Virus record (IMG/VR): IMGVR_UViG_3300033153_009093
Coordinates: 96,001-160,000 of that record
Length of the DNA stretch: 64,000 bases
Direction: 5' to 3' (one strand)
Source of the DNA: a virus
Part shown: piece by piece, positions 1 to 64,000 of the stretch
How positions within the stretch are numbered: position 1 is the first letter of the stretch
Layout: each line of letters opens with the position of its first letter
Made by a program: the position numbers and the translations under genes
Notes under the pieces: model-generated
The model's input: only the letters and a program-made list of their open reading frames with translations
Databases searched by the model: none
What the model was told of the DNA's origin: nothing

Positions 1-1
1 T

Positions 2-664
2 TTTATCTATTTCAGTAATATTATTTTCTAAAAAAGAAGGTGTGTCAATATTATATTTATCTATTTTCAATATATGAGTATCATTATTATATAAATTATA
101 ATTATCAATGTCAGTATATTGTTCATCGAAGTGTCTTTCAATTGATAATAATGATAATGGTAAAATTTCATTACCAAATTTTTCATAATATATTGAATCA
201 TTATAATCTGATGTATTATAATATTTGTATTCATTTAATGTATATACAGTATCGTAATATAAATCTAACTATATAGGATTGAACCCCGGTGGGTTTCCGT
301 TTATATAATTAGAACCTTTCATTAATTGTTGTCCAAATATATAAATACCGCTGATAAAGGGTTTATCTATTCCGTAATTGTCCCCATATAATATATTATA
401 TTCGAACTGTTTTAAAAATACCGTTAAATATTTTTCATATTTTGGCGACTAATAAAATATGGCAGTATATTTATTTTCTTTATCATTTGCAATATTATTA
501 CAAATGAATTGAACTTTATCATTAATTAGTCCATAATAAAAATTATTATCCATTAATGTATTGCTAGTTAAAAATAACTGTTTAATATATTTATCTAAAT
601 ATAAACTTTCATAGTTAGTCAAATAATTATAATAAATATCTTCCAATTTGTAAAAACTTTCCAT
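2..664 (-). CDS. Hypothetical (probable virion) protein, partial, runs off the left edge; 2 in-frame TAG
   Basis: ORF-track 449..664 continues in frame through TAG 449-451 and 269-271 with no TAA/TGA to the window edge. Confidence 0.7.
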
Positions 665-744
665 AATGAAACCAATTATATTATATTGTTTTTTGAAATT
701 AATTATACAATTACAATATTAAATATTTTTTATGGTATCAAAAT

Positions 745-3700
745 ATGCTTTTTAAAACTAATTTATATAATAGAAATTATTACCCTATAAAGATTTTTTC
801 TATTAATGAAAATATTCTCAATGATGATAAATCTACTATTTCAAATGATTAGATTATAACCAGTTCTACTTTCAATAATGATGAAGGAAAATTAATTAAA
901 CCTTTTCAAACCACATCATAGATAACATCTGTGTCATTAAATGAAAATGTAAATAATTTTAAAGGATATATATATTTAGATTCTACTATATACACAGATT
1001 CTATTGATTATGGTACATTTGGAATATTATCAGGTTAGGAAGCAAATATAAAACATCACTTTGTTACTTTAAAAACTGGTAAGATTTTCAATAATAAAAC
1101 AGGGGGTGTATTTACAAAAGATGACGCTGATAGTTTATCGGAAGAATCTAATATCTCTTTAAAATTTAGTATGAAAGATATATCAGATTAGAATGAGATA
1201 TTAAATCATTTAGAAATGTCAGGATTTAGTGGATATGATATAGAAGATTATGATTTTTTTGGAGATGGAATAAATTCATTAACTATCAACTCTCCGCCTG
1301 ATGACAACTGCACTAATCAATTTGTTAGAGGAAGTGTAATAAATGATTAGGACACATTAACTGAATTTATTGAAAATAATAATGGCACATTGAAATTATA
1401 TAAAGAAAATGACAATATATAGTTTGACATGGAGCTACCCGGAAGATTATTATCTGATATATTTACTTCACTAGATACAAGTTATAAAAACATGATAACT
1501 TCAGAAGATTATGAAAAAAGTTCTAACTCTTCTATTGATTTGCCTATGTTACAATGGTCTATAGGCATGACAGTTATTTTGCAGTTAAAAAATAAAAATA
1601 ATAATACTCCTTATAAAATAAATTTAAAAATTGTTACGCCTTTAATATTCCTTTTATTATTACCTGAAAATGATATAATTGAAGCAAATAAAAGTGATAT
1701 TAAACCATTGCTTAATTTAATTAATAATCCTTCTGATCTTGATAAAAATACATTATTAGTTATACCAACAAAAACAAAATTATTAACTAATCCTTCCAGT
1801 TATTATTCATCTAATATAAAAGTATCACCCTTATCATTAAATACTTTATCGTTTGATACTAATGTAAATAAAGATACTTTTTTTACTATTAATAATGTTC
1901 AATAGAAAGCATCAGATTATTATACTGATAATGACTTAATAACTTTTTCGTCCGAATCGTTTCCGATAAAAAGAATTATACCATCCAGTGCAAATAAATT
2001 GATAAATAATAATTTTGACATATTTATAGATACTACTGGAATAACAGAAAGTTATATCAATACTCTAATTATTAATTATTCTTATGATGGTACAACTTAT
2101 GATATTGAAACTGATATTGAAATAATTCCTACTCTAAATGAAAATGAACCAGAAATAATATATTTACCAAATTCTATACTTGTTGAAAATTCTCATAAAC
2201 ATAAAGTAATACAAAAAGATTTATATAGTAGCAAATTTATTGACTGTATTCATTTTTCAACATTAGGAGAGGATAAACTTAATTTTCAATTAAAAAATAT
2301 AGGCGAAGCGAATGCGATAATTGAAAATGTCGAAATAGAAAATGCCTATAAATAGTTAGACGATTTAGCTAATATAGAAAATAAAACATCTAAGGATTTA
2401 GAAAATATCGAATTACTTACAGAATGTACTAATCATCACATTAGTGCTATGAAATATGTGAATAATTCTTTAACTGATATAGAATTAGAAAATTTAATTG
2501 AAAGATCTTCTATTAAAAAATATATAAATTTTACATTATCAAACATTAATCAATCTTCATATAATGCATATGGGACATCTAATTTTAAAATATTTTTTAA
2601 TATAAATAGATTTAAAACGGATATAAATTATTTAAATGGTATACCTTTAATATTTAAAATAATTTATAGAAAAAAAGATTCACCAATTAAATATACTAAA
2701 TATATATTCAATAAATCTGCTTTTAATTTAAAATTTGTAGTCGGTAAAATGGAATTATTGTATAATAATGAAGTGGAAGATATAAAATATATTAGACCTT
2801 CATCAAGAAATACTTTATTTGTTGATTTATATAGAAATATTAAATTTGACAATATTTAGAATTCTATGAGTAAATTATTATCGACCGGAGTTTCTATAAA
2901 AGATTGTAAAATATTAAATATAAATAATATTAATAATATATCGACTAATGAATATTTTATAGATCGTTCACAATTTCCATTAAGTGTATCTTCATTAAAT
3001 AATATAAATATTAATACGTTATCATTTGATTTAAATTTACAGAATGAAAAATTTTATAAATTTAAATTAAGAATATATACATCTTATGAATATATTCCTT
3101 TCATTGATATCCCTTTAAATGTAATAGCAACAAATGTGGATGTTGAAAGTATAATAAAATTTGATTCTAATGATTTTTATGTAAAAAATAATAAATATTT
3201 TTTATCATTAATAAAATTACAAACAAAAAATAGAAAATTATCTATAGTTAATACTTCTAATATAGATATTATGATATTAGATATAGACATTTACACCATT
3301 TCTGATCATTTTGGAAATGATAATTTTGATATTACATTAAATAATAGTTTTAATTTTCCGTTCAAAATGACTAATAAGAATTCTTTAAAATTAGATATTG
3401 ATTTTATTGGTAAAGATTTTGGACACTATAACAACTTTATAATATTAAAAACAAATTTAGGAGATATATATTTAAGCATTTCTTCTTTCGTAAATACAAA
3501 GTATAAAGATGTATATGTATTAATGGAAAATAGAAAGGGTACAAAATTTACATCAACATTAACTGGCAGTGATGTAGATTATATTAAGTTAATAAACTTC
3601 GGAGATGATAAATGTTTTACTGAAATAACTAAATTAGGAGGATAGAATTTAAATAATTTTAAAATATCCGAAAATGCAAAACTATTACCGAATACTACCA

Positions 3701-4620
3701 ATTATATAGAAAATGTATTTACTCCTACATCAACGGGTAAAAAAATAAGTTAGGCTGATTTTAAATTAAATGATATGCTAGAAACTTATAAATTATTAAT
3801 AGACGAAGAGACTTACATAGCTAAATTACAAAATAGTCATATAATTGCTGAAATGATAGGAACCGCATTAAGTGAAACGGCAGTGCCAGTATTTAGTAAA
3901 AGTATTATAGATTTTGGATATATCTCTACTGATAATAAAAATAGATTAACTAGAGTAGATACCTTTGATATTGAAAATTATGGAATAACTCCTTTTTTAA
4001 TAACAAAGATATCAAATGTAAATTCTAAATCTCCTTTTAAAATATCTTTACTAAATGAAAGTTATCCTATAAAGGTAAATAAGAAAATATCAATTCCAAT
4101 ATATATTGATAATACTTTATTAGATGACAATAATAAAATATATTATGATATATTTAAATTTGAATTGCAAGATTTAAAAACAAAAAATGTTTTTAGTAAT
4201 GATATTATTGTTAAATTAGAACTTACTGAAGATGATAAAAAATATATATCATTAAATTCAGAACTAATAGAATTTGGATATTGTGAAATAAATAATTTTA
4301 AATCTGATTCCGTATCCATTAAAAATTTTTCAACAGATAAGTTATCATTAGATATATCTTATAGTGGCGATATAGAATTACAAACATTGAAAGAATTCGC
4401 TATCAATTTATAGCCTAATCAAACCTTCGATTTGCCTATTTATTTCTATCCTCATGGAATTGATAATTTTGAAGGTATAATACAATTAAAATTTGATGAC
4501 GATTATATTAAAAATATAAACCTTTTTGGGTATGGTGTAGATTTTCAGTTACCTTTGATAAAAATCGAAAATGAATTATTAAAGTATACTAACAATATTC
4601 AACAATATTTAAATAAATAA
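745..4620 (+). CDS. Large (1291 aa) probable virion protein with ASH/Ig-like beta-sandwich domains in the C-terminal half; 12 in-frame TAG
   Basis: Track ORFs 1429, 1999, 2449, 2866, 3775 and 4432 are all in one frame, separated only by TAG (850, 919, 1036, 1189, 1348, 1420, 1903, 2353, 2857, 3643, 3751, 4411). ATG at 745, TAA at 4618. The C-terminus FGYCEINN..SIKN..L*PNQTFDLPIYFYP..G.IQL...L.GYG resembles ASH/choice-of-anchor-D domains. Confidence 0.8.
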
Positions 4621-4664
4621 TATTTTACGGAATCGGTTATTTATCGCCTATTCCGTAAAATATT
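4619..4664. terminator. Bidirectional terminator-like inverted repeat between convergent genes
   Basis: 15-bp arms AATATTTTACGGAAT (4619-4633) / ATTCCGTAAAATATT (4650-4664). Confidence 0.7.
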
Positions 4665-5061
4665 ATAATCCAAATTCCTATAATATTTTATATAAGTTCA
4701 AAGGTTTCTTAACAGGGTAGTATACATTATCAAAATATACCACTAAACTAGAAATGTTATTCAATATTTGCTCAGACACTTCATCATACTTAACATATAC
4801 CATTAATGAATATTCTGTTCCTAATTTAGTATCATTTTCTTGCACAAATAACTTATTATAAGTATATATACATTTCATGCTATCTATATGAATATAGTCG
4901 TCCTGTGATATTGTAGTCATATCAACTGCGCTGTCATCAAAGGGGTTATTGACATTATTATAATTTGGCAAACATAAATCGCACATCGGATTATCAATCA
5001 TATTTGCTATTAAGTCAAACGCTTTTGATTGTATTGCCACTTTTAATTTCGAATATTCCAT
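4663..5061 (-). CDS. Hypothetical protein (1 in-frame TAG near the C-terminus)
   Basis: Track ORF 4678..5061 ends in TAG; read-through adds *EFGL then TAA at 4663-4665, next to the terminator. Confidence 0.65.
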
Positions 5062-7664
5062 TATTCCACCATAACAACATCGTCTAAGGTAACATTAAAT
5101 ATATAATCACTGTTATATGATATATATGAATATTTTAAATTAATATCATATTCATATATATGATTATACTTTCTATAATTTATTAACATTTGGACATAAC
5201 CTTCAGATGATATTTGATAAATTGTTGAGTCGCTTAATAAATCTTTATTTAATATAACAGGATTATTATTATTAGTATTAAATGATAATTCATTTACAGA
5301 TAGATTAATAAATTTATTATCATCAATATTATATAAAGTAATTAAATCATTATAATTATTTATCGAATTTATAAAATAATCAGAAAATGTATAATCATTT
5401 TCATCTGAATATAAACTATAATATGCATACTAATCTATTCCTATTACTTTATTAAATATAATAAATTTATTATCTGTATCCATGATATCATCATATTTAA
5501 AAAATGTTACAAGAAATGTTCCGGTCGTATCTGTTATATTTACTTTGTAAATATCTTCCCCTATTAATACTGACATCACATCTTCATATTCCGCAACATC
5601 TGTATTATCCATATCATAAGATTTAATAATATTAACGTCTGTTAAAATAAAATCTTGTAAATTTTCATAATTAGTTGTATCTATAGTTAAAATATCTTTA
5701 ACATAAGAAAAGGTATAATCGATTACTATAGGATCTTTATATATTTCAGTTAACTGTAATTGTTTTATTTCATTATATAAATGATAAATCAAATCATAAT
5801 TCAATTTATCATTTATATAATATTTATTAGATAATAGATAATAGTAATCAAATGAAATTGTTTGAATATAATCGAAATATAAAAATTTATACTTATAAAA
5901 GCTTTCATCCAATACCGTATTATTTCTAATAAAATGATTATCTAAAATATCTAATGCATCATTTTCATTATCAATCGCTATAATAGATAGCATATTATGA
6001 GGTAATATATTTATATCATCATTTATTAGTATAACATTATCTATTCCATTAGTATGTATATAATAAGATAATGAGTATTCTTCGCTTTTTATAAAGTCGT
6101 TATAGATTACATTTGCAGTATCAAATGTTTTATTAAATTTATACAAGTTATCAAAATCCTAAGATAAATTATATATATAATTATGCAATTTATTATAGTC
6201 CTACTATTCATCCATATAATCATTTACTACAAAATCAATTTCATAATGATCTACATCCAAAGAATATGAGTAATATAATTCATCATTATTTATAGGTATC
6301 AGTCCACCTATAGCAACTTTATATTGTCGTAAATAAAATGTTTCGTAGTTTATATTATCAGACACATATAAAACTATCGGCAAATTTGTAGTAGTGTCAA
6401 ATCCTTGGATATCTATAAATTCCGCTGTCTCTATACTTCCAATATTTGAATCTACAAAATCACCATGAATATCCTAAAATTCTATTTGCTTTGTTAAATA
6501 ATTTCTATACTTTTTAATACTATTATAGCTACTTATAAATTCATCATAATCTTCATCTAATATAACTGTAGAATCATTATTGTAAGCTGTTTTTATATAG
6601 TTATATAAATAATTATTATATGATTTAAATTCTATATTGACTATCTCTTCTTGTTTATATAACTTTAATTGATTTGATGTTATCGAATTACTTGGTACCT
6701 AATCTGATAAAGTGCTTTCCTCAATATCATTAAATGTAAATTTTAAATCCTATCTAACAAATGGATGCGGATAATTATCCACATATTCACTATGTCCATT
6801 TTCTGTTACTTTTATACTATAAGGATATTTATCTGCGCTAGTTACAATATATGAATATTGCTCAAAACTAAATATTGCCGATGGAATGTAACTTTTAACA
6901 TCATTTAAAATATCATATAATGTATTTTTTAATTTATAATTATCTTGGCTTCCGTAAATATATACATACTTTTCATATCCATTAAAATTTATTTTAAAAG
7001 TAAATCCATTATAGATAACTTTATATGGTAAATAATTTGAATATATATATAATTCTTTGTATGATAACGAATTTTGCAATTGTTCAAATTCCGATTCATT
7101 TAATCCTTCAGTTTTTATTAATACTAAATCAGGATATTCTATATTTGATTTAGGATAATATACTGTTGTAGGTGTCTCTATTTTCTTTTCAACTATATTA
7201 AATAAATAATCATCAATGGGATCTATTTCTATTCTATTATACGAAATAGATTTTATCGATGATAAGTAACCGGAGTCCTTTTCATTCTTTATAATATTAT
7301 CTACAAATATACCCTTAGTATCAATATCATTTGAATAGGTCTAAATAAATTTTATATTATTAGGATACTTTATAGATGTTATTATAAATATTTCACAAGC
7401 ATTGAATTTTGATAATATCATCTAATGAATAAGCTATAATTTTTCTACATTAGATAAATTGGCATCAATTTTTACATCATCAATTTTATCATATAGCCCA
7501 TATACATATTTTATTATTGTTGAGCTTTTATTTTCTGAATACTTATGATATAGATATGTTGAAAAAATATAATCCATTTTTTCATTAACGGCATATTGTT
7601 GCATACCTATCGTATCGCTGAATATGTATTCTATATTTAGATTATTAGAATTAAATCCTAACAT
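5061..7664 (-). CDS. Large (867 aa) probable virion/baseplate-region protein; 10 in-frame TAG including a TAG-TAG pair
   Basis: Track ORFs 7434..7664, 6750..7079 and 5430..6146 share one frame with only TAG between them. The final TAA overlaps the next ATG (TAATG at 5061-5063). Confidence 0.8.
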
Positions 7665-8281
7665 TATATAGACCTCTATAAAAATTTACTTAATTCTAAA
7701 TTATTTATATCATTAGATATAAATAATTTTATATCACTATCGACTATTTTATTCTTTATTACATTATCTTTAAAAATATAAGCTATTTTATTATTAGATA
7801 AATTGTAAATTGTAGGAAATATATATACCAATTCGTTATCAACTGATAATAATATTATAGAAGAAAAGTTATTTATATCATTATCAGAATCTATGGTAAG
7901 AATTAACATATTATTAATATAACTAATATTCTTTAATTCAATAATTTGAGTATATGTATTATATAATATAGATGAATAATTTATCCAGTACCTATAAATA
8001 TCACTGTATTCATCATTACCATCATTGTATGATACAGTTAAATCAATATAATCCTTATTTATAGAATTGCCTATATTAATAATTTTAATATACCCTTTCA
8101 AGTTATAAGAAGTGTCCTTTACAATTGTAAAAGGTGTGTTTATATATTCTATATTTAGATTATCCGTTGACGTAATATCGTCAATTTGGAGGTCTGCGGT
8201 TCCTTGATTAATAATATCAAATCCGAAATTTTTTAATGTATATAATTCTTTTATACCAAGTTCAACACTGTATTCATTCAT
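7664..8281 (-). CDS. Probable virion protein with an ASH/Ig-like domain
   Basis: FDIINQGTADLQIDDI motif typical of ASH-like domains. TAG at 7676 is followed by RSI and a TAA overlapping the next ATG. Confidence 0.6.
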
Positions 8282-8292
8282 ATCAATTCCTA

Positions 8293-8802
8293 TTAAATAT
8301 TTGTAACATTAGAAAAATTCGTTAATAGATTATCTTGATCTTTTGTATCATTTAAATATTCAAAAAAATTATCTAATTCAATATATCTATTAACTGAAAC
8401 CAAATAATTTAAATCTAATGATAGCATATTAGGAATGATATAGTTTGTATCATCAAATTTTTTTATCTACACTGCTATTAATGTTTTAGTGGATGAAGGT
8501 TCATTCTATTTATAAGCACTATCGGTATTGATAGTAATATTATTAATAGGTTTATAATTTAAATTGTACTCTTCTATATTTAATGATTCTGATAAATTAG
8601 TAACTATTTGATTAAATATATATACATTATTATTTTCAATAAAATTTGAAATATTTATTTCATTAATAATTAAATCATTCTATAAAGTATTAATATATGC
8701 CAAATCTTTTTCTTCGGTATATCTAATGATATATAAATCAAATAACATAAACATCTAAGTAGATAAGCATAATTTAAAATTATCATTCGTGTACTATTTC
8801 AT
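8293..8802 (-). CDS. Hypothetical protein (169 aa) missed by the ORF track; 5 in-frame TAG
   Basis: Manual translation MK*YTNDNFKLCLST*MFML...TL*NDL...YK*NEP...AV*IKKF..., closing on TAA 8293-8295. Confidence 0.7.
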
Positions 8803-8806
8803 AATA

Positions 8807-10069
8807 TTACCCATTCACTAACATTACAGGGATTGTTAAAGTTTCACCTGATTTAGCTATATCAAAAATTAAATCATTAAAATAATTAGCATTGCTACTT
8901 AAAAATGAAAGATTATATAAATTATCTATATTTTTTAATGTACTCTATGGAATATTCTTCCTATCTTGTAATATTCTTCCTATTGAATTTGTTTCAATTG
9001 CTATCGGCATAGAATTTTTAAATCCATCAGAATATTCTTTATATTTCTTTATCTAATAATATCTGGATGAATATTTCGTTTCAATTAGATTTTTAGGTTT
9101 AGCTCCATTATATAAATGAAACAATCCATCATGTTCTAATTGTATTTTATTAAAAATAATATCAAAAAACTTTTTAGTAAATTCAAAAGGTATATATCTA
9201 TAAATGCCATTATTTTTATTTAAAAAAATTCCAACAGTAAATAGTGACTGAACAATAAAATAATTATCATTCAAATTTTCAATATCTGATTTAATAGTTG
9301 TCTAATTAGAATTGTATATAGAATTTAAACTGATATCTATAATACCGCTACTTGTTATTGATGTTAAATATTTATTATTATAATATAATTTAATATTATC
9401 TACGTCATCAGTGGTAGTATAAATAAAAAAATGAACAGGATAATAAACACCATTTAAATAAAATAAATAAAAATTGCTATGGTAAACTTTATGAATATTT
9501 GATTTTATTATTATGGTAGGATTGAAAATTGTTCTGATGTTATCTTCATCATCGATATAATATTTTCCAACTAATTCTTTTATCGAATGAATATTCCCTG
9601 ATAATGTTATTAGTTTTTCTACATTTTCTATTTCATAAAAAGGATAATATTCATTAGAATGAATATTATCATTTTTTAATGTATTATATCGTTTATAATA
9701 ATTATCATTATTAATAATAGAATACTATTCATCTAAAGTTAAATTATCATTATATAATGATAATTTTATTGCTTCATTTGCAGCATCTATTGCAATATTA
9801 TCTGTTTGAGTAGCGGATTTTATAAATCGATCTTTATAAAAATTTTCCTAAGATTCTGATAAATCTCCTGTATAAGAAAATAAATCTATAGGATTTTTAT
9901 TATACATTACATTATACAATGGCATATCGGATTCAAGATATATTAAATTACCAGAATTGATATTTTGTAAATTGAATTTATAGCTCTATAATGTTGGATG
10001 ATTTGATACGGCTTTTATATTATAATTTGATAATATATGCTGCACTTTATCGTAAGAAGAATATAACAA
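8807..10069 (-). CDS. Hypothetical (probable virion) protein, about 420 aa; 6 in-frame TAG
   Basis: Open frame from TTG 10069 to TAA 8807 interrupted only by TAG; contains track ORF 9053..9274; start codon uncertain. Confidence 0.7.
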
Positions 10070-10091
10070 TTAATAAACCTATACAACGAAT

Positions 10092-11402
10092 TTAAACATT
10101 TTCAAATATACAATCATCAAATTCGTTTTTTAGTATATTAATTTTAATTTTAATACTTTTAATAAATACATTATTGAAATATTTACTATTATCAATTAAA
10201 TCATATACAATGGCATCTTTTTTATTATCACTTTTTCGTACAATCCGCCCTATTGTTTGAATAAGAGATTTTCTTCCCATTATAGGAGTTGCCAATATTA
10301 ATCGATTTAAAGCGGCATAATCAAAGGCATGCGAAGCATATTTATAAGTTGCTACAATTACGTTATCATTTATTTTATCAATATCATTTTTTTCAGAAAA
10401 TAATTTAGCAGAAGTTATATTTTTTTCTTTTAAATAATCATACACAAAATTAAGTTGTTTTTTTGTTAAACAAATAATTATTATTTTATTATTTTGTTCT
10501 ATTTCTTTTTTTGTGATATTATAAATATTAGATATCCATTCTTTAGATTCATGTAATTTTGAATTATATATCGATCTTGCTTGAATAAAATTTCTATTCC
10601 ATAAATACGAAATCCTTTTACCGTACTTTTCACCTAACCCACTATCGAATTTTATAAACTTTACAGTAGGTTGATAATCATATGAGCCATAAGTAACTAA
10701 TATATCATCGAATATAGATTTAACTAAAATATTTTTTTCTTTATCAAGATAAGGCGTAGCAGATAATCCTATTACATTTTTAGTGTTGAATAACAATGAA
10801 GCTGATGCATATTTAGTACCCATCTTATGCGCCTCATCCCAAAATATTAGATCGATTCCTATTGATCTAAATAATGGATAAAATTCTTTTATATTATTTT
10901 TTACTTTTGAAGCTAATGTCTGAGGTGTTGTGATGATAACTTTTTTATTTTCGACATCAAAAATTTTTCCTTTTATTAATCCAATTTCAGAATCTGTAAT
11001 ATTTGTATGTCGTAAAAATTCTTCTCTCCATTGTTCGACAATTTTTTCAGTATCAATAAGAATTAATGTTTTTTTATTTAAATAATGTGCTAAATATATT
11101 GAACAAACAGTCTTACCAAATCCAGGCCTTGCGTGCAATATACCATTTATACATCCAGTAGTAGTATAAACATTCAATAAATTATCAATTATACTTATTT
11201 GTTCCTTTCTTAATTTAGAAACAAATTTATATTTTAATATTTCTTCAGCTTTAAATTTTTTATCACTATAAGTTAAAATATCTTTATTATGTGCATATTT
11301 TAATATATTTCTAGGAAGGTATATATAATCATCTGTAGAATGTAAAGTATAAGGTTCATACTTTTCAATAAACGGACTATCTTTATTCAATAAACAAAAC
11401 AT
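10092..11402 (-). CDS. uvsW: UvsW-like superfamily 2 DNA helicase
   Basis: PGFGKT Walker A, DEAH, LSATP and QTIGRIVR motifs. Confidence 0.8.
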   Translation of the reverse strand: MFCLLNKDSPFIEKYEPYTLHSTDDYIYLPRNILKYAHNKDILTYSDKKFKAEEILKYKFVSKLRKEQISIIDNLLNVYTTTGCINGILHARPGFGKTVCSIYLAHYLNKKTLILIDTEKIVEQWREEFLRHTNITDSEIGLIKGKIFDVENKKVIITTPQTLASKVKNNIKEFYPLFRSIGIDLIFWDEAHKMGTKYASASLLFNTKNVIGLSATPYLDKEKNILVKSIFDDILVTYGSYDYQPTVKFIKFDSGLGEKYGKRISYLWNRNFIQARSIYNSKLHESKEWISNIYNITKKEIEQNNKIIIICLTKKQLNFVYDYLKEKNITSAKLFSEKNDIDKINDNVIVATYKYASHAFDYAALNRLILATPIMGRKSLIQTIGRIVRKSDNKKDAIVYDLIDNSKYFNNVFIKSIKIKINILKNEFDDCIFENV

Positions 11403-11405
11403 AAA

Positions 11406-11609
11406 TTAATACAAACTCACAGTTAAATAAACAACTTTATTATTCTTATCTATTATTACAGCCTTATTTATTCCATCAATTATATTTGATGTTGTACTTT
11501 CGTAATTATCAATCGATAAACTTATATTATATGTCAAAAACTCTTCTCTTTCAATTTCATTATCCATTGCCGCCTCTGCTATCATTGACTAAATTTCCGC
11601 AATTTCCAT
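11406..11609 (-). CDS. Small hypothetical protein (67 aa); 1 in-frame TAG at codon 7
   Basis: MEIAEI*SMIAEAAMDNEIERE..., ends TAA 11406-11408; fills the gap between neighbouring genes. Confidence 0.6.
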
Positions 11610-11622
11610 ATTAACTAAACCT

Positions 11623-12666
11623 TTAATTATATAATTTTGATATACTATAATCAATAAACGTTGTTGAATCGTTAATATTAATTACATCATTAATAATTCT
11701 ACTTTTACTATATAATTCTAATGCTATATTTTTCAATTCTCTATTATATTTGTTCTTTAAATATATTATTAATTTATATAATCCTATAGAAAAACTAATA
11801 AAATCAAATTTTTTAATTGAGATTAAAAAATAACTATTTATAAAATTATAATCCGTCAATTTCATAGAATTTATTTCTTCAACAAAGAATGTATCAAATA
11901 TTTTGCCATTTATCATTTGATAATTAGTAAAATATTTAATTATTAAATTTTTTATAATATTATCAAATAGTAATATCGTAATATATTTCGCTTCTTCCAA
12001 TTTATTTAATTTTATTAATATATATGCCGCTATTAATATATTACTATAACTAAAATAATTAAAAGGGTATATTATTTGAATATCATTTAAATATTCTTTA
12101 AATTTTTTACTTTTATAATAAGAATAACTATTTAACATTATAGAAAATAATATTTCCGAATTATAATATATTTTTAAATCTTTTTTTAATTCAATAGTAA
12201 TATTTTTTAAATCTGTATCTATTTTTGTTATAAGGCTGTTTACATTTGAATCTTTTTTTAATTCACAACCTAACACCCTTTCATTTGTTTTTGTATATTT
12301 TATTTTTTTTGGGGTTTTATATTTCGATATCAAAATTTCATAAGGATAATAATATTTATTAAAATCAGGAATAATTGAATTTTCATCTTTTATCATTTCT
12401 GGGGCTGGTTTCCCTACAATAAACTTATTCTTATTATAAAAAATATTACAATTTTGCAAACTAACCTTTAATTTACTATCCCTTTTTAATAAAGTATCAA
12501 CATATATAAATTTATTTTTTCTTTTTAATAAATAAGAATTTATTTTTAAACTATCAAAGATTTTTTCTTTTATAATATTATAATCAATTTCTGATTCATC
12601 TAATAATTCTTTTAATAATAATGTTGTTACATAATTTATAACATAATCTTTATTTATTTTTTCCAT
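11623..12666 (-). CDS. Hypothetical protein
   Basis: Track ORF; start moved to ATG 12666 (MEKINK) because the upstream part overlaps the tRNA gene. Confidence 0.65.
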   Translation of the reverse strand: MEKINKDYVINYVTTLLLKELLDESEIDYNIIKEKIFDSLKINSYLLKRKNKFIYVDTLLKRDSKLKVSLQNCNIFYNKNKFIVGKPAPEMIKDENSIIPDFNKYYYPYEILISKYKTPKKIKYTKTNERVLGCELKKDSNVNSLITKIDTDLKNITIELKKDLKIYYNSEILFSIMLNSYSYYKSKKFKEYLNDIQIIYPFNYFSYSNILIAAYILIKLNKLEEAKYITILLFDNIIKNLIIKYFTNYQMINGKIFDTFFVEEINSMKLTDYNFINSYFLISIKKFDFISFSIGLYKLIIYLKNKYNRELKNIALELYSKSRIINDVININDSTTFIDYSISKLYN

Positions 12667-12713
12667 ATAAATTCTTATTATTATATTGTAAATAATTGAT
12701 ATTAATAAAGAAA

Positions 12714-12787
12714 TGGACTCGGTTAAGAGAATCGAACTCCTATACACAGATTTAGAGTCTGTTATCTTGCCATTAGATCAAACCGAG
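12714..12787 (-). tRNA. tRNA with anticodon CUA (reads UAG); inferred tRNA-Trp(CUA)
   Basis: CTCGGTT TG ATCT AATGGCA AGAT A ACAGA CT-CTA-AA TCTGT GTAT AGGAG TTCGATT CTCTT AACCGAG T CCA. All four stems pair, with a GG D-loop, TTCGA T-loop and encoded CCA. The amino-acid identity is inferred. Confidence 0.95.
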
Positions 12788-12839
12788 TTTTATCTAACAT
12801 ATTTAATTAATCTATATCATTTTTTATTTTAATATACAA

Positions 12840-13379
12840 TTATGCATATTGCCAAGTTAATTTTAATTTTTTGTCACTAGGATGTTTCCCGGCAGATTCT
12901 CTTTTTCCTCTACAACATTCGGAAATGTGTTGATGTCTTGTATTTGCATGATTACCAGCTTTTCTTAATGAAAGAAACATAGAATTTAATTCAGGACAAT
13001 AGACTTTTTTTCTAGGTTTATTATGTAATCCATTTTCAAAAGCATGATCGCTATTTTCTTGATTAGTCATCCATTCCAAATCTTTCCAATAGTTATTTAA
13101 CTTATTACCATACTTATGATTTACTTGTGGTTTATTTTTAAAATTATCAACGAAATGAATAGCAACTAATCTATGAATAACATACGACTTCCCTTTTCCA
13201 TTATTACTAAACCATACATTAGCATATTTATTTCTAAAAGATGTTTTTAAAATAACACCTTCGGGGTATCTATGAAAACTTTTAACATTTCCCCATGATG
13301 ATATTTGATACAACCCTTCGTATCCTTTTACATCCTTCCACGTTTCAGACTCTCTATTTTTTATTTTTGTATCTGGCAT
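12840..13379 (-). CDS. NUMOD4-HNH homing endonuclease
   Basis: ETWKDVKGYEGLYQISSWGNVKS (NUMOD4), HRLVAIHF, VNHKYGNKLNN (HNH-like, with the usual HKDG Asp changed to Tyr). Confidence 0.85.
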   Translation of the reverse strand: MPDTKIKNRESETWKDVKGYEGLYQISSWGNVKSFHRYPEGVILKTSFRNKYANVWFSNNGKGKSYVIHRLVAIHFVDNFKNKPQVNHKYGNKLNNYWKDLEWMTNQENSDHAFENGLHNKPRKKVYCPELNSMFLSLRKAGNHANTRHQHISECCRGKRESAGKHPSDKKLKLTWQYA

Positions 13380-13411
13380 AATTATAGTATTATTTTAATT
13401 AAATTATTTAT

Positions 13412-14929
13412 TTAAAATAGCGAAACATTTTGTGATACTTGATTATTAGATTTTGTTTTCTTTTCAAATTGACCTAACATTCCGCCCCCTTCTTCGGCAC
13501 TACACTTTTCAAATCTTGCAAAATTAGGACGATATCTACAATTTATTATAGTACCATCTTCATGATATCTATGTTTTTCATTATATAATACGACCATATT
13601 ATATCCTAAATCTTTATAAGTATCTTTTACCTGCATTGTAATAACGATATCGGCATTTTCATATTTTGACCAACCGCCTCCAATGTCCGTACCACTTGGC
13701 ATTTCGTCATCGCTTTTACTTTTTCTTGCGCCTTCTCTATTAAACTGCGATACAGTTAACCCGCAAGTGTCATATTTTTTTGAAACAGCTTTGAAATCAT
13801 CTACAATATTCCCTACAACTTCATCACTTCTCAATGTTTTTCTATTATCAATAGGTAACATTTTATCTACATAGTCAAGCATAATAGAATATACAATAGA
13901 ATCTTTAAACTTTAATAGAGTTCTATCAATGCATGCTTCTATAGCTAACATATTATGACGTTTAGGTGGCAATTCAACTACGACTAATATAGTATTTTTA
14001 TCCTTTTGTTTTAAATATAATTTTATGATTTCTTTTCTTTTCTGATCATCCAATATATCATACTTTAATTTATTAATATCTATATCAGTTATATTTGAGA
14101 TAATCCGTAAAAAAGTTTCTGTTTTAGAATTTTCAAAAGTAAAATAGAAAACAATATTTTTTTTATTACCAGTTTTTTTAGACCGTAAGTGTTCTGCCGT
14201 TGAATGGCACAGAAACATTGATTTCCCGGCCCCGGAAGCCCCGATTAATATACCTATTCGTTTCTTCTCTATAAATCGAATTTCGCTTAATATTGAAACT
14301 TCTCGACACTCTTCTTGAACTACAGCCGATTCTTGTAAAGCTTCATCAATATCATCGATATCATTTTCTAAAACAAAATCGTCATTTATTAAAGAATCAT
14401 CATATGTCAAAAATATTTTTGATAATCTTTGTTCGTATTCTATTGTTGGGTCTTCTATTGTATAAAATTTATTATATAAATCATATAAATCAATAATAGA
14501 TTTATGAAGAGATAAAAATTTAATAACTTTATCAAATTCTATATTTATTGAACTATTATTAAATCTATTTGAATCTTTATTATTAACAATGTAATTTATA
14601 AATTTTTGTACTTTATTAAATGTATTATTATCTATTGTGTTTTCTATTTTATTTATAATACTTTGTTTTATAGAAACAATATCAGCATTTATACTTATTG
14701 TTTTTGATTCTATAATTAAAGATAATATTTTTATGAAGGCAGGATTATCCGTTTCATATACTAATGATAGTGATTTATAGGACTGTTGTTTTGTAGTAAA
14801 AAAATAATTTAAGAAACTATTTATATTTAATAATGATGCGTCTTTAAAATTAGTAATGTCATATCTTAATAAACCTATACATAATAAAGATATATACTCA
14901 GGTGTTAAATATTTTTTATCTATAATCAT
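13412..14929 (-). CDS. Replicative DNA helicase (DnaB/T4 gp41-like)
   Basis: GASGAGKS Walker A, LDYVD Walker B, SQFNREG motif. Confidence 0.8.
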   Translation of the reverse strand: MIIDKKYLTPEYISLLCIGLLRYDITNFKDASLLNINSFLNYFFTTKQQSYKSLSLVYETDNPAFIKILSLIIESKTISINADIVSIKQSIINKIENTIDNNTFNKVQKFINYIVNNKDSNRFNNSSINIEFDKVIKFLSLHKSIIDLYDLYNKFYTIEDPTIEYEQRLSKIFLTYDDSLINDDFVLENDIDDIDEALQESAVVQEECREVSILSEIRFIEKKRIGILIGASGAGKSMFLCHSTAEHLRSKKTGNKKNIVFYFTFENSKTETFLRIISNITDIDINKLKYDILDDQKRKEIIKLYLKQKDKNTILVVVELPPKRHNMLAIEACIDRTLLKFKDSIVYSIMLDYVDKMLPIDNRKTLRSDEVVGNIVDDFKAVSKKYDTCGLTVSQFNREGARKSKSDDEMPSGTDIGGGWSKYENADIVITMQVKDTYKDLGYNMVVLYNEKHRYHEDGTIINCRYRPNFARFEKCSAEEGGGMLGQFEKKTKSNNQVSQNVSLF

Positions 14930-14931
14930 TT

Positions 14932-15780
14932 TTATTTTAATAAAGGAGAGAATTTTGTCATTATGTTAGCTACAAATAAATATTTAATATTATTTGTAAT
15001 TAAATCTGTCGGATCTAAACTATTGCTTAATTTATCATGTTCATATCTAAAAAAATCTGTCGGATCAGCATATTCTACATAATCATATAAAATTTCATTT
15101 AATTCTTTTAAACTATTAATATTTCCTATTATAAAATTAACAACATAATTTAAAATTTTACGATACGCTGGAATATTTACCCAACCGCCTGTATATTTTA
15201 TATTGACTATTTTATTATCATTTAAATAATATACTCCATTTTTTTTATTTAATACAATGACATGGTCGTACTTTTTATACTTTGTTATCTTTAAAAATCT
15301 ATCACTCACATACATTTCGGCAGAAACATTAGTATCTAATGTAGAAAATTCAATATCATCATAATTCATTCTTTTTATTATCAATGATTTTGTTGACATT
15401 TTATGTAATTTAAAAAAATTCAAAAAAAATACATTTCTTATAGCTACCATATATCTATTTAGTTTTATATTATTACATAATAATCTTTTATAAAATAATC
15501 CAAACTCTACAACTCTTTTTTGTTTAGACATAGAATTACAAATTGAAATATATTCATCGATAATGTTACTTTTAATAATGTTATTACAAGCTATTAAAAA
15601 ATTTACATTAAATGAAATGATATCAATAGAGTTAATATCATTTAATACCGACTCTTCTTCATAGAAAAAATCAGAATTTTTAGGATATATATTATAATAT
15701 TTTTTTAATAAATTTAAACATGATATATTATTTATAAATTCTTTTGCGCTTGCCTCTCTAATATCATTTATTACGCTCAT
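14932..15780 (-). CDS. Hypothetical protein
   Basis: 282-aa ORF in the replication gene run; no motif recognised. Confidence 0.6.
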   Translation of the reverse strand: MSVINDIREASAKEFINNISCLNLLKKYYNIYPKNSDFFYEEESVLNDINSIDIISFNVNFLIACNNIIKSNIIDEYISICNSMSKQKRVVEFGLFYKRLLCNNIKLNRYMVAIRNVFFLNFFKLHKMSTKSLIIKRMNYDDIEFSTLDTNVSAEMYVSDRFLKITKYKKYDHVIVLNKKNGVYYLNDNKIVNIKYTGGWVNIPAYRKILNYVVNFIIGNINSLKELNEILYDYVEYADPTDFFRYEHDKLSNSLDPTDLITNNIKYLFVANIMTKFSPLLK

Positions 15781-16282
15781 AAGTTTTTATTATTTCAGTT
15801 ATAGGTAATAATTTATAATTATTATTATCGTAGCCTACGTCAATAGCTCTATCATTATATTTAATTTTTCCATGAGCATGTCCGTGTAAATGAATAGAAT
15901 TTTTATAATAATCAGGCTATTCGTATAACGGATAATGAAATAAATTAAATATATAATTATTATAATTTAATGTACAAATAGTATTATTTAAAATAATTAT
16001 TTTATTACTAATAGTTATATTATACTTTTTGAATTTATCATGATTACCAATCAATAAATAAATTTTTCCATTTAATTTATTCATTAGATTTATAGTATCT
16101 TTAACTTTCGCAGAACTAAAATCGCCAATATAATAAATTTCATCTGATACATTTATTTGATTGTTCTATTGAGAAATTAAAGATTTATTTACTGTTTTTA
16201 CATCTTTCCCTAATTGATATCTATTATTATGATATAAATAATTACTATCAAAGAAATGATGATCTGCGCTTACATATATCAT
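15764..16282 (-). CDS. Calcineurin-like metallophosphoesterase (172 aa) missed by the ORF track; 2 in-frame TAG at conserved Trp sites
   Basis: SADHHF, ISQ*NNQI..YYIGDF, LIGNHD, FHYPLYE*PDYY, HLHGHAHG, AIDVG. TAG at 16166-16168 and 15917-15919. Confidence 0.9.
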
Positions 16283-16286
16283 ACTG

Positions 16287-16502
16287 TTATTCCTTAGTAA
16301 ATATATAAATTCCATCCTTATATTTATCAGAAAACGAAAAAGGAAAATAACTTCTGCTAATTTTCCGATAAATATATGACGTGTAAAGTATTATAGATTG
16401 TTCAGGTCTTGGCATAACTTGTACAACTATCATAAAATTTTTATCTAAATTAGCAGGAAATCCATGTTCGTGTATACAATCTTCTAATTTTAAGTCTTTC
16501 AT
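16287..16502 (-). CDS. Small hypothetical protein
   Basis: Track ORF lying between neighbours on the same strand. Confidence 0.5.
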   Translation of the reverse strand: MKDLKLEDCIHEHGFPANLDKNFMIVVQVMPRPEQSIILYTSYIYRKISRSYFPFSFSDKYKDGIYIFTKE

Positions 16503-16511
16503 AGTTTAAAA

Positions 16512-17564
16512 TTATTTCTTATCCTCTAAAATTGAATATTCATAAATAGCATCTTCGCTAAAAATTGAATAGTTATTAGGGAGGTTATTGTTTTTTTTCT
16601 TTAATAGATTATCACAAAATTCAGGATCAAAAGGATTATACATTAACTTAACCTTTTTCAATAATAATTCTGTATAATAATCATAATTTATTTCCAATAC
16701 CTGAAATAAATCCTTAATGGATGAAGTTTCTTTCTGCAAAACTTCATCTGGTATAGTTATATCTTTTATAATATCATCTATTTTTTTATTTTCAGTTTTA
16801 ATATGGTCATACTTAGCAAAGCGTTGTAGTATATCAGGTACATATGACTCATCTTTTAATTTAACACATAACCATTTACCTTTCCCTGTCCGGTTTTCCC
16901 AAAAATTTTCACCTGTTATAGCATCGTATATAACTGTCCCTTTATAATAACCTGCAACATTCTTTAATTCGTCAAGTTTTTTGTTAACGTTGACAGGTAA
17001 CGAAAAGTATGATAAAATATCATAAATATTATCAGCATCTATTTTATAAAAATCAGAAATATACTTCTTGATTATCTTATACAAAATATCAAATCTATCA
17101 TAAACATTACTATCAGCATCTATGTTTTTTATATAAGATATTAAATCTTCTACAAGTATTTTTACAAATTTATTTGTTACCCGTTTTCCTTCTACACCTT
17201 TAAGATCAATATCATAATAGGACGTACCATCATCTTTATATTTTATGATAACAGATATGTATCTTTTTTTTGCATATAATATCATAGACTTAATAAGATA
17301 TTCATTTTTAAAGTCTACTTTCAGTAATGGCTTTTCTTCTTTTTCTCTTATTTGAATATTATGTTTATGTAAGAAATCTAATAAATAATTATCATTAATT
17401 TCATCTTGTAAAATATTTACATATTCTAATGCTTTTGTATTATTAGATTCTATGTCAAACGGCAGTTTTAAAAATAAACTATCCGTATCAATATAAATCA
17501 AATTCTTTAAATTTGTATTTGAATCTATATTTAATAAATCGTCTACTTCTTTAAAATATATCAT
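16512..17564 (-). CDS. Family B DNA polymerase, C-terminal part only
   Basis: YIDTDSLF (region I), KKRY, KGVE; no exonuclease, DxxSLYP or NSxYG motifs in this ORF. Confidence 0.8.
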   Translation of the reverse strand: MIYFKEVDDLLNIDSNTNLKNLIYIDTDSLFLKLPFDIESNNTKALEYVNILQDEINDNYLLDFLHKHNIQIREKEEKPLLKVDFKNEYLIKSMILYAKKRYISVIIKYKDDGTSYYDIDLKGVEGKRVTNKFVKILVEDLISYIKNIDADSNVYDRFDILYKIIKKYISDFYKIDADNIYDILSYFSLPVNVNKKLDELKNVAGYYKGTVIYDAITGENFWENRTGKGKWLCVKLKDESYVPDILQRFAKYDHIKTENKKIDDIIKDITIPDEVLQKETSSIKDLFQVLEINYDYYTELLLKKVKLMYNPFDPEFCDNLLKKKNNNLPNNYSIFSEDAIYEYSILEDKK

Positions 17565-17673
17565 AATGATTATTATTAAAATTTATTTTTAATTTAAAAT
17601 ATAAATAGCTATTTCAATATTAACACATTTTATCATCAAATTCATTAACTATTTTTCAAAGCTAATCAGTAAT

Positions 17674-18108
17674 TTAAATAATAATTTCGCTAGAATTAAA
17701 ACTATTAATTAAAAAACTTATTATATTAATATTTCTTGTTTTGGAATATTCTACTTTATTATCATAAATATCTGATATGATTAGTTTATTATTTCTAATA
17801 TAATAAACTAATCTGTATATTATATTTTCTTTTTTATAATTAGTGCAATGTATAAAATTTTTTACAATTTCATGATTATATACTAATTGATTTATCGCGC
17901 CCTGATATTCTGATTTTATAAAATTCTTATGACTCTTTAACTCTAACTATATAGCTTGATTACTCTTTTGAGCAAATATATCTATGCCAGCTGTGGAACT
18001 CCCTTTAGAGTAAATAAAATATCCTTGGGATCTTAAAGCTTTACGTATATCGCCTTCAAATCTTGCACCTGTCCTTTTATTATTAATAGCTTGTTTTCTA
18101 CTCATCAT
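17674..18108 (-). CDS. Hjc-like PD-(D/E)xK nuclease / Holliday junction resolvase (144 aa); 1 in-frame TAG
   Basis: GARFEGDIRKALRSQGY...GIDIFAQK..AI*LELK; TAG at 17947-17949; missed by the ORF track. Confidence 0.7.
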
Positions 18109-18648
18109 AAATCCTTCAATTGTAATATAATTTTTAACAAGTTGTCAAATTCTTTTTGTTTATCTTTGGTCTAATTTTCTTCAAAAATGTGTAGTAATCT
18201 ATACCCTTTCTCATTACACATATCAGTTTTCATTTGATGATATTCTTCAGCGTTCATCTTTACTTTAGTTCTTTTCAAAATCATGTCATTAGAATGTCAG
18301 TACTTACCGTTAAATTCAATTGCGAGCATTAAGGAAGGTATCAATATGTCTAGTTCATAAGGCTTGATTATAGAACGATCTGACTGTATATAATCAATAC
18401 TTTTAGAATCAAGAAAAGTGTATATTTCTAGTTCTGCTTTTGAAATGTTATGAGAACATTTTGGACAACCTTGTTTTGAATTTAAATGATTCATCGGAGC
18501 CTGCTCAAATTCTCCATGAATAGGGCAAATAATTTTAACCTTAGTGTTTGTATTAATATAATTTACTAATGAATAATTATAAAAATGATTATGAACTTTA
18601 TCTTCTCGTTTACTGAACTTTCTTTACTTTTTCAATATTTATAGCCAT
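18105..18648 (-). pseudogene. Decayed DUF723-like Zn-repeat / PD-(D/E)xK homing endonuclease
   Basis: CPIHGEFEQ and IEFNGKY-TGA-HS (TGG in the paralog), a frameshift near 18620, and TAG at 18171; stretches near-identical to 20202..21103. Confidence 0.75.
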
Positions 18649-18794
18649 TAATATAATCCTTTATTTTTACAATTTATTAAAACGGCTGTAATGGCCGCTG
18701 TATTCAATTGTAATTCTTTTGGGGGCATCGCTATATATAATCCTTTTCCGTTCAAAATAGAACGGCCTGACAGCCTGCATTAACAAATAGTTTA

Positions 18795-18989
18795 TCAGTT
18801 CTTAAAAGAGTCTATTGATATTTTTTTAAATTTATTTGAAGTAGATGAAAAACTTTTTAGTAAATTTCTAACTTTTAATGCATTTGATGAATTACTTTTA
18901 TCTCCAAATACTTGTATACGATATTCCAATTCTCTTACTGAAGATAATACTTCATTTGTTATCTCTTCTAAGTTTGAATAATTCCTCAT
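18795..18989 (-). CDS. Possible histone H1-like (Hc1-type) small protein
   Basis: Similar length and layout to 29716..29910 (F.DK.N.S.AL.VR..L...FKK.S). Confidence 0.4.
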   Translation of the reverse strand: MRNYSNLEEITNEVLSSVRELEYRIQVFGDKSNSSNALKVRNLLKSFSSTSNKFKKISIDSFKN

Positions 18990-19171
18990 TATTTATCCTT
19001 ATCTTTTTCAAATTGATTATTTTTATTTTCGGCAACCTTTCTAATTTCATCAGCAATTTCAATATCATTAACTAATGCAATACAATACTCATCAATAAAA
19101 AGATTTAACCATCCTTCACATCCTTTAGTATTAATATTTACATAATTAAAATCCATATCATTACTCACCAT
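18989..19171 (-). CDS. Small hypothetical protein
   Basis: Track ORF coupled to its neighbours. Confidence 0.5.
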   Translation of the reverse strand: MVSNDMDFNYVNINTKGCEGWLNLFIDEYCIALVNDIEIADEIRKVAENKNNQFEKDKDK

Positions 19172-19803
19172 TTAATGATATATTCATTTCTATTATTAGA
19201 AAATACTTTATCTTTAAAATCGTGATAGTGATATGTGCAATCATTTTTAATTATAGATACAGCATTTAATGCATCGATATCATTTTTATCATTTGGAATA
19301 TAAACTAAATTATTATCTTTACAAAGATCTTCGAGATATTTATTACATTGAAAATTTGAGTTTGATATAATATATTTTGAATGAATTTTATATAAATCTT
19401 CTTGTTTTTTTCCATTATCAGATAATTTAATTATATAATAATTACTTTCGCCTATATATTTATATATAAGACCTTGAAATATTTCATTATTATAATTAAC
19501 TAATACAATTTTATCATCCCCGTAATCATATTCAGGATCACGTACTATCTCAGTATCTACATTAACAAAATGCGGCATAGTTGCATACGAATCTTGTATA
19601 ATATTTTCAATTCCTTCCATCAACTTATCAGTCAGTATAGTTTTTTGAAAATAGCTATAAAAGTGTTTTTTTTGAATATCGATAATTCCTTTGTCATTAT
19701 CTATATTAATATTAATGGCACCTTCCTCGTTATCAATTTTTGTACCATCATCTATTCTCATATATACTGTAAATTTCATATAATAAATTTCCTCTATTCT
19801 CAA
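19165..19803 (-). CDS. Hypothetical protein
   Basis: 212-aa track ORF. Confidence 0.6.
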   Translation of the reverse strand: MRIEEIYYMKFTVYMRIDDGTKIDNEEGAININIDNDKGIIDIQKKHFYSYFQKTILTDKLMEGIENIIQDSYATMPHFVNVDTEIVRDPEYDYGDDKIVLVNYNNEIFQGLIYKYIGESNYYIIKLSDNGKKQEDLYKIHSKYIISNSNFQCNKYLEDLCKDNNLVYIPNDKNDIDALNAVSIIKNDCTYHYHDFKDKVFSNNRNEYIIKW

Positions 19804-19805
19804 TT

Positions 19806-20202
19806 TTATAATTGTTTTATTTCTTCGATCAATTTAGTAGTTGAATATTGTTTATAATGATTTATTGTCATAGTTACTTTTGCAATATCTGAACCAATTA
19901 TTTTATTATGGTCATAATCAGCACCTTTAACAATTATATCCGGCTTAATTTTTTTTATCAATTCATAAGGTGTATCTTCTTCAAATATATAAACTTCGTC
20001 AATATAAATTATACTATATAACATTTCCAATCTATCAATATCATCCATTACAGCACTTCTATTTTTTAATCTATAAATTGAATCATTGGAATTTATACCA
20101 ACTATCAATTTATCATTTGGAAATATATTTTTTATTTCTTTAAATAATGCGATATGTCCTGGATGAAAAAAAAAAAAAACATCCATTAGTGAATATTTTC
20201 AT
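19806..20202 (-). CDS. rfaE: RfaE/HldE-type nucleotidyltransferase domain, frameshifted in a poly-T run
   Basis: ATG 20202 gives MKIFTNGC, then T14 (A14 at 20166-20179), then HPGH..IVGINSNDSI.RLK..RLEML..FEEDTPYELI..PDIIVKGADY in a different frame. Confidence 0.8.
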
Positions 20203-21103
20203 TACTTTACCTTTTTAATAAACTTTTTATTTTATCTAATTGTTTTTGTTTATCTTTAATCTAATATTTCTCAAAGATATGTAATAACTTATACCCTTTT
20301 TCTTTACATATATCAGTTTTCATTTGATGATATTCATCAGCGGTATAATTTTTCTTATATTTCTTTTTTATCATCTCATCAGAATGCCAATAACTGCCAT
20401 TAAATTCAATCGCAAAACTCTTTGAGGGTATTACTATATCCAGTTCATAAGGCTTGATTATAGACCTATTGGACTGTTCATAATCAATATTTAAAGAGTC
20501 AAGAAAAGAACATATTTCTTTTTCCGGTTTTGAAACTTGATTTGAGCATTTTGGACAACTTCTTCCGCTTAAATGACTATTTGGTGTTTGTTTAAATATA
20601 CCATGCTTAGGGCAAATTATTTTTATTTTAACCAGACTACCTTTATATTTTATTAATGAGTAGTCGTATTTATTATTATGTAATTTATTTGATTTATTAA
20701 TAAAAGTATCATCTGTTATAGTTCGTCTATTACATTTTGGACAACCTGAGCCATATAAATGAGAATTTGCTTCTTGCTAAAATATACCATGAACTTTACA
20801 AATAATTTTAATCTTTTTATGAATGGTTATATAATTAACTAACTTATAATTATATTTCTAACAATGTACTTTAATTGCTTTTTCAATAAATTCTTCTGTA
20901 GTTAATTTTTGAAAACCTGAACACTTTAGACAACCTTGTCCGCGTAAGTGTTTATTAGGAGTTTGATTAAATTCTCCATGAATAGGGCAAAGTATTTTAA
21001 CTTTTACATGAGCATTTACATACTTAACTAATTTATAATTATATTTCTAACCATGAACATTTATAGCTCGTTCTATAAATTTTTCAGTCGTTAATCTCTT
21101 CAT
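20202..21103 (-). CDS. DUF723-like Zn-repeat homing endonuclease with a C-terminal PD-(D/E)xK domain (about 300 aa); 4 in-frame TAG
   Basis: Three repeats H..KY.Y..V.Y....K.KI.C..HG.F.Q....H..G..C.KC, then ELDI, IEFNGSYWHS, LHIFEKY*IKD. TAG at 21047, 20858, 20777 and 20261; missed by the ORF track. Confidence 0.85.
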
Positions 21104-21109
21104 TATTAA

Positions 21110-21835
21110 TTATTCTCCGCAACTTGCACTTAAATTAACAGGTTCGGTATTTCCGGTGATTTTTTCTAATATTATATCCACTGTCATAATTCTAGCAGTT
21201 AATTGAATAGAAAGACTTCCTCCGTCCTTTTTACATTCCAAATTAAAACTTTCTAAAAATTGCTGATTATCATATAATGGTAAAGAATCAAATTGAAATA
21301 ATTCCTATTTTCTTAATTTTTTATACGTCATTACTCCGCTGTTAATATCCATTGTTTGATATAATTTATCATTATAAATAACTGAAAGATTAGACATTAC
21401 ACCTATAGCAATATTATAAATAGTATCAACTATAGGGTTCATGTCTTCTGTTAATGTCGCAGCTAATAAAATTTCATCCAATATATAATCAAAGTGTATA
21501 AGTTCTTCCATGCAATCTATATATGAAAAAGTTTCATTCAATGAAATTTTATTAATAAATGCTCTTATGCACTTTTCATCTACATTTCCATCTTGATCCG
21601 CTATCTAATTTAAATTATGGTATGCTTTCATTTGAGCTTGATAACTCGAAGGTAAACTAGTTACATTTAATATAGTATCATCGTCATCATAACAACCTTC
21701 TAATTTAAATGATACTTCGCATACAATTGTATCATTAATATGCTATATATCAAACATATTATATTTTAATGCTCTTGTCATATACGCAGGAGTTTTATTA
21801 GTATTGACATCATCTGATATTACAACTATATCCAT
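21110..21835 (-). CDS. Hypothetical protein (241 aa); 3 in-frame TAG
   Basis: Contains track ORF 21305..21541; open from ATG 21835 to TAA 21110 except for TAG. Confidence 0.7.
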
Positions 21836-21846
21836 ATACCTTACCT

Positions 21847-22839
21847 TTATACAATTTTCTTAATTAATACATCTGTCAATTTATAATTATTATTAATATA
21901 TTGATCATTTAAATCTATAAAATTTTTACTAGGGATAATGGCATACACATTATTATATAATTTATATTTATATATTTTTTTATTATTAGATAATGTATTG
22001 ATAATATTGGTAATAAACTTTAACTTATTAATATCATTATCAATAATTAAATATATATTATCATAAAAAAACTTTCCTGTATTCAATAAAAAATGAAATA
22101 ATTTTTTATAATTCTTGCTACATAAAGCTAAATAATTTGAACTGGTTCCGTTTTGTAAAATGTCAGATACATTAATAGTTATTAAATCAAACAAGCTTTC
22201 AGATATATATAAGTTCGAAAATCTATAATCATTTATCAAATAATAATAATCCAATTTATCATTATTTAATATTGAATAATTTATTTCTTTTATCTTTTTA
22301 TAAGAATTCTTAGATTTAATATCATATTTATATAAAAATTTTGAATAAAAACTTTTATATATTAAAGTATTTTCAATGCAATCAATATTATAATTCTTTA
22401 ATATATTATATGTCCTATTATCATTGCATCCTAATCGATACTTTACAAAATGATAGGCAATGCAATCAGTATTTATAGTATTTTCATTGTTAAATATATT
22501 TACAATATCATATTTATAATCAACATTTATTTTTATTTTATTTCCTTTTTTAGAGAAATCGTAAGTATAAAAATTAAAATACTGATCTAATAAAGTATTT
22601 ATGTATTCTTTATTATTACCACTTTTTAATTCTTTTAATAGATTATAAACTATTCCACCTTCATTACATTTATAACAATAAAAAAATCCATTATTATAAT
22701 CTATTCTCATATGAGGTTTATTGTTTTTACTTCTACCACATAGAACGCAATTATATTGATTTACATTATCGCTGATTTCCTTTTTATTATCTAAATATTG
22801 TTCTATAAAGGAAATTACCTGATATATATATTCATTCAT
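21847..22839 (-). CDS. DNA primase (Zn finger plus TOPRIM, T4 gp61-like)
   Basis: CVLCG...FYCYKCNEGG zinc finger; YISESLFDLI and IIDND TOPRIM motifs. Confidence 0.75.
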   Translation of the reverse strand: MNEYIYQVISFIEQYLDNKKEISDNVNQYNCVLCGRSKNNKPHMRIDYNNGFFYCYKCNEGGIVYNLLKELKSGNNKEYINTLLDQYFNFYTYDFSKKGNKIKINVDYKYDIVNIFNNENTINTDCIAYHFVKYRLGCNDNRTYNILKNYNIDCIENTLIYKSFYSKFLYKYDIKSKNSYKKIKEINYSILNNDKLDYYYLINDYRFSNLYISESLFDLITINVSDILQNGTSSNYLALCSKNYKKLFHFLLNTGKFFYDNIYLIIDNDINKLKFITNIINTLSNNKKIYKYKLYNNVYAIIPSKNFIDLNDQYINNNYKLTDVLIKKIV

Positions 22840-23939
22840 ATTAAATATTTTTTAACAACGGATATTACATTTTCTACATCTATAGTAGACGTATTTCTAT
22901 TTTCAAACATGACCATTAATAATGTCATTAATACTTCCATCTTTTCGCTATTATTTGTATCAATAAATTCATCTAACGTTATATCAAATTTTTCACATAT
23001 ATCATCAATTGATAAAGTTGAATCCATATCATTATTATTTTTTGCCAATTTTAATAATGAATTCAGTTCATATTCTATTTGTATTTCGCCTATAGAATAA
23101 TCTTTATATAGCTCTTCTTTAAAAGTATTATCTATAACTACTGAAGGATCATGAATAATAAATTTTACATATGAATGGTTATTAATATTCAATTTTGCAA
23201 TATTATGATAGACATCACTATCTTTCCAAATATGAAAAGTATAATACTTTATAGAGTACTTATTTTGTAATATTTTAATATTATTCTTTTCTATTAATAA
23301 AAAATTATTGTTATCATAAGAATCATTATAATTCGAATTTATAGCACTGCCTATATTTAATATATTAAAATTATTCCTATTTTTAAAAAAAGGAACATGA
23401 TTATGTCCATTTATTAAATAGACAATTTTATCAACCTTTTCAAATATAGGAATTATATTAAAAAAAGTTGATCGGAATTTATATATTTCAGAAAAATCAT
23501 TATGAGAATACAAATAATAATTCTTATATGATGTATCATTTATATATTCTTTAACATTATTAAATAAGATAGAATAATCTATACTGTTAAAAATATAAGG
23601 AATATAGATATTATTATTTTCAAAAGTTAATTCATTATATATTTTTATGTTATCATTTAATAATAATAATTCATAAATACTTTCTGTTTTAGTTATTAAA
23701 TCATGATTACCAACTAAGATATTAATATCTTTAATATCTTTGTATATCAATATCAACTCTTTAAATAATTTTAAAGAGGCATTATCTATTGTAGACGATG
23801 TAAAAATATCCCCTAAAAAAACAACTGAATCAATATCATATAACCGATTCATTTGTTTAAGAAAAGGATATAGTAATTTTGAATAAAAACTAACATTATT
23901 TTTATTTAAATGAACATCGCCTATAATTAATTTACTCAT
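22836..23939 (-). CDS. SbcD/Mre11/T4 gp47-like nuclease
   Basis: IGDVH, LGDIF, VGNHD, NGHNH phosphoesterase motifs. Confidence 0.8.
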   Translation of the reverse strand: MSKLIIGDVHLNKNNVSFYSKLLYPFLKQMNRLYDIDSVVFLGDIFTSSTIDNASLKLFKELILIYKDIKDINILVGNHDLITKTESIYELLLLNDNIKIYNELTFENNNIYIPYIFNSIDYSILFNNVKEYINDTSYKNYYLYSHNDFSEIYKFRSTFFNIIPIFEKVDKIVYLINGHNHVPFFKNRNNFNILNIGSAINSNYNDSYDNNNFLLIEKNNIKILQNKYSIKYYTFHIWKDSDVYHNIAKLNINNHSYVKFIIHDPSVVIDNTFKEELYKDYSIGEIQIEYELNSLLKLAKNNNDMDSTLSIDDICEKFDITLDEFIDTNNSEKMEVLMTLLMVMFENRNTSTIDVENVISVVKKYLI

Positions 23940-23956
23940 ATTTTTAATATTTTATT

Positions 23957-24268
23957 TTATATTATAATTTCTACTAATGTAGCAATATTCATACCATCAA
24001 TCTTAATATGATACAGCGGTTTATACTTTTTGTCAACTATGAATATGTTTTTAATTCCTAATAGTATGTAATTAAAAAAATTAAATAATTGTTGTTTATT
24101 GATCATTCTATTATTGATAAACTTATTATATTCCACTTGTTTCCATTCTGTTAATATATGCTCTAAAAAAATATAAATATCATCAATATTTGACATATCG
24201 TTATAAATATTAATAATTATATAAATATCATTATCATATAAACTTATAGTGTTATCAGAAACATTCAT
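23957..24268 (-). CDS. Hypothetical protein
   Basis: Track ORF. Confidence 0.5.
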   Translation of the reverse strand: MNVSDNTISLYDNDIYIIINIYNDMSNIDDIYIFLEHILTEWKQVEYNKFINNRMINKQQLFNFFNYILLGIKNIFIVDKKYKPLYHIKIDGMNIATLVEIII

Positions 24269-24276
24269 TTATATCT

Positions 24277-25410
24277 TTACCTTTTTTTAGCACCTTCATC
24301 TATCTTATCGATAATAGTTTCTATATCTTGTGATTCTGATGCATTTTCTGAAATTTTCATTGCGGTTGAAATTGATGTAAACCTATCTAATTGAATCTTA
24401 TCATTTTCAAAATAATAATTAAAAATTCTTTCTTTTGATTCTTCTACAAATTTTTTATCATCATCGGGGTAAAACTCATTGAAGATGCTATTAATAGCAT
24501 ACTTCCATTTATTGACACATTTATCGGTTAATAAATATTGATAAAAATCTTTTAATCGATGTTTATTATCTTTATCATCTGCAAAGAAATACCAACCTGA
24601 CCTTGATCCTATATCCTTTTTTGATTTCAAATAATTAATAAGTGTCAACGGGGAGTCGTATCCTGAAGTATTTGTAACTTCGAATTCTATTTTTCTATGC
24701 GGTGATATTATTTTACTTTTTTTAGTTTGTATAGTTGACACAAATCCAAATTCAGGATTAATCAATTTTGACTTCTTTCTTGTTGCATATAATGTCAAAA
24801 ATGATTTATGTTTTACAGCATTACAAGAAGGTGGTTCAACGGGCATATATTGACCTTGCATACTTTCCCTATGCTGATTCAAAGCAAACATAGTTAAATT
24901 ATTATCATAAAATTTTGTAATTCTAAATAATTTAGTAAATGCTCTTGCTTGCATCCCTATCTTTTCATATCCATCCAACTCTTCATTGGCGGGAGTTTGT
25001 TGTAATGTATCCCATATAATAAATAAATCTACTCCGGGATTATTTTCTTTAACCTCGAAAATAATTTGTCCCGCTCTTTCAATTGATTCGGGATTAAGAA
25101 TTATAACATTATCTAGGTTTTCTATTCCTAATGATTTTAATCTCATACCTGTTACTGATTCTTCTGTATCAAAATACAAAGCGATATATTCTTTTGATTG
25201 TTTTATATATGATGATAATATTTGTATTGCCAATGTCGATTTTCCAACTGATGAAGTTGCCCAAATATATTCCAATTGATATTTTGGCATACCACCTGAA
25301 CCAATAAAAGCATCAAATATAGGATTTCCTGTTAAAAAGAAATCATAATTATCATCTATTTTTATAATGTCCTTTTTTAATGTTTTGCGCAAAGCATCTA
25401 AATTTACCAT
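24277..25410 (-). CDS. recA: RecA/UvsX-like recombinase
   Basis: TSSVGKST Walker A, YFDTEES, IIWDTL, NQHRE, SGWY motifs. Confidence 0.8.
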   Translation of the reverse strand: MVNLDALRKTLKKDIIKIDDNYDFFLTGNPIFDAFIGSGGMPKYQLEYIWATSSVGKSTLAIQILSSYIKQSKEYIALYFDTEESVTGMRLKSLGIENLDNVIILNPESIERAGQIIFEVKENNPGVDLFIIWDTLQQTPANEELDGYEKIGMQARAFTKLFRITKFYDNNLTMFALNQHRESMQGQYMPVEPPSCNAVKHKSFLTLYATRKKSKLINPEFGFVSTIQTKKSKIISPHRKIEFEVTNTSGYDSPLTLINYLKSKKDIGSRSGWYFFADDKDNKHRLKDFYQYLLTDKCVNKWKYAINSIFNEFYPDDDKKFVEESKERIFNYYFENDKIQLDRFTSISTAMKISENASESQDIETIIDKIDEGAKKR

Positions 25411-25432
25411 TTCATATCCTTTTTATTTAATA

Positions 25433-25954
25433 TTATAGCGTATCAGGAGAAAGCATATTATCAATATCATCAATATCCTCACCTGATGATAAGTCCATTT
25501 TTATTCTATCATTATCTAATTTTTGTAATTTTAATAAATTATTGGTTATATCATTTAAAATTGTTCTTCGGTCTGATATAACTTGTCTAATTAAATCTAA
25601 CATCTTTACAATATTTTCTTCATTAGTCATTTCATTATGACTATCAATATATTTTTTAAATAATAGTTTTTGATACTTATATTCCTTAATAGCCAATTTA
25701 AGCATTAGAATTATTGATCTGAATGTTATATTTTTAGACATTGAATCAGTGAGACTTGTTATATTATCTATATCAGAAATTACATCATCTGCATAAATAT
25801 TTAATTCATCATTCTCTTTTAATAAATCAAAAAAGAGTTTAACGCTAGATGTATTATTATAACTGTTACTGTTAACATTTTGTTCGGGCCTTAAATTTTG
25901 AATATTATTTTTTATATTTTCAAAATTCGTTAGTGGTATATTTTTTTGTTCCAT
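25433..25954 (-). CDS. Hypothetical helical protein
   Basis: 173-aa track ORF. Confidence 0.55.
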   Translation of the reverse strand: MEQKNIPLTNFENIKNNIQNLRPEQNVNSNSYNNTSSVKLFFDLLKENDELNIYADDVISDIDNITSLTDSMSKNITFRSIILMLKLAIKEYKYQKLLFKKYIDSHNEMTNEENIVKMLDLIRQVISDRRTILNDITNNLLKLQKLDNDRIKMDLSSGEDIDDIDNMLSPDTL

Positions 25955-26023
25955 GTTTATTTACCTATAATAAAATTATATATAATTAATTTCATAATCT
26001 AATACATAAAAAGGATTATTATA

Positions 26024-26518
26024 ATGCTTCGGATACCTAATATATTTATAGAAAATATTACCCATATATCAGCTAAACCTTTCTTTGATATAAAATTTGA
26101 TTCCATAAAAGGAGTTAATATAAATAATGATTTTTTAGACATCATTTTTTACAGGTCATTAATAGGAAAAGTATCTTCTAAAAAAAATGGAATCAAAATA
26201 AGATACTTTGATGAAAATAATAATATATTACATAATTCTAATATTTCAAAATTTAAAAAAACTATTTATGAAAACAAAAAAATAGTATCAAATAAAAATA
26301 GTATCAAAATTAAAAAAAGTAATAATTGTAAATACCTAACTCGATTAGAAATTATTTTTACATATAATAGTATAGACACTATTATATTTGATACTAAAAT
26401 TCCACAGAATACAATATTTTCTGAAAACACTAATGGAACTATTAAAAGTGGCATAGCTATTCCTTTAAATGAAACTAATATTGAATTGTATAATAAATTT
26501 CAAATAATATATAAATAA
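26024..26518 (+). CDS. Hypothetical protein, first gene of a plus-strand island with the tnpB-like gene
   Basis: Track ORF with an AGGA SD-like motif upstream; next ATG is 1 nt after its TAA. Confidence 0.6.
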   Translation: MLRIPNIFIENITHISAKPFFDIKFDSIKGVNINNDFLDIIFYRSLIGKVSSKKNGIKIRYFDENNNILHNSNISKFKKTIYENKKIVSNKNSIKIKKSNNCKYLTRLEIIFTYNSIDTIIFDTKIPQNTIFSENTNGTIKSGIAIPLNETNIELYNKFQIIYK

Positions 26519-26519
26519 T

Positions 26520-27851
26520 ATGAAAAAGTGTATAAAAAATTATTCTATAAACATATCATCATCTAATTATAATAAATTAACCAATTATTTATTATACTAT
26601 AATAAGTGTAAAAATTTATTTTATAATAAATATTAGAATGATATCGGTACAATATATTTACCATATAAATATGAACTACGAGATACATTAGTTTCAAATA
26701 TAAAAAATAATGATTTGAATATTAATGAATTGGATTTATTAAAAAGCGTTCCCGCTAAATTATAGAAAAACGCATTAACTGAATCTATAACTAATTTAAA
26801 ATCTAATTAGTCTAATACAAAAAATAGAATTAGACAAAAAATAAAAAAGAACAAAAATTTTTCTGAAAAAGATACTCATTATTTATATTATGTACTTAAA
26901 TCAAATAACATATTACATAATATAAATAATGGAGATTTGAATATAACCTTAGAAAAATTTGATGTAAATTATAAAAAACTTAATTCATATTTATATCGAC
27001 AAATAAAAAAAGAAAAAAGAAAACCTTATTCTAAAAGTAATAGTTATATTATAGATAGTAGCTCGCAAATATTATACAAACAAATAGATAATAATTTAAT
27101 TTGTTTCCTATCAACATTAAAAAAACGAGAAAGGATTTTAATCCGTTTATCAAATAGTATAAAATATAAAGGCGATATTCGTATAGTATTAAAAAATAAT
27201 AAAATGGAACTACATAAAGTTATTAATATTAAACCTCAATTAAATAACAACAATTCTATTACTGGAATTTATATTGATTTTAATAATTTATTCACAACCC
27301 AAAATAATATTTATGGTAAAAATTTCGATAAACTATTAAAAAAATTTGCACATATTATTCACTGTAAATCAAATAAAAGGGAAATCCTTAAATCAATGAA
27401 TAATATACTAATACAAAAAAATAACTTAGGTACAAAAAAATAGCACAGTAAAAAAAGAAAATTTATTAATGAATTAAATTCCTTTATAAATTTGAATTTG
27501 AATTTATTAATTAAAGAAGAGCGGCCTAAAACTATTATTATAAAAAAAATAAATAAATATTTATTATATAATAATAGAGATAATTTATTTAATATTCCAA
27601 ACCATCATTTATAGATCTTAAATAATTATATAATAAATTACATTTATAAACGATTAGAATACAAAACACAATTAAATCAAATTAATATAATATTAGATAG
27701 TTCAAATTATACAATCAAAGTATGTAATAATTGTAAAAGTAGAAATACTATTATTACAAAAGGGTACTTTAAATGTAATAATTGCATGGTTAGTATAACT
27801 AAAACATCTAATACAATAAACAATATGATTGAGCATCACGGTGTTAATTAA
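26520..27851 (+). CDS. tnpB: TnpB-like (IS200/IS605 OrfB) protein with all three RuvC acidic residues apparently lost (443 aa); 5 in-frame TAG
   Basis: PAKL*KNALTESITNLKSN*SN, GDIRIVL, GIYIDFNNLF, NNLGTKK*, KRLEYK, CNNC..CNNC zinc finger. TAG at 26634, 26763, 26808, 27441 and 27612. Confidence 0.75.
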
Positions 27852-27961
27852 TGTTGTTTACCTAACTGGTTTTTGGAAAATGTATATTTATATACATTAC
27901 TGGTTTAACCTAACTTCACGGAAAGAGAAATTTAAATTCAGTTAATAGTAAATTCCCTTAT

Positions 27962-27992
27962 ACCGGAGAAGATTTTCTTCTCCGGTTTTTTT
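27962..27992 (+). terminator. Rho-independent terminator ending the tnpB-like transcript
   Basis: 11-bp stem ACCGGAGAAGA/TCTTCTCCGGT, TTT loop, followed by a T run. Confidence 0.85.
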
Positions 27993-28443
27993 ATAGATAC
28001 TTTTCAATTTTTTTATTAGTACTTTCATGTAAAATCATATCACTTTTATTTTTATTAAAATATGATTTTGGTGTGCCTTCAAATTTTCTCGACATTCCCC
28101 TCTAATCGGCAATCATTTGAAGTATGTATTTTTTTGGCATTTCAATAGGAATTATTTCATTTTTCCTTGTTACAGATACCTAGTAATTCTAATGATGTTT
28201 ATTTCTTTTTTGATGTTTATTCTACCCTTGTTGAAATAATTTATCGTTTCCATCAGATTTACAATAATTATTTAAGCTATCTTTCTTTTCAAAAAAGATA
28301 GCAGATGGTATAAATTCGGATGGTAAAAATTTTGATAAGTCATGAGTAATTGCATGATAATATAGTCCCATGTTGATACATTCTATTCCTACATTCTTTT
28401 TATGCTCAATAATATATTTAAAATATTTCTAATATTTATTCAT
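27991..28443 (-). CDS. DUF5662-like HD-related phage protein (150 aa) missed by the ORF track; 5 in-frame TAG, all at conserved Trp positions
   Basis: MNKY*KYF..HK..HDLSKF.PSEF..QG*NKHQKRNKHH*NY*V..EMP.KY..QMIAD*RG. TAG at 28429, 28222, 28189, 28180 and 28102. Confidence 0.85.
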
Positions 28444-28453
28444 TTTTTAACCT

Positions 28454-29458
28454 TTAATTAAATAATTTATTATTTAACTTAATAATTTTTGATTTCATAT
28501 TAGCAATAGAAAAGTTTATACTTTTACTTATATCTTTTTCAACGAATATATAATAATACATTACCATTGACATAAATATATCTCCGCATCCTGAAGTAGT
28601 ATTTATATTATTTATAATAGTATGACTTATATCTATTTTAAATTCTTTTATTTCTTTTTCATTACTATTATCAAAATAAATAATATCTTTAATGCCTCTA
28701 GTTATAATAAGGTACTTATAATCATACGCATATATTAAATCTTTTACCGGTTCATATTCTTTTTCATTTAGTTGTATTATAGTTTCGGTATTATATACGC
28801 TCTTTAATTTAGAAATCAATTCTTTAAAATATAATATCTTATGAGGTTTTGTATTTAAAAATAATGTATCTATTTTCCATTCATTATAAATAATATCATT
28901 TAATAAATTTTTTATAGATTCTTCAGTAAAGTACCCCTTATCATAATCTATAAGTATTAAAGAATTATTTTTTTCTTTAAACGCATAATTACAATTGATA
29001 TGTTTCATTTTTATATCATTATCAATATCAAACCGATAAAAAATTTTGTTTTGTTTTTTTGAATAGAATCTAAATTTTACTGTCGGTTTAATAGTATCAT
29101 TAAGATAATATATCGGCCTCATTTTAATTATATCAAAATGGCGATAGTTCTTATTGCTTAGATATTTTATACTTCTATCAAATATCTCTTGTAAATTAAA
29201 TCCATGCAATTTATCGTCATAGTTCACGTAATTAAAATTTGGTAATAAGTATTTAACATTATAGTCAAAATTTAAATCGTTGTTGATAATATCTAATAAA
29301 TTTTCTAATATAAATCCACAACCACCGGGGTATACCGATAATGAATTATAATAACCTTTATATGATTCACTATTTACAATTTCTTGATTTTGTGATATAT
29401 TTACATTATCAATATAAACATCTGCAATATAGTCACCTAAAATTACACTATTATTCAT
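28454..29458 (-). CDS. rfaE: RfaE/HldE-type heptose-7-phosphate kinase domain (PfkB family)
   Basis: VILGDYIADVY, PGGCG, IDYDKGYFT, TSGCGDIF. Confidence 0.7.
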   Translation of the reverse strand: MNNSVILGDYIADVYIDNVNISQNQEIVNSESYKGYYNSLSVYPGGCGFILENLLDIINNDLNFDYNVKYLLPNFNYVNYDDKLHGFNLQEIFDRSIKYLSNKNYRHFDIIKMRPIYYLNDTIKPTVKFRFYSKKQNKIFYRFDIDNDIKMKHINCNYAFKEKNNSLILIDYDKGYFTEESIKNLLNDIIYNEWKIDTLFLNTKPHKILYFKELISKLKSVYNTETIIQLNEKEYEPVKDLIYAYDYKYLIITRGIKDIIYFDNSNEKEIKEFKIDISHTIINNINTTSGCGDIFMSMVMYYYIFVEKDISKSINFSIANMKSKIIKLNNKLFN

Positions 29459-29657
29459 TTAATTCTCTTTCTTCTTTTAATAAATTATCATGTCGCTGAG
29501 AAATATTCTTTTCACATTCTTTAAAATTGGTGATTAATAGTTTCAATATTTCTTTTTTTTTATTTACATTATCTATTACATCATATTCTTGTATTAACTT
29601 AATAATGACATCAATGTCTATCATAATATATTTATATCATTTTTTATCTTAATAAAT

Positions 29658-29688
29658 AAAAAAGGCTGCGCTAAAAGCACAACCTTTT
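29658..29688 (-). terminator. Rho-independent terminator after the Hc1-like gene
   Basis: Minus strand AGGTTGTGC-TTTTA-GCGCAGCCT followed by a T run. Confidence 0.65.
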
Positions 29689-29715
29689 CATCTTTAATTA
29701 TTTTTCTGTCTTAGT

Positions 29716-29910
29716 TCAGAATGTTTTACAATCAGCAACTGATTGACTTCTAAAATCTTTAAACAACTTTGCCAATTCTAAAGTTTGTTTTCTAGCTCGC
29801 TTCGCTGCCACCTTTTTCTTTTTTATCGCATAATCGTCCAGTTCAGCAACTAATTCTTCAATAAGACCTTTAATACCACTTACGATTTCGACAGATTTTA
29901 ATTCTTCCAT
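29716..29910 (-). CDS. Histone H1-like (Hc1 family) small basic protein
   Basis: KKKKVAAKRARKQTLELAKLFKDFRSQSV matches the 'AG.RARK..LEL..L.KEFR..S' pattern. Confidence 0.65.
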   Translation of the reverse strand: MEELKSVEIVSGIKGLIEELVAELDDYAIKKKKVAAKRARKQTLELAKLFKDFRSQSVADCKTF

Positions 29911-29947
29911 AAATATATCACCTTCCTTTCTATTTTAATAAGTTAAT

Positions 29948-32413
29948 TTAATCACATCTTGAATATCCACAGGATATACATTTTATACAGCCGCCTTCAT
30001 CTAATAATATTTCCTTACAATTGGGACAGTTATTACTATTATTAGAATATACATTTTCATTTATATATACCTTTAATACCCTTGAAACTACAGCTACAAA
30101 ATCACTAACAAAATTACTAGATTTTTTAAGTTGTTTTATAATGAATTCATGATATACTCCATGTCTCAATGATAATGAAATCATCCTTGTTAATGCTTTA
30201 TATTCATCATTCATGAATAATTCAGTTATTTCATTATATTCAATATATGAGTTTCTAAATGGAATTTTTAAAGTATAATTCCCATGATTTTTTATTATTA
30301 TTCCTTTTTTAACATTTTGCGAAATATTAAAAAATTCATTTTTCTTCCCGGCAAATATTTCATATGGAGCATCGTTTAATATTCCTATAAGAACTATCCA
30401 CTTTTCTCCAGCCACTGAACAGTGATGTATTTTACAACTTAATTCCTTTGGCCTCTTCGGTGCGCATTGATAAGTGATACTATCAGGTCTATATAATTTA
30501 TCAATGCAACTTTTTACTTTTTTCTTATCATATTTTAATTTATGCTCTATTGGATTTTCAAAAATCAAGATACCTTCTCTTGAACCTTCACGATACACTG
30601 ACAACGCTTTTAAGCCTTTATTAAAGGCATCGGAGTATATATCCCCTATTTTTTGAAAATCAAAATCAAAGGGCAAATTATACGTTACAGAGATGGCGGC
30701 ATCAACCCATCTTTGAACCTTGCTCATTAATTCTACCTTTTTAAAGGGGTCAATTTCATGAGCAGGTGATAATAAATCAGTATCGATATATTTATTTACA
30801 ATATTAATTATTTTTTCACCAATTTTACCATCTGTATCTAACTCTGATCCGCTAAAATTATTAATTAAATTATAATCAAATACATCACATTTCCCTATTT
30901 CTTTCATTTTGCTTAATACTATTTTTTTAATAACACTTGGTAAAACAAAATAGTAATCATATTCATTTTTAGAAACTGCTCTTGTTTTTCTCCAATAAGC
31001 AAACCCTATAGTTGGTTCTATGCCAGATGATAGGCAATCATTCGGAAATGTCATTGAAATTGAACCAGTGGGGGCTACTGATAATAAAGCTCCATTTCTA
31101 ATTCCAGTATTGTAAAATAAATCTTTTAAATCACTAAACTCGTTAAATAAATTTTTTAAAAATTTAGTTTCTTTTAATGTTCCTGTTTCTTTTCCACGTA
31201 TCCAAGCAGAACATGGCCCTCTTTCGATGGCTAATTCGCAAGAAGCTTTAAATGCATAATATTGATAATATTTAAAAAATAAATCAACTGCCATAATAGC
31301 TTCATCTGAATCATATTTAATATTATTATTATAAAACCACATATGAAGGTTTGTTACACCTAATCCAATTTCTCTTAAATCTTTAACAATTTTTAATTGT
31401 TCTGGTAATGGAGATTTATAATCATTGTCAATTTCAAATTGAATTACATTATCCATAAACCTAACCAATGAATAAGTTTTCTCTTTCATAAAATCATGAA
31501 AATTATTAGTATCAATAAAAGGCACTTCTTCCATATTTAAAGATGCCAATGCACATACTCCATAATTAGGTAAAGGTTTTTCAGAACAAGCATTTGTTCC
31601 TATAATTTCATAACCTAACGCTTCTTGAATAGAGCCGTCTTTCATCCTATCAATGAATTGTATACCCGGTTCAGCATGATCATACGATTGCTTACATAAT
31701 AAATTAAATATATAAGATGCATCTACAAATTTTGAAATCTTATGATCTTTTAAATCGAAATATAATTCCCATTTTTCATTATTATGAACTGCCTTCATAA
31801 AATTATCTGATATTTGCACAGATATATTCATATTTTTTAAAGTATCTAAATCACTTTTAGCTGTAATAAAATCAATTACATCAGGATGAGAATCTTTAAT
31901 AGCACTAAGAATGGCCGGTCTTCTACCTTTCTGACCGACCTCATCCGCAATAGAATCAAAAGATTTCATCCAATTAATAACACCTTCTGATACTTCAGAA
32001 CTATTATTAACCGCAGTTCCTTTAGGTCTTAATTTTGAAAATTCTATACCAAGGCCTTGTCTATATGCCGCCATTTTAGCACATTCATATCTAGCTTTAT
32101 AAATAGCTTCTAAAGTATCATCACCTATAACTACACTAGTACAATTAAATAAACTGATTTTTTTAGATTTATTATTAATACCGGATATAATAGAACCACC
32201 GGGCCGCCAAATGCCTTTTAATAAATCCTCTTTCCAGTTATTTTTCCATGAAGTTTCTTCAGTTTCAATTGAAACTGAAGAAACTTCAGTCGCAATATTA
32301 TCAAAACATTGTCTAACTGTTTGGGTTTTATTTTTTAAATACTTAGATTTAAAAATATCTATTCTCATTTGATCATTATTAAAATAATCATTTATAGCTG
32401 TATTATCTTTCAT
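29948..32413 (-). CDS. nrdJ: Class II (adenosylcobalamin-dependent) ribonucleotide reductase
   Basis: PGGS, LFNC, TNACSEK, GLGV, RNGALLSVAPTGSIS, YREGSREG, C-terminal KRPKEL...CPNC..GGC.KC..CGYSRC. Confidence 0.9.
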   Translation of the reverse strand: MKDNTAINDYFNNDQMRIDIFKSKYLKNKTQTVRQCFDNIATEVSSVSIETEETSWKNNWKEDLLKGIWRPGGSIISGINNKSKKISLFNCTSVVIGDDTLEAIYKARYECAKMAAYRQGLGIEFSKLRPKGTAVNNSSEVSEGVINWMKSFDSIADEVGQKGRRPAILSAIKDSHPDVIDFITAKSDLDTLKNMNISVQISDNFMKAVHNNEKWELYFDLKDHKISKFVDASYIFNLLCKQSYDHAEPGIQFIDRMKDGSIQEALGYEIIGTNACSEKPLPNYGVCALASLNMEEVPFIDTNNFHDFMKEKTYSLVRFMDNVIQFEIDNDYKSPLPEQLKIVKDLREIGLGVTNLHMWFYNNNIKYDSDEAIMAVDLFFKYYQYYAFKASCELAIERGPCSAWIRGKETGTLKETKFLKNLFNEFSDLKDLFYNTGIRNGALLSVAPTGSISMTFPNDCLSSGIEPTIGFAYWRKTRAVSKNEYDYYFVLPSVIKKIVLSKMKEIGKCDVFDYNLINNFSGSELDTDGKIGEKIINIVNKYIDTDLLSPAHEIDPFKKVELMSKVQRWVDAAISVTYNLPFDFDFQKIGDIYSDAFNKGLKALSVYREGSREGILIFENPIEHKLKYDKKKVKSCIDKLYRPDSITYQCAPKRPKELSCKIHHCSVAGEKWIVLIGILNDAPYEIFAGKKNEFFNISQNVKKGIIIKNHGNYTLKIPFRNSYIEYNEITELFMNDEYKALTRMISLSLRHGVYHEFIIKQLKKSSNFVSDFVAVVSRVLKVYINENVYSNNSNNCPNCKEILLDEGGCIKCISCGYSRCD

Positions 32414-32416
32414 AAA

Positions 32417-33028
32417 TTAAATACCAAAAAATTTATCAACATCTTCATATAACTGCAATAACCCATTATTCTTATTAATAAATTTATATTTAAATCTTAT
32501 TTTATCCAATTCAATTTCTGATACATGTTCGTCCCATTTTTTTGTTGTAGGATTTTCTATCTTGGCGCATGTAGATTCTTTTTGATTATTAACGTAAGTA
32601 AATTCATTAATAAATCTTATATCATCTACTATATAAGATTTGTCTAAATGATAAGCGTTTCTAAAACAAGTAACCCAATGATAAGAGTTTCTAACTCTAA
32701 AAATATCTGTTCCTATATATTGTAATAAATATCTATAAATATCGCAAATTTTACAATATTCTATAGCTTTAATGCTGTCTATATTTTCAATTGTTAATTT
32801 ATCATACTTAAATTTTTTTAATTCCCTTTTTAAAGGGTCAAGATTTAATACCTTCCCAGTATAAAAATTGTTATTAGTTTTATCAATATCGGTTAATCCT
32901 GAGATATTATATACTAGCCTTTTCAATGGTGTAGCAAAAGAATAAATTGGTATATTTAATCGTCTTGATAAATATTTTGATATCTCAGTTTTTCCTGATC
33001 TCTTTTTTCCCGCTAATCCTATAATCAT
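32417..33028 (-). CDS. Deoxynucleoside monophosphate kinase
   Basis: IIGLAGKKRSGK, FATPLK, RYLLQYIGTD, IVDDIRFINE, HVSE. Confidence 0.85.
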   Translation of the reverse strand: MIIGLAGKKRSGKTEISKYLSRRLNIPIYSFATPLKRLVYNISGLTDIDKTNNNFYTGKVLNLDPLKRELKKFKYDKLTIENIDSIKAIEYCKICDIYRYLLQYIGTDIFRVRNSYHWVTCFRNAYHLDKSYIVDDIRFINEFTYVNNQKESTCAKIENPTTKKWDEHVSEIELDKIRFKYKFINKNNGLLQLYEDVDKFFGI

Positions 33029-33072
33029 ACTTTATCCTATAATTATATTTAATTTTTCTTTTTTCAATAATA

Positions 33073-33543
33073 TTATTTTAAACCAGTACTGCCTATACCA
33101 CCACCTCTATCGTTTCCTAATTCTTTTAATTGTTTAACAGAATGAGCAACAATATATTTAACTGGTATTACTCTGTCAATAATTGCTTGTGCTACTCTAT
33201 CGCCCTTTTTAAAACTAACAACTTCACCGCCAAGATTATACCACATGACAAAGATTTCTCGACCCCTATAATCGGAGTCAATTATACCTGTTGTATTTTT
33301 AAAAATTAGCTCAGTTTTAGCCGAAAGGCCTGATCTAGGATATATCTTCATACAATAACCATCAGGTATTGATATAAATAATCCCGTTTTAATCATTTTA
33401 TTTTCAAATGGAGTTATTGTAAAATCTTCCGAACACCTAATATCTACAGCGGCAGAATTAATAGTTGCGTAATTCATGTCTTGTATATCATCGCCATTGT
33501 CATTTTTTTCTGACCAAAAATGTACTTCTACAGTTTCTTGCAT
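33073..33543 (-). CDS. dut: Trimeric dUTPase
   Basis: AAVDI, PRSGL, GIIDSDYRG, RVAQ, RGGGIGSTG. Confidence 0.92.
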   Translation of the reverse strand: MQETVEVHFWSEKNDNGDDIQDMNYATINSAAVDIRCSEDFTITPFENKMIKTGLFISIPDGYCMKIYPRSGLSAKTELIFKNTTGIIDSDYRGREIFVMWYNLGGEVVSFKKGDRVAQAIIDRVIPVKYIVAHSVKQLKELGNDRGGGIGSTGLK

Positions 33544-33651
33544 AATATTTTTTTGTTAATATTTATAGTAAATTTCTAATAATATATTGGTAAGTGTCCC
33601 AATCAATAATATTATTTAAAGTTAATTTAATTAGTATTTTTTCTGACACCT

Positions 33652-34626
33652 TCATTTTTCTACCTTTTCAAATAAAAAGCATTTGACATTATCGTAATCA
33701 TTTTTATAAATACCATAATATTGTACAATGTTATTAACTTTTTCAGTATATAAATCTTGTATAATATAATCTCTTATTTGTTTTATAGATTTAGGTATAG
33801 CAGAAGGCTTTCTTTTCTTAAAATCTATATCATTTTTTATTCGATATTCTATATCTTTTAATGAGATGTCATCGATATGATATAAATAATTTCCTATTTT
33901 CACTGTTTCGTAAACTTTACTTTTTATTTTATGACCTAAAGCTGATACAACTTTATATTTACAACATCTTAATTTAGCATTATCGTAATCATAAGGAACG
34001 GATACTACATCAGCAGGATTTATTTTAACTTGTATTAAAATTCCTTCATCTGATCCATAAAAATTTTTAGCATATGAATATGACGCTGCATGAAGTCCAA
34101 CAGAACAAGTAACTTTTCTATCCGAACAAACTTCAGCTCTGTCCATTTCGACAATTGAACCGACCGAATTATTAAAAGTGTTTGTTGCAAAATCTTTAAA
34201 ATTAGAAGTAACTTTTTTATAAGCTATAAAATGTCCATCGACTGTTAAGGGATATTTATTATGTTCTAAAAATAAATATAATTCGGAAATAGAATCTTCT
34301 GATTTATTATTTATTAAATTATTCCAAAAATTTAATAAATTATCAAAGGGTAATCCGTTATTATGAAAATCTACAATTTTATTAGAAATATAATCGCTTA
34401 CTTTCCGACCATATGAATATACTGAACCATTTAATATACAAAATTTATCATTACTTTCGGCTTCAATAAAATCCTTTACATCTACAAGCTTTCTAATCTT
34501 TTTAAAATCGCCATCTTTTATTAATTTTAAAATCTTATCATATAATGCAGTTTTTTTATTTACATCAAAAACTTCGTCTTCGTATGATATTACAATGCCA
34601 TTTTTTAATATATGGTAATTAAACAT
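33652..34626 (-). CDS. rIIB: rIIB-like protein
   Basis: ELYLFLEHN..PLT.DGHFIAYKKV, C..GLH, VKINPADVVSVPYDY..AKLRCCKY; adjacent to rIIA; start moved to ATG 34626. Confidence 0.85.
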   Translation of the reverse strand: MFNYHILKNGIVISYEDEVFDVNKKTALYDKILKLIKDGDFKKIRKLVDVKDFIEAESNDKFCILNGSVYSYGRKVSDYISNKIVDFHNNGLPFDNLLNFWNNLINNKSEDSISELYLFLEHNKYPLTVDGHFIAYKKVTSNFKDFATNTFNNSVGSIVEMDRAEVCSDRKVTCSVGLHAASYSYAKNFYGSDEGILIQVKINPADVVSVPYDYDNAKLRCCKYKVVSALGHKIKSKVYETVKIGNYLYHIDDISLKDIEYRIKNDIDFKKRKPSAIPKSIKQIRDYIIQDLYTEKVNNIVQYYGIYKNDYDNVKCFLFEKVEK

Positions 34627-36763
34627 TTTCTTTTTTCGCCTCATTATAGATATTAATATAATCAACAAAATTATATATTTCATCATCGCTATTAGTATAA
34701 TACTTTATATAATCTAATAAAGGATATTTTATGAAAAATATATCAATTCCTTTACTAAACTTTTTTATTTTTCTTTTTATAAAATTTTGTTTGATCTCTA
34801 CTTCGTTTATTTTTTTTCTACTAATTCGTCTAAATAATCTAAAAAAATTATACATATGAGCGTTATAATCTAAAATATTTTTATCATTTATTTTAAGATA
34901 ATAAGAATCATAATCTAAAATAAATTTTTTAAATTTATTATCTTCTATCAATTCAAAATATTCTTTTAGATTATATATTTTTTTCAATCTATTAACATAA
35001 TCGATATCATTAGACCTACATCCTACATTATTATTACAATAATAATAAAAATTTATTTGATTAATATTATCAATCAAATGCTGTTGAAATAAATTAGTTA
35101 AATCTTCTAATGAAAGTATCTCTTTTCCATCTAAAATTTCCGGTTGATATTTATTATACTTTAAAATAATTATAGTATCTTCTGTTAAATAGTTATATAT
35201 ATTTGTTAATTCTACATAATTACCTATATCATCTTTCCTGCCTTTATATAAAATATAATGAGTGTAATTATTTTGTAAATCTATTTGATTACAATACTTT
35301 AATTCTACCTTTTTAGAATAGCTTTGATACTCATAATAATAGTTACTACGATTTGATACCGTTGTAGTTTTCGCAAACATGTCAGAGTAACTATAAACAT
35401 TTTCTAAAGTACTCAGGGATTTAAATAATTGTAATATTTCTTTAGTTTTTCTACGTTTTGTATCTATTGATGCCGTAATAATAGTAACATTTTCTATATT
35501 ATTACTATTGCAAAATTGTTTTATCTTTGATTTATTTATTATTTTGGTAAATTTATCATTAATGATTATAACATCTACCATCAGTGGTTTAGATATATAC
35601 ATGCTATTGGAATAATTAATAGCATTCAAACGATTATGTATTCTATTAATTTTATATTGCGTTAAAATATATCCATAATCTCTTAAATCGATATAAAAAT
35701 TAGTATTAGAATAGTAAATAGAAAAGAAATTATTTGAAATTTGGAATTTAGTTAAAAAATAAAAAAGTTCTAAATCTTTTTCTTTAATTATATTATATAA
35801 ATCTTTAATATATTCTACATCTGAAATGTCAATACTTTTTGAAATTTTTTTACATATAATATCTATTTTGGAATTTAAAACATCATGCGTATTATTATCA
35901 TTAAATATAGCTTCTCTATTAATAACTGGAAATAATTCCCCGGTATTAAAAAATAAATATACCGCCATTCTATATTTTGTATTTATTTTATTATGAGGTA
36001 TATAGTTATTAACACTATCATATATTATACCATCTATAACTATAATAACATCATTATTATCTTCTTTTAAATAACCCTCATATCTTGAAGTATCTACAAT
36101 AGCGGCAGACTTATTTTGAATATACTTAATTGTATAATCTTCAAATGAAAATGTATTATTATTATCAATAATATTAGGTCTTACTTTCCAAAAGAAAGAA
36201 GTTCTAAAAACACATTTAGCAGCTTTTGATAAATCTTTAGAATTGATATTAACTTTTATTATAGTACCATTACATTTATCAACTTCTTTCTTTGATAACA
36301 AATCCAATTTACCTATATTATTATCAAGATATGCAATATATTTATATTCTATTTTATTATATACAGTCGTTATATTAAAAGAATCGGTATAACTCCATGC
36401 AGTTTTAGCACCTATACCAAATCCTCCGGTTTCATTATTATTAGTTGATTTAGTGCTATTGCCAAGTTTAACAAATACTTTAGCAATTCTGTCAGAAGAA
36501 AGACCTATGCCATAATCTATAAACCGAATATATGGATCAATAGGTGTAGGTAATATGACATCTATAGGAATTTCCGATTTTAATGCTTCTCTATGGGAAT
36601 CCCTTGCATTGCTCATATACTCTTGTATTAGTATTTTTAATGGGTTCTTATAAAGTTTAGTGGAAAGTATATCAAATATAATTGCTTCATTTTCAATACC
36701 AAATTTCATAGTATCAACACAATCGGATTTTTTTACTTTGAACGAATCGTAATCAATCTTCAT
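34619..36763 (-). CDS. rIIA: rIIA-like protein (GHKL ATPase N-terminus)
   Basis: LSTKLYKNP..EYMSNARDSH, DYGIGLS, STK..GGFGIGAK. Confidence 0.85.
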   Translation of the reverse strand: MKIDYDSFKVKKSDCVDTMKFGIENEAIIFDILSTKLYKNPLKILIQEYMSNARDSHREALKSEIPIDVILPTPIDPYIRFIDYGIGLSSDRIAKVFVKLGNSTKSTNNNETGGFGIGAKTAWSYTDSFNITTVYNKIEYKYIAYLDNNIGKLDLLSKKEVDKCNGTIIKVNINSKDLSKAAKCVFRTSFFWKVRPNIIDNNNTFSFEDYTIKYIQNKSAAIVDTSRYEGYLKEDNNDVIIVIDGIIYDSVNNYIPHNKINTKYRMAVYLFFNTGELFPVINREAIFNDNNTHDVLNSKIDIICKKISKSIDISDVEYIKDLYNIIKEKDLELFYFLTKFQISNNFFSIYYSNTNFYIDLRDYGYILTQYKINRIHNRLNAINYSNSMYISKPLMVDVIIINDKFTKIINKSKIKQFCNSNNIENVTIITASIDTKRRKTKEILQLFKSLSTLENVYSYSDMFAKTTTVSNRSNYYYEYQSYSKKVELKYCNQIDLQNNYTHYILYKGRKDDIGNYVELTNIYNYLTEDTIIILKYNKYQPEILDGKEILSLEDLTNLFQQHLIDNINQINFYYYCNNNVGCRSNDIDYVNRLKKIYNLKEYFELIEDNKFKKFILDYDSYYLKINDKNILDYNAHMYNFFRLFRRISRKKINEVEIKQNFIKRKIKKFSKGIDIFFIKYPLLDYIKYYTNSDDEIYNFVDYINIYNEAKKENV

Positions 36764-36850
36764 AATTTTTTATTATTAGTTTAATTTTATTTAAAAAAGT
36801 ATAAGTTATATAAATTATAACACATTATGAAGATAAAATCAACACAAATA

Positions 36851-38086
36851 TTATGTCAATGTTTCAAGAATATAATTTTTAAAATTATCAACAATTTGTT
36901 TTTTAACTGTAATATTCCATTCATTACAACAGCACGGAGCATAATCTTTATATCTCATATCATAGTCTTCAGATTCATGTAACGATTTTTGAAAATCGCA
37001 AATATCGTCCGCCTTCTTTACATGAATAAAACAAGGAGAAGTTGGACAATCGGATTTTATGTTTAAAGATTTTGTATATTTATAATATTTAGTTCTGCAT
37101 TCATATGGAAATGGGCCGTATAACCCAATAGCAGGCTTTTCAATACCTTCACGAAAATGAAATAGTGCAGTATCAACACTAATACAAAGAGTAGCATCAT
37201 ATGCATCAAGAAAAAATTCATCAAGATTTTTAGCTGCTATAATTTTAATTCTGTCATCTTTTAAATTATTAATATAATTTATATCTTCGATTCTTAAATT
37301 CAATTCATGGATATATATATTTACATCCTTATTATTAATACATTCAATTACGGATTCATAAATATCCTGAAATCTCATAGACCTAATTATAGCAGTAGAT
37401 CTAGGATTAATTAAAATACTAGGTTTATCAGAATCTATATTAGATTTATTATTATTTATTCTTGCTGTTTTTAATTGAGGTCTTCCCCATTCAAAGTCAA
37501 ACTCATCAATCCCGATAGTTTTATATTGTAATTCATACCAATTATCTTTACTATTTTCAATAACACCTTCATAATAAATAGTCTTATACCTACTATTTAC
37601 TCGTTTTTTTTCTAAAGAGTTATTACTTTTATATCTTACAATTGGCGAAAAATAAGATATAAATGTCACTGGTTCTCGATACCATTTAAACACGCTTCTA
37701 TATTTTTCTTGAGAAATGAATTTTAAATTTTTAGATTTCTTATTTAAAAATTGTACTATATTCATTGAAATAGAAGATAAAGCGATTAAATCGCCTATGC
37801 CTCCGGTTCTTAATATAATAGGAAATACCATTTTATTTTCTTTTGTAAAATCTAATTTATCTATAACATCGTCAATATTTTTTTCATATTTAACAATTTT
37901 ATTATAAATATTTTTTACTTGAGATGCTATCATATGTCTATCAGAAGTTCTAATAACTTCTATTAACCTTTCTTTAAATGTTAACCATATAGTATCAGCG
38001 AATAAATACATATGTTTAGGTTGTATTTTTATATCATTATCATTAATATTGATAGAAATACTTTTTTTAAATTCAACAATTTTCAT
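36851..38086 (-). CDS. Glycosyltransferase family 9-like (heptosyltransferase-like)
   Basis: RTGGIGDLI, ISVDTALFH, IGLYGP, C-terminal Cys cluster (CPTSPC). Confidence 0.7.
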   Translation of the reverse strand: MKIVEFKKSISININDNDIKIQPKHMYLFADTIWLTFKERLIEVIRTSDRHMIASQVKNIYNKIVKYEKNIDDVIDKLDFTKENKMVFPIILRTGGIGDLIALSSISMNIVQFLNKKSKNLKFISQEKYRSVFKWYREPVTFISYFSPIVRYKSNNSLEKKRVNSRYKTIYYEGVIENSKDNWYELQYKTIGIDEFDFEWGRPQLKTARINNNKSNIDSDKPSILINPRSTAIIRSMRFQDIYESVIECINNKDVNIYIHELNLRIEDINYINNLKDDRIKIIAAKNLDEFFLDAYDATLCISVDTALFHFREGIEKPAIGLYGPFPYECRTKYYKYTKSLNIKSDCPTSPCFIHVKKADDICDFQKSLHESEDYDMRYKDYAPCCCNEWNITVKKQIVDNFKNYILETLT

Positions 38087-39023
38087 TAATATTACACCTT
38101 ATATTATTTATTTTTTTTAATAGATAATTATAATTATCTATTATATTTTTTTCATTAACAATATTTAATGATATATTATCATCAAAATTATTAATATATA
38201 ACTTCATTATTTTTAATAGTTCTGTTATATTAAATTGCTTACAATTATAACAAGCATCTTCTATACAGTTTATATCATCAAAATTTATATTGAAGTATTT
38301 TATAAAATACTTCAATAAATTATTATACAAATGACATTCAGTACCAGTTTTATATTTAATGATATACTTTTTCATATTATCTATATCATCAAAATTAATA
38401 AAATTATTTAATGATTTTGACATTTTTTCTTTTTCATTGCTTCCATAAATAACATTATTAGAAATATTAATTTTTATATTTTTTATATTTAATTTTTTAT
38501 AAATATCTTTCATAATGTTAATATTTGATTTTTGATCATTTGCTAAAAAAACAGTTGTTATTTCATTATCATTATGATATAATAATACATCAAAAGTTTG
38601 TAAAACTGGATATAATAAAAATCCCAAAGATTTATTCTTACTATTTTTAAATGTAGGATTTTTTAATAATTTTGATGTATTTATTAACGGAAGATATTTA
38701 TATGTTAAAGAAGTATGATAATTATTAATGTTTTTATTATTTTGAAATATAAATAATAATTTATTAATATTATTATCAATGTTTTTATTATTATATATTA
38801 AATATGTTTTATATAATGAATAAATCTTTTTTGCTAGTAAAATAGAATTATTATTTATTTTATTAGCTGAAATATTAGATAATTCTGAATGAGTTTCAGC
38901 TAGTAAAATAAATATTTTATTAACATTTTTAAACATTATATTATCAAACATATTTAAAATTGTCATAACATGTCCAATATGTAAATTATTTCCCGTTGAT
39001 CTAATTCCAAAATATATATTCAT
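38073..39023 (-). CDS. trpS: Divergent tryptophanyl-tRNA synthetase-like protein (class Ic)
   Basis: GIRSTGNNLHIGH, YPVLQTFDVLLY, ANDQKSN, KMSKS, C-terminal C..CK; contains no TAG and no TGG. Confidence 0.8.
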   Translation of the reverse strand: MNIYFGIRSTGNNLHIGHVMTILNMFDNIMFKNVNKIFILLAETHSELSNISANKINNNSILLAKKIYSLYKTYLIYNNKNIDNNINKLLFIFQNNKNINNYHTSLTYKYLPLINTSKLLKNPTFKNSKNKSLGFLLYPVLQTFDVLLYHNDNEITTVFLANDQKSNINIMKDIYKKLNIKNIKINISNNVIYGSNEKEKMSKSLNNFINFDDIDNMKKYIIKYKTGTECHLYNNLLKYFIKYFNINFDDINCIEDACYNCKQFNITELLKIMKLYINNFDDNISLNIVNEKNIIDNYNYLLKKINNIRCNINENC

Positions 39024-39044
39024 AAATTATTCCCTTTTAAAATA

Positions 39045-39092
39045 TATTTATATATATCATATTTTTTTAAAAAAATATGATATATATAAATA
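39045..39092. promoter_or_regulatory. Perfect 48-bp palindrome at the divergent strand switch
   Basis: TATTTATATATATCATATTTTTTT|AAAAAAATATGATATATATAAATA is self-complementary; it lies between the ATGs at 39023 (-) and 39134 (+). Confidence 0.6.
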
Positions 39093-39133
39093 AATATAAG
39101 AAATAGAATTAATATTAACCAATAAAAAAATTT

Positions 39134-39490
39134 ATGAATTTCATTAATTATTTTGATAATATATCAGAATTTAAATATAAAAAAGATATTATAAAAGAAA
39201 TCAATATGATATATCATATTGATTTATCAGATAAAGATTATAAAAATAATATTAATAATTTATTAAAGAAGGAAATTATTGATAAATCTTCTAAAAAAGG
39301 AAAATGTGGCTACATATCTGTTTCATTTTTAAAAAGTAAAAATTTTTCGGATGGAGCATTGTATTTTAATTCATTAAAAAACAAAAAACACAATGCTCAG
39401 GATTTTAATAAAAAACATGATATAGAAGTTATAATACCTTTTAATAAAAACGATTGTATTATAGAATTAAATTTAATGGATGAATTATAA
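39134..39490 (+). CDS. Hypothetical protein
   Basis: Track ORF. Confidence 0.55.
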   Translation: MNFINYFDNISEFKYKKDIIKEINMIYHIDLSDKDYKNNINNLLKKEIIDKSSKKGKCGYISVSFLKSKNFSDGALYFNSLKNKKHNAQDFNKKHDIEVIIPFNKNDCIIELNLMDEL

Positions 39491-40540
39491 ATGTGTAAAT
39501 TTATTACTAATTTAAATTATAAAAAAAATTTTAATAATAAGAAGTATGATTATATTCTTATTGATATAAACAGTTTGACTTTAGTGCCTTATCTTAATAG
39601 TGAAAAATATTTTTCAAAAGATAACATTAACATTACTCCTTTTATTGAAACTATAAAGTTATATGCTAATTATAAAAAATATTTTCCGAAAGCAAAATTT
39701 ATATTTGCTATTGACGGGGGTATATCTCCTACAATTTTAAAAGTTTACCCTGATTATAAAAAAAATAGAAATTCAAAAAAATATACATCAAAACATTATA
39801 ATTCAACAATTTGTAAAAATATATATGATTACAATGTAGGATTATTAATAGCTTTATTTGATAAATTGCAAGAGTTTTTTATTTATGATATTAGAAGAAA
39901 TGAAGCTGATTTTATTATTGGCTATATAGCCAATAAATTATCAAAAAATAATAAATGTTTGATATTATCTCATGATAAAGATTTATTATTTGCATATAAT
40001 AAAAACAATAATATTGATATAATTTATAAATATATCAATATGAAATATAATAAAGTTTTATATTATTATGTTGATTCATTTGAATGTTTATTACATATAA
40101 TAGATTTCAGATATTTAAAAAATGAAATAGAATTGCTCTATTACCGGTCTTTAGTTGGCGATACAAGTGATAGTATTAAAAAACCTTTCGGTTTAAAATC
40201 AAAAAAAATTGTTAATAATATGTTTGAAAATTGTTATTTAGAAAATATCAATGTTACTTATGAATATATTATTGGATATTTTTCAGAAAAATTTAATAAT
40301 AAAAAAGTATTAGATAATTTTATTGTTGATTTTCGAAGAAATTTATTGATAATGAATATTTTCAATGAAAATATTATATTGCAAAATGATAAAATAAAAT
40401 TGAATGCATATATTGATGATGTAAAATATAAAAACAATGAAAAAATTGAAATTAATTCAATACATAGTTTATTTTCTAAATATGGATTGTATTTAGAAAA
40501 AGATAATATTAATAAAATGTTTAAATATTTAAAAGGTTAA
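39491..40540 (+). CDS. 5'-3' exonuclease / T4 RNase H-like (FEN family) nuclease
   Basis: IDINS, AIDGG, YPDYKKNR, EADFIIG, SHDKDL, LVGDTSD.IK. Confidence 0.8.
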   Translation: MCKFITNLNYKKNFNNKKYDYILIDINSLTLVPYLNSEKYFSKDNINITPFIETIKLYANYKKYFPKAKFIFAIDGGISPTILKVYPDYKKNRNSKKYTSKHYNSTICKNIYDYNVGLLIALFDKLQEFFIYDIRRNEADFIIGYIANKLSKNNKCLILSHDKDLLFAYNKNNNIDIIYKYINMKYNKVLYYYVDSFECLLHIIDFRYLKNEIELLYYRSLVGDTSDSIKKPFGLKSKKIVNNMFENCYLENINVTYEYIIGYFSEKFNNKKVLDNFIVDFRRNLLIMNIFNENIILQNDKIKLNAYIDDVKYKNNEKIEINSIHSLFSKYGLYLEKDNINKMFKYLKG

Positions 40541-40548
40541 TAGCTACA

Positions 40549-41304
40549 ATGAAAAATAAAACTTACATTAAAACCCCAAAAAAAGAAAATACTACAACAT
40601 CATTATCAAATTCTAAATTTGATGAATCTCTATCATTAAATAATATTTAGTTTGGTGGCAATTCGAAAGTATCAAATACTTCTGAAGAAATAGAAGAAAC
40701 ATCGAATACAGAAGAAACGGCAGATTCCCCGGAAAATTTTTTCTTTGATATGGGAAATGTTTCATTAAAAGATAATTTCACTATATATTTTGACTCGCCA
40801 GTATATTCTAATTCTGTAAATATGGCAATGGATTTATTAAAACAGGTTAATAGAAATATTGCAATGACAGAATTAGAATATCCTGAATTGAAAGGTTTAT
40901 TAAATGTAAAATTTATTATCAATTCAGGTGGCGGTGAAATTATTCAAGGTTTGAGATTATTCGATTCTATAAGAAATAATGCGTTTCCTGTAAATACTAT
41001 TGCATCTGGAATGGCCGCAAGTATGGGAATAATTTTATTAGTAGCAGGACATAAAGTTCAAGCGGTAGAAAATAGCGTATTAATGATTCATCAGTTATCT
41101 GCTGGAATGGGTGGAAAATTTTTTGAATTAAGAGATCATATGAAATTTTATACAGAATTGCAGAATAAATTGTCTGCAATTTTAATAGAAAATTCAAAAG
41201 CGAAAAAAGAAGACGTACTTAATTTTATGAAAGGTGAATCGTTTATATTAACTAAAGACGCTTTAAAATTAGGTATCATAGACGAAATAGTAAAATCTAT
41301 ATAA
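40549..41304 (+). CDS. clpP: ClpP-like protease with an N-terminal extension crossing 1 TAG
   Basis: INSGGG, GMAASMG, MIHQ, EA-like DALKLGIID. In-frame ATG at 40549 with TAG at 40648-40650; alternative start at ATG 40750. Confidence 0.8.
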
Positions 41305-41315
41305 TCGGAGTTATA

Positions 41316-41696
41316 ATGAAAAAAAATGTAAGTGCATCATCATTACTGAAAAATATAATTGGCGATAATGATTTTAAAAAGTATATTGACGAACATTCAA
41401 TTGATTTAAATCAATTAGTTGAATTATTATCAATTGATTTAAATTATATTTATAGAAATATAATTGATTCTTTTGATATAGATATGGAGTATAATAAATC
41501 AAAAGAATTGAGCATTTCTATAAATTTTATTCAAAGTTCATCTATACTAAATGATGACCTTTTTGATAAAGCCATATATTATTATGATAAATATGAACAA
41601 TACTTAATTGATAATGAGTTATATGATATATCAGTAGATTTTAATGTTACTACTGAAAATGAAAACGTTAAAATAATAACAGTATATTCTACTTAA
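41316..41696 (+). CDS. Hypothetical protein
   Basis: Track ORF. Confidence 0.55.
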   Translation: MKKNVSASSLLKNIIGDNDFKKYIDEHSIDLNQLVELLSIDLNYIYRNIIDSFDIDMEYNKSKELSISINFIQSSSILNDDLFDKAIYYYDKYEQYLIDNELYDISVDFNVTTENENVKIITVYST

Positions 41697-41710
41697 TTAT
41701 CGGTGATGTA

Positions 41711-42214
41711 ATGGCTAAAAGAACAAATAATTATAAAAGAACATCAGAAAGAAGAGATTATAAAAAATCTAAAAATGTATAGAAAACTCTAGATTTTTTA
41801 CAAACTAATGGCAGATTGCCACTTAAAAGTAATTTATCACATTCAGAAGTAAATAGTAGATGTTTATTCTATTATAATAGAATTCAAGAAATAAACATTT
41901 TTTTTATTGAAAATAAATATGATAAAACTTTATTGAAAAAAAGGAAATCAGAGTATCAGGATTATATAATAAATTTGGTTAGTATTGTTATTAGTTCTGT
42001 TATAAAACGATTTAAAACTTTATATCCAGCTTATTACGATGATGTATTTACAGACTGCGTTGTAGATATTCTTATTAAAATAGAAAAAAATAAATATGAT
42101 AATAAGAAGTCATCATAGCATAGTTATTGTTATGAGACTTCTTATTAGGCATGTATAAAATATATACATGCTAAAGCTCAATATGAAAATAATACTGTAC
42201 AGTTAATTCAATAA
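41711..42214 (+). CDS. Possible phage sigma-factor-like protein (T4 gp55-like); 3 in-frame TAG
   Basis: YYDDVFTDCVVDILIKIEKNKYDNKKSS*HSYCYETSY*ACIKYI resembles the gp55/sigma region-2 'FD..K..N.FAY.TQ...AF' pattern. TAG at 41780, 42116 and 42146. Confidence 0.4.
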
Positions 42215-42219
42215 TTATA

Positions 42220-42912
42220 ATGAAAAAATTTATAACTTCATATAGTAATAAAAAAATAAAACCATAGAAGGATGATATTTGTAATTTAAAAGAGAATGGA
42301 CTACTTCTTCCTTATTACAATAAAAGATATAAAAACTTTATGTATAATATTGATAATACTTTAATACATAAAGTTTTTTATTATAATAAAGATAGGAAAA
42401 TTTCTGGTTTTTATTTTGATAAATATAAAAAAATATCATTTGATATGTTAGACAATTTACCATTTGATACTGATCATTTTATTACCTATGAAATTATAGG
42501 ATATTCCATTTTTGTAATTAGTAATAATAAAACTATTTATTCATTTAATAAGTATAAAAAATGTGACAATGAATTAAATAATTATATTGATAATAATTAT
42601 AAATTAAAATATTTAATAAATAAATATGATAAATATATTTTTGAATTTAAATTATTCGACAATGAATTATTTTTAATAAGTATTTTTAATAATATTGAAA
42701 TTAAGAATTATACATTTATTAAAAATGTTTCAAATATGTATGATATAAAAATTCCGAAGTTGGTTAATTCTAATTTATATAAATTCGGAAATGGTATGAT
42801 GGATGTATTTTATAATGATTACTATTGGAATAATTCAATTTTTTTAAAGAATAGAAACTATTATTTAACTTTTATGTTTCAAAATAATAAATATCTATTA
42901 TATAAGTTATAA
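42220..42912 (+). CDS. Hypothetical protein; 1 in-frame TAG in the N-terminal part
   Basis: ATG 42220 is in frame with track ORF 42340..42912; TAG at 42265. Confidence 0.6.
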
Positions 42913-42945
42913 TTTCATGTAACTTATATAATAGATATTATACTA

Positions 42946-43674
42946 TTAAGATACCGCTTCTATACCATATTTGGTAGCCGTGACTCGTTTCATAGGTACA
43001 TCGCCTTGTCTGAAATTTATTTCAACTTCTACAGTTGAAACATCAGGGTTAAATGGATCGGTGACATCAAAATAAGTATCAATGTCAACAAGATAAGCAT
43101 TTCTTGTAGTTCCATCTGGATAATTTACTTTTTTACGGTATGTGATAGTTCTTGAACCAAAATCATCCGTTGGCTGATCTACAGATTTAGAAGTTACAAT
43201 CTAATTACCTTCTGCCGGTATAGCTATTTCATTAGATATAGTATATAGACCATCAGCAGTAGTTACAGCCAATAAATTAGCAGGGGTAGGGGTAACATCC
43301 AAATCTTTCCAAGTGGCGTTTATTTCCACCGTACAGCTTTTAATTTTAAGGGGTGTACATGCTAAGGTAGTGACTGCTGTACCATCGATAGCCAAGCCAG
43401 CTAAAAATGATGCATCTTGACCTTTAGCTAATTCGGTCGGTTTATATTTTGGCATAGCTTCTTCTGTTAATTTAACAGAAACGTTTTCATAACATAAGTT
43501 AGGATCGGATAATACACCTATAGAACAAATAGAAAATTCATCTTCAAAAGAATAAGATTTTTCTATATTTTTTATAAACATATGAACGGTATCACCACAA
43601 TCTAATTCACCTTCAGAAATTCTGAAGTCTGTTTTAGTTTTATAACCGGAGGTTGTCCCGAAACGTATTGACAT
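42946..43674 (-). CDS. Probable abundant virion protein (242 aa; tail-tube-like composition, unassigned); 1 in-frame TAG
   Basis: Track ORF ends at TAG 43201-43203 and the frame stays open 85 more codons to TAA 42946; higher GC, rich in Gly/Ala/Thr. Confidence 0.65.
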
Positions 43675-43820
43675 AATTTTTACCTTTATTAAAAATATAA
43701 TATAATTATTTTCATTTATGAAATTAATTTAAATTTTTATAATTATAGAATAAAAATAATAAATGTCACATTTTCATTAAAAACTGTAATTAATATATAT
43801 AATTAAATAGGATAAGATAT

Positions 43821-44423
43821 ATGAACAATGGATATATTGTACAAGGTGTAGGTGAATCTACAGGGTGTAGAATGATGACAGAAATTTTAATTCAGTCAGG
43901 ATGTATTGGTAAATTTGGACATGAACAGGAATTTCAAAAATATATTCATAATAAGAAACAATTTATAACATGGTTAAAAAGTAAACAATATAATAATTTT
44001 GTTGTAAGATTTAGTTTTCCACACGGACAATATTTACCAGATTTACATGATTGGTATTTAAAATTAAAAACAGTATATGATAATGTATATATAATACTTA
44101 CGACACGTTCTTGGATATGTCAAGAAATTGGGACAATAGGCGGAAACCATTTAAAAAATAATCCTAATATACTAATACCTACGTTAAATGATAGAATTAC
44201 AAAGAGTTATAAAAAGATATTTTCAGATTTAGATAAAATAGAAAATGGCAATTATACTAAATTTACCGTTATGAATATGGGCGATTTGATCAAATATCCA
44301 AAAGAGCATATAGAATATTTATTTAATAGATTAAATTTAACTATTCCATTAGATTTTAATTATAATTTTATCAGAAAAGACTCAGATGAAAAAAGAATAT
44401 TACAATATATAAAACAAAGATAA
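43821..44423 (+). CDS. Possible sulfotransferase-like P-loop protein
   Basis: IVQGVGESTGCRMMTEIL N-terminal motif, HEQ, SFPH, TTRS. Confidence 0.35.
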   Translation: MNNGYIVQGVGESTGCRMMTEILIQSGCIGKFGHEQEFQKYIHNKKQFITWLKSKQYNNFVVRFSFPHGQYLPDLHDWYLKLKTVYDNVYIILTTRSWICQEIGTIGGNHLKNNPNILIPTLNDRITKSYKKIFSDLDKIENGNYTKFTVMNMGDLIKYPKEHIEYLFNRLNLTIPLDFNYNFIRKDSDEKRILQYIKQR

Positions 44424-44424
44424 A

Positions 44425-44625
44425 ATGAATAAATGTAAAAATTGCGGTAATGAATTAAGTAAAGGTATATACAAAAATAATTTAATTAATTTTTGTAAAG
44501 CATGCGGATATGGATTGAATAATGAAAATGATAATATAATAAATCTTACAAATTGTAATTTTTGCAATTTGTGGTTTTTTAAAAAAACAGAAACATTGTG
44601 TAAATGTAGACAATTAACTGAGTGA
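44425..44625 (+). CDS. Small Cys-rich zinc-ribbon protein
   Basis: CKNCG, CKACG, CNFC, CKC. Confidence 0.55.
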   Translation: MNKCKNCGNELSKGIYKNNLINFCKACGYGLNNENDNIINLTNCNFCNLWFFKKTETLCKCRQLTE

Positions 44626-44631
44626 TTAAAT

Positions 44632-44868
44632 ATGAATAATAGTATAATTTAGTTTAAAAAAGAAAATAATATTTGTAAAGTTATAAAATATGAATCGGAA
44701 TTAAATTTAGATCACATTGTCAAATTAAATGATATTGTTTTTGAAAAATATTCTATATTATCAAAAATGGTACAAAAAAATAAAGTATATAAGTAGATAG
44801 GTATTTTAGAAAAAAAAAGAGTAAGAATATATGCAATAAAAACAAAATCGATAATTGGTATTTCATGA
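44632..44868 (+). CDS. Small hypothetical protein; 2 in-frame TAG
   Basis: MNNSII*FKKE...VYK*IGIL..., ends TGA 44866. Confidence 0.5.
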
Positions 44869-44880
44869 TGGTATATATTA

Positions 44881-45519
44881 ATGAGCAATGATAATATAAC
44901 GATAATATTTGATAAAAAATTTTTATTTTATACAGATAAAATGTTTGGGGATTTAGATTTTTTTAATGATAAATTTTAGATGATATTTAAGTCTTTTTCT
45001 TTCATTAAAACAAATATAAATAGAAACTTTAAGTATAGTGATAAAATGGGAGTAATGTCACTGGCAAATAAAGTATTTAAAGAAGTATCAAGAGATTTAA
45101 AATTATTTAATAATTATATATATAATCCAGAAGATAATATACAGGTTAGTATATCGTATTTTAAATCTCTTTATGATGCTTTTAATATATATGATATTGA
45201 TTTCGTTAATAGAATTAAATTAATGATATTGGCATATGAATAGAATATTATTTCGGTAAATTCATTATTGAAATCTAATACTTATAAACATTATTTAAAT
45301 AAAGAACATGATATACTTGAAATAATAAAAAATAATACTACTGATAAAAATTTATTAGAACATATTCGGACAATAAATGAAGTAATGAAAATATATAAAG
45401 AATTGTCCGAATATAACTTAAAAGATGATATAGATAATTCGAGAACCATTTACCGAAATAATATTATTTCTATGGTAAAAGATTATAATGATAAATATCA
45501 AGAAGATATTATATTATAG
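44881..45519 (+). CDS. Hypothetical protein (212 aa); 2 in-frame TAG
   Basis: Joins track ORFs 44980..45243 and 45268..45519 through TAG 44977 and 45241. Confidence 0.65.
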
Positions 45520-45544
45520 AATATTGATAAATAAAAGGAAAATC

Positions 45545-45853
45545 ATGAGCGAAAGTTTTGAAAATGTAATTGATAAATATCTTGGATATAGAGTAAAAGA
45601 TCGTGTAACAGGTATAGAAGGGGTTGTAACTTCTGTTTGTTTTGATTTATATGGTTGCATCCAATGTATACTACATCCGGGATTAAACGAAAGCGGAGAA
45701 ATCAGAGATACTAATTGGTTTGATCTTAATAGAATGATTATAATATCCGATGACCCTGTAATGGAGTCGCCTCACCATTCATTAAAAAGAGATGCTAAAA
45801 AAAATCGCATATACGACAAAGGGCCGACTAATAAACCAATGCAAAAAATCTAA
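45545..45853 (+). CDS. Conserved-looking phage hypothetical protein
   Basis: LGYRVKDRVTGIEGVVTSVCFDLYGC...WFD pattern; start moved to ATG 45545. Confidence 0.6.
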   Translation: MSESFENVIDKYLGYRVKDRVTGIEGVVTSVCFDLYGCIQCILHPGLNESGEIRDTNWFDLNRMIIISDDPVMESPHHSLKRDAKKNRIYDKGPTNKPMQKI

Positions 45854-45864
45854 TTAAAATAATT

Positions 45865-46851
45865 ATGAATTTACCTATATCATATTCCAAATTCAATACA
45901 TTTTGCTTTTGTCCATTGAAATATTGTCATCAATATGTAATAAAAACTCCATCAGAGTTTAAAATACAATATCCTTTAGTATTAGGCCAATTGACTCATT
46001 TATTTATACAATTATTCAATGATGAAAAATTTGATAAAGGAGATATTTTAAATTTAAAAAACGATTTAGATCAATTATACGATTTAATAGATTTAAAATA
46101 TCCCGCTTTTTACAATGATCAATATAAAATAAAACAAATTGATATATCGAAAAATGTAAGTAATTTAATAAATTTCATAAATGAAAGCCCGGCAGTATTT
46201 TTTCATGCGGTGAAATTATTTAATGTATATAATTCTACATTTTTTCCGAAAATAAATATGTCATCTGGTATATTATCAGAAATGACATTTCATAATATTA
46301 TACCAGTATCAGATGAATTTACGGTATGTTTATATGGAAGTATAGATATATTTTTCTATAATTTAATTGATGGGATATTAAATTATATTTATATTAGTGA
46401 TATAAAAAGTGGTAAGAGATTATATGATCATTACTTTGATCAATTATTTTTTTATTTATTTAATATACGTGATTATAATATTGAACTAGGTAAAAAAATA
46501 ATTGATAATACTGATAATATTAAAGTTATTAGTACTTTAAAAGATAAAATAACCGATGAAAATAGTAAGTTAGTACTTTTTTCACTGCAAGAAAATTTAC
46601 ATGTTAAGAAAGATTTTAAAGTAATTAAAAATGAATATGAAGATTTTATAAGTAAGTTGTATAGAATATTACAAAATGATATTTATTTTTTACATAAAGA
46701 TAAAGATTTTATAGTATTAAGTGAAATTTTTAATAAATATAAAGAAGAATATAATTTGAAGAGTATGACTGAATGCCAAAAGAAAGATGTTAGTTATCTT
46801 TGTAACTTTTGTGATTTTATAGAAGTTTGTGAGTATAGAAAATTGAAATAA
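45865..46851 (+). CDS. Cas4/RecB-like PD-(D/E)xK exonuclease
   Basis: SYSKFNTF.FCP, GSIDIF, DIKSGK, C-terminal C..C.F...C. Confidence 0.75.
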   Translation: MNLPISYSKFNTFCFCPLKYCHQYVIKTPSEFKIQYPLVLGQLTHLFIQLFNDEKFDKGDILNLKNDLDQLYDLIDLKYPAFYNDQYKIKQIDISKNVSNLINFINESPAVFFHAVKLFNVYNSTFFPKINMSSGILSEMTFHNIIPVSDEFTVCLYGSIDIFFYNLIDGILNYIYISDIKSGKRLYDHYFDQLFFYLFNIRDYNIELGKKIIDNTDNIKVISTLKDKITDENSKLVLFSLQENLHVKKDFKVIKNEYEDFISKLYRILQNDIYFLHKDKDFIVLSEIFNKYKEEYNLKSMTECQKKDVSYLCNFCDFIEVCEYRKLK

Positions 46852-46867
46852 TTGGAGATAGTTTTTA

Positions 46868-47086
46868 ATGGTTAATATAACAGTTGAAAAAAAATCATAT
46901 GAATCATTATATGGAATGATAAGTAGATTTAATAAAAAGGTAGAGGATGAAGGTATTTTAAAAGATTATAAATTATCCCAAATGAGAAAACAAGATAGAC
47001 TGACTTTTAAAAAATTTACTGCGGAAAGAAGAAGAGAAAAGCAACAAAAAAGAATTCAGTTAGCTATGAATTCATCTCGATCATGA
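46868..47086 (+). CDS. rpsU: Ribosomal protein bS21 homolog
   Basis: ESLYGMISRFNKKVEDEGILKDYK...RRREK matches the S21 pattern 'LKRFKR.....G.L.E.K'. Confidence 0.7.
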   Translation: MVNITVEKKSYESLYGMISRFNKKVEDEGILKDYKLSQMRKQDRLTFKKFTAERRREKQQKRIQLAMNSSRS

Positions 47087-47994
47087 AAACTACATACAAA
47101 ATATCAAAGAATTTTTTAAAAAATAAAGATTATAAAATTTGTATATTTGATGTTAATTCTTTATTTTTATTTAATGGCAAAAATAGTATAAGGTTAATGT
47201 ACGATTTTATAGCTAATTTAAGAAAAACATTCCCTGACTTATTAATAATAAACGTAATAGATAATGGTATTAGTAATATTTTATTAAATAAATATCCATA
47301 TTATAAAGCGAACAGAAATCATTCAATAAAAAGTAATAATATTATTATTAATAAATTTGGAACAATAAATAGTTTTAAGGCAAAAATCGGCAGAATACAT
47401 AAGTTAGATGAATCATTCAATAAAAATTTAACGTTTTATTATCCAGGTGAAAGTGATTTTAAAATAGGATAGATTTTAAAATATATAAATAAATATACAT
47501 CGTTATCTAGCGATAATATATTGACGGTTTCATTAGATAAAGATTTTTTATTAACAACGATATTAAGTGATTTTTTATTAAAAAGAAGAATAAATAAGAA
47601 GACACATTATTGTTTGATAGACAGTAATGTTAATATTGAACAAGTGAAAAGTGTTTTTGGAATAGAAAAATTGAATATTAAAAATCCATATGATTATTTT
47701 TATTTCTTAATATTAAATGGCGATAGAATAGATAATATAAAAAAATTATTTACAAAAGGTCAATCGATAAAAATTTTGAATAATATATTAGATGATTTTG
47801 ACGATATTAATTTAAACTTATTATTAAAATATTCAAAAAAAATATCAAATGAGATTGATACGAAATCTATTTATGACAATGGTTATTTAGTCGATTTATT
47901 TAATGATGATATTTTTACAATAACGGAAAAAAATATAATGAAATGGATTATGAATTATTTTTTTCAAAACAATAATATAAATATTTTATTATGA
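47083..47994 (+). CDS. Second FEN/RNase H-like 5'-3' nuclease; 1 in-frame TAG
   Basis: FDVNS, VIDNG, YPYYKANR, ESDFKIG*I, SLDKDF, LNGDRIDNI. Joins track ORFs 47083 and 47521 via TAG 47470-47472. Confidence 0.75.
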
Positions 47995-48434
47995 GAACAT
48001 TAAAATATATAAATTTAACTGATACAGATATAGATTCTACATTAGAATCTTTTAATGCAATTTATCAATCGATAGATGATGATAAATTTATTGATTATAT
48101 TAATAATTATTATAAAAATGATCAAAAAATTTATCCTTATAACATTGAGGAATTGCAACATTTTTGTAATAGTATTATAAAATTTATTACTTTAAAAAGA
48201 AATAAATTAAGAATTAAAACAAATTTGAAACTTAATAAAGTTGATTTATTTTCTAATATTTTTGAAGATGGATACACAATTTCTATTAATGTATATTTTT
48301 GGATAAATATATTATTTGAATATAATTTTTCAAAGTATGAAATATATGATAATATTGATGACATGGAAGACGCATATAGAGGAATGTACACTGATTATTT
48401 GATGGAACATGACAGAAATAAAGCAAATAGTTGA
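47991..48434 (+). CDS. Hypothetical protein
   Basis: Track ORF with ATGA overlap. Confidence 0.55.
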   Translation: MRTLKYINLTDTDIDSTLESFNAIYQSIDDDKFIDYINNYYKNDQKIYPYNIEELQHFCNSIIKFITLKRNKLRIKTNLKLNKVDLFSNIFEDGYTISINVYFWINILFEYNFSKYEIYDNIDDMEDAYRGMYTDYLMEHDRNKANS

Positions 48435-48464
48435 TTAATTAATAAACTTCGTGGTTAATTTTAT

Positions 48465-50237
48465 ATGAAATTAAAAAGTAATAATATTAAATTAAATTTA
48501 GCAAATAGAAATAGTATAAAAAAAAATACATCAACTCCTAGTAAAAATTAGGATAGTATTACTGATAATCCTGCCATTAGAGATAAAATATTATCAAATA
48601 CTAAATATGATATTCTTAATGAATCAGGATCAGAAATTAATAACGCTGCAATGAAAGCGTTTACTGATATGGGAATAGCTGTCAGTGATGTAAATGTAAA
48701 TGATCCGTTATCTCATAAAAATGTTATTAAGAGAGTTAATTTATATTTAAAAAGATTTCCGGAAGTCGAATATATTGTAGATATGATAGCATCATCCGTG
48801 ATATATTCATCATCCAGTAATACTAAAAAAATACAATGTACGTTAAGAGGAGATTATAAAACGTTAAATGGTTCGGACAGCACAATATCAGACAGTACAG
48901 AAAATGTCGATATCAGTGTCGATATCAATGATATAAAAGTTAAAAAAATAGATTCATAGTATGATGATTTAAATTTACAAATTGGTAATTTATTTAAAAA
49001 GAATAATATTAAATTAGCTCTATATGATTTTATAAAGTCTATAGTAAATTATGGATGTAGTATATTTTATATCAATGATACTGCAAAATACGAAGATGTT
49101 TCATTTTATAGTTTGGATGAATTAGATTTTTCATTTGAAAAAGATGAGGTTCATACTAATGCACTTTTGAATGAATTGAAAAGAGAAGATAGTAAAATAT
49201 TTGAAATATCAGAATTAAATAATGAAATTAAAAAGTTTAATTCAAATATAGTAACTGCAAAATTAAAAGAAGACGATACAGAGTTGGATATATCAAAAAT
49301 GTATTTTATTTCCGAAAAAGGTATTTTTGGAAAATCTAAGGTAATGAAAATAATTCATTATTTAAAGACTGTTGAGTTATTGGAGCTATCTTTACTTATT
49401 GAAAGATTATCAAAAACGAAAACTACACATGTATAGAAACTGGATTTAGATAAAGTTGAAGAAGAAGATTTATCTTCAACATTATTATTATATAGAAATT
49501 TATTAAAATCAAAGGTAGCACTGAATTACGATGAAGAAAATGATAATATGCAATTTGATTTTGTAAAAAATCTAGTTGATAATAATATTTTGGTACCTAC
49601 AGAAAATGATAACTTAACAATTGATACATTAAAATCTGATTTTAAGCCATTATTAGATGATGTAAGTTATTATTAGGATAAAATATATTTATCAATGGGA
49701 CTACCTTCGTATTACAGAAACTCCGATTCAAAGACGTATACAAACAATAATATGTTAATAATGCATGATAATGTATATTCTATGAAAATTAGACATTATC
49801 AACTTATAATAAATAATTTATTAACATTTTAGATTGAGAATTGGTTAAAAGTTAATTTTTCAAAAATATCAGTTAAATACTTAAATATAAATATACCAGA
49901 ATTTATTCCTTTAAGTGAGCGGAAAGAAACAGATATCGATAAATCTGGAAAATTTATCAATATGTTTTCGCAATTAGAAAGTACTTTAGGTGTAAAATTA
50001 AAAAGAGAATTTGTATTAAATAAATTATTTCCTAATGATATTATATCCGATATGGTAGAAGTGGAAGAAATGGATATTAAAAATGATATAGATTCTAATG
50101 AAAATAAAAAAGATGAAATAATGTCAATGTTTGAAGAAGGTGAAAACAAAAAAGAAAGCCTAAAGTTTTTTAGTATCACTAAACAAGATAATATAGATAT
50201 TATTAGGTATGATTTAAATTTAAGTATAAATTGGTGA
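48465..50237 (+). CDS. Portal protein (T4 gp20-like, 590 aa); 5 in-frame TAG
   Basis: PEVEYIVDMIASSVI, LKTVELLELSLLIERLS...V*KLDL, DDVSYY*DKIYLSMGLP follow gp20 motifs. TAG at 48549, 48957, 49434, 49674 and 49830. Confidence 0.7.
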
Positions 50238-50713
50238 AAATGATGGATTTAAAAAAATATAAAAACTGTTATGTTAAGTTGATAAATATCAATAATATGG
50301 CGGAAATTTATGGTACATTGGTCGATTTTGATTCTAAGGGAAATATTTGTTTATCAAGGTCAATAATTTCAGTAAATAAATTAATTGCTGATCCCGCATC
50401 AACAGTTAATAAAATTATTAAATATAATTATGCAGAACGTGAAGGAAGTACTATATCAAGTATTTTAGGGCCGATGTATAATAACGTTAACAATGATACA
50501 ATAGTTTGGCTGAATATTAATAATTTTGCATTTATTCCTATCCACGATAATGCTTCAGTTTTAATTGAGGATGCGGAAAATTCGAAAAAGTTAATTTCAG
50601 AATGGATAGATAATGTATACAGTAATTACAATGAAATGTATGAATTATTAAATAATTCAGAAGATGAAAACTCAGAATCTTTAAATGATACAGAAAAGGA
50701 AAAAGAAAAATGA
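50231..50713 (+). CDS. Sm/Lsm-like fold protein
   Basis: YVKLI...EIYGTLVDFDSKGNICLS resembles the Sm1 motif. Confidence 0.45.
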   Translation: MVKMMDLKKYKNCYVKLININNMAEIYGTLVDFDSKGNICLSRSIISVNKLIADPASTVNKIIKYNYAEREGSTISSILGPMYNNVNNDTIVWLNINNFAFIPIHDNASVLIEDAENSKKLISEWIDNVYSNYNEMYELLNNSEDENSESLNDTEKEKEK

Positions 50714-51054
50714 TAAGAGAATTAACAACTAGATACGGGTTAACGTATATTGGCGCATATGAAAAATCAGATGATAAATATCATTATTATAAAGATGTTA
50801 TGATGGTTTCTATGAAACCTGTAAAAGTTAATGATGAAAAATATAACATGGTACCTGCGGTAGATGTTATAAATATATTTTCAAATGATAGCGACTTTAA
50901 GTTTAAAGTCGGAGATGTAATTTATCAAGGGGAAGTTGAATATGAAAATTTTATCAAATTATATCTTGATACTCTTCAAATGTATCAAAGTGCGAAAATT
51001 AAACATGGTACATTTAAAGAAGATGATACAAATATAAGCATTCAAAAAAAGTAA
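50710..51054 (+). CDS. Phage Sm-like domain protein (putative)
   Basis: Short N-terminal beta-hairpin (RELTTRYGLTYIG) and layout similar to T4-like phage Sm-like proteins. Confidence 0.35.
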   Translation: MIRELTTRYGLTYIGAYEKSDDKYHYYKDVMMVSMKPVKVNDEKYNMVPAVDVINIFSNDSDFKFKVGDVIYQGEVEYENFIKLYLDTLQMYQSAKIKHGTFKEDDTNISIQKK

Positions 51055-51395
51055 TGGTTTATCAAAATTAGAAAGAAATAAAATCCGATGATATTATAGA
51101 ATTAATAACCGTAAATTTTCTTAGATTAATAGGATTAGTTAAGTATAATAAAAAAAACCACATATTACTAATTGATCCTTGTATTGTTGATGTAAAAAAA
51201 GTAGAAAATATTGAAAATAATACCGTACATTTTATTACAAATATGTTACCGTTTAGATTAACAGGAGATAATAATGAGGCATTATTTAATTATAAAAAAT
51301 TAAGTAGTATATCTATAGTATCATCAGATAAATTTATAAATATGTAGGATATGAATGTAACCGAATTTGCAAAACTTTATTTACATTCTAAATAA
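51054..51395 (+). CDS. Third small beta-rich (Sm-like?) protein, missed by the ORF track; 2 in-frame TAG
   Basis: TAATG-coupled start; MVYQN*KEIK...INM*DMNV...; TAA at 51393. Confidence 0.6.
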
Positions 51396-51414
51396 AAAAT
51401 AAGGAAATTGAAAA

Positions 51415-52116
51415 ATGTATAATTATTTAAATGAGTTAGCTTTTTACAAAGGCAAATCGGTCATGATCATTGAAACTTCTATCGGAGTTTCTTATGGTAA
51501 ATCCAGTCCATTTTTAAAGTTTAAATTTGCTCCAAGAAATGATTATAAATCGCCCGGTCAATGGAATGATGAAAACGTATTTTGGGTAACTTCGTATGTC
51601 GATCTGTGTTTGTTTGTAAAAGGAATTAAGGATGTCGCAAGTGGAAATGAGCAAAAATATGAATTGAAAAATCCTTCAAAAGGTGTAACTGTAAGTATAT
51701 ATTCTTCTAAGAATGATAAGGACGGGACAGAGTATATAAATTTTGCTTTTTATAAAGGTGAAACTAAAATTCATGTATCACTTATTAAATCAACTGAGTT
51801 TTTTGCTTTGTATACATATTATAAAAACTTACTTGATAATTATAATATAGTTTCGCAAACTGCGTTATTGAAATATGACGTTTGGTACGAATATGTTGGT
51901 AAGAAAGCACAAGGAAATGGTTCATATAATAATAACAAAAAAACATCATATACTAACGATAATAATAACAAAAATCAGTCATATACTAACGATAATAATA
52001 ATTATAAACCATCAAAAAATAATTCAACAATGAATACTGCTATGAATTCGATGGAAAATGATATAAAATCTTCTCAAAATAATTTTGATTTTAGTGATAA
52101 TGATGTACCCTTTTAA
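51415..52116 (+). CDS. Putative single-stranded DNA-binding protein
   Basis: Beta-rich N-terminal domain, Asn-rich linker, acidic ...DNDVPF tail typical of SSBs. Confidence 0.5.
   Translation: MYNYLNELAFYKGKSVMIIETSIGVSYGKSSPFLKFKFAPRNDYKSPGQWNDENVFWVTSYVDLCLFVKGIKDVASGNEQKYELKNPSKGVTVSIYSSKNDKDGTEYINFAFYKGETKIHVSLIKSTEFFALYTYYKNLLDNYNIVSQTALLKYDVWYEYVGKKAQGNGSYNNNKKTSYTNDNNNKNQSYTNDNNNYKPSKNNSTMNTAMNSMENDIKSSQNNFDFSDNDVPF
51946..52001 (+). repeat. Two copies of a 23-nt repeat in the SSB-like linker
   Basis: TCATATACTAACGATAATAATAA at 51946 and 51979 (SYTNDNNN x2). Confidence 0.8.
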
Positions 52117-52176
52117 CAAAAAGTCGGCAGGTATATAATTGATAAATTAATATAATAAATTCTGTTAGGAAATTGT

Positions 52177-53274
52177 ATGCCAAAAACAAAAAAATTAATA
52201 GTTACCCGCCCTACTAAAGGGGGCGGGTTATCGACATATTCGCAATCGTATAATGTCAATAACACTCCAAGTAAAGAATCTGATAATATAATAAATTCTA
52301 TAAAAATACAACATGCTATAAATGAAAGATATTTATTAAAAGATTATCTTAGAAGTTTAAAACTTTCCAATTTTGCAACATTTGATATAAAATTAATAAT
52401 ATCAAAAGTAAAAAACTTAAATGATATAGAAGAGTTATCAAAATTCATTATTGATAATATTGATCATTTAAATTTAATGGTAATATGTGGAATTTTTAAT
52501 AATATACCTAATAAATATGAATACTATGAAATAATATTTAGGCATATTATTGATAATTTGAATATCTCAGATGATAAATTATATTCTTTGATATATTCTT
52601 TGAATGATCATGATATGGTCTTAGGTTTATTACGGAAATCAAATAAATTAAAAACAGAAATATCAAATATTATTAATCCTTGTAATATTATACGCTTGTA
52701 TTATAGTAATATAAATCCCGAATGCATATACTCAGCTATTAACAGTTTTAATAATAATGATAATATATTAAAATATTTATCTAATAATATAAAATTATCA
52801 ACAGTAGAAAATAGAATTCTAGGTAGTTTTATTAAATATAATAATAATACTACAAAAGATACTAACTTATATTTAACATCTTTTGTAAATATATCACCTT
52901 ATATAGCTGCCGATATTTATAAAAGAGACATTGATATTGATATAGGATTATATTCTAGTGGAGTATATGAATTAAGTAATAAGAAAAAGGATATTGATAA
53001 ATTTTATTATAAAATAAAAGATATAAATGTTAATAACAATTCCAATTTTATAATTAATAATATTGGTTATTATTTAGATAATAATAATAAATGTTATTTA
53101 ATAATGTTATTAGAAATAAATAGTTCAAATATGCACAATTTTAATTTCATCGCCTTGCCATCAAAATTTACAGATATTAAAATAATTAATAAAATTATGA
53201 AAACTAATGGTGTAAAAAATAAAACGCAGATGATAAATTATAATTATAAAAAATATTTAGTGTGCAATAAATGA
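52177..53274 (+). CDS. Hypothetical protein
   Basis: 365-aa track ORF; start uncertain because a strong hairpin lies at 52204-52229. Confidence 0.55.
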   Translation: MPKTKKLIVTRPTKGGGLSTYSQSYNVNNTPSKESDNIINSIKIQHAINERYLLKDYLRSLKLSNFATFDIKLIISKVKNLNDIEELSKFIIDNIDHLNLMVICGIFNNIPNKYEYYEIIFRHIIDNLNISDDKLYSLIYSLNDHDMVLGLLRKSNKLKTEISNIINPCNIIRLYYSNINPECIYSAINSFNNNDNILKYLSNNIKLSTVENRILGSFIKYNNNTTKDTNLYLTSFVNISPYIAADIYKRDIDIDIGLYSSGVYELSNKKKDIDKFYYKIKDINVNNNSNFIINNIGYYLDNNNKCYLIMLLEINSSNMHNFNFIALPSKFTDIKIINKIMKTNGVKNKTQMINYNYKKYLVCNK

Positions 53275-54185
53275 ATAATATAATACCTTTTATTATACCA
53301 AAAGATATAAATTTTTATTTAAATAAAAATAAATATTATTTAATTATTGATTCTGATTATTTTGGTAAAGTTATCCGTTTCGGTGATTTTGTAATGTTGT
53401 CAAATTTATTATTTATTATTAAAATAAATTTAATAGAGCAATATGAAAATTTAAATATTGATAATTTTTATTTTTATTTAAATAATAAAAATAATATTAC
53501 TTTAAATAATCTTAATAGATTATTTAAATTATTTAAAAATTTATATGACCATAAAGTTAATATAAATAAAACTCAATATCATATTTATAATTTTAATCAA
53601 ATATTACCAAAAGGCAATTTATGGTTTTATAAATGTTATTTAGATAATTGTAATTATAAATTATCAAATAAATATAAAATGATATTACTTGATATTATCC
53701 CAGAAGATATAAATAAGAATACAGTATATATACTTCCTGTTATAAATAAAACTTATAACATTGAGCGAAATTGGAATATGCCTATGTTAAAGAATATTAT
53801 AAAAATTATAGATAAGCGGGATAATATAAAGATTATTTCAGTTGATAATTATCAACTGAGCGAAACAAATGAAAGATTACTAAAACAAGTTAGAAGTGAT
53901 ATAATTTTCTTGAAAAACGTTAATTGGTATGATATAATTAATGGAATATCATTAACATGTAAAGAATTTATTGGAGGTGATTGCGGTATGATGCATTTTG
54001 TTTCGGCTCTATCTGAACCTTATTCGCCTAATAAAATAACATGTTATTATAATACCCGAAATTGTAAAGAAGGAATAAAAGTATTTTATAAATATTTAAC
54101 TAATCATGATAATATATCAAGTGCAGTGGATTTTAAACCATTAGCACTATACAAAACTACTAATATAATTATAAAGAAATTTTAA
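53271..54185 (+). CDS. Divergent GT9-like glycosyltransferase
   Basis: RFGDFVM, FIGGDCGMMHFVSAL. Confidence 0.5.
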   Translation: MNNIIPFIIPKDINFYLNKNKYYLIIDSDYFGKVIRFGDFVMLSNLLFIIKINLIEQYENLNIDNFYFYLNNKNNITLNNLNRLFKLFKNLYDHKVNINKTQYHIYNFNQILPKGNLWFYKCYLDNCNYKLSNKYKMILLDIIPEDINKNTVYILPVINKTYNIERNWNMPMLKNIIKIIDKRDNIKIISVDNYQLSETNERLLKQVRSDIIFLKNVNWYDIINGISLTCKEFIGGDCGMMHFVSALSEPYSPNKITCYYNTRNCKEGIKVFYKYLTNHDNISSAVDFKPLALYKTTNIIIKKF

Positions 54186-54533
54186 ATGAAAAAGAAAAAA
54201 ATCATAAGTCCTTTAGAAGAAAGTATAATTAAATATTTAAAACAAAATAGAAAATTTAGTAGAACGGTCAAAATAGAAAATCAAGAAAATTATTATAATT
54301 TTATTTTGAATAAATTAGACAATTTATCAAATATTAATTATATTATTTTTCAAGATAGAATATATGAAAAAAGGCTGGAACGATTTTTATATACTGAAGA
54401 CACTTATGTTTTTATCATAAATGATAATGAGTTATTGAATAAATTAAAAGAAGTGAATTTTAATATATATAGTTATACCAATATATTATGTATTGAAAAT
54501 GACGAAGTTATATATTTAATGAACAGGAGTTAA
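54186..54533 (+). CDS. Hypothetical protein
   Basis: Track ORF. Confidence 0.5.
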   Translation: MKKKKIISPLEESIIKYLKQNRKFSRTVKIENQENYYNFILNKLDNLSNINYIIFQDRIYEKRLERFLYTEDTYVFIINDNELLNKLKEVNFNIYSYTNILCIENDEVIYLMNRS

Positions 54534-54599
54534 ATATAGAAAATATTAACAAAACTAATTAAATAAAATATTAAATATTTATTGGAGTATAAAATAACT

Positions 54600-55097
54600 A
54601 TGTACAATATAGCACAATTTGAAAAAGTTTTAGATTCATTATTAAGCGGTGATATAATACTTTGCGGAGGAAATGGCGGATCAATTTGTGATTCGATGCA
54701 CTTTGTAGCCGAGCTAACGGGAAGGTTTGATGGTAATACCAAAGAATATCCTGCTATTGCACTGGGTAGTAATCAAGCTGAAATAACGGCTTTTGGGAAT
54801 GATTATGGATATGAAAATATATTTATTCCATATATTAATGCATTTAAAAAAATTAATCCGTCATATTTATTTATTTCAACTTCAGGTACTTCAAAAAATA
54901 TATTAACGGCAATAAAATATATTAAAGATACATATAGTAATTATCACATTTCGTTATTAACAGGAGATGTTAATATTTCCGATACTGTTTATGATAATGT
55001 AAATTCCATACAAGTAAAATCAAAAAATACACAAATTATTCAAGAAAATCATATTGCAATTTTACATAAATTAGCTAAAAAAATAAAAGAGATATAA
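54600..55097 (+). CDS. gmhA: Phosphoheptose (sedoheptulose-7-phosphate) isomerase
   Basis: CGGNGGS.CDSMHFVAEL.GRF, TAFGNDYGY, STSGTSKN, IQENH; GGAG upstream of ATG 54600. Confidence 0.9.
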   Translation: MYNIAQFEKVLDSLLSGDIILCGGNGGSICDSMHFVAELTGRFDGNTKEYPAIALGSNQAEITAFGNDYGYENIFIPYINAFKKINPSYLFISTSGTSKNILTAIKYIKDTYSNYHISLLTGDVNISDTVYDNVNSIQVKSKNTQIIQENHIAILHKLAKKIKEI

Positions 55098-55100
55098 AGA

Positions 55101-55493
55101 ATGTTTAATAAGGCGGCATATAAACATTCTGATCCTGTAAAATATAAAGTGGTCGATTATTTAAATAAAAAGGGAACGTATACTATTTGTATCGAAGATA
55201 AATCGACTGAAGATATTAAAGCTTTGGTTCCTTTTAATATTGAAGTGGAACATAGGACAGTGTGGAAAGGGGAACGATTTCCATATCAATCAATCAGTGT
55301 CCCTTATAGAAAGTATAGACATAAAAAGAAAAATACCTTTTTTTATGTAGTAAATAATGAAATGACTTATGCTTATATTATTAATAGTATTTTATTATCG
55401 CAAGATTATTTAGTTATAAAAAATACTACTCGTGTTAAAAAAGAAAAGTTTTTTCATATACCTATAAATAAATGTAAAAAGATAAAATTATAA
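55101..55493 (+). CDS. Hypothetical protein, possible PD-(D/E)xK-like nuclease
   Basis: DIKA...IEVEHR..WKG.RFPY...PYRK. Confidence 0.45.
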   Translation: MFNKAAYKHSDPVKYKVVDYLNKKGTYTICIEDKSTEDIKALVPFNIEVEHRTVWKGERFPYQSISVPYRKYRHKKKNTFFYVVNNEMTYAYIINSILLSQDYLVIKNTTRVKKEKFFHIPINKCKKIKL

Positions 55494-55506
55494 AAAGGTT
55501 AATGGT

Positions 55507-55875
55507 ATGATGTAGTATTTTTATGATATAAGTAATGAAAGACATCAGGATATATTGGAGTATTCAATACAAAATTTTGATAATGATAATAAAATACATT
55601 TACAAAATACATTAACTGAAAATGAATTTGTAAATAATTATAAAAATATTGGAATAGATGTTTTAGTATTAAATTATAATAAAAAATTCCTTACAAGAAT
55701 AAGAAATGAAAGTATAAATTTAATAATTATTTGTAATGAGTATTTAGAAATAGAAAGATGTATTGATATTTTTGAAAAATCAAAACCAGCTAATTATCAA
55801 ATTATATTAACACCTAAAATGACTTCAACGGAAGTCATTATGAACTTAACAAATATACTTAACAATGAAAATTAA
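55507..55875 (+). CDS. Hypothetical protein; TAG at codon 3
   Basis: ATG ATG TAG TAT TTT... is in frame with track ORF 55555..55875. Confidence 0.55.
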
Positions 55876-55877
55876 TT

Positions 55878-56099
55878 ATGCCTATATATGAATATGAATG
55901 TCCAGAGTGTAATACAGTCTGTGAAAAATTATTAACAATTTCTAATACTACTAACCCGAAAATGTTACACTGTGATACTTGTAAAAAAGACCAACTTATG
56001 AATAAGTGTATATCGCTATCAACATTTAAGTTAGTTGGTAGAGGGTGGGGTAAAGATGGTTACGTAGATACTTATGAACAAACAAAGGATTTAATATAA
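55878..56099 (+). CDS. FmdB-family zinc-ribbon protein
   Basis: MPIYEYECPEC...CDTC...F.LVGRGW...Y. Confidence 0.8.
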   Translation: MPIYEYECPECNTVCEKLLTISNTTNPKMLHCDTCKKDQLMNKCISLSTFKLVGRGWGKDGYVDTYEQTKDLI

Positions 56100-57103
56100 T
56101 GTCAGTAGAAATAATAACGCCAATAGTGAACGTTGTAGATTTTGATAAAATAATAAGCGAAAAAACTACTGAAACGCCCTCGGCTTATGTAATGGAATAT
56201 GTTTGTAGAGTTTGTTATAATTCATATGATAAAATTAAAGCAGATTCTTATATTAAATTATTATCTGATGCCGCTAAACGAGGGCATAGGTCTATATTTG
56301 ATTTTTCAAATGTACAATTTGTTTTTCATATAAATGATCATCAAACATTTATAAGTTTAGATCATTTTTTTGAAAGTGAAAAATATTTAAATCATGAAGC
56401 ATATACACTTAATAGTAACAGTAATGCTATAATGGTAACAGGTTCAATAAGATCATTTATTGAACTATTAGAAAGATATACTTATTTAAGTTTTGAATAT
56501 ACCTTTGTTTTTTCACAGATATTTTCCGCACTATATGATAATTACGAATATATTATAACTAATTGGCCTTCATGTCCAGAGCTTCTAAATTTTTATAACA
56601 AAATTGTAGGCGAGTGTGATTATAATGAAAGAATACTTTTTACTGATATTATAGATAAAGTAAATGTAAAGCAAGACAAAATCCACCGAAAAATTTTAGT
56701 CGAATTAACAACTGATAGAGGATTACATAATGAACTGGTTAGACATAGACCTGCTGAACATATGGCAGAGTCACAAAGGTATGTTCGATATGGTACAGAT
56801 AAAAATCCGCTAAAAATTTGCATTGATTCTAAACGGTTTTCAGATGAAGATTATGTTACGATATTAAAAGAATCTAGTGAGGTTTGTTATGGTGCTTATA
56901 AAAAGCTTTTAGACGGCAAATACGCCCCGCAAGTTGCAAGGGCGACCTTGCCTATGGGCACCGCTTTAAAGTCGTTTATATATTGCAATATGGAAGAATG
57001 GGAGCATGTCGTGAGACTTCGCTATGCGAAAGATGCTTTACCCATGGCACAGGAAGTTACTGGAGAAATATTTAAACAAATGGTAAATAAAAAATTATTT
57101 TGA
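56099..57103 (+). CDS. thyX: Flavin-dependent thymidylate synthase
   Basis: RGHRSIF, HNELVRHR...ESQRY, ARATLP, LRY...A. Confidence 0.85.
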   Translation: MSVEIITPIVNVVDFDKIISEKTTETPSAYVMEYVCRVCYNSYDKIKADSYIKLLSDAAKRGHRSIFDFSNVQFVFHINDHQTFISLDHFFESEKYLNHEAYTLNSNSNAIMVTGSIRSFIELLERYTYLSFEYTFVFSQIFSALYDNYEYIITNWPSCPELLNFYNKIVGECDYNERILFTDIIDKVNVKQDKIHRKILVELTTDRGLHNELVRHRPAEHMAESQRYVRYGTDKNPLKICIDSKRFSDEDYVTILKESSEVCYGAYKKLLDGKYAPQVARATLPMGTALKSFIYCNMEEWEHVVRLRYAKDALPMAQEVTGEIFKQMVNKKLF

Positions 57104-57104
57104 T

Positions 57105-57383
57105 ATGATTTTTAAATTTAAAGAAGATCAACAATATAGCAATGAAATTAATATTGATTTTGATGACATATCATCAAAATCAATATATTGTTTATATTAT
57201 AAACAATACAATGTTGCAGTAAATTGTATTCTGATTGAAAAATTAGATAGCATGATAGCATACGGTGATAATGAAAAAGAAGTAATTGATTATAGAAATG
57301 AACTGGTAGAAAATAAAAAATATATACCAGTTCATTTATATATTAAAAATATTCCAAATATTGTAAGTTATAAATGTCAATAA
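57105..57383 (+). CDS. Hypothetical protein
   Basis: Track ORF. Confidence 0.5.
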   Translation: MIFKFKEDQQYSNEINIDFDDISSKSIYCLYYKQYNVAVNCILIEKLDSMIAYGDNEKEVIDYRNELVENKKYIPVHLYIKNIPNIVSYKCQ

Positions 57384-59083
57384 AATCAATAAAAATAGAT
57401 AAAATAAAATTATCAAATTTTATGACCTTTAATAATTATCAAATTGATAATTTATCAAAATATAAAATAATTTTTATATGCGGTCATAATGCACAAGGTA
57501 AATCGACAATTACAAGCGAAGCCCCTTATTTTACGTTCTTTAATAAACCATTAAGATATAGCAAAATAGAAGAATTATTAGCATGGGGTTATGATCATAA
57601 TTCTAAAGATAAAGCCTTTGCAGAATTATCTTTAAATATTATAGATGATAATAATAATTCTTCAGATTTAATAATTAAAAGAAATATTATTGGTAGTCGT
57701 TATAAGTTCGATGTAAGTAATAATGATAATCATTTATATGATGATTTATATTCCGCTAAAAATATTACATCCTTTAATAATTCGTTAAAAGATTTATTAG
57801 ATATTAATGAATCTATATTTTCTATACTATATTTAAAAAGTCCCTTCAGTCAAGTTATCTTTGATAGTAATAGCGAACTACTATCAAAGATAACTAAATC
57901 GGAATATATAAATGAATTACGAAATGATTTTAGAAAAACGTGCAATGAATTAAAAATAAATATTGACAATTTAAAAGGGACTATTGAAAAGCAAAATCAA
58001 CTTACATCTTCAATAAAAAAACAACTAAATAAAATTCTTGATAACTCGGAATATCAAGAAAATAAATCAGATATAAAAAGAATAGTTTCTAGTATTGAAA
58101 AAATAGAAAATGAATTAAATCTTTTAACAGAAAAAACTAAGAAAAATAAATTAGAACATAATAAATATTCTAATAAAAAGAATGAATTAAAAGATTTAAT
58201 AAATAAAATAAATTTGTTCATTAGACAATTGGAAGAGGAAAGAAAAAAAATGCTAGACCTTATAAACAAAGGTCAGTGCTATACATGCAAGCAACCAATA
58301 GAACAAAATTTATACAATAATCAAATAGATATTATTGAAAAGAAGATAAAAGAATACAGAGATTATTTATTAAAAAATTCATCTAGTATGAAGTCTATTA
58401 GTGATATCGTTAATAGAATTTCTAATAATGTTAATACATTTCAAAACGATAAAGATTCTCTTTATCAAAATATAAGAAAATTATCTAATTTAAAAGCTTC
58501 ATTAAATCAATCAATTATTAATCATGATCAAAATAAAAAAAATAATCACGATATTTTAAAGAAAATACGAGAGACTATTATTAATTTGAATGATGAGTTA
58601 TCAATAATAAGTGCTGATTATAAAATAATCAGCGGCATTTCAAAATTATTACTGGCAAAAAATTCTGAATATATTAATGAATTTTATAATAAAAAAATTT
58701 ATAATTTTAATTTGGTTTTTAAATCTATATTAACTAAGTTGACAAATAATAAATTTAATGACGTTAAGATATTATTGAATAATAAACCTATTTTAAATGA
58801 CGGCATACAATATAAAGCATTATCAACGAGCGAGAGAAAATTTATAGATATATCATTTGTTATTGCATACATTGTATATTTATCAACAAATTTAAAATTT
58901 AAAACATTTATTTTGGATGAATTTTTTGATAATTATGATAAGAAAAATATTATTCATATTTATAATACAATGTATGAAATTGCAAAAGAGTATGATTTAC
59001 AACTACTCATAACAACAAATAAATCGGATTATTTATTTAATGAAATTGAAAAACGAGAAGATATAAAAATTATTACTTTATAA
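57374..59083 (+). CDS. SbcC/Rad50/T4 gp46-like ATPase
   Basis: NFM, GHNAQGKST, coiled coil with CYTCKQ zinc hook, LSTSER signature, LDEFF. Confidence 0.85.
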   Translation: MSIKSIKIDKIKLSNFMTFNNYQIDNLSKYKIIFICGHNAQGKSTITSEAPYFTFFNKPLRYSKIEELLAWGYDHNSKDKAFAELSLNIIDDNNNSSDLIIKRNIIGSRYKFDVSNNDNHLYDDLYSAKNITSFNNSLKDLLDINESIFSILYLKSPFSQVIFDSNSELLSKITKSEYINELRNDFRKTCNELKINIDNLKGTIEKQNQLTSSIKKQLNKILDNSEYQENKSDIKRIVSSIEKIENELNLLTEKTKKNKLEHNKYSNKKNELKDLINKINLFIRQLEEERKKMLDLINKGQCYTCKQPIEQNLYNNQIDIIEKKIKEYRDYLLKNSSSMKSISDIVNRISNNVNTFQNDKDSLYQNIRKLSNLKASLNQSIINHDQNKKNNHDILKKIRETIINLNDELSIISADYKIISGISKLLLAKNSEYINEFYNKKIYNFNLVFKSILTKLTNNKFNDVKILLNNKPILNDGIQYKALSTSERKFIDISFVIAYIVYLSTNLKFKTFILDEFFDNYDKKNIIHIYNTMYEIAKEYDLQLLITTNKSDYLFNEIEKREDIKIITL

Positions 59084-59124
59084 TAAAAAATTAATATAAT
59101 AGCAGGATTGTTGGAATATCTAAC

Positions 59125-59153
59125 TTGACATCATATAGTAAATATGATAAGGT
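59125..59153 (+). promoter_or_regulatory. Possible sigma70-type promoter for the right-hand accessory block
   Basis: TTGACA at 59125-59130, 17-nt spacing to TG-n-TAAGGT; the -10 match is weak. Confidence 0.35.
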
Positions 59154-59200
59154 ATAAAAAAACTTATATAAACTTTTAAATTAAACTTAATGAATTATAT

Positions 59201-59470
59201 ATGAAGAAAAAAACTTTTAGTAAAAAAATTATTTATTTAAATATTTTTATTATTATTGTATATATTTGCGAATATATGGCACCTGAAAGTATTATGAATT
59301 ATATAAATAACCCATATACAAATGAAAGGTTATTGTTATTATTTAATAATAGTGAAAATTTTTCACTTAAACCATTATTGAATATAGAATTTGATACATT
59401 GTATGGTTTTGTATTTTTATGCGTTGATGTTATAATAGTGAGTATTTATAAATATAGAATTGAAAAATAA
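59201..59470 (+). CDS. Small membrane protein
   Basis: Two hydrophobic stretches. Confidence 0.5.
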   Translation: MKKKTFSKKIIYLNIFIIIVYICEYMAPESIMNYINNPYTNERLLLLFNNSENFSLKPLLNIEFDTLYGFVFLCVDVIIVSIYKYRIEK

Positions 59471-59480
59471 TTAAAATACT

Positions 59481-60041
59481 ATGAAAAATAATAAAGGAAT
59501 TTCATTAATAGAAATATTAATAGTTTTAGCTATTTTAGGAATCTTCTCAGCGATATCATATCCTCATTTTAATAAGAAACGGTATATTATTAAATCAGAT
59601 GCAATGAATTTATGGACTATATGCAGTAGAGCAAAGAGCGAAGCTGTAAAACGAAATAGAATTTTATACGTAGGCATTGATGGAAAGGATGTCGATTTTT
59701 ATACAGATAATCAACTAGTTAATTCGTATTATTTAAATTATTTTAATATTCATACGGATAGCGTAACAGGGGGAGAATTAGGAGGAAAAGAAGTTCCTAA
59801 AATAATACCCGATGAAGTTATACAACAATGCGGAGGGATTCTTCCGGGTTGTCAATCTATTGAAGATTGGTATAAGTCATTTGAAGGCAAATATTATGAA
59901 TATATTTTTTCATTTAATCAAATGGGAATAACTAATGCAGAAATATTATTAAAATTAGAAGTCGATAATGAGTTATTAGATACTTTAAATATTAACTTTA
60001 TAGGAACAATTAAAACGGTATTATATACTAATGAAATCTAA
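59481..60041 (+). CDS. Type IV pilin / FimT-GspH-like protein
   Basis: KG|ISLIEILIVLAILG prepilin N-terminus; ARSEA-like AKSEAVKRN. Confidence 0.8.
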   Translation: MKNNKGISLIEILIVLAILGIFSAISYPHFNKKRYIIKSDAMNLWTICSRAKSEAVKRNRILYVGIDGKDVDFYTDNQLVNSYYLNYFNIHTDSVTGGELGGKEVPKIIPDEVIQQCGGILPGCQSIEDWYKSFEGKYYEYIFSFNQMGITNAEILLKLEVDNELLDTLNINFIGTIKTVLYTNEI

Positions 60042-60489
60042 AAAAGAAATGTCACCTTGCCCTCTTTGCGGATGTGTTAAATTTGAAATGTTGGATGATA
60101 ATGATAATGACAATAATCAAGTGGCAGCTATTTATTGCACTAAATGCCCTTATGGGGTAGAAGATAGCAGTAAAACCTTATCAAAATTAATAGATATTCA
60201 TAATCATAGACTAACGATTTGTCCAGTTTGCGAAGGTGATTCAATAACCGCTGATATAGCTAAACGAATGGGTCACAGACCCGATATAGCATTTTTAAAA
60301 ATACTTAAATTAGAAAATCGTTTAATTGAATTAGGGGAATTGAATAATTCTCCTTGTTTTATCTGCGGGTATAAAGGTGAAAATTATTTTAATCCTTTAT
60401 TTCATAACTGCATGTCTCGAAGAAAAGATAGTAATTATATGAAAAATGACTCTTTAACCTGCGATGATGTATATGAAATGTATGAATAA
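60031..60489 (+). CDS. Lar-like zinc-binding protein
   Basis: PCPLCG...CTKC, CPVCEG, CFICG. Confidence 0.5.
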   Translation: MKSKKEMSPCPLCGCVKFEMLDDNDNDNNQVAAIYCTKCPYGVEDSSKTLSKLIDIHNHRLTICPVCEGDSITADIAKRMGHRPDIAFLKILKLENRLIELGELNNSPCFICGYKGENYFNPLFHNCMSRRKDSNYMKNDSLTCDDVYEMYE

Positions 60490-60913
60490 TGGCGATATAA
60501 AAATTTTTATTTCAGGATCAATTTCAATTAAAAAATTAGATGCCAATATAATCAAAAGATTAAATAATATTATTGAAAAAAGATATCATATTATTATAGG
60601 TGACGCTGGCGGAATAGATTATTTGGTTCAAGAATTTTTATTTAAAAGAAAGTATGAAAATGTTACAGTTTATTCAACCGGTAATCCAAGAAATAATATA
60701 GGGTTATGGGAAAATGTTTGTGTATATTCAAATAAAGTTTTTGGAACAAGAGAATATTTTACAGAAAAAGATAAAGTATTAACAAATGATTGCACTTATG
60801 GTTTTGTTATTTGGGATTATAAGAGCAAAGGAACATTAAATAATATAAATAGATTACAACGATTGAAAAAGAGAGTGTTAGTTTATTTTAATAATAAATT
60901 TATTATTAAATAA
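60482..60913 (+). CDS. SLOG-like hypothetical protein
   Basis: IFISGS, IIGDAGGID...Q.FL, RE.F..KD..LT.DC.YGFVIWD..S.GT. Confidence 0.5.
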   Translation: MNNGDIKIFISGSISIKKLDANIIKRLNNIIEKRYHIIIGDAGGIDYLVQEFLFKRKYENVTVYSTGNPRNNIGLWENVCVYSNKVFGTREYFTEKDKVLTNDCTYGFVIWDYKSKGTLNNINRLQRLKKRVLVYFNNKFIIK

Positions 60914-60915
60914 TT

Positions 60916-61440
60916 ATGGAATCATTTTTAATTGCTATCCAAGGTATGCTCCAGTTTTTATTTTTATTAGGTATAATAAAATACATTTTACTTAGTAACA
61001 AATATAATATATTGAATATTAAATACATTAATATTGTTACTAAGTGGAATAATTTAGTATTACGTGTTAATGAGAGTAATAAGTCAAATAATACTAATAT
61101 ACCTTTTACGAGCAAAGAATTAAAGCTAATAATGAAAAGGTGTCATCCTGATAAAAATAGTAATGACTTAGATAATAAAAAATTAATACAAGATAGTAAT
61201 AATGACACTTTGGAAGAAGTGGCAAATAATTTAAAGCATAAAAGTGATAAAGAAAATATATTGCCAGATGAAGGCATTGGGGTTGTAGCAGAAATATAGT
61301 CTATATCATGTATAGGCAAATCTAACTGGTATGAAGTTGTATATAGGCTAAATGATGAATGGCATTCTTATATAGGTAGTAAAACCTTTGAAGATGGAGA
61401 AAAGGTTATAAGGTGGAAATATCCCGAAAGTTGTTTTTAA
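60916..61440 (+). CDS. Protein with a J-domain-like HPD motif, extended through 1 TAG
   Basis: KRCHPDK; TAG at 61297-61299 followed by 46 sense codons and TAA 61438. Confidence 0.5.
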
Positions 61441-61515
61441 TAGACACTTTAGAAATGTTATGCCCTAATTGACATTCTCAAATGAAAACTTCCATGGAGA
61501 GGACAAAAGAGATAA

Positions 61516-62037
61516 ATGTACTTCTTTACAAGCGATGAACATCTAGGCCATGCGAATATTATTAAGTACTGCAATAGGCCATTTAATTCAGTTCAAGAAA
61601 TGGATGCTCATTTAATTCAGTGTCATAATAGAGTGGTATCTAAAGGGGATACCGTAGTTCACGCTGGCGATTTTACGTTAATAAAAGATTTTAGAAAAAT
61701 AAAAAGAAATTACATTGATAAATTGAATGGTAATCATATTTTTTTAAAAGGAAGTCATGATTATTGGTTAGAAAATGACCATCTTGTTATTTTTCAAAAA
61801 ACTATAAAATCGCAATTTTTAGTTGTTTGTCATTATGCTATGAAGACTTGGCATAGATCGCATTATAATAGTTGGCAATTGCACGGGCATTCTCATGGTA
61901 CATTAAAATCAGAGGGAAAGCAATTAGATATTGGAGTGGATAATAATAATTATTATCCCTTTTCTTTTGATGATATTTTAATAATTATGAATACGTTAAA
62001 AAATAATTTTAATTATACTGATAGAAGTAAAGGTTGA
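61516..62037 (+). CDS. Calcineurin-like metallophosphoesterase (standard codons only)
   Basis: TSDEHLGH, AGDF, GSHD, CHYAMKTW, QLHGHSHG, LDIGVD. Confidence 0.85.
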   Translation: MYFFTSDEHLGHANIIKYCNRPFNSVQEMDAHLIQCHNRVVSKGDTVVHAGDFTLIKDFRKIKRNYIDKLNGNHIFLKGSHDYWLENDHLVIFQKTIKSQFLVVCHYAMKTWHRSHYNSWQLHGHSHGTLKSEGKQLDIGVDNNNYYPFSFDDILIIMNTLKNNFNYTDRSKG

Positions 62038-62320
62038 TAATAAAAAATGATAGAATGTCACCAATGCGGTAATGAAATTCCTGAACATATAAATGATACA
62101 TGGAATGAATTTTCAAAATTAACAAAAGATGAAGTATGTCAGTTAATTAAATATAAAAGATAAAAAATTATGTCAGAAAAAAATAAAAAAATAGATAAAT
62201 ATCATTATCATGAATTTTTAGATAGATGCGCAGTGATTCAAGATAATATAGAATATTTTTTAAGAGAGCATCCTGTTGCGAATAAAACTGTAATAAAAAA
62301 AATTATAAGGAAAAATGAAT

Positions 62321-62629
62321 ATGGTCATTGATTATTATGATTGTGATGTCTGTAATAAAAACGGAGTTTATGAAGAATATATAAGTTAGTGTAATAATTG
62401 CTAGAAAAATATATGCAGTAGTTGTACATTAAAAGAAAGCAAAGATGTTCCTTATATAGGATCTGATATTAGAGAAGATGTTGCTGGTTATATAAAAAGT
62501 GAATTTTGTCCATTTTGTAACGGTGATAAAATATCAGACAATCAAAGGCTAATTTTTTTATTAGATATTGTAAATATGCCAATAGAAGATCTTGATAAAA
62601 GCATTTTAGAAAAAACAAAACATAAATAA
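62321..62629 (+). CDS. Cys-rich hypothetical protein; 2 in-frame TAG
   Basis: CDVC..YIS*CNNC*KNICSSC...FCPFC; missed by the ORF track. Confidence 0.6.
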
Positions 62630-62636
62630 TTAATCA

Positions 62637-63335
62637 ATGAAATATATGGGTAGTAAAAATCGGATATCAAAATTTATTTTACCAATTATATTAAAAGATA
62701 ATTTACCTAATCAGTGTTACGTAGAACCTTTTGTCGGAGGCGGTAATATGATTGATAAAGTTACAGGTAATAGAATCGGTTCAGATATAAATAAGTATGT
62801 TATAGATGCATTAATTTCGATTAGAGATGAAGTGGATAATTTTCCGAAAACTAATAAAGATTTTACAGAAGCTGACTATATTAGTTTAAAGAAAAGTGAT
62901 AACTATAAATATAAAGGATATGCAGGGTTTTCGTTTAGTTACGGAGGTAAATGGTTAGGAGGATGGAGAAGAGATAGAGAAAAAAAGAGAGATTATATAA
63001 ATGAATCATATAGGAATGCAAAAAAACAAAGTAAATTTCTTCAGGATATCGTATTTATAAATATTAGTTATGAAAATTTAGAAATACCAAAAAATAGTAT
63101 AATTTATTGCGATCCACCTTATATAAATACTACTACTTATAAAAATAAATTTAATCATGATATATTTTGGCAATGGTGTAGAAATAAAAGTATTGAGGGA
63201 CATAATGTTTTTATAAGTGAATATGTTGCGCCTATTGATTTTGAATGTATTTGGGAAAAAGAAATAACTTCTAGTTTAACAAAAAATACTGGCAGTAAAA
63301 AAGGAGTAGAGAAATTATTTAAATATAAATATTAA
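62637..63335 (+). CDS. DNA adenine methyltransferase (Dam/D12 class)
   Basis: YMGSK, YVEPFVGGG, IYCDPPY. Confidence 0.88.
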   Translation: MKYMGSKNRISKFILPIILKDNLPNQCYVEPFVGGGNMIDKVTGNRIGSDINKYVIDALISIRDEVDNFPKTNKDFTEADYISLKKSDNYKYKGYAGFSFSYGGKWLGGWRRDREKKRDYINESYRNAKKQSKFLQDIVFINISYENLEIPKNSIIYCDPPYINTTTYKNKFNHDIFWQWCRNKSIEGHNVFISEYVAPIDFECIWEKEITSSLTKNTGSKKGVEKLFKYKY

Positions 63336-63394
63336 TTTTTAATATACATGGATTCAATTTATTAGTCAAATAAATAAGATACGTGAGCATTTAA

Positions 63395-63844
63395 ATGAAA
63401 GTGATTAAAGGTGATTTAATTAAGTTAGCGAAAGAAAGGAAATTTGATGTCATAACGCACGGCTCGAACTGTTATAATTGTATGGGTGCCGGAATTGCTA
63501 AACAAATTAAACAAGAATTTCCTGAAGCATATAAAGCTGATTTGAAAACAAAAAAAGGCGATAGATTAAAATTAGGTTCATATTCAGAAGCTTATGTTAA
63601 AAAATATAATTTAATAATTATTAATGCGTATACTCAATATGGTTATTGGGGAAAAGGCGGAAAACCGAACGCGGATTATATGGCAATTGAAAAAGTATTT
63701 AAAAAAATAAAAGAAAATTATAATGCTAAACAGATTGGCATTCCTTTGATTGGTACTGGATTAGCAGGCGGTGATTGGAATAAAATTTCTAATATTATTG
63801 ATAGTATGAATTTTAATAATATAACATTAGTTGAATATGAATAA
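63395..63844 (+). CDS. Macrodomain protein (ADP-ribose binding/hydrolase)
   Basis: GDL, NC..MGAGIA, NAYTQ, PLIGTGLAGG.W. Confidence 0.88.
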   Translation: MKVIKGDLIKLAKERKFDVITHGSNCYNCMGAGIAKQIKQEFPEAYKADLKTKKGDRLKLGSYSEAYVKKYNLIIINAYTQYGYWGKGGKPNADYMAIEKVFKKIKENYNAKQIGIPLIGTGLAGGDWNKISNIIDSMNFNNITLVEYE

Positions 63845-63879
63845 AGAATCTGAAATCTAAAATATATAAAATAAAAGCT

Positions 63880-64000
63880 ATGAGTTATGATATAGATTTA
63901 AATTGTCCGGTTACAAATAAAGTAATAGGATTTGAGTTTAAACACGATATAAAAGGTGGCACATATGCTATAGGTGGCAGCGATGAAGCTTCATTGAATA
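63880..64000 (+). CDS. Phage hypothetical protein, partial at the right edge
   Basis: MSYDIDLNCP...GGTYAIGG...A.LN. Confidence 0.5.
   Translation, partial: MSYDIDLNCPVTNKVIGFEFKHDIKGGTYAIGGSDEASLN

Follow-up and report, generated by a model that had tools for sequence, protein, structure and literature searches.

Introduction

Phage modules that change the genetic code are known in which a tryptophanyl-tRNA synthetase (TrpRS) occurs with a tRNA(UCA) and the release factor RF1, as in the Jade phages and the AP1 and HF2 pairs, and the TrpRS:tRNA-Trp(UCA) pair of AP1 is orthogonal in E. coli (bioRxiv 10.1101/2021.08.26.457843, PMC12636597). According to Borges et al., TAG to Gln and TGA to Trp are the sole recodings seen in phages (bioRxiv 10.1101/2021.08.26.457843), and 28 of the 29 phage tRNA(CUA) in a screen inserted Gln. 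Reassignment of TAG to Trp has been called exceptionally rare and is documented, in the literature searched, for one plastid lineage only (Balanophora). For phages it has not yet been reported in that literature, where phage recoding is described just as TAG to Gln and TGA to Trp.

The way in which a bacterial TrpRS reads its tRNA is best described by the residues of the E. coli enzyme. Gln152 and Glu155, described as strictly conserved in bacterial TrpRS, read the discriminator base G73, while the Thr225-Asp226-Ser227 loop and Lys274 read C35 and A36 (PMC12135181). C35 is read via three hydrogen bonds, and in B. subtilis the substitution G73U alone cuts the charging of tRNA-Trp 17-fold. An earlier note on the DNA analysed here had stated that bacterial TrpRS recognizes the CCA anticodon and G73. 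It had also stated that the E. coli amber suppressor Su7 is largely mischarged with Gln; GlnRS charges su+7, which TrpRS no longer recognizes (PMC2965240, PMC9976931).

The window, a stretch of 64,000 nucleotides, belongs to a 180-kb phage genome (G0) that was compared with the complete genomes of two relatives (G1 and G2). It contains a gene for a divergent TrpRS and a gene for a tRNA(CUA), which together look like a self-contained kit for reading TAG as Trp.

The synthetase gene and its product

The gene and its catalytic motifs are located as follows:
38073..39023, minus strand: divergent TrpRS gene, 316 aa, without TAG or TGG, stop TGA (PF00579, profile, Foldseek, tree)
38970..38981, minus strand: HIGH motif, residues 15–18 (H15, G17 and H18 invariant in 15 family members)
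38589..38591, minus strand: Asp145, counterpart of Asp135 in E. coli TrpRS (family-invariant; aligned with Asp135)
38412..38426, minus strand: KMSKS motif, residues 200–204 (K200, S202, K203 and S204 invariant in the family)

The reading frame is intact under translation table 11. Its match to the Pfam family PF00579 (tRNA-synt_1b; residues 2–245) has an E-value of 2e-23, which rules out a chance ORF; the score of 83.6 bits, against a gathering cut-off of 21.1, places the product in class Ic. The earlier note had named HIGH, YPVLQ..D, xxDQ and KMSKS motifs and all were found in the 316-aa translation, with YPVLQTFD at residues 138–145 and a GxDQ-like ANDQ at 161–164. D163 and Q164 are invariant in the alignment of 15 family members. 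The Asp135 of E. coli TrpRS to which Asp145 corresponds lies on the specificity helix and makes a hydrogen bond to the indole nitrogen (PMC12135181). Judged by its sequence, the ORF is a class Ic synthetase of the TrpRS kind.

As the same note had observed, the gene contains neither TAG nor TGG (0 codons of each). The TrpRS genes of G1 and G2 are likewise free of TAG, and all three are written in the standard code. The missing Trp codons probably carry no meaning, since the expectation is ∼2 and Trp does occur in some relatives; their absence is not statistically notable and was discarded as evidence.

The product was compared with both TrpRS and tyrosyl-tRNA synthetase (TyrRS), the earlier note having proposed a phylogeny and a structure prediction as checks. 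In a tree whose group labels were cross-checked with NCBIfam, the phage family forms a single clade (support 100) that falls with TrpRS at the split from TyrRS (support 99), at the end of a very long stem (1.18). The family profile matched Thermotoga maritima TrpRS (PDB 2g36) with an E-value of 3.5e-24, compared with 9e-6 for the best TyrRS. The AlphaFold2 model (pLDDT 86) has a fold that is TrpRS-like rather than TyrRS-like throughout, the C-terminal domain included, and its top 50 Foldseek matches were all TrpRS. The tree, profile and model make the phage enzyme an offshoot, on a long branch, of the bacterial TrpRS of Thermotoga [4Fe-4S] type.

About 20 relatives of the enzyme are known, and those large contigs that were examined are phage; no homologue was found among GenBank phages. 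Members are 39–68% identical, with the catalytic motifs and four cysteines invariant throughout. Family-level profiles recognize them poorly: the window protein had no match to NCBIfam trpS (TIGR00233) and its best NCBIfam match was nominally tyrS, at 40.3 bits and under the cut-off, while the relative P0007 scored 58.7 bits against trpS, below the cut-off of 176.75. Details of two motifs in the phage family, Q-x-F-D and DQ-x-x-N, also look TyrRS-like.

A dimer model gave an ipSAE of 0.69, compared with 0.00 for the best control, and places the interface at residues 100–141, in keeping with the obligate homodimer that bacterial TrpRS forms through its CP1 region. Contact agreement between runs was at least 90% and pLDDT at least 83. 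Of 30 solved homo-pairs, 20 attained the mark applied to such models, as did 1 of 23 single chains, and the pass may stem from likeness to solved TrpRS dimers.

Residues that read the tRNA

Two regions bear on tRNA recognition:
38241..38348, minus strand: shortened anticodon-reading loop (from T226), then C230-x22-C253-x4-C258-x2-C261 and K262 (the four cysteines and K262 invariant)
38517..38528, minus strand: residues 166–169, S-N-I-N, replacing the G73 readers of E. coli, Q152-H-L-E155 (alignment)

The earlier note had described a strongly diverged C-terminal, anticodon-binding region. The C-terminal third is divergent, as claimed, but still aligns with the anticodon-binding domain of T. maritima TrpRS. 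The four cysteines align with Cys236/259/266/269, the cluster cysteines of that enzyme (PMC2954223). The [4Fe-4S] subgroup of TrpRS is defined by C-x(21-24)-C-x6-C-x2-C in the anticodon-binding domain; the spacing is x22/x6/x2 in most members of the phage family and x22/x4/x2 in the subgroup of the window protein, a pattern that suggests membership of the [4Fe-4S] subgroup. The anticodon-reading loop of the window protein is ∼11 residues shorter than in its relatives.

The assignment of residues to bases was transferred from E. coli TrpRS through an alignment at ∼20% identity. On this basis, the position of Glu155 is occupied by Asn or Ser in all 19 phage-family members, with Glu kept in none (0/19), and the position of Gln152 by Ser, Ala or Val, again in 19/19; the strict conservation described for bacterial TrpRS does not extend to this family. 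Of the residues that read C35 and A36, the Thr and the Lys (E. coli Lys274) are retained and the Asp is not: Asp226 is lost in 18 of 19 members, either replaced by Phe or Tyr or removed with the loop. The loop deletion is found in the G0 subgroup, which includes the window protein. As a control, both Glu155 and the Thr-Asp pair were kept in 12 of 12 other phage TrpRS from IMG/VR.

The meaning of TAG

The gene used for the codon-meaning test was:
27991..28443, minus strand: DUF5662 gene with 5 in-frame TAG

When its TAG codons were translated in turn as different amino acids, the Pfam scores for DUF5662 were 114.1 bits for Trp, 101.6 for Phe, 98.9 for Tyr, 96.3 for Leu and 91.6 for Gln, so that Trp exceeds Phe by 12.5 bits, Tyr by 15 and Gln by 22.5. 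The same test with the large terminase (TerL) was weakly discriminating (Trp 23.1, Phe 22.2, Tyr 21.9, Gln 19.7). At two TerL columns where G0 has TAG, 4/4 standard-code T4-like terminases have Trp, and G1 has TGG. In-frame TAG lies at conserved Trp positions, which is the meaning that TAG has in NCBI table 32.

In ortholog pairs from the three genomes, TAG was most often opposite TAG, then Trp, Tyr and Phe, and Trp itself showed the same pattern. TGG was used 1.7 times per 1000 codons in ORFs containing TAG compared to 7.6 in TAG-free ORFs, with Gln codons unchanged, and the densities of TAG and TGG were negatively correlated (Spearman −0.42, p 1e-6). The Pfam, TerL and ortholog tallies agree, and by these sequence comparisons TAG is Trp in G0 and in both complete relatives.

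The tRNA(CUA) and its pairing with the enzyme

The window holds the only tRNA gene of the 180-kb genome:
12714..12787, minus strand: tRNA(CUA) (ARAGORN; Rfam RF00005, 59.4 bits)

The G0 tRNA(CUA) has C1:G72, U73, an encoded CCA, the anticodon loop CU-CUA-AA and a 4-nt variable loop, and it lacks G73 and C35, the bacterial Trp identity elements. C1:G72, U73 and the encoded CCA are common to the tRNA(CUA) of all three genomes, although the tRNA bodies differ, with a long variable arm in G1 and a short variable loop in G0 and G2. The loop of the G1 arm contains no CCA, and the possibility that the variable arm forms a decoy anticodon hairpin is rejected for this clade. C1:G72 marks archaeal and eukaryotic tRNA-Tyr. 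A blastn search with the tRNA(CUA) matched other amber suppressors of phages in their anticodon arms alone and therefore gave no clue to isotype.

Each of the three genomes encodes exactly one class Ic synthetase and one tRNA(CUA); no tRNA-Trp(CCA) and no GlnRS or GluRS was found in any of them. G1 has 22 other tRNAs. A distance of ∼25 kb separates the TrpRS gene from the tRNA gene in G0, and one of 30–37 kb in G2 and G1, so they do not form one operon. In the relatives L092, L093 and L102, the 10 kb around the TrpRS gene contained no tRNA. In G1 and G2, an RF2 with an SPF motif is encoded just upstream of the tRNA; no gene for an RF-1 domain, nor for a release factor of its own, was found in G0.

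Neighbourhood and phage context

Two features flank the TrpRS gene:
36851..38086, minus strand: GT9-like glycosyltransferase gene, conserved downstream neighbour of TrpRS (PF01075, E 3e-8)
39035..39102, no strand: AT-rich palindrome (inverted repeat) immediately upstream of the TrpRS start, in the intergenic region between divergent genes

The GT9-like gene shares 14 nt with the stop-codon end of the TrpRS gene, and the same gene order recurs in L092 and L102. The palindrome has 34-nt arms that are 88% complementary and directly adjoin each other, and is a possible shared control site. A promoter scan gave 43 sites compared with 37 expected, in DNA of 16–25% GC. The sole genome-contig match was a 22-kb contig in a Neomarinimicrobiota MAG bin, and by TerL the phage is placed, only distantly, with T4-like phages that infect Flavobacterium, Pelagibacter and cyanobacteria.

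A proposed TrpRS dedicated to TAG, and the alternatives

We regard it as quite probable, from the sequence comparisons above, that the enzyme is an active, homodimeric [4Fe-4S] TrpRS of bacterial type whose specificity has shifted so that it attaches Trp to the tRNA(CUA) of the phage itself. In the order of events that we propose, early genes, that for TrpRS included, are free of TAG and use TGG for Trp, and so would be translated with the host code. As enzyme and tRNA build up, TAG in the late (virion) genes would come to be read as Trp. With U35, U73 and C1:G72, the tRNA is without the C35 and G73 needed by bacterial TrpRS, and also without most of the acceptor-arm features needed by GlnRS; for these reasons host enzymes should largely ignore it. 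Gone from the phage enzyme are both the Glu with which G73 is gripped and the loop whose Asp reads C35, and the Lys that contacts O2, an atom common to C and U, is retained. We infer the charging, specificity and timing in this scheme. The charging of the tRNA(CUA) by a dedicated TrpRS, as the earlier note had proposed, is well supported by the computation.

Were it instead the host TrpRS that served the tRNA(CUA), the role left to the phage enzyme would be only that of a back-up or booster for ordinary tRNA-Trp(CCA), like the synthetases of many jumbo phages. Other phages do have ordinary TrpRS genes, the enzyme and tRNA genes here are not adjacent, and in the view argued by Borges et al. it is often a host synthetase that charges the suppressor tRNA of a phage (bioRxiv 10.1101/2021.08.26.457843). 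We nevertheless consider this improbable: the phage tRNA has U73 as well as U35, where G73U alone lowers charging 17-fold in B. subtilis; E. coli tRNA-Trp(CUA) is no longer recognized by TrpRS (PMC2965240); and the residues that read G73 and C35 are lost in this enzyme and kept in ordinary phage TrpRS. Even less probable, at a very small chance, is that the enzyme attaches another amino acid, most plausibly tyrosine, and that TAG is not Trp or is ambiguous. The nominal tyrS match, the two TyrRS-like motifs and the C1:G72 pair of archaeal and eukaryotic tRNA-Tyr all point this way, as does the fairly frequent alignment of TAG with Tyr in orthologs, but Trp itself is opposite Tyr at a similar rate. 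TAG lies at invariant-Trp columns of TerL and swaps with TGG between relatives, the DUF5662 score for Trp is 15 bits above that for Tyr, and the whole fold including the C-terminal domain is that of TrpRS and not TyrRS. Furthermore, several members have Phe as the aromatic residue two before the first Gly, a choice better suited to stacking on the ring of the substrate than to binding a hydroxyl.

The very long branch (stem 1.18) and the scores under the family cut-offs could also signify a synthetase-like paralogue that is inactive or has a role outside translation. We think this just as remote as tyrosine attachment, given that the catalytic motifs and four cysteines are invariant despite identities of 39–68%, that relatives have kept both the gene and its surroundings, and that the enzyme co-occurs with the recoding of TAG to Trp.

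The phage brings a new codon meaning to viruses together with a suggested means of enforcing it, the residues with which the synthetase reads the tRNA having changed in step with a tRNA whose identity set is new. The pair would be a natural example of synthetase-tRNA co-evolution capturing a stop codon. As an amber-suppressing Trp pair it is also a candidate for genetic code expansion, where the phage UGA Trp pair AP1 is already useful, and if the wider proposal below is true, amber incorporation of tryptophan analogues would have a pair at hand. Should the enzyme be largely indifferent to the anticodon, other codons could be targeted with the same pair. To the wider proposal we give an even chance: that a clade of T4-like jumbo phages runs a private TAG-to-Trp code with a co-evolved, naturally orthogonal pair, in which an iron-sulfur TrpRS does not read G73 or C35 (the window's subgroup having lost the anticodon loop altogether) and the tRNA is recognized mainly via C1:G72 and U73.

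Comparison with known systems

The best match of the phage enzyme in both sequence and fold is T. maritima TrpRS (PDB 2G36), with which it shares the aligned invariant cluster cysteines and the GxRPTG and YPVLQ motifs. The identity is merely ∼19–20%, T. maritima has C-x6-C where the window's subgroup has C-x4-C, and the phage enzyme lacks the G73-reading Glu and the T-D-P loop and has a shorter anticodon loop.

In common with the modules that change TGA to Trp, the present system has a phage TrpRS and a suppressor tRNA, genes for these in the standard code, and a stop codon read as Trp in late genes. In those modules, however, the codon is TGA and the anticodon UCA, with C35 kept and G73 or A73 as discriminator, whereas here they are TAG and CUA, with U35 and U73. 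The release factor that spares the recoded stop is RF1 in the TGA modules; in the TAG phages it is RF2, present in G1 and G2 only. Among the traits of a code-change module as described by Borges et al., G0 has the suppressor tRNA and the synthetase, and lacks the release factor and clustering in a single operon.

E. coli su+7 is likewise an amber-reading tRNA with the Trp-type loop context CU-NNN-AA, but it is charged by GlnRS, whereas the phage tRNA has a C1:G72, U73 end and an enzyme of its own. The code-15 phages (crAss-like, Lak and phAss-1) resemble this one in recoding TAG in late genes with a tRNA(CUA) and sometimes RF2; in these, TAG becomes Gln, with charging attributed to the host GlnRS. 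The plastid code of Balanophoraceae (NCBI table 32) shares with the phage the change of TAG to Trp in an extremely AT-rich genome, and there it is accompanied by a CUA tRNA derived from tRNA-Trp and by loss of RF1. That system is found in a plant organelle, with a tRNA that is a nuclear duplicate and whose charging is attributed to the ordinary TrpRS of the cytosol, no dedicated synthetase being present.

The synthetase gene and its surroundings

The divergent TrpRS gene is open in the standard code, encodes 316 residues and stops at TGA. It had been described earlier as carrying the four motifs of a class Ic TrpRS in a sequence with neither TAG nor Trp codons. All four motifs were found, the codon count was 0 TAG and 0 TGG, and the protein hits PF00579, the family of class I Trp/Tyr synthetases, at E 2e-23.

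38073-39023 (−), divergent TrpRS gene
residues 15-18 of the synthetase, HIGH
residues 138-145, YPVLQTFD
residues 161-164, ANDQ
residues 200-204, KMSKS
36851-38086 (−), GT9-like glycosyltransferase gene
39035-39102, AT-rich palindrome

The gene lies in a TAG-free run encoding a FEN-like nuclease, the synthetase, a GT9-like transferase, rIIA/rIIB-like proteins, a dCTP deaminase, a dNMP kinase and ribonucleotide reductase, and relatives retain this gene order. There is a 14-nt overlap between the TrpRS stop and the GT9-like gene, whose product is Cys-rich at its C-terminus; this gene is also the conserved downstream neighbour in the related pieces L092 and L102. The palindrome (34-nt arms, 88% complementary, with a perfect core) lies in a divergent intergenic region, ∼20 nt before the start of the TrpRS gene, and may be a shared control site.

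A small, separate family of TrpRS

Only ∼20 relatives of the synthetase were found in two very large protein collections, at 39–68% identity to the window protein; past these, E-values jump from 1e-42 to 1e-7. The largest contigs with family members (134–276 kb) are phage. The family profile matches T. maritima TrpRS (2g36) at 3.5e-24, other TrpRS at 1e-14 and weaker, and the best TyrRS at 9e-6. The AlphaFold2 model of the window synthetase has a mean pLDDT of 86, and every one of its best 50 Foldseek matches is a TrpRS, 2g36 ranking first. Some motif details nevertheless have a TyrRS-like look. Phylogeny against TrpRS and TyrRS, as proposed in the earlier note, gave a maximum-likelihood tree, its group labels verified against NCBIfam, in which all 20 family members group together as a clade (support 100) and fall with TrpRS at the split between Trp and Tyr enzymes (support 99). 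This clade sits on a long stem, and the family scores under the NCBIfam trpS equivalog cut-off, marking it as other than ordinary TrpRS.

Adjoining the clade are three odd TrpRS-like proteins of ∼390 aa (P0053, P0050 and P0040), in which Glu155 (E. coli numbering) is lost and T-Y or T-I stands for T-D. P0053 is on a phage-like contig (L101), and this outgroup may serve other suppressor tRNAs.

Four cysteines (C230, C253, C258 and C261) are invariant in the family and align with the four [4Fe-4S] ligands that Thermotoga TrpRS has in its anticodon-binding domain (PMC2954223), making them putative cluster ligands. Near the amino-acid pocket there are two extra aromatics, F5 and F144, family-wide, at positions that ordinary TrpRS fill with small residues (S8 and A134 in E. 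coli). A two-copy model predicted a dimer with its interface in the CP1 region (ipSAE 0.69 versus 0.00 for the best control; runs sharing at least 90% of contacts; pLDDT at least 83). Of the solved homo-pairs, 20/30 attained the mark applied, as did 1/23 single chains, and the pass may be owed to likeness to solved TrpRS dimers.

TAG means tryptophan

When TAG is read through, ORFs of 150 aa or more cover 79% of the phage genome (G0) instead of 47%, and the complete genomes of two relatives, G1 (276 kb) and G2 (233 kb), show a similar gain. TAG-containing ORFs have 11.2 TAG and 1.7 TGG per 1000 codons, versus 7.6 TGG in TAG-free ORFs, while Gln and Tyr codon usage is the same in both. The two codons are negatively correlated in density (rho −0.42, p 1e-6), a strong depletion rather than strict exclusion.

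Alignments identify the amino acid. For a DUF5662 gene with five TAGs, reading TAG as W gave 114.1 bits, as F 101.6, as Y 98.9 and as Q 91.6. In the terminase, G0 has TAG at two columns that are W in 4/4 standard-code T4-like terminases and TGG in G1, and further columns exchange TAG and TGG among the three genomes. Across ∼90–100 ortholog pairs per genome pair, the partners of TAG ranked TAG > W > Y > F, which is the substitution pattern of W and differs from the patterns of Y and Q. In this phage TAG is read as a sense codon, for tryptophan.

Several late genes (before the window, genome ORFs 55925-58711, 72806-73945 and 81531-82064) end with TAG, one codon and TAA or TGA, a pattern that may have been left by earlier TAG stops backed up by a second stop. 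Inside the window, a TnpB/Cas12f-like gene with a TNB domain, at 26520-27851 (+), has 5 in-frame TAG and 0 TGG, and is thus a mobile-element nuclease written in the late code of the phage.

The putative cognate tRNA and its neighbours

12714-12787 (−), tRNA(CUA)
12840-13379 (−), NUMOD4/HNH homing-endonuclease gene (6 TGG, 0 TAG), directly upstream of the tRNA

This tRNA, the sole one in G0 and far from the synthetase gene, combines a C1:G72 end pair with U73 and an encoded CCA; its anticodon loop is CU-CUA-AA and its variable loop is 4 nt long. A single tRNA(CUA) is likewise present in G1 and in G2, and both share the end pair, U73, CCA and anticodon loop on differing bodies; that of G1 (112953-113043, within L094) has a long variable arm of type II shape. 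No tRNA-Trp(CCA) and no GlnRS/GluRS was found in the three genomes, with G1 having 22 other tRNAs, and each encodes exactly one class Ic synthetase. RF2 (SPF motif, 0 TAG) is directly upstream of the tRNA in G1 and G2, and is absent from G0.

Bacterial enzymes would be poorly suited to such a tRNA. Charging by B. subtilis TrpRS is 17-fold lower with G73U (PMC12135181), and E. coli tRNA-Trp(CUA) loses recognition by TrpRS and is taken over by GlnRS (PMC2965240), whose determinants are U35 plus pairs 1-72 and 3-70 and the discriminator (PMC9976931). C1:G72 with U73 matches neither bacterial identity set.

In the E. coli TrpRS–tRNA structure, Glu155 and Gln152 read G73. Recognition of C35 and A36 falls to the Thr225-Asp226-Ser227 loop together with Lys274; of these, Asp226 is the acceptor for a hydrogen bond donated by an amino group peculiar to C, and Lys274 touches O2, common to C and U (PMC12135181). 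At the Glu155 position, 19/19 family members have Asn or Ser, and Gln152 is replaced by Ser, Ala or Val. The Asp226 position is Phe/Tyr in most members and Asp in only one, and the window's subgroup has a deletion of ∼11 loop residues after the Thr. Neither the Thr nor the Lys (K262) has been lost. In a control set of other TrpRS encoded by phages in IMG/VR, 12/12 have both the Glu and the Thr-Asp pair; therefore, we infer, through a low-identity alignment, that the family lost just the residues that would conflict with a tRNA bearing U73 and U35, so that enzyme and tRNA appear to have changed together.

Late replacement of TGG

Early genes would be translated with the host code while synthetase and tRNA(CUA) build up, after which late-gene TAG would be decoded as Trp. 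In late genes TAG has replaced TGG at 87% in G0 and ∼70% in G1 and G2. This near-complete replacement is consistent with AT mutation pressure wherever TAG is permitted; a late block on TGG decoding is conceivable.

The phage genome

The G0 record is a single 180,374-bp sequence of 24% G+C, of which the window covers bases 96001-160000. Its large terminase is distantly T4-like (∼26% identity to Flavobacterium, Pelagibacter and cyanophage myovirus terminases). The ends (L001:1-114 and the final 114 bases of L008) form a perfect 114-bp inverted terminal repeat, classed as ITR in IMG/VR, which may be genuine or have arisen in assembly; G1 and G2 instead have direct terminal repeats. Outside the window, this stop-codon-recoding phage carries a full-length tmRNA, a ribosome-rescue RNA (L007:11981-12339, genome 171981-172339 (−); Rfam RF00023, 100.7 bits), with the ARAGORN tag peptide ADDYAIAMAA.

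Comparison with known recoding

Borges et al. give only TAG to Gln and TGA to Trp as phage recodings (bioRxiv 10.1101/2021.08.26.457843), and no published case of TAG to Trp in phages came up in phrase searches of the literature. TAG to Trp is the code of Balanophora plastids (NCBI table 32), a reassignment that the literature calls exceptionally rare. Phage TrpRS:tRNA(UCA) modules, including AP1, a pair orthogonal in E. coli (PMC12636597), recode TGA to Trp, whereas the G0 kit would recode TAG to Trp with a tRNA(CUA).
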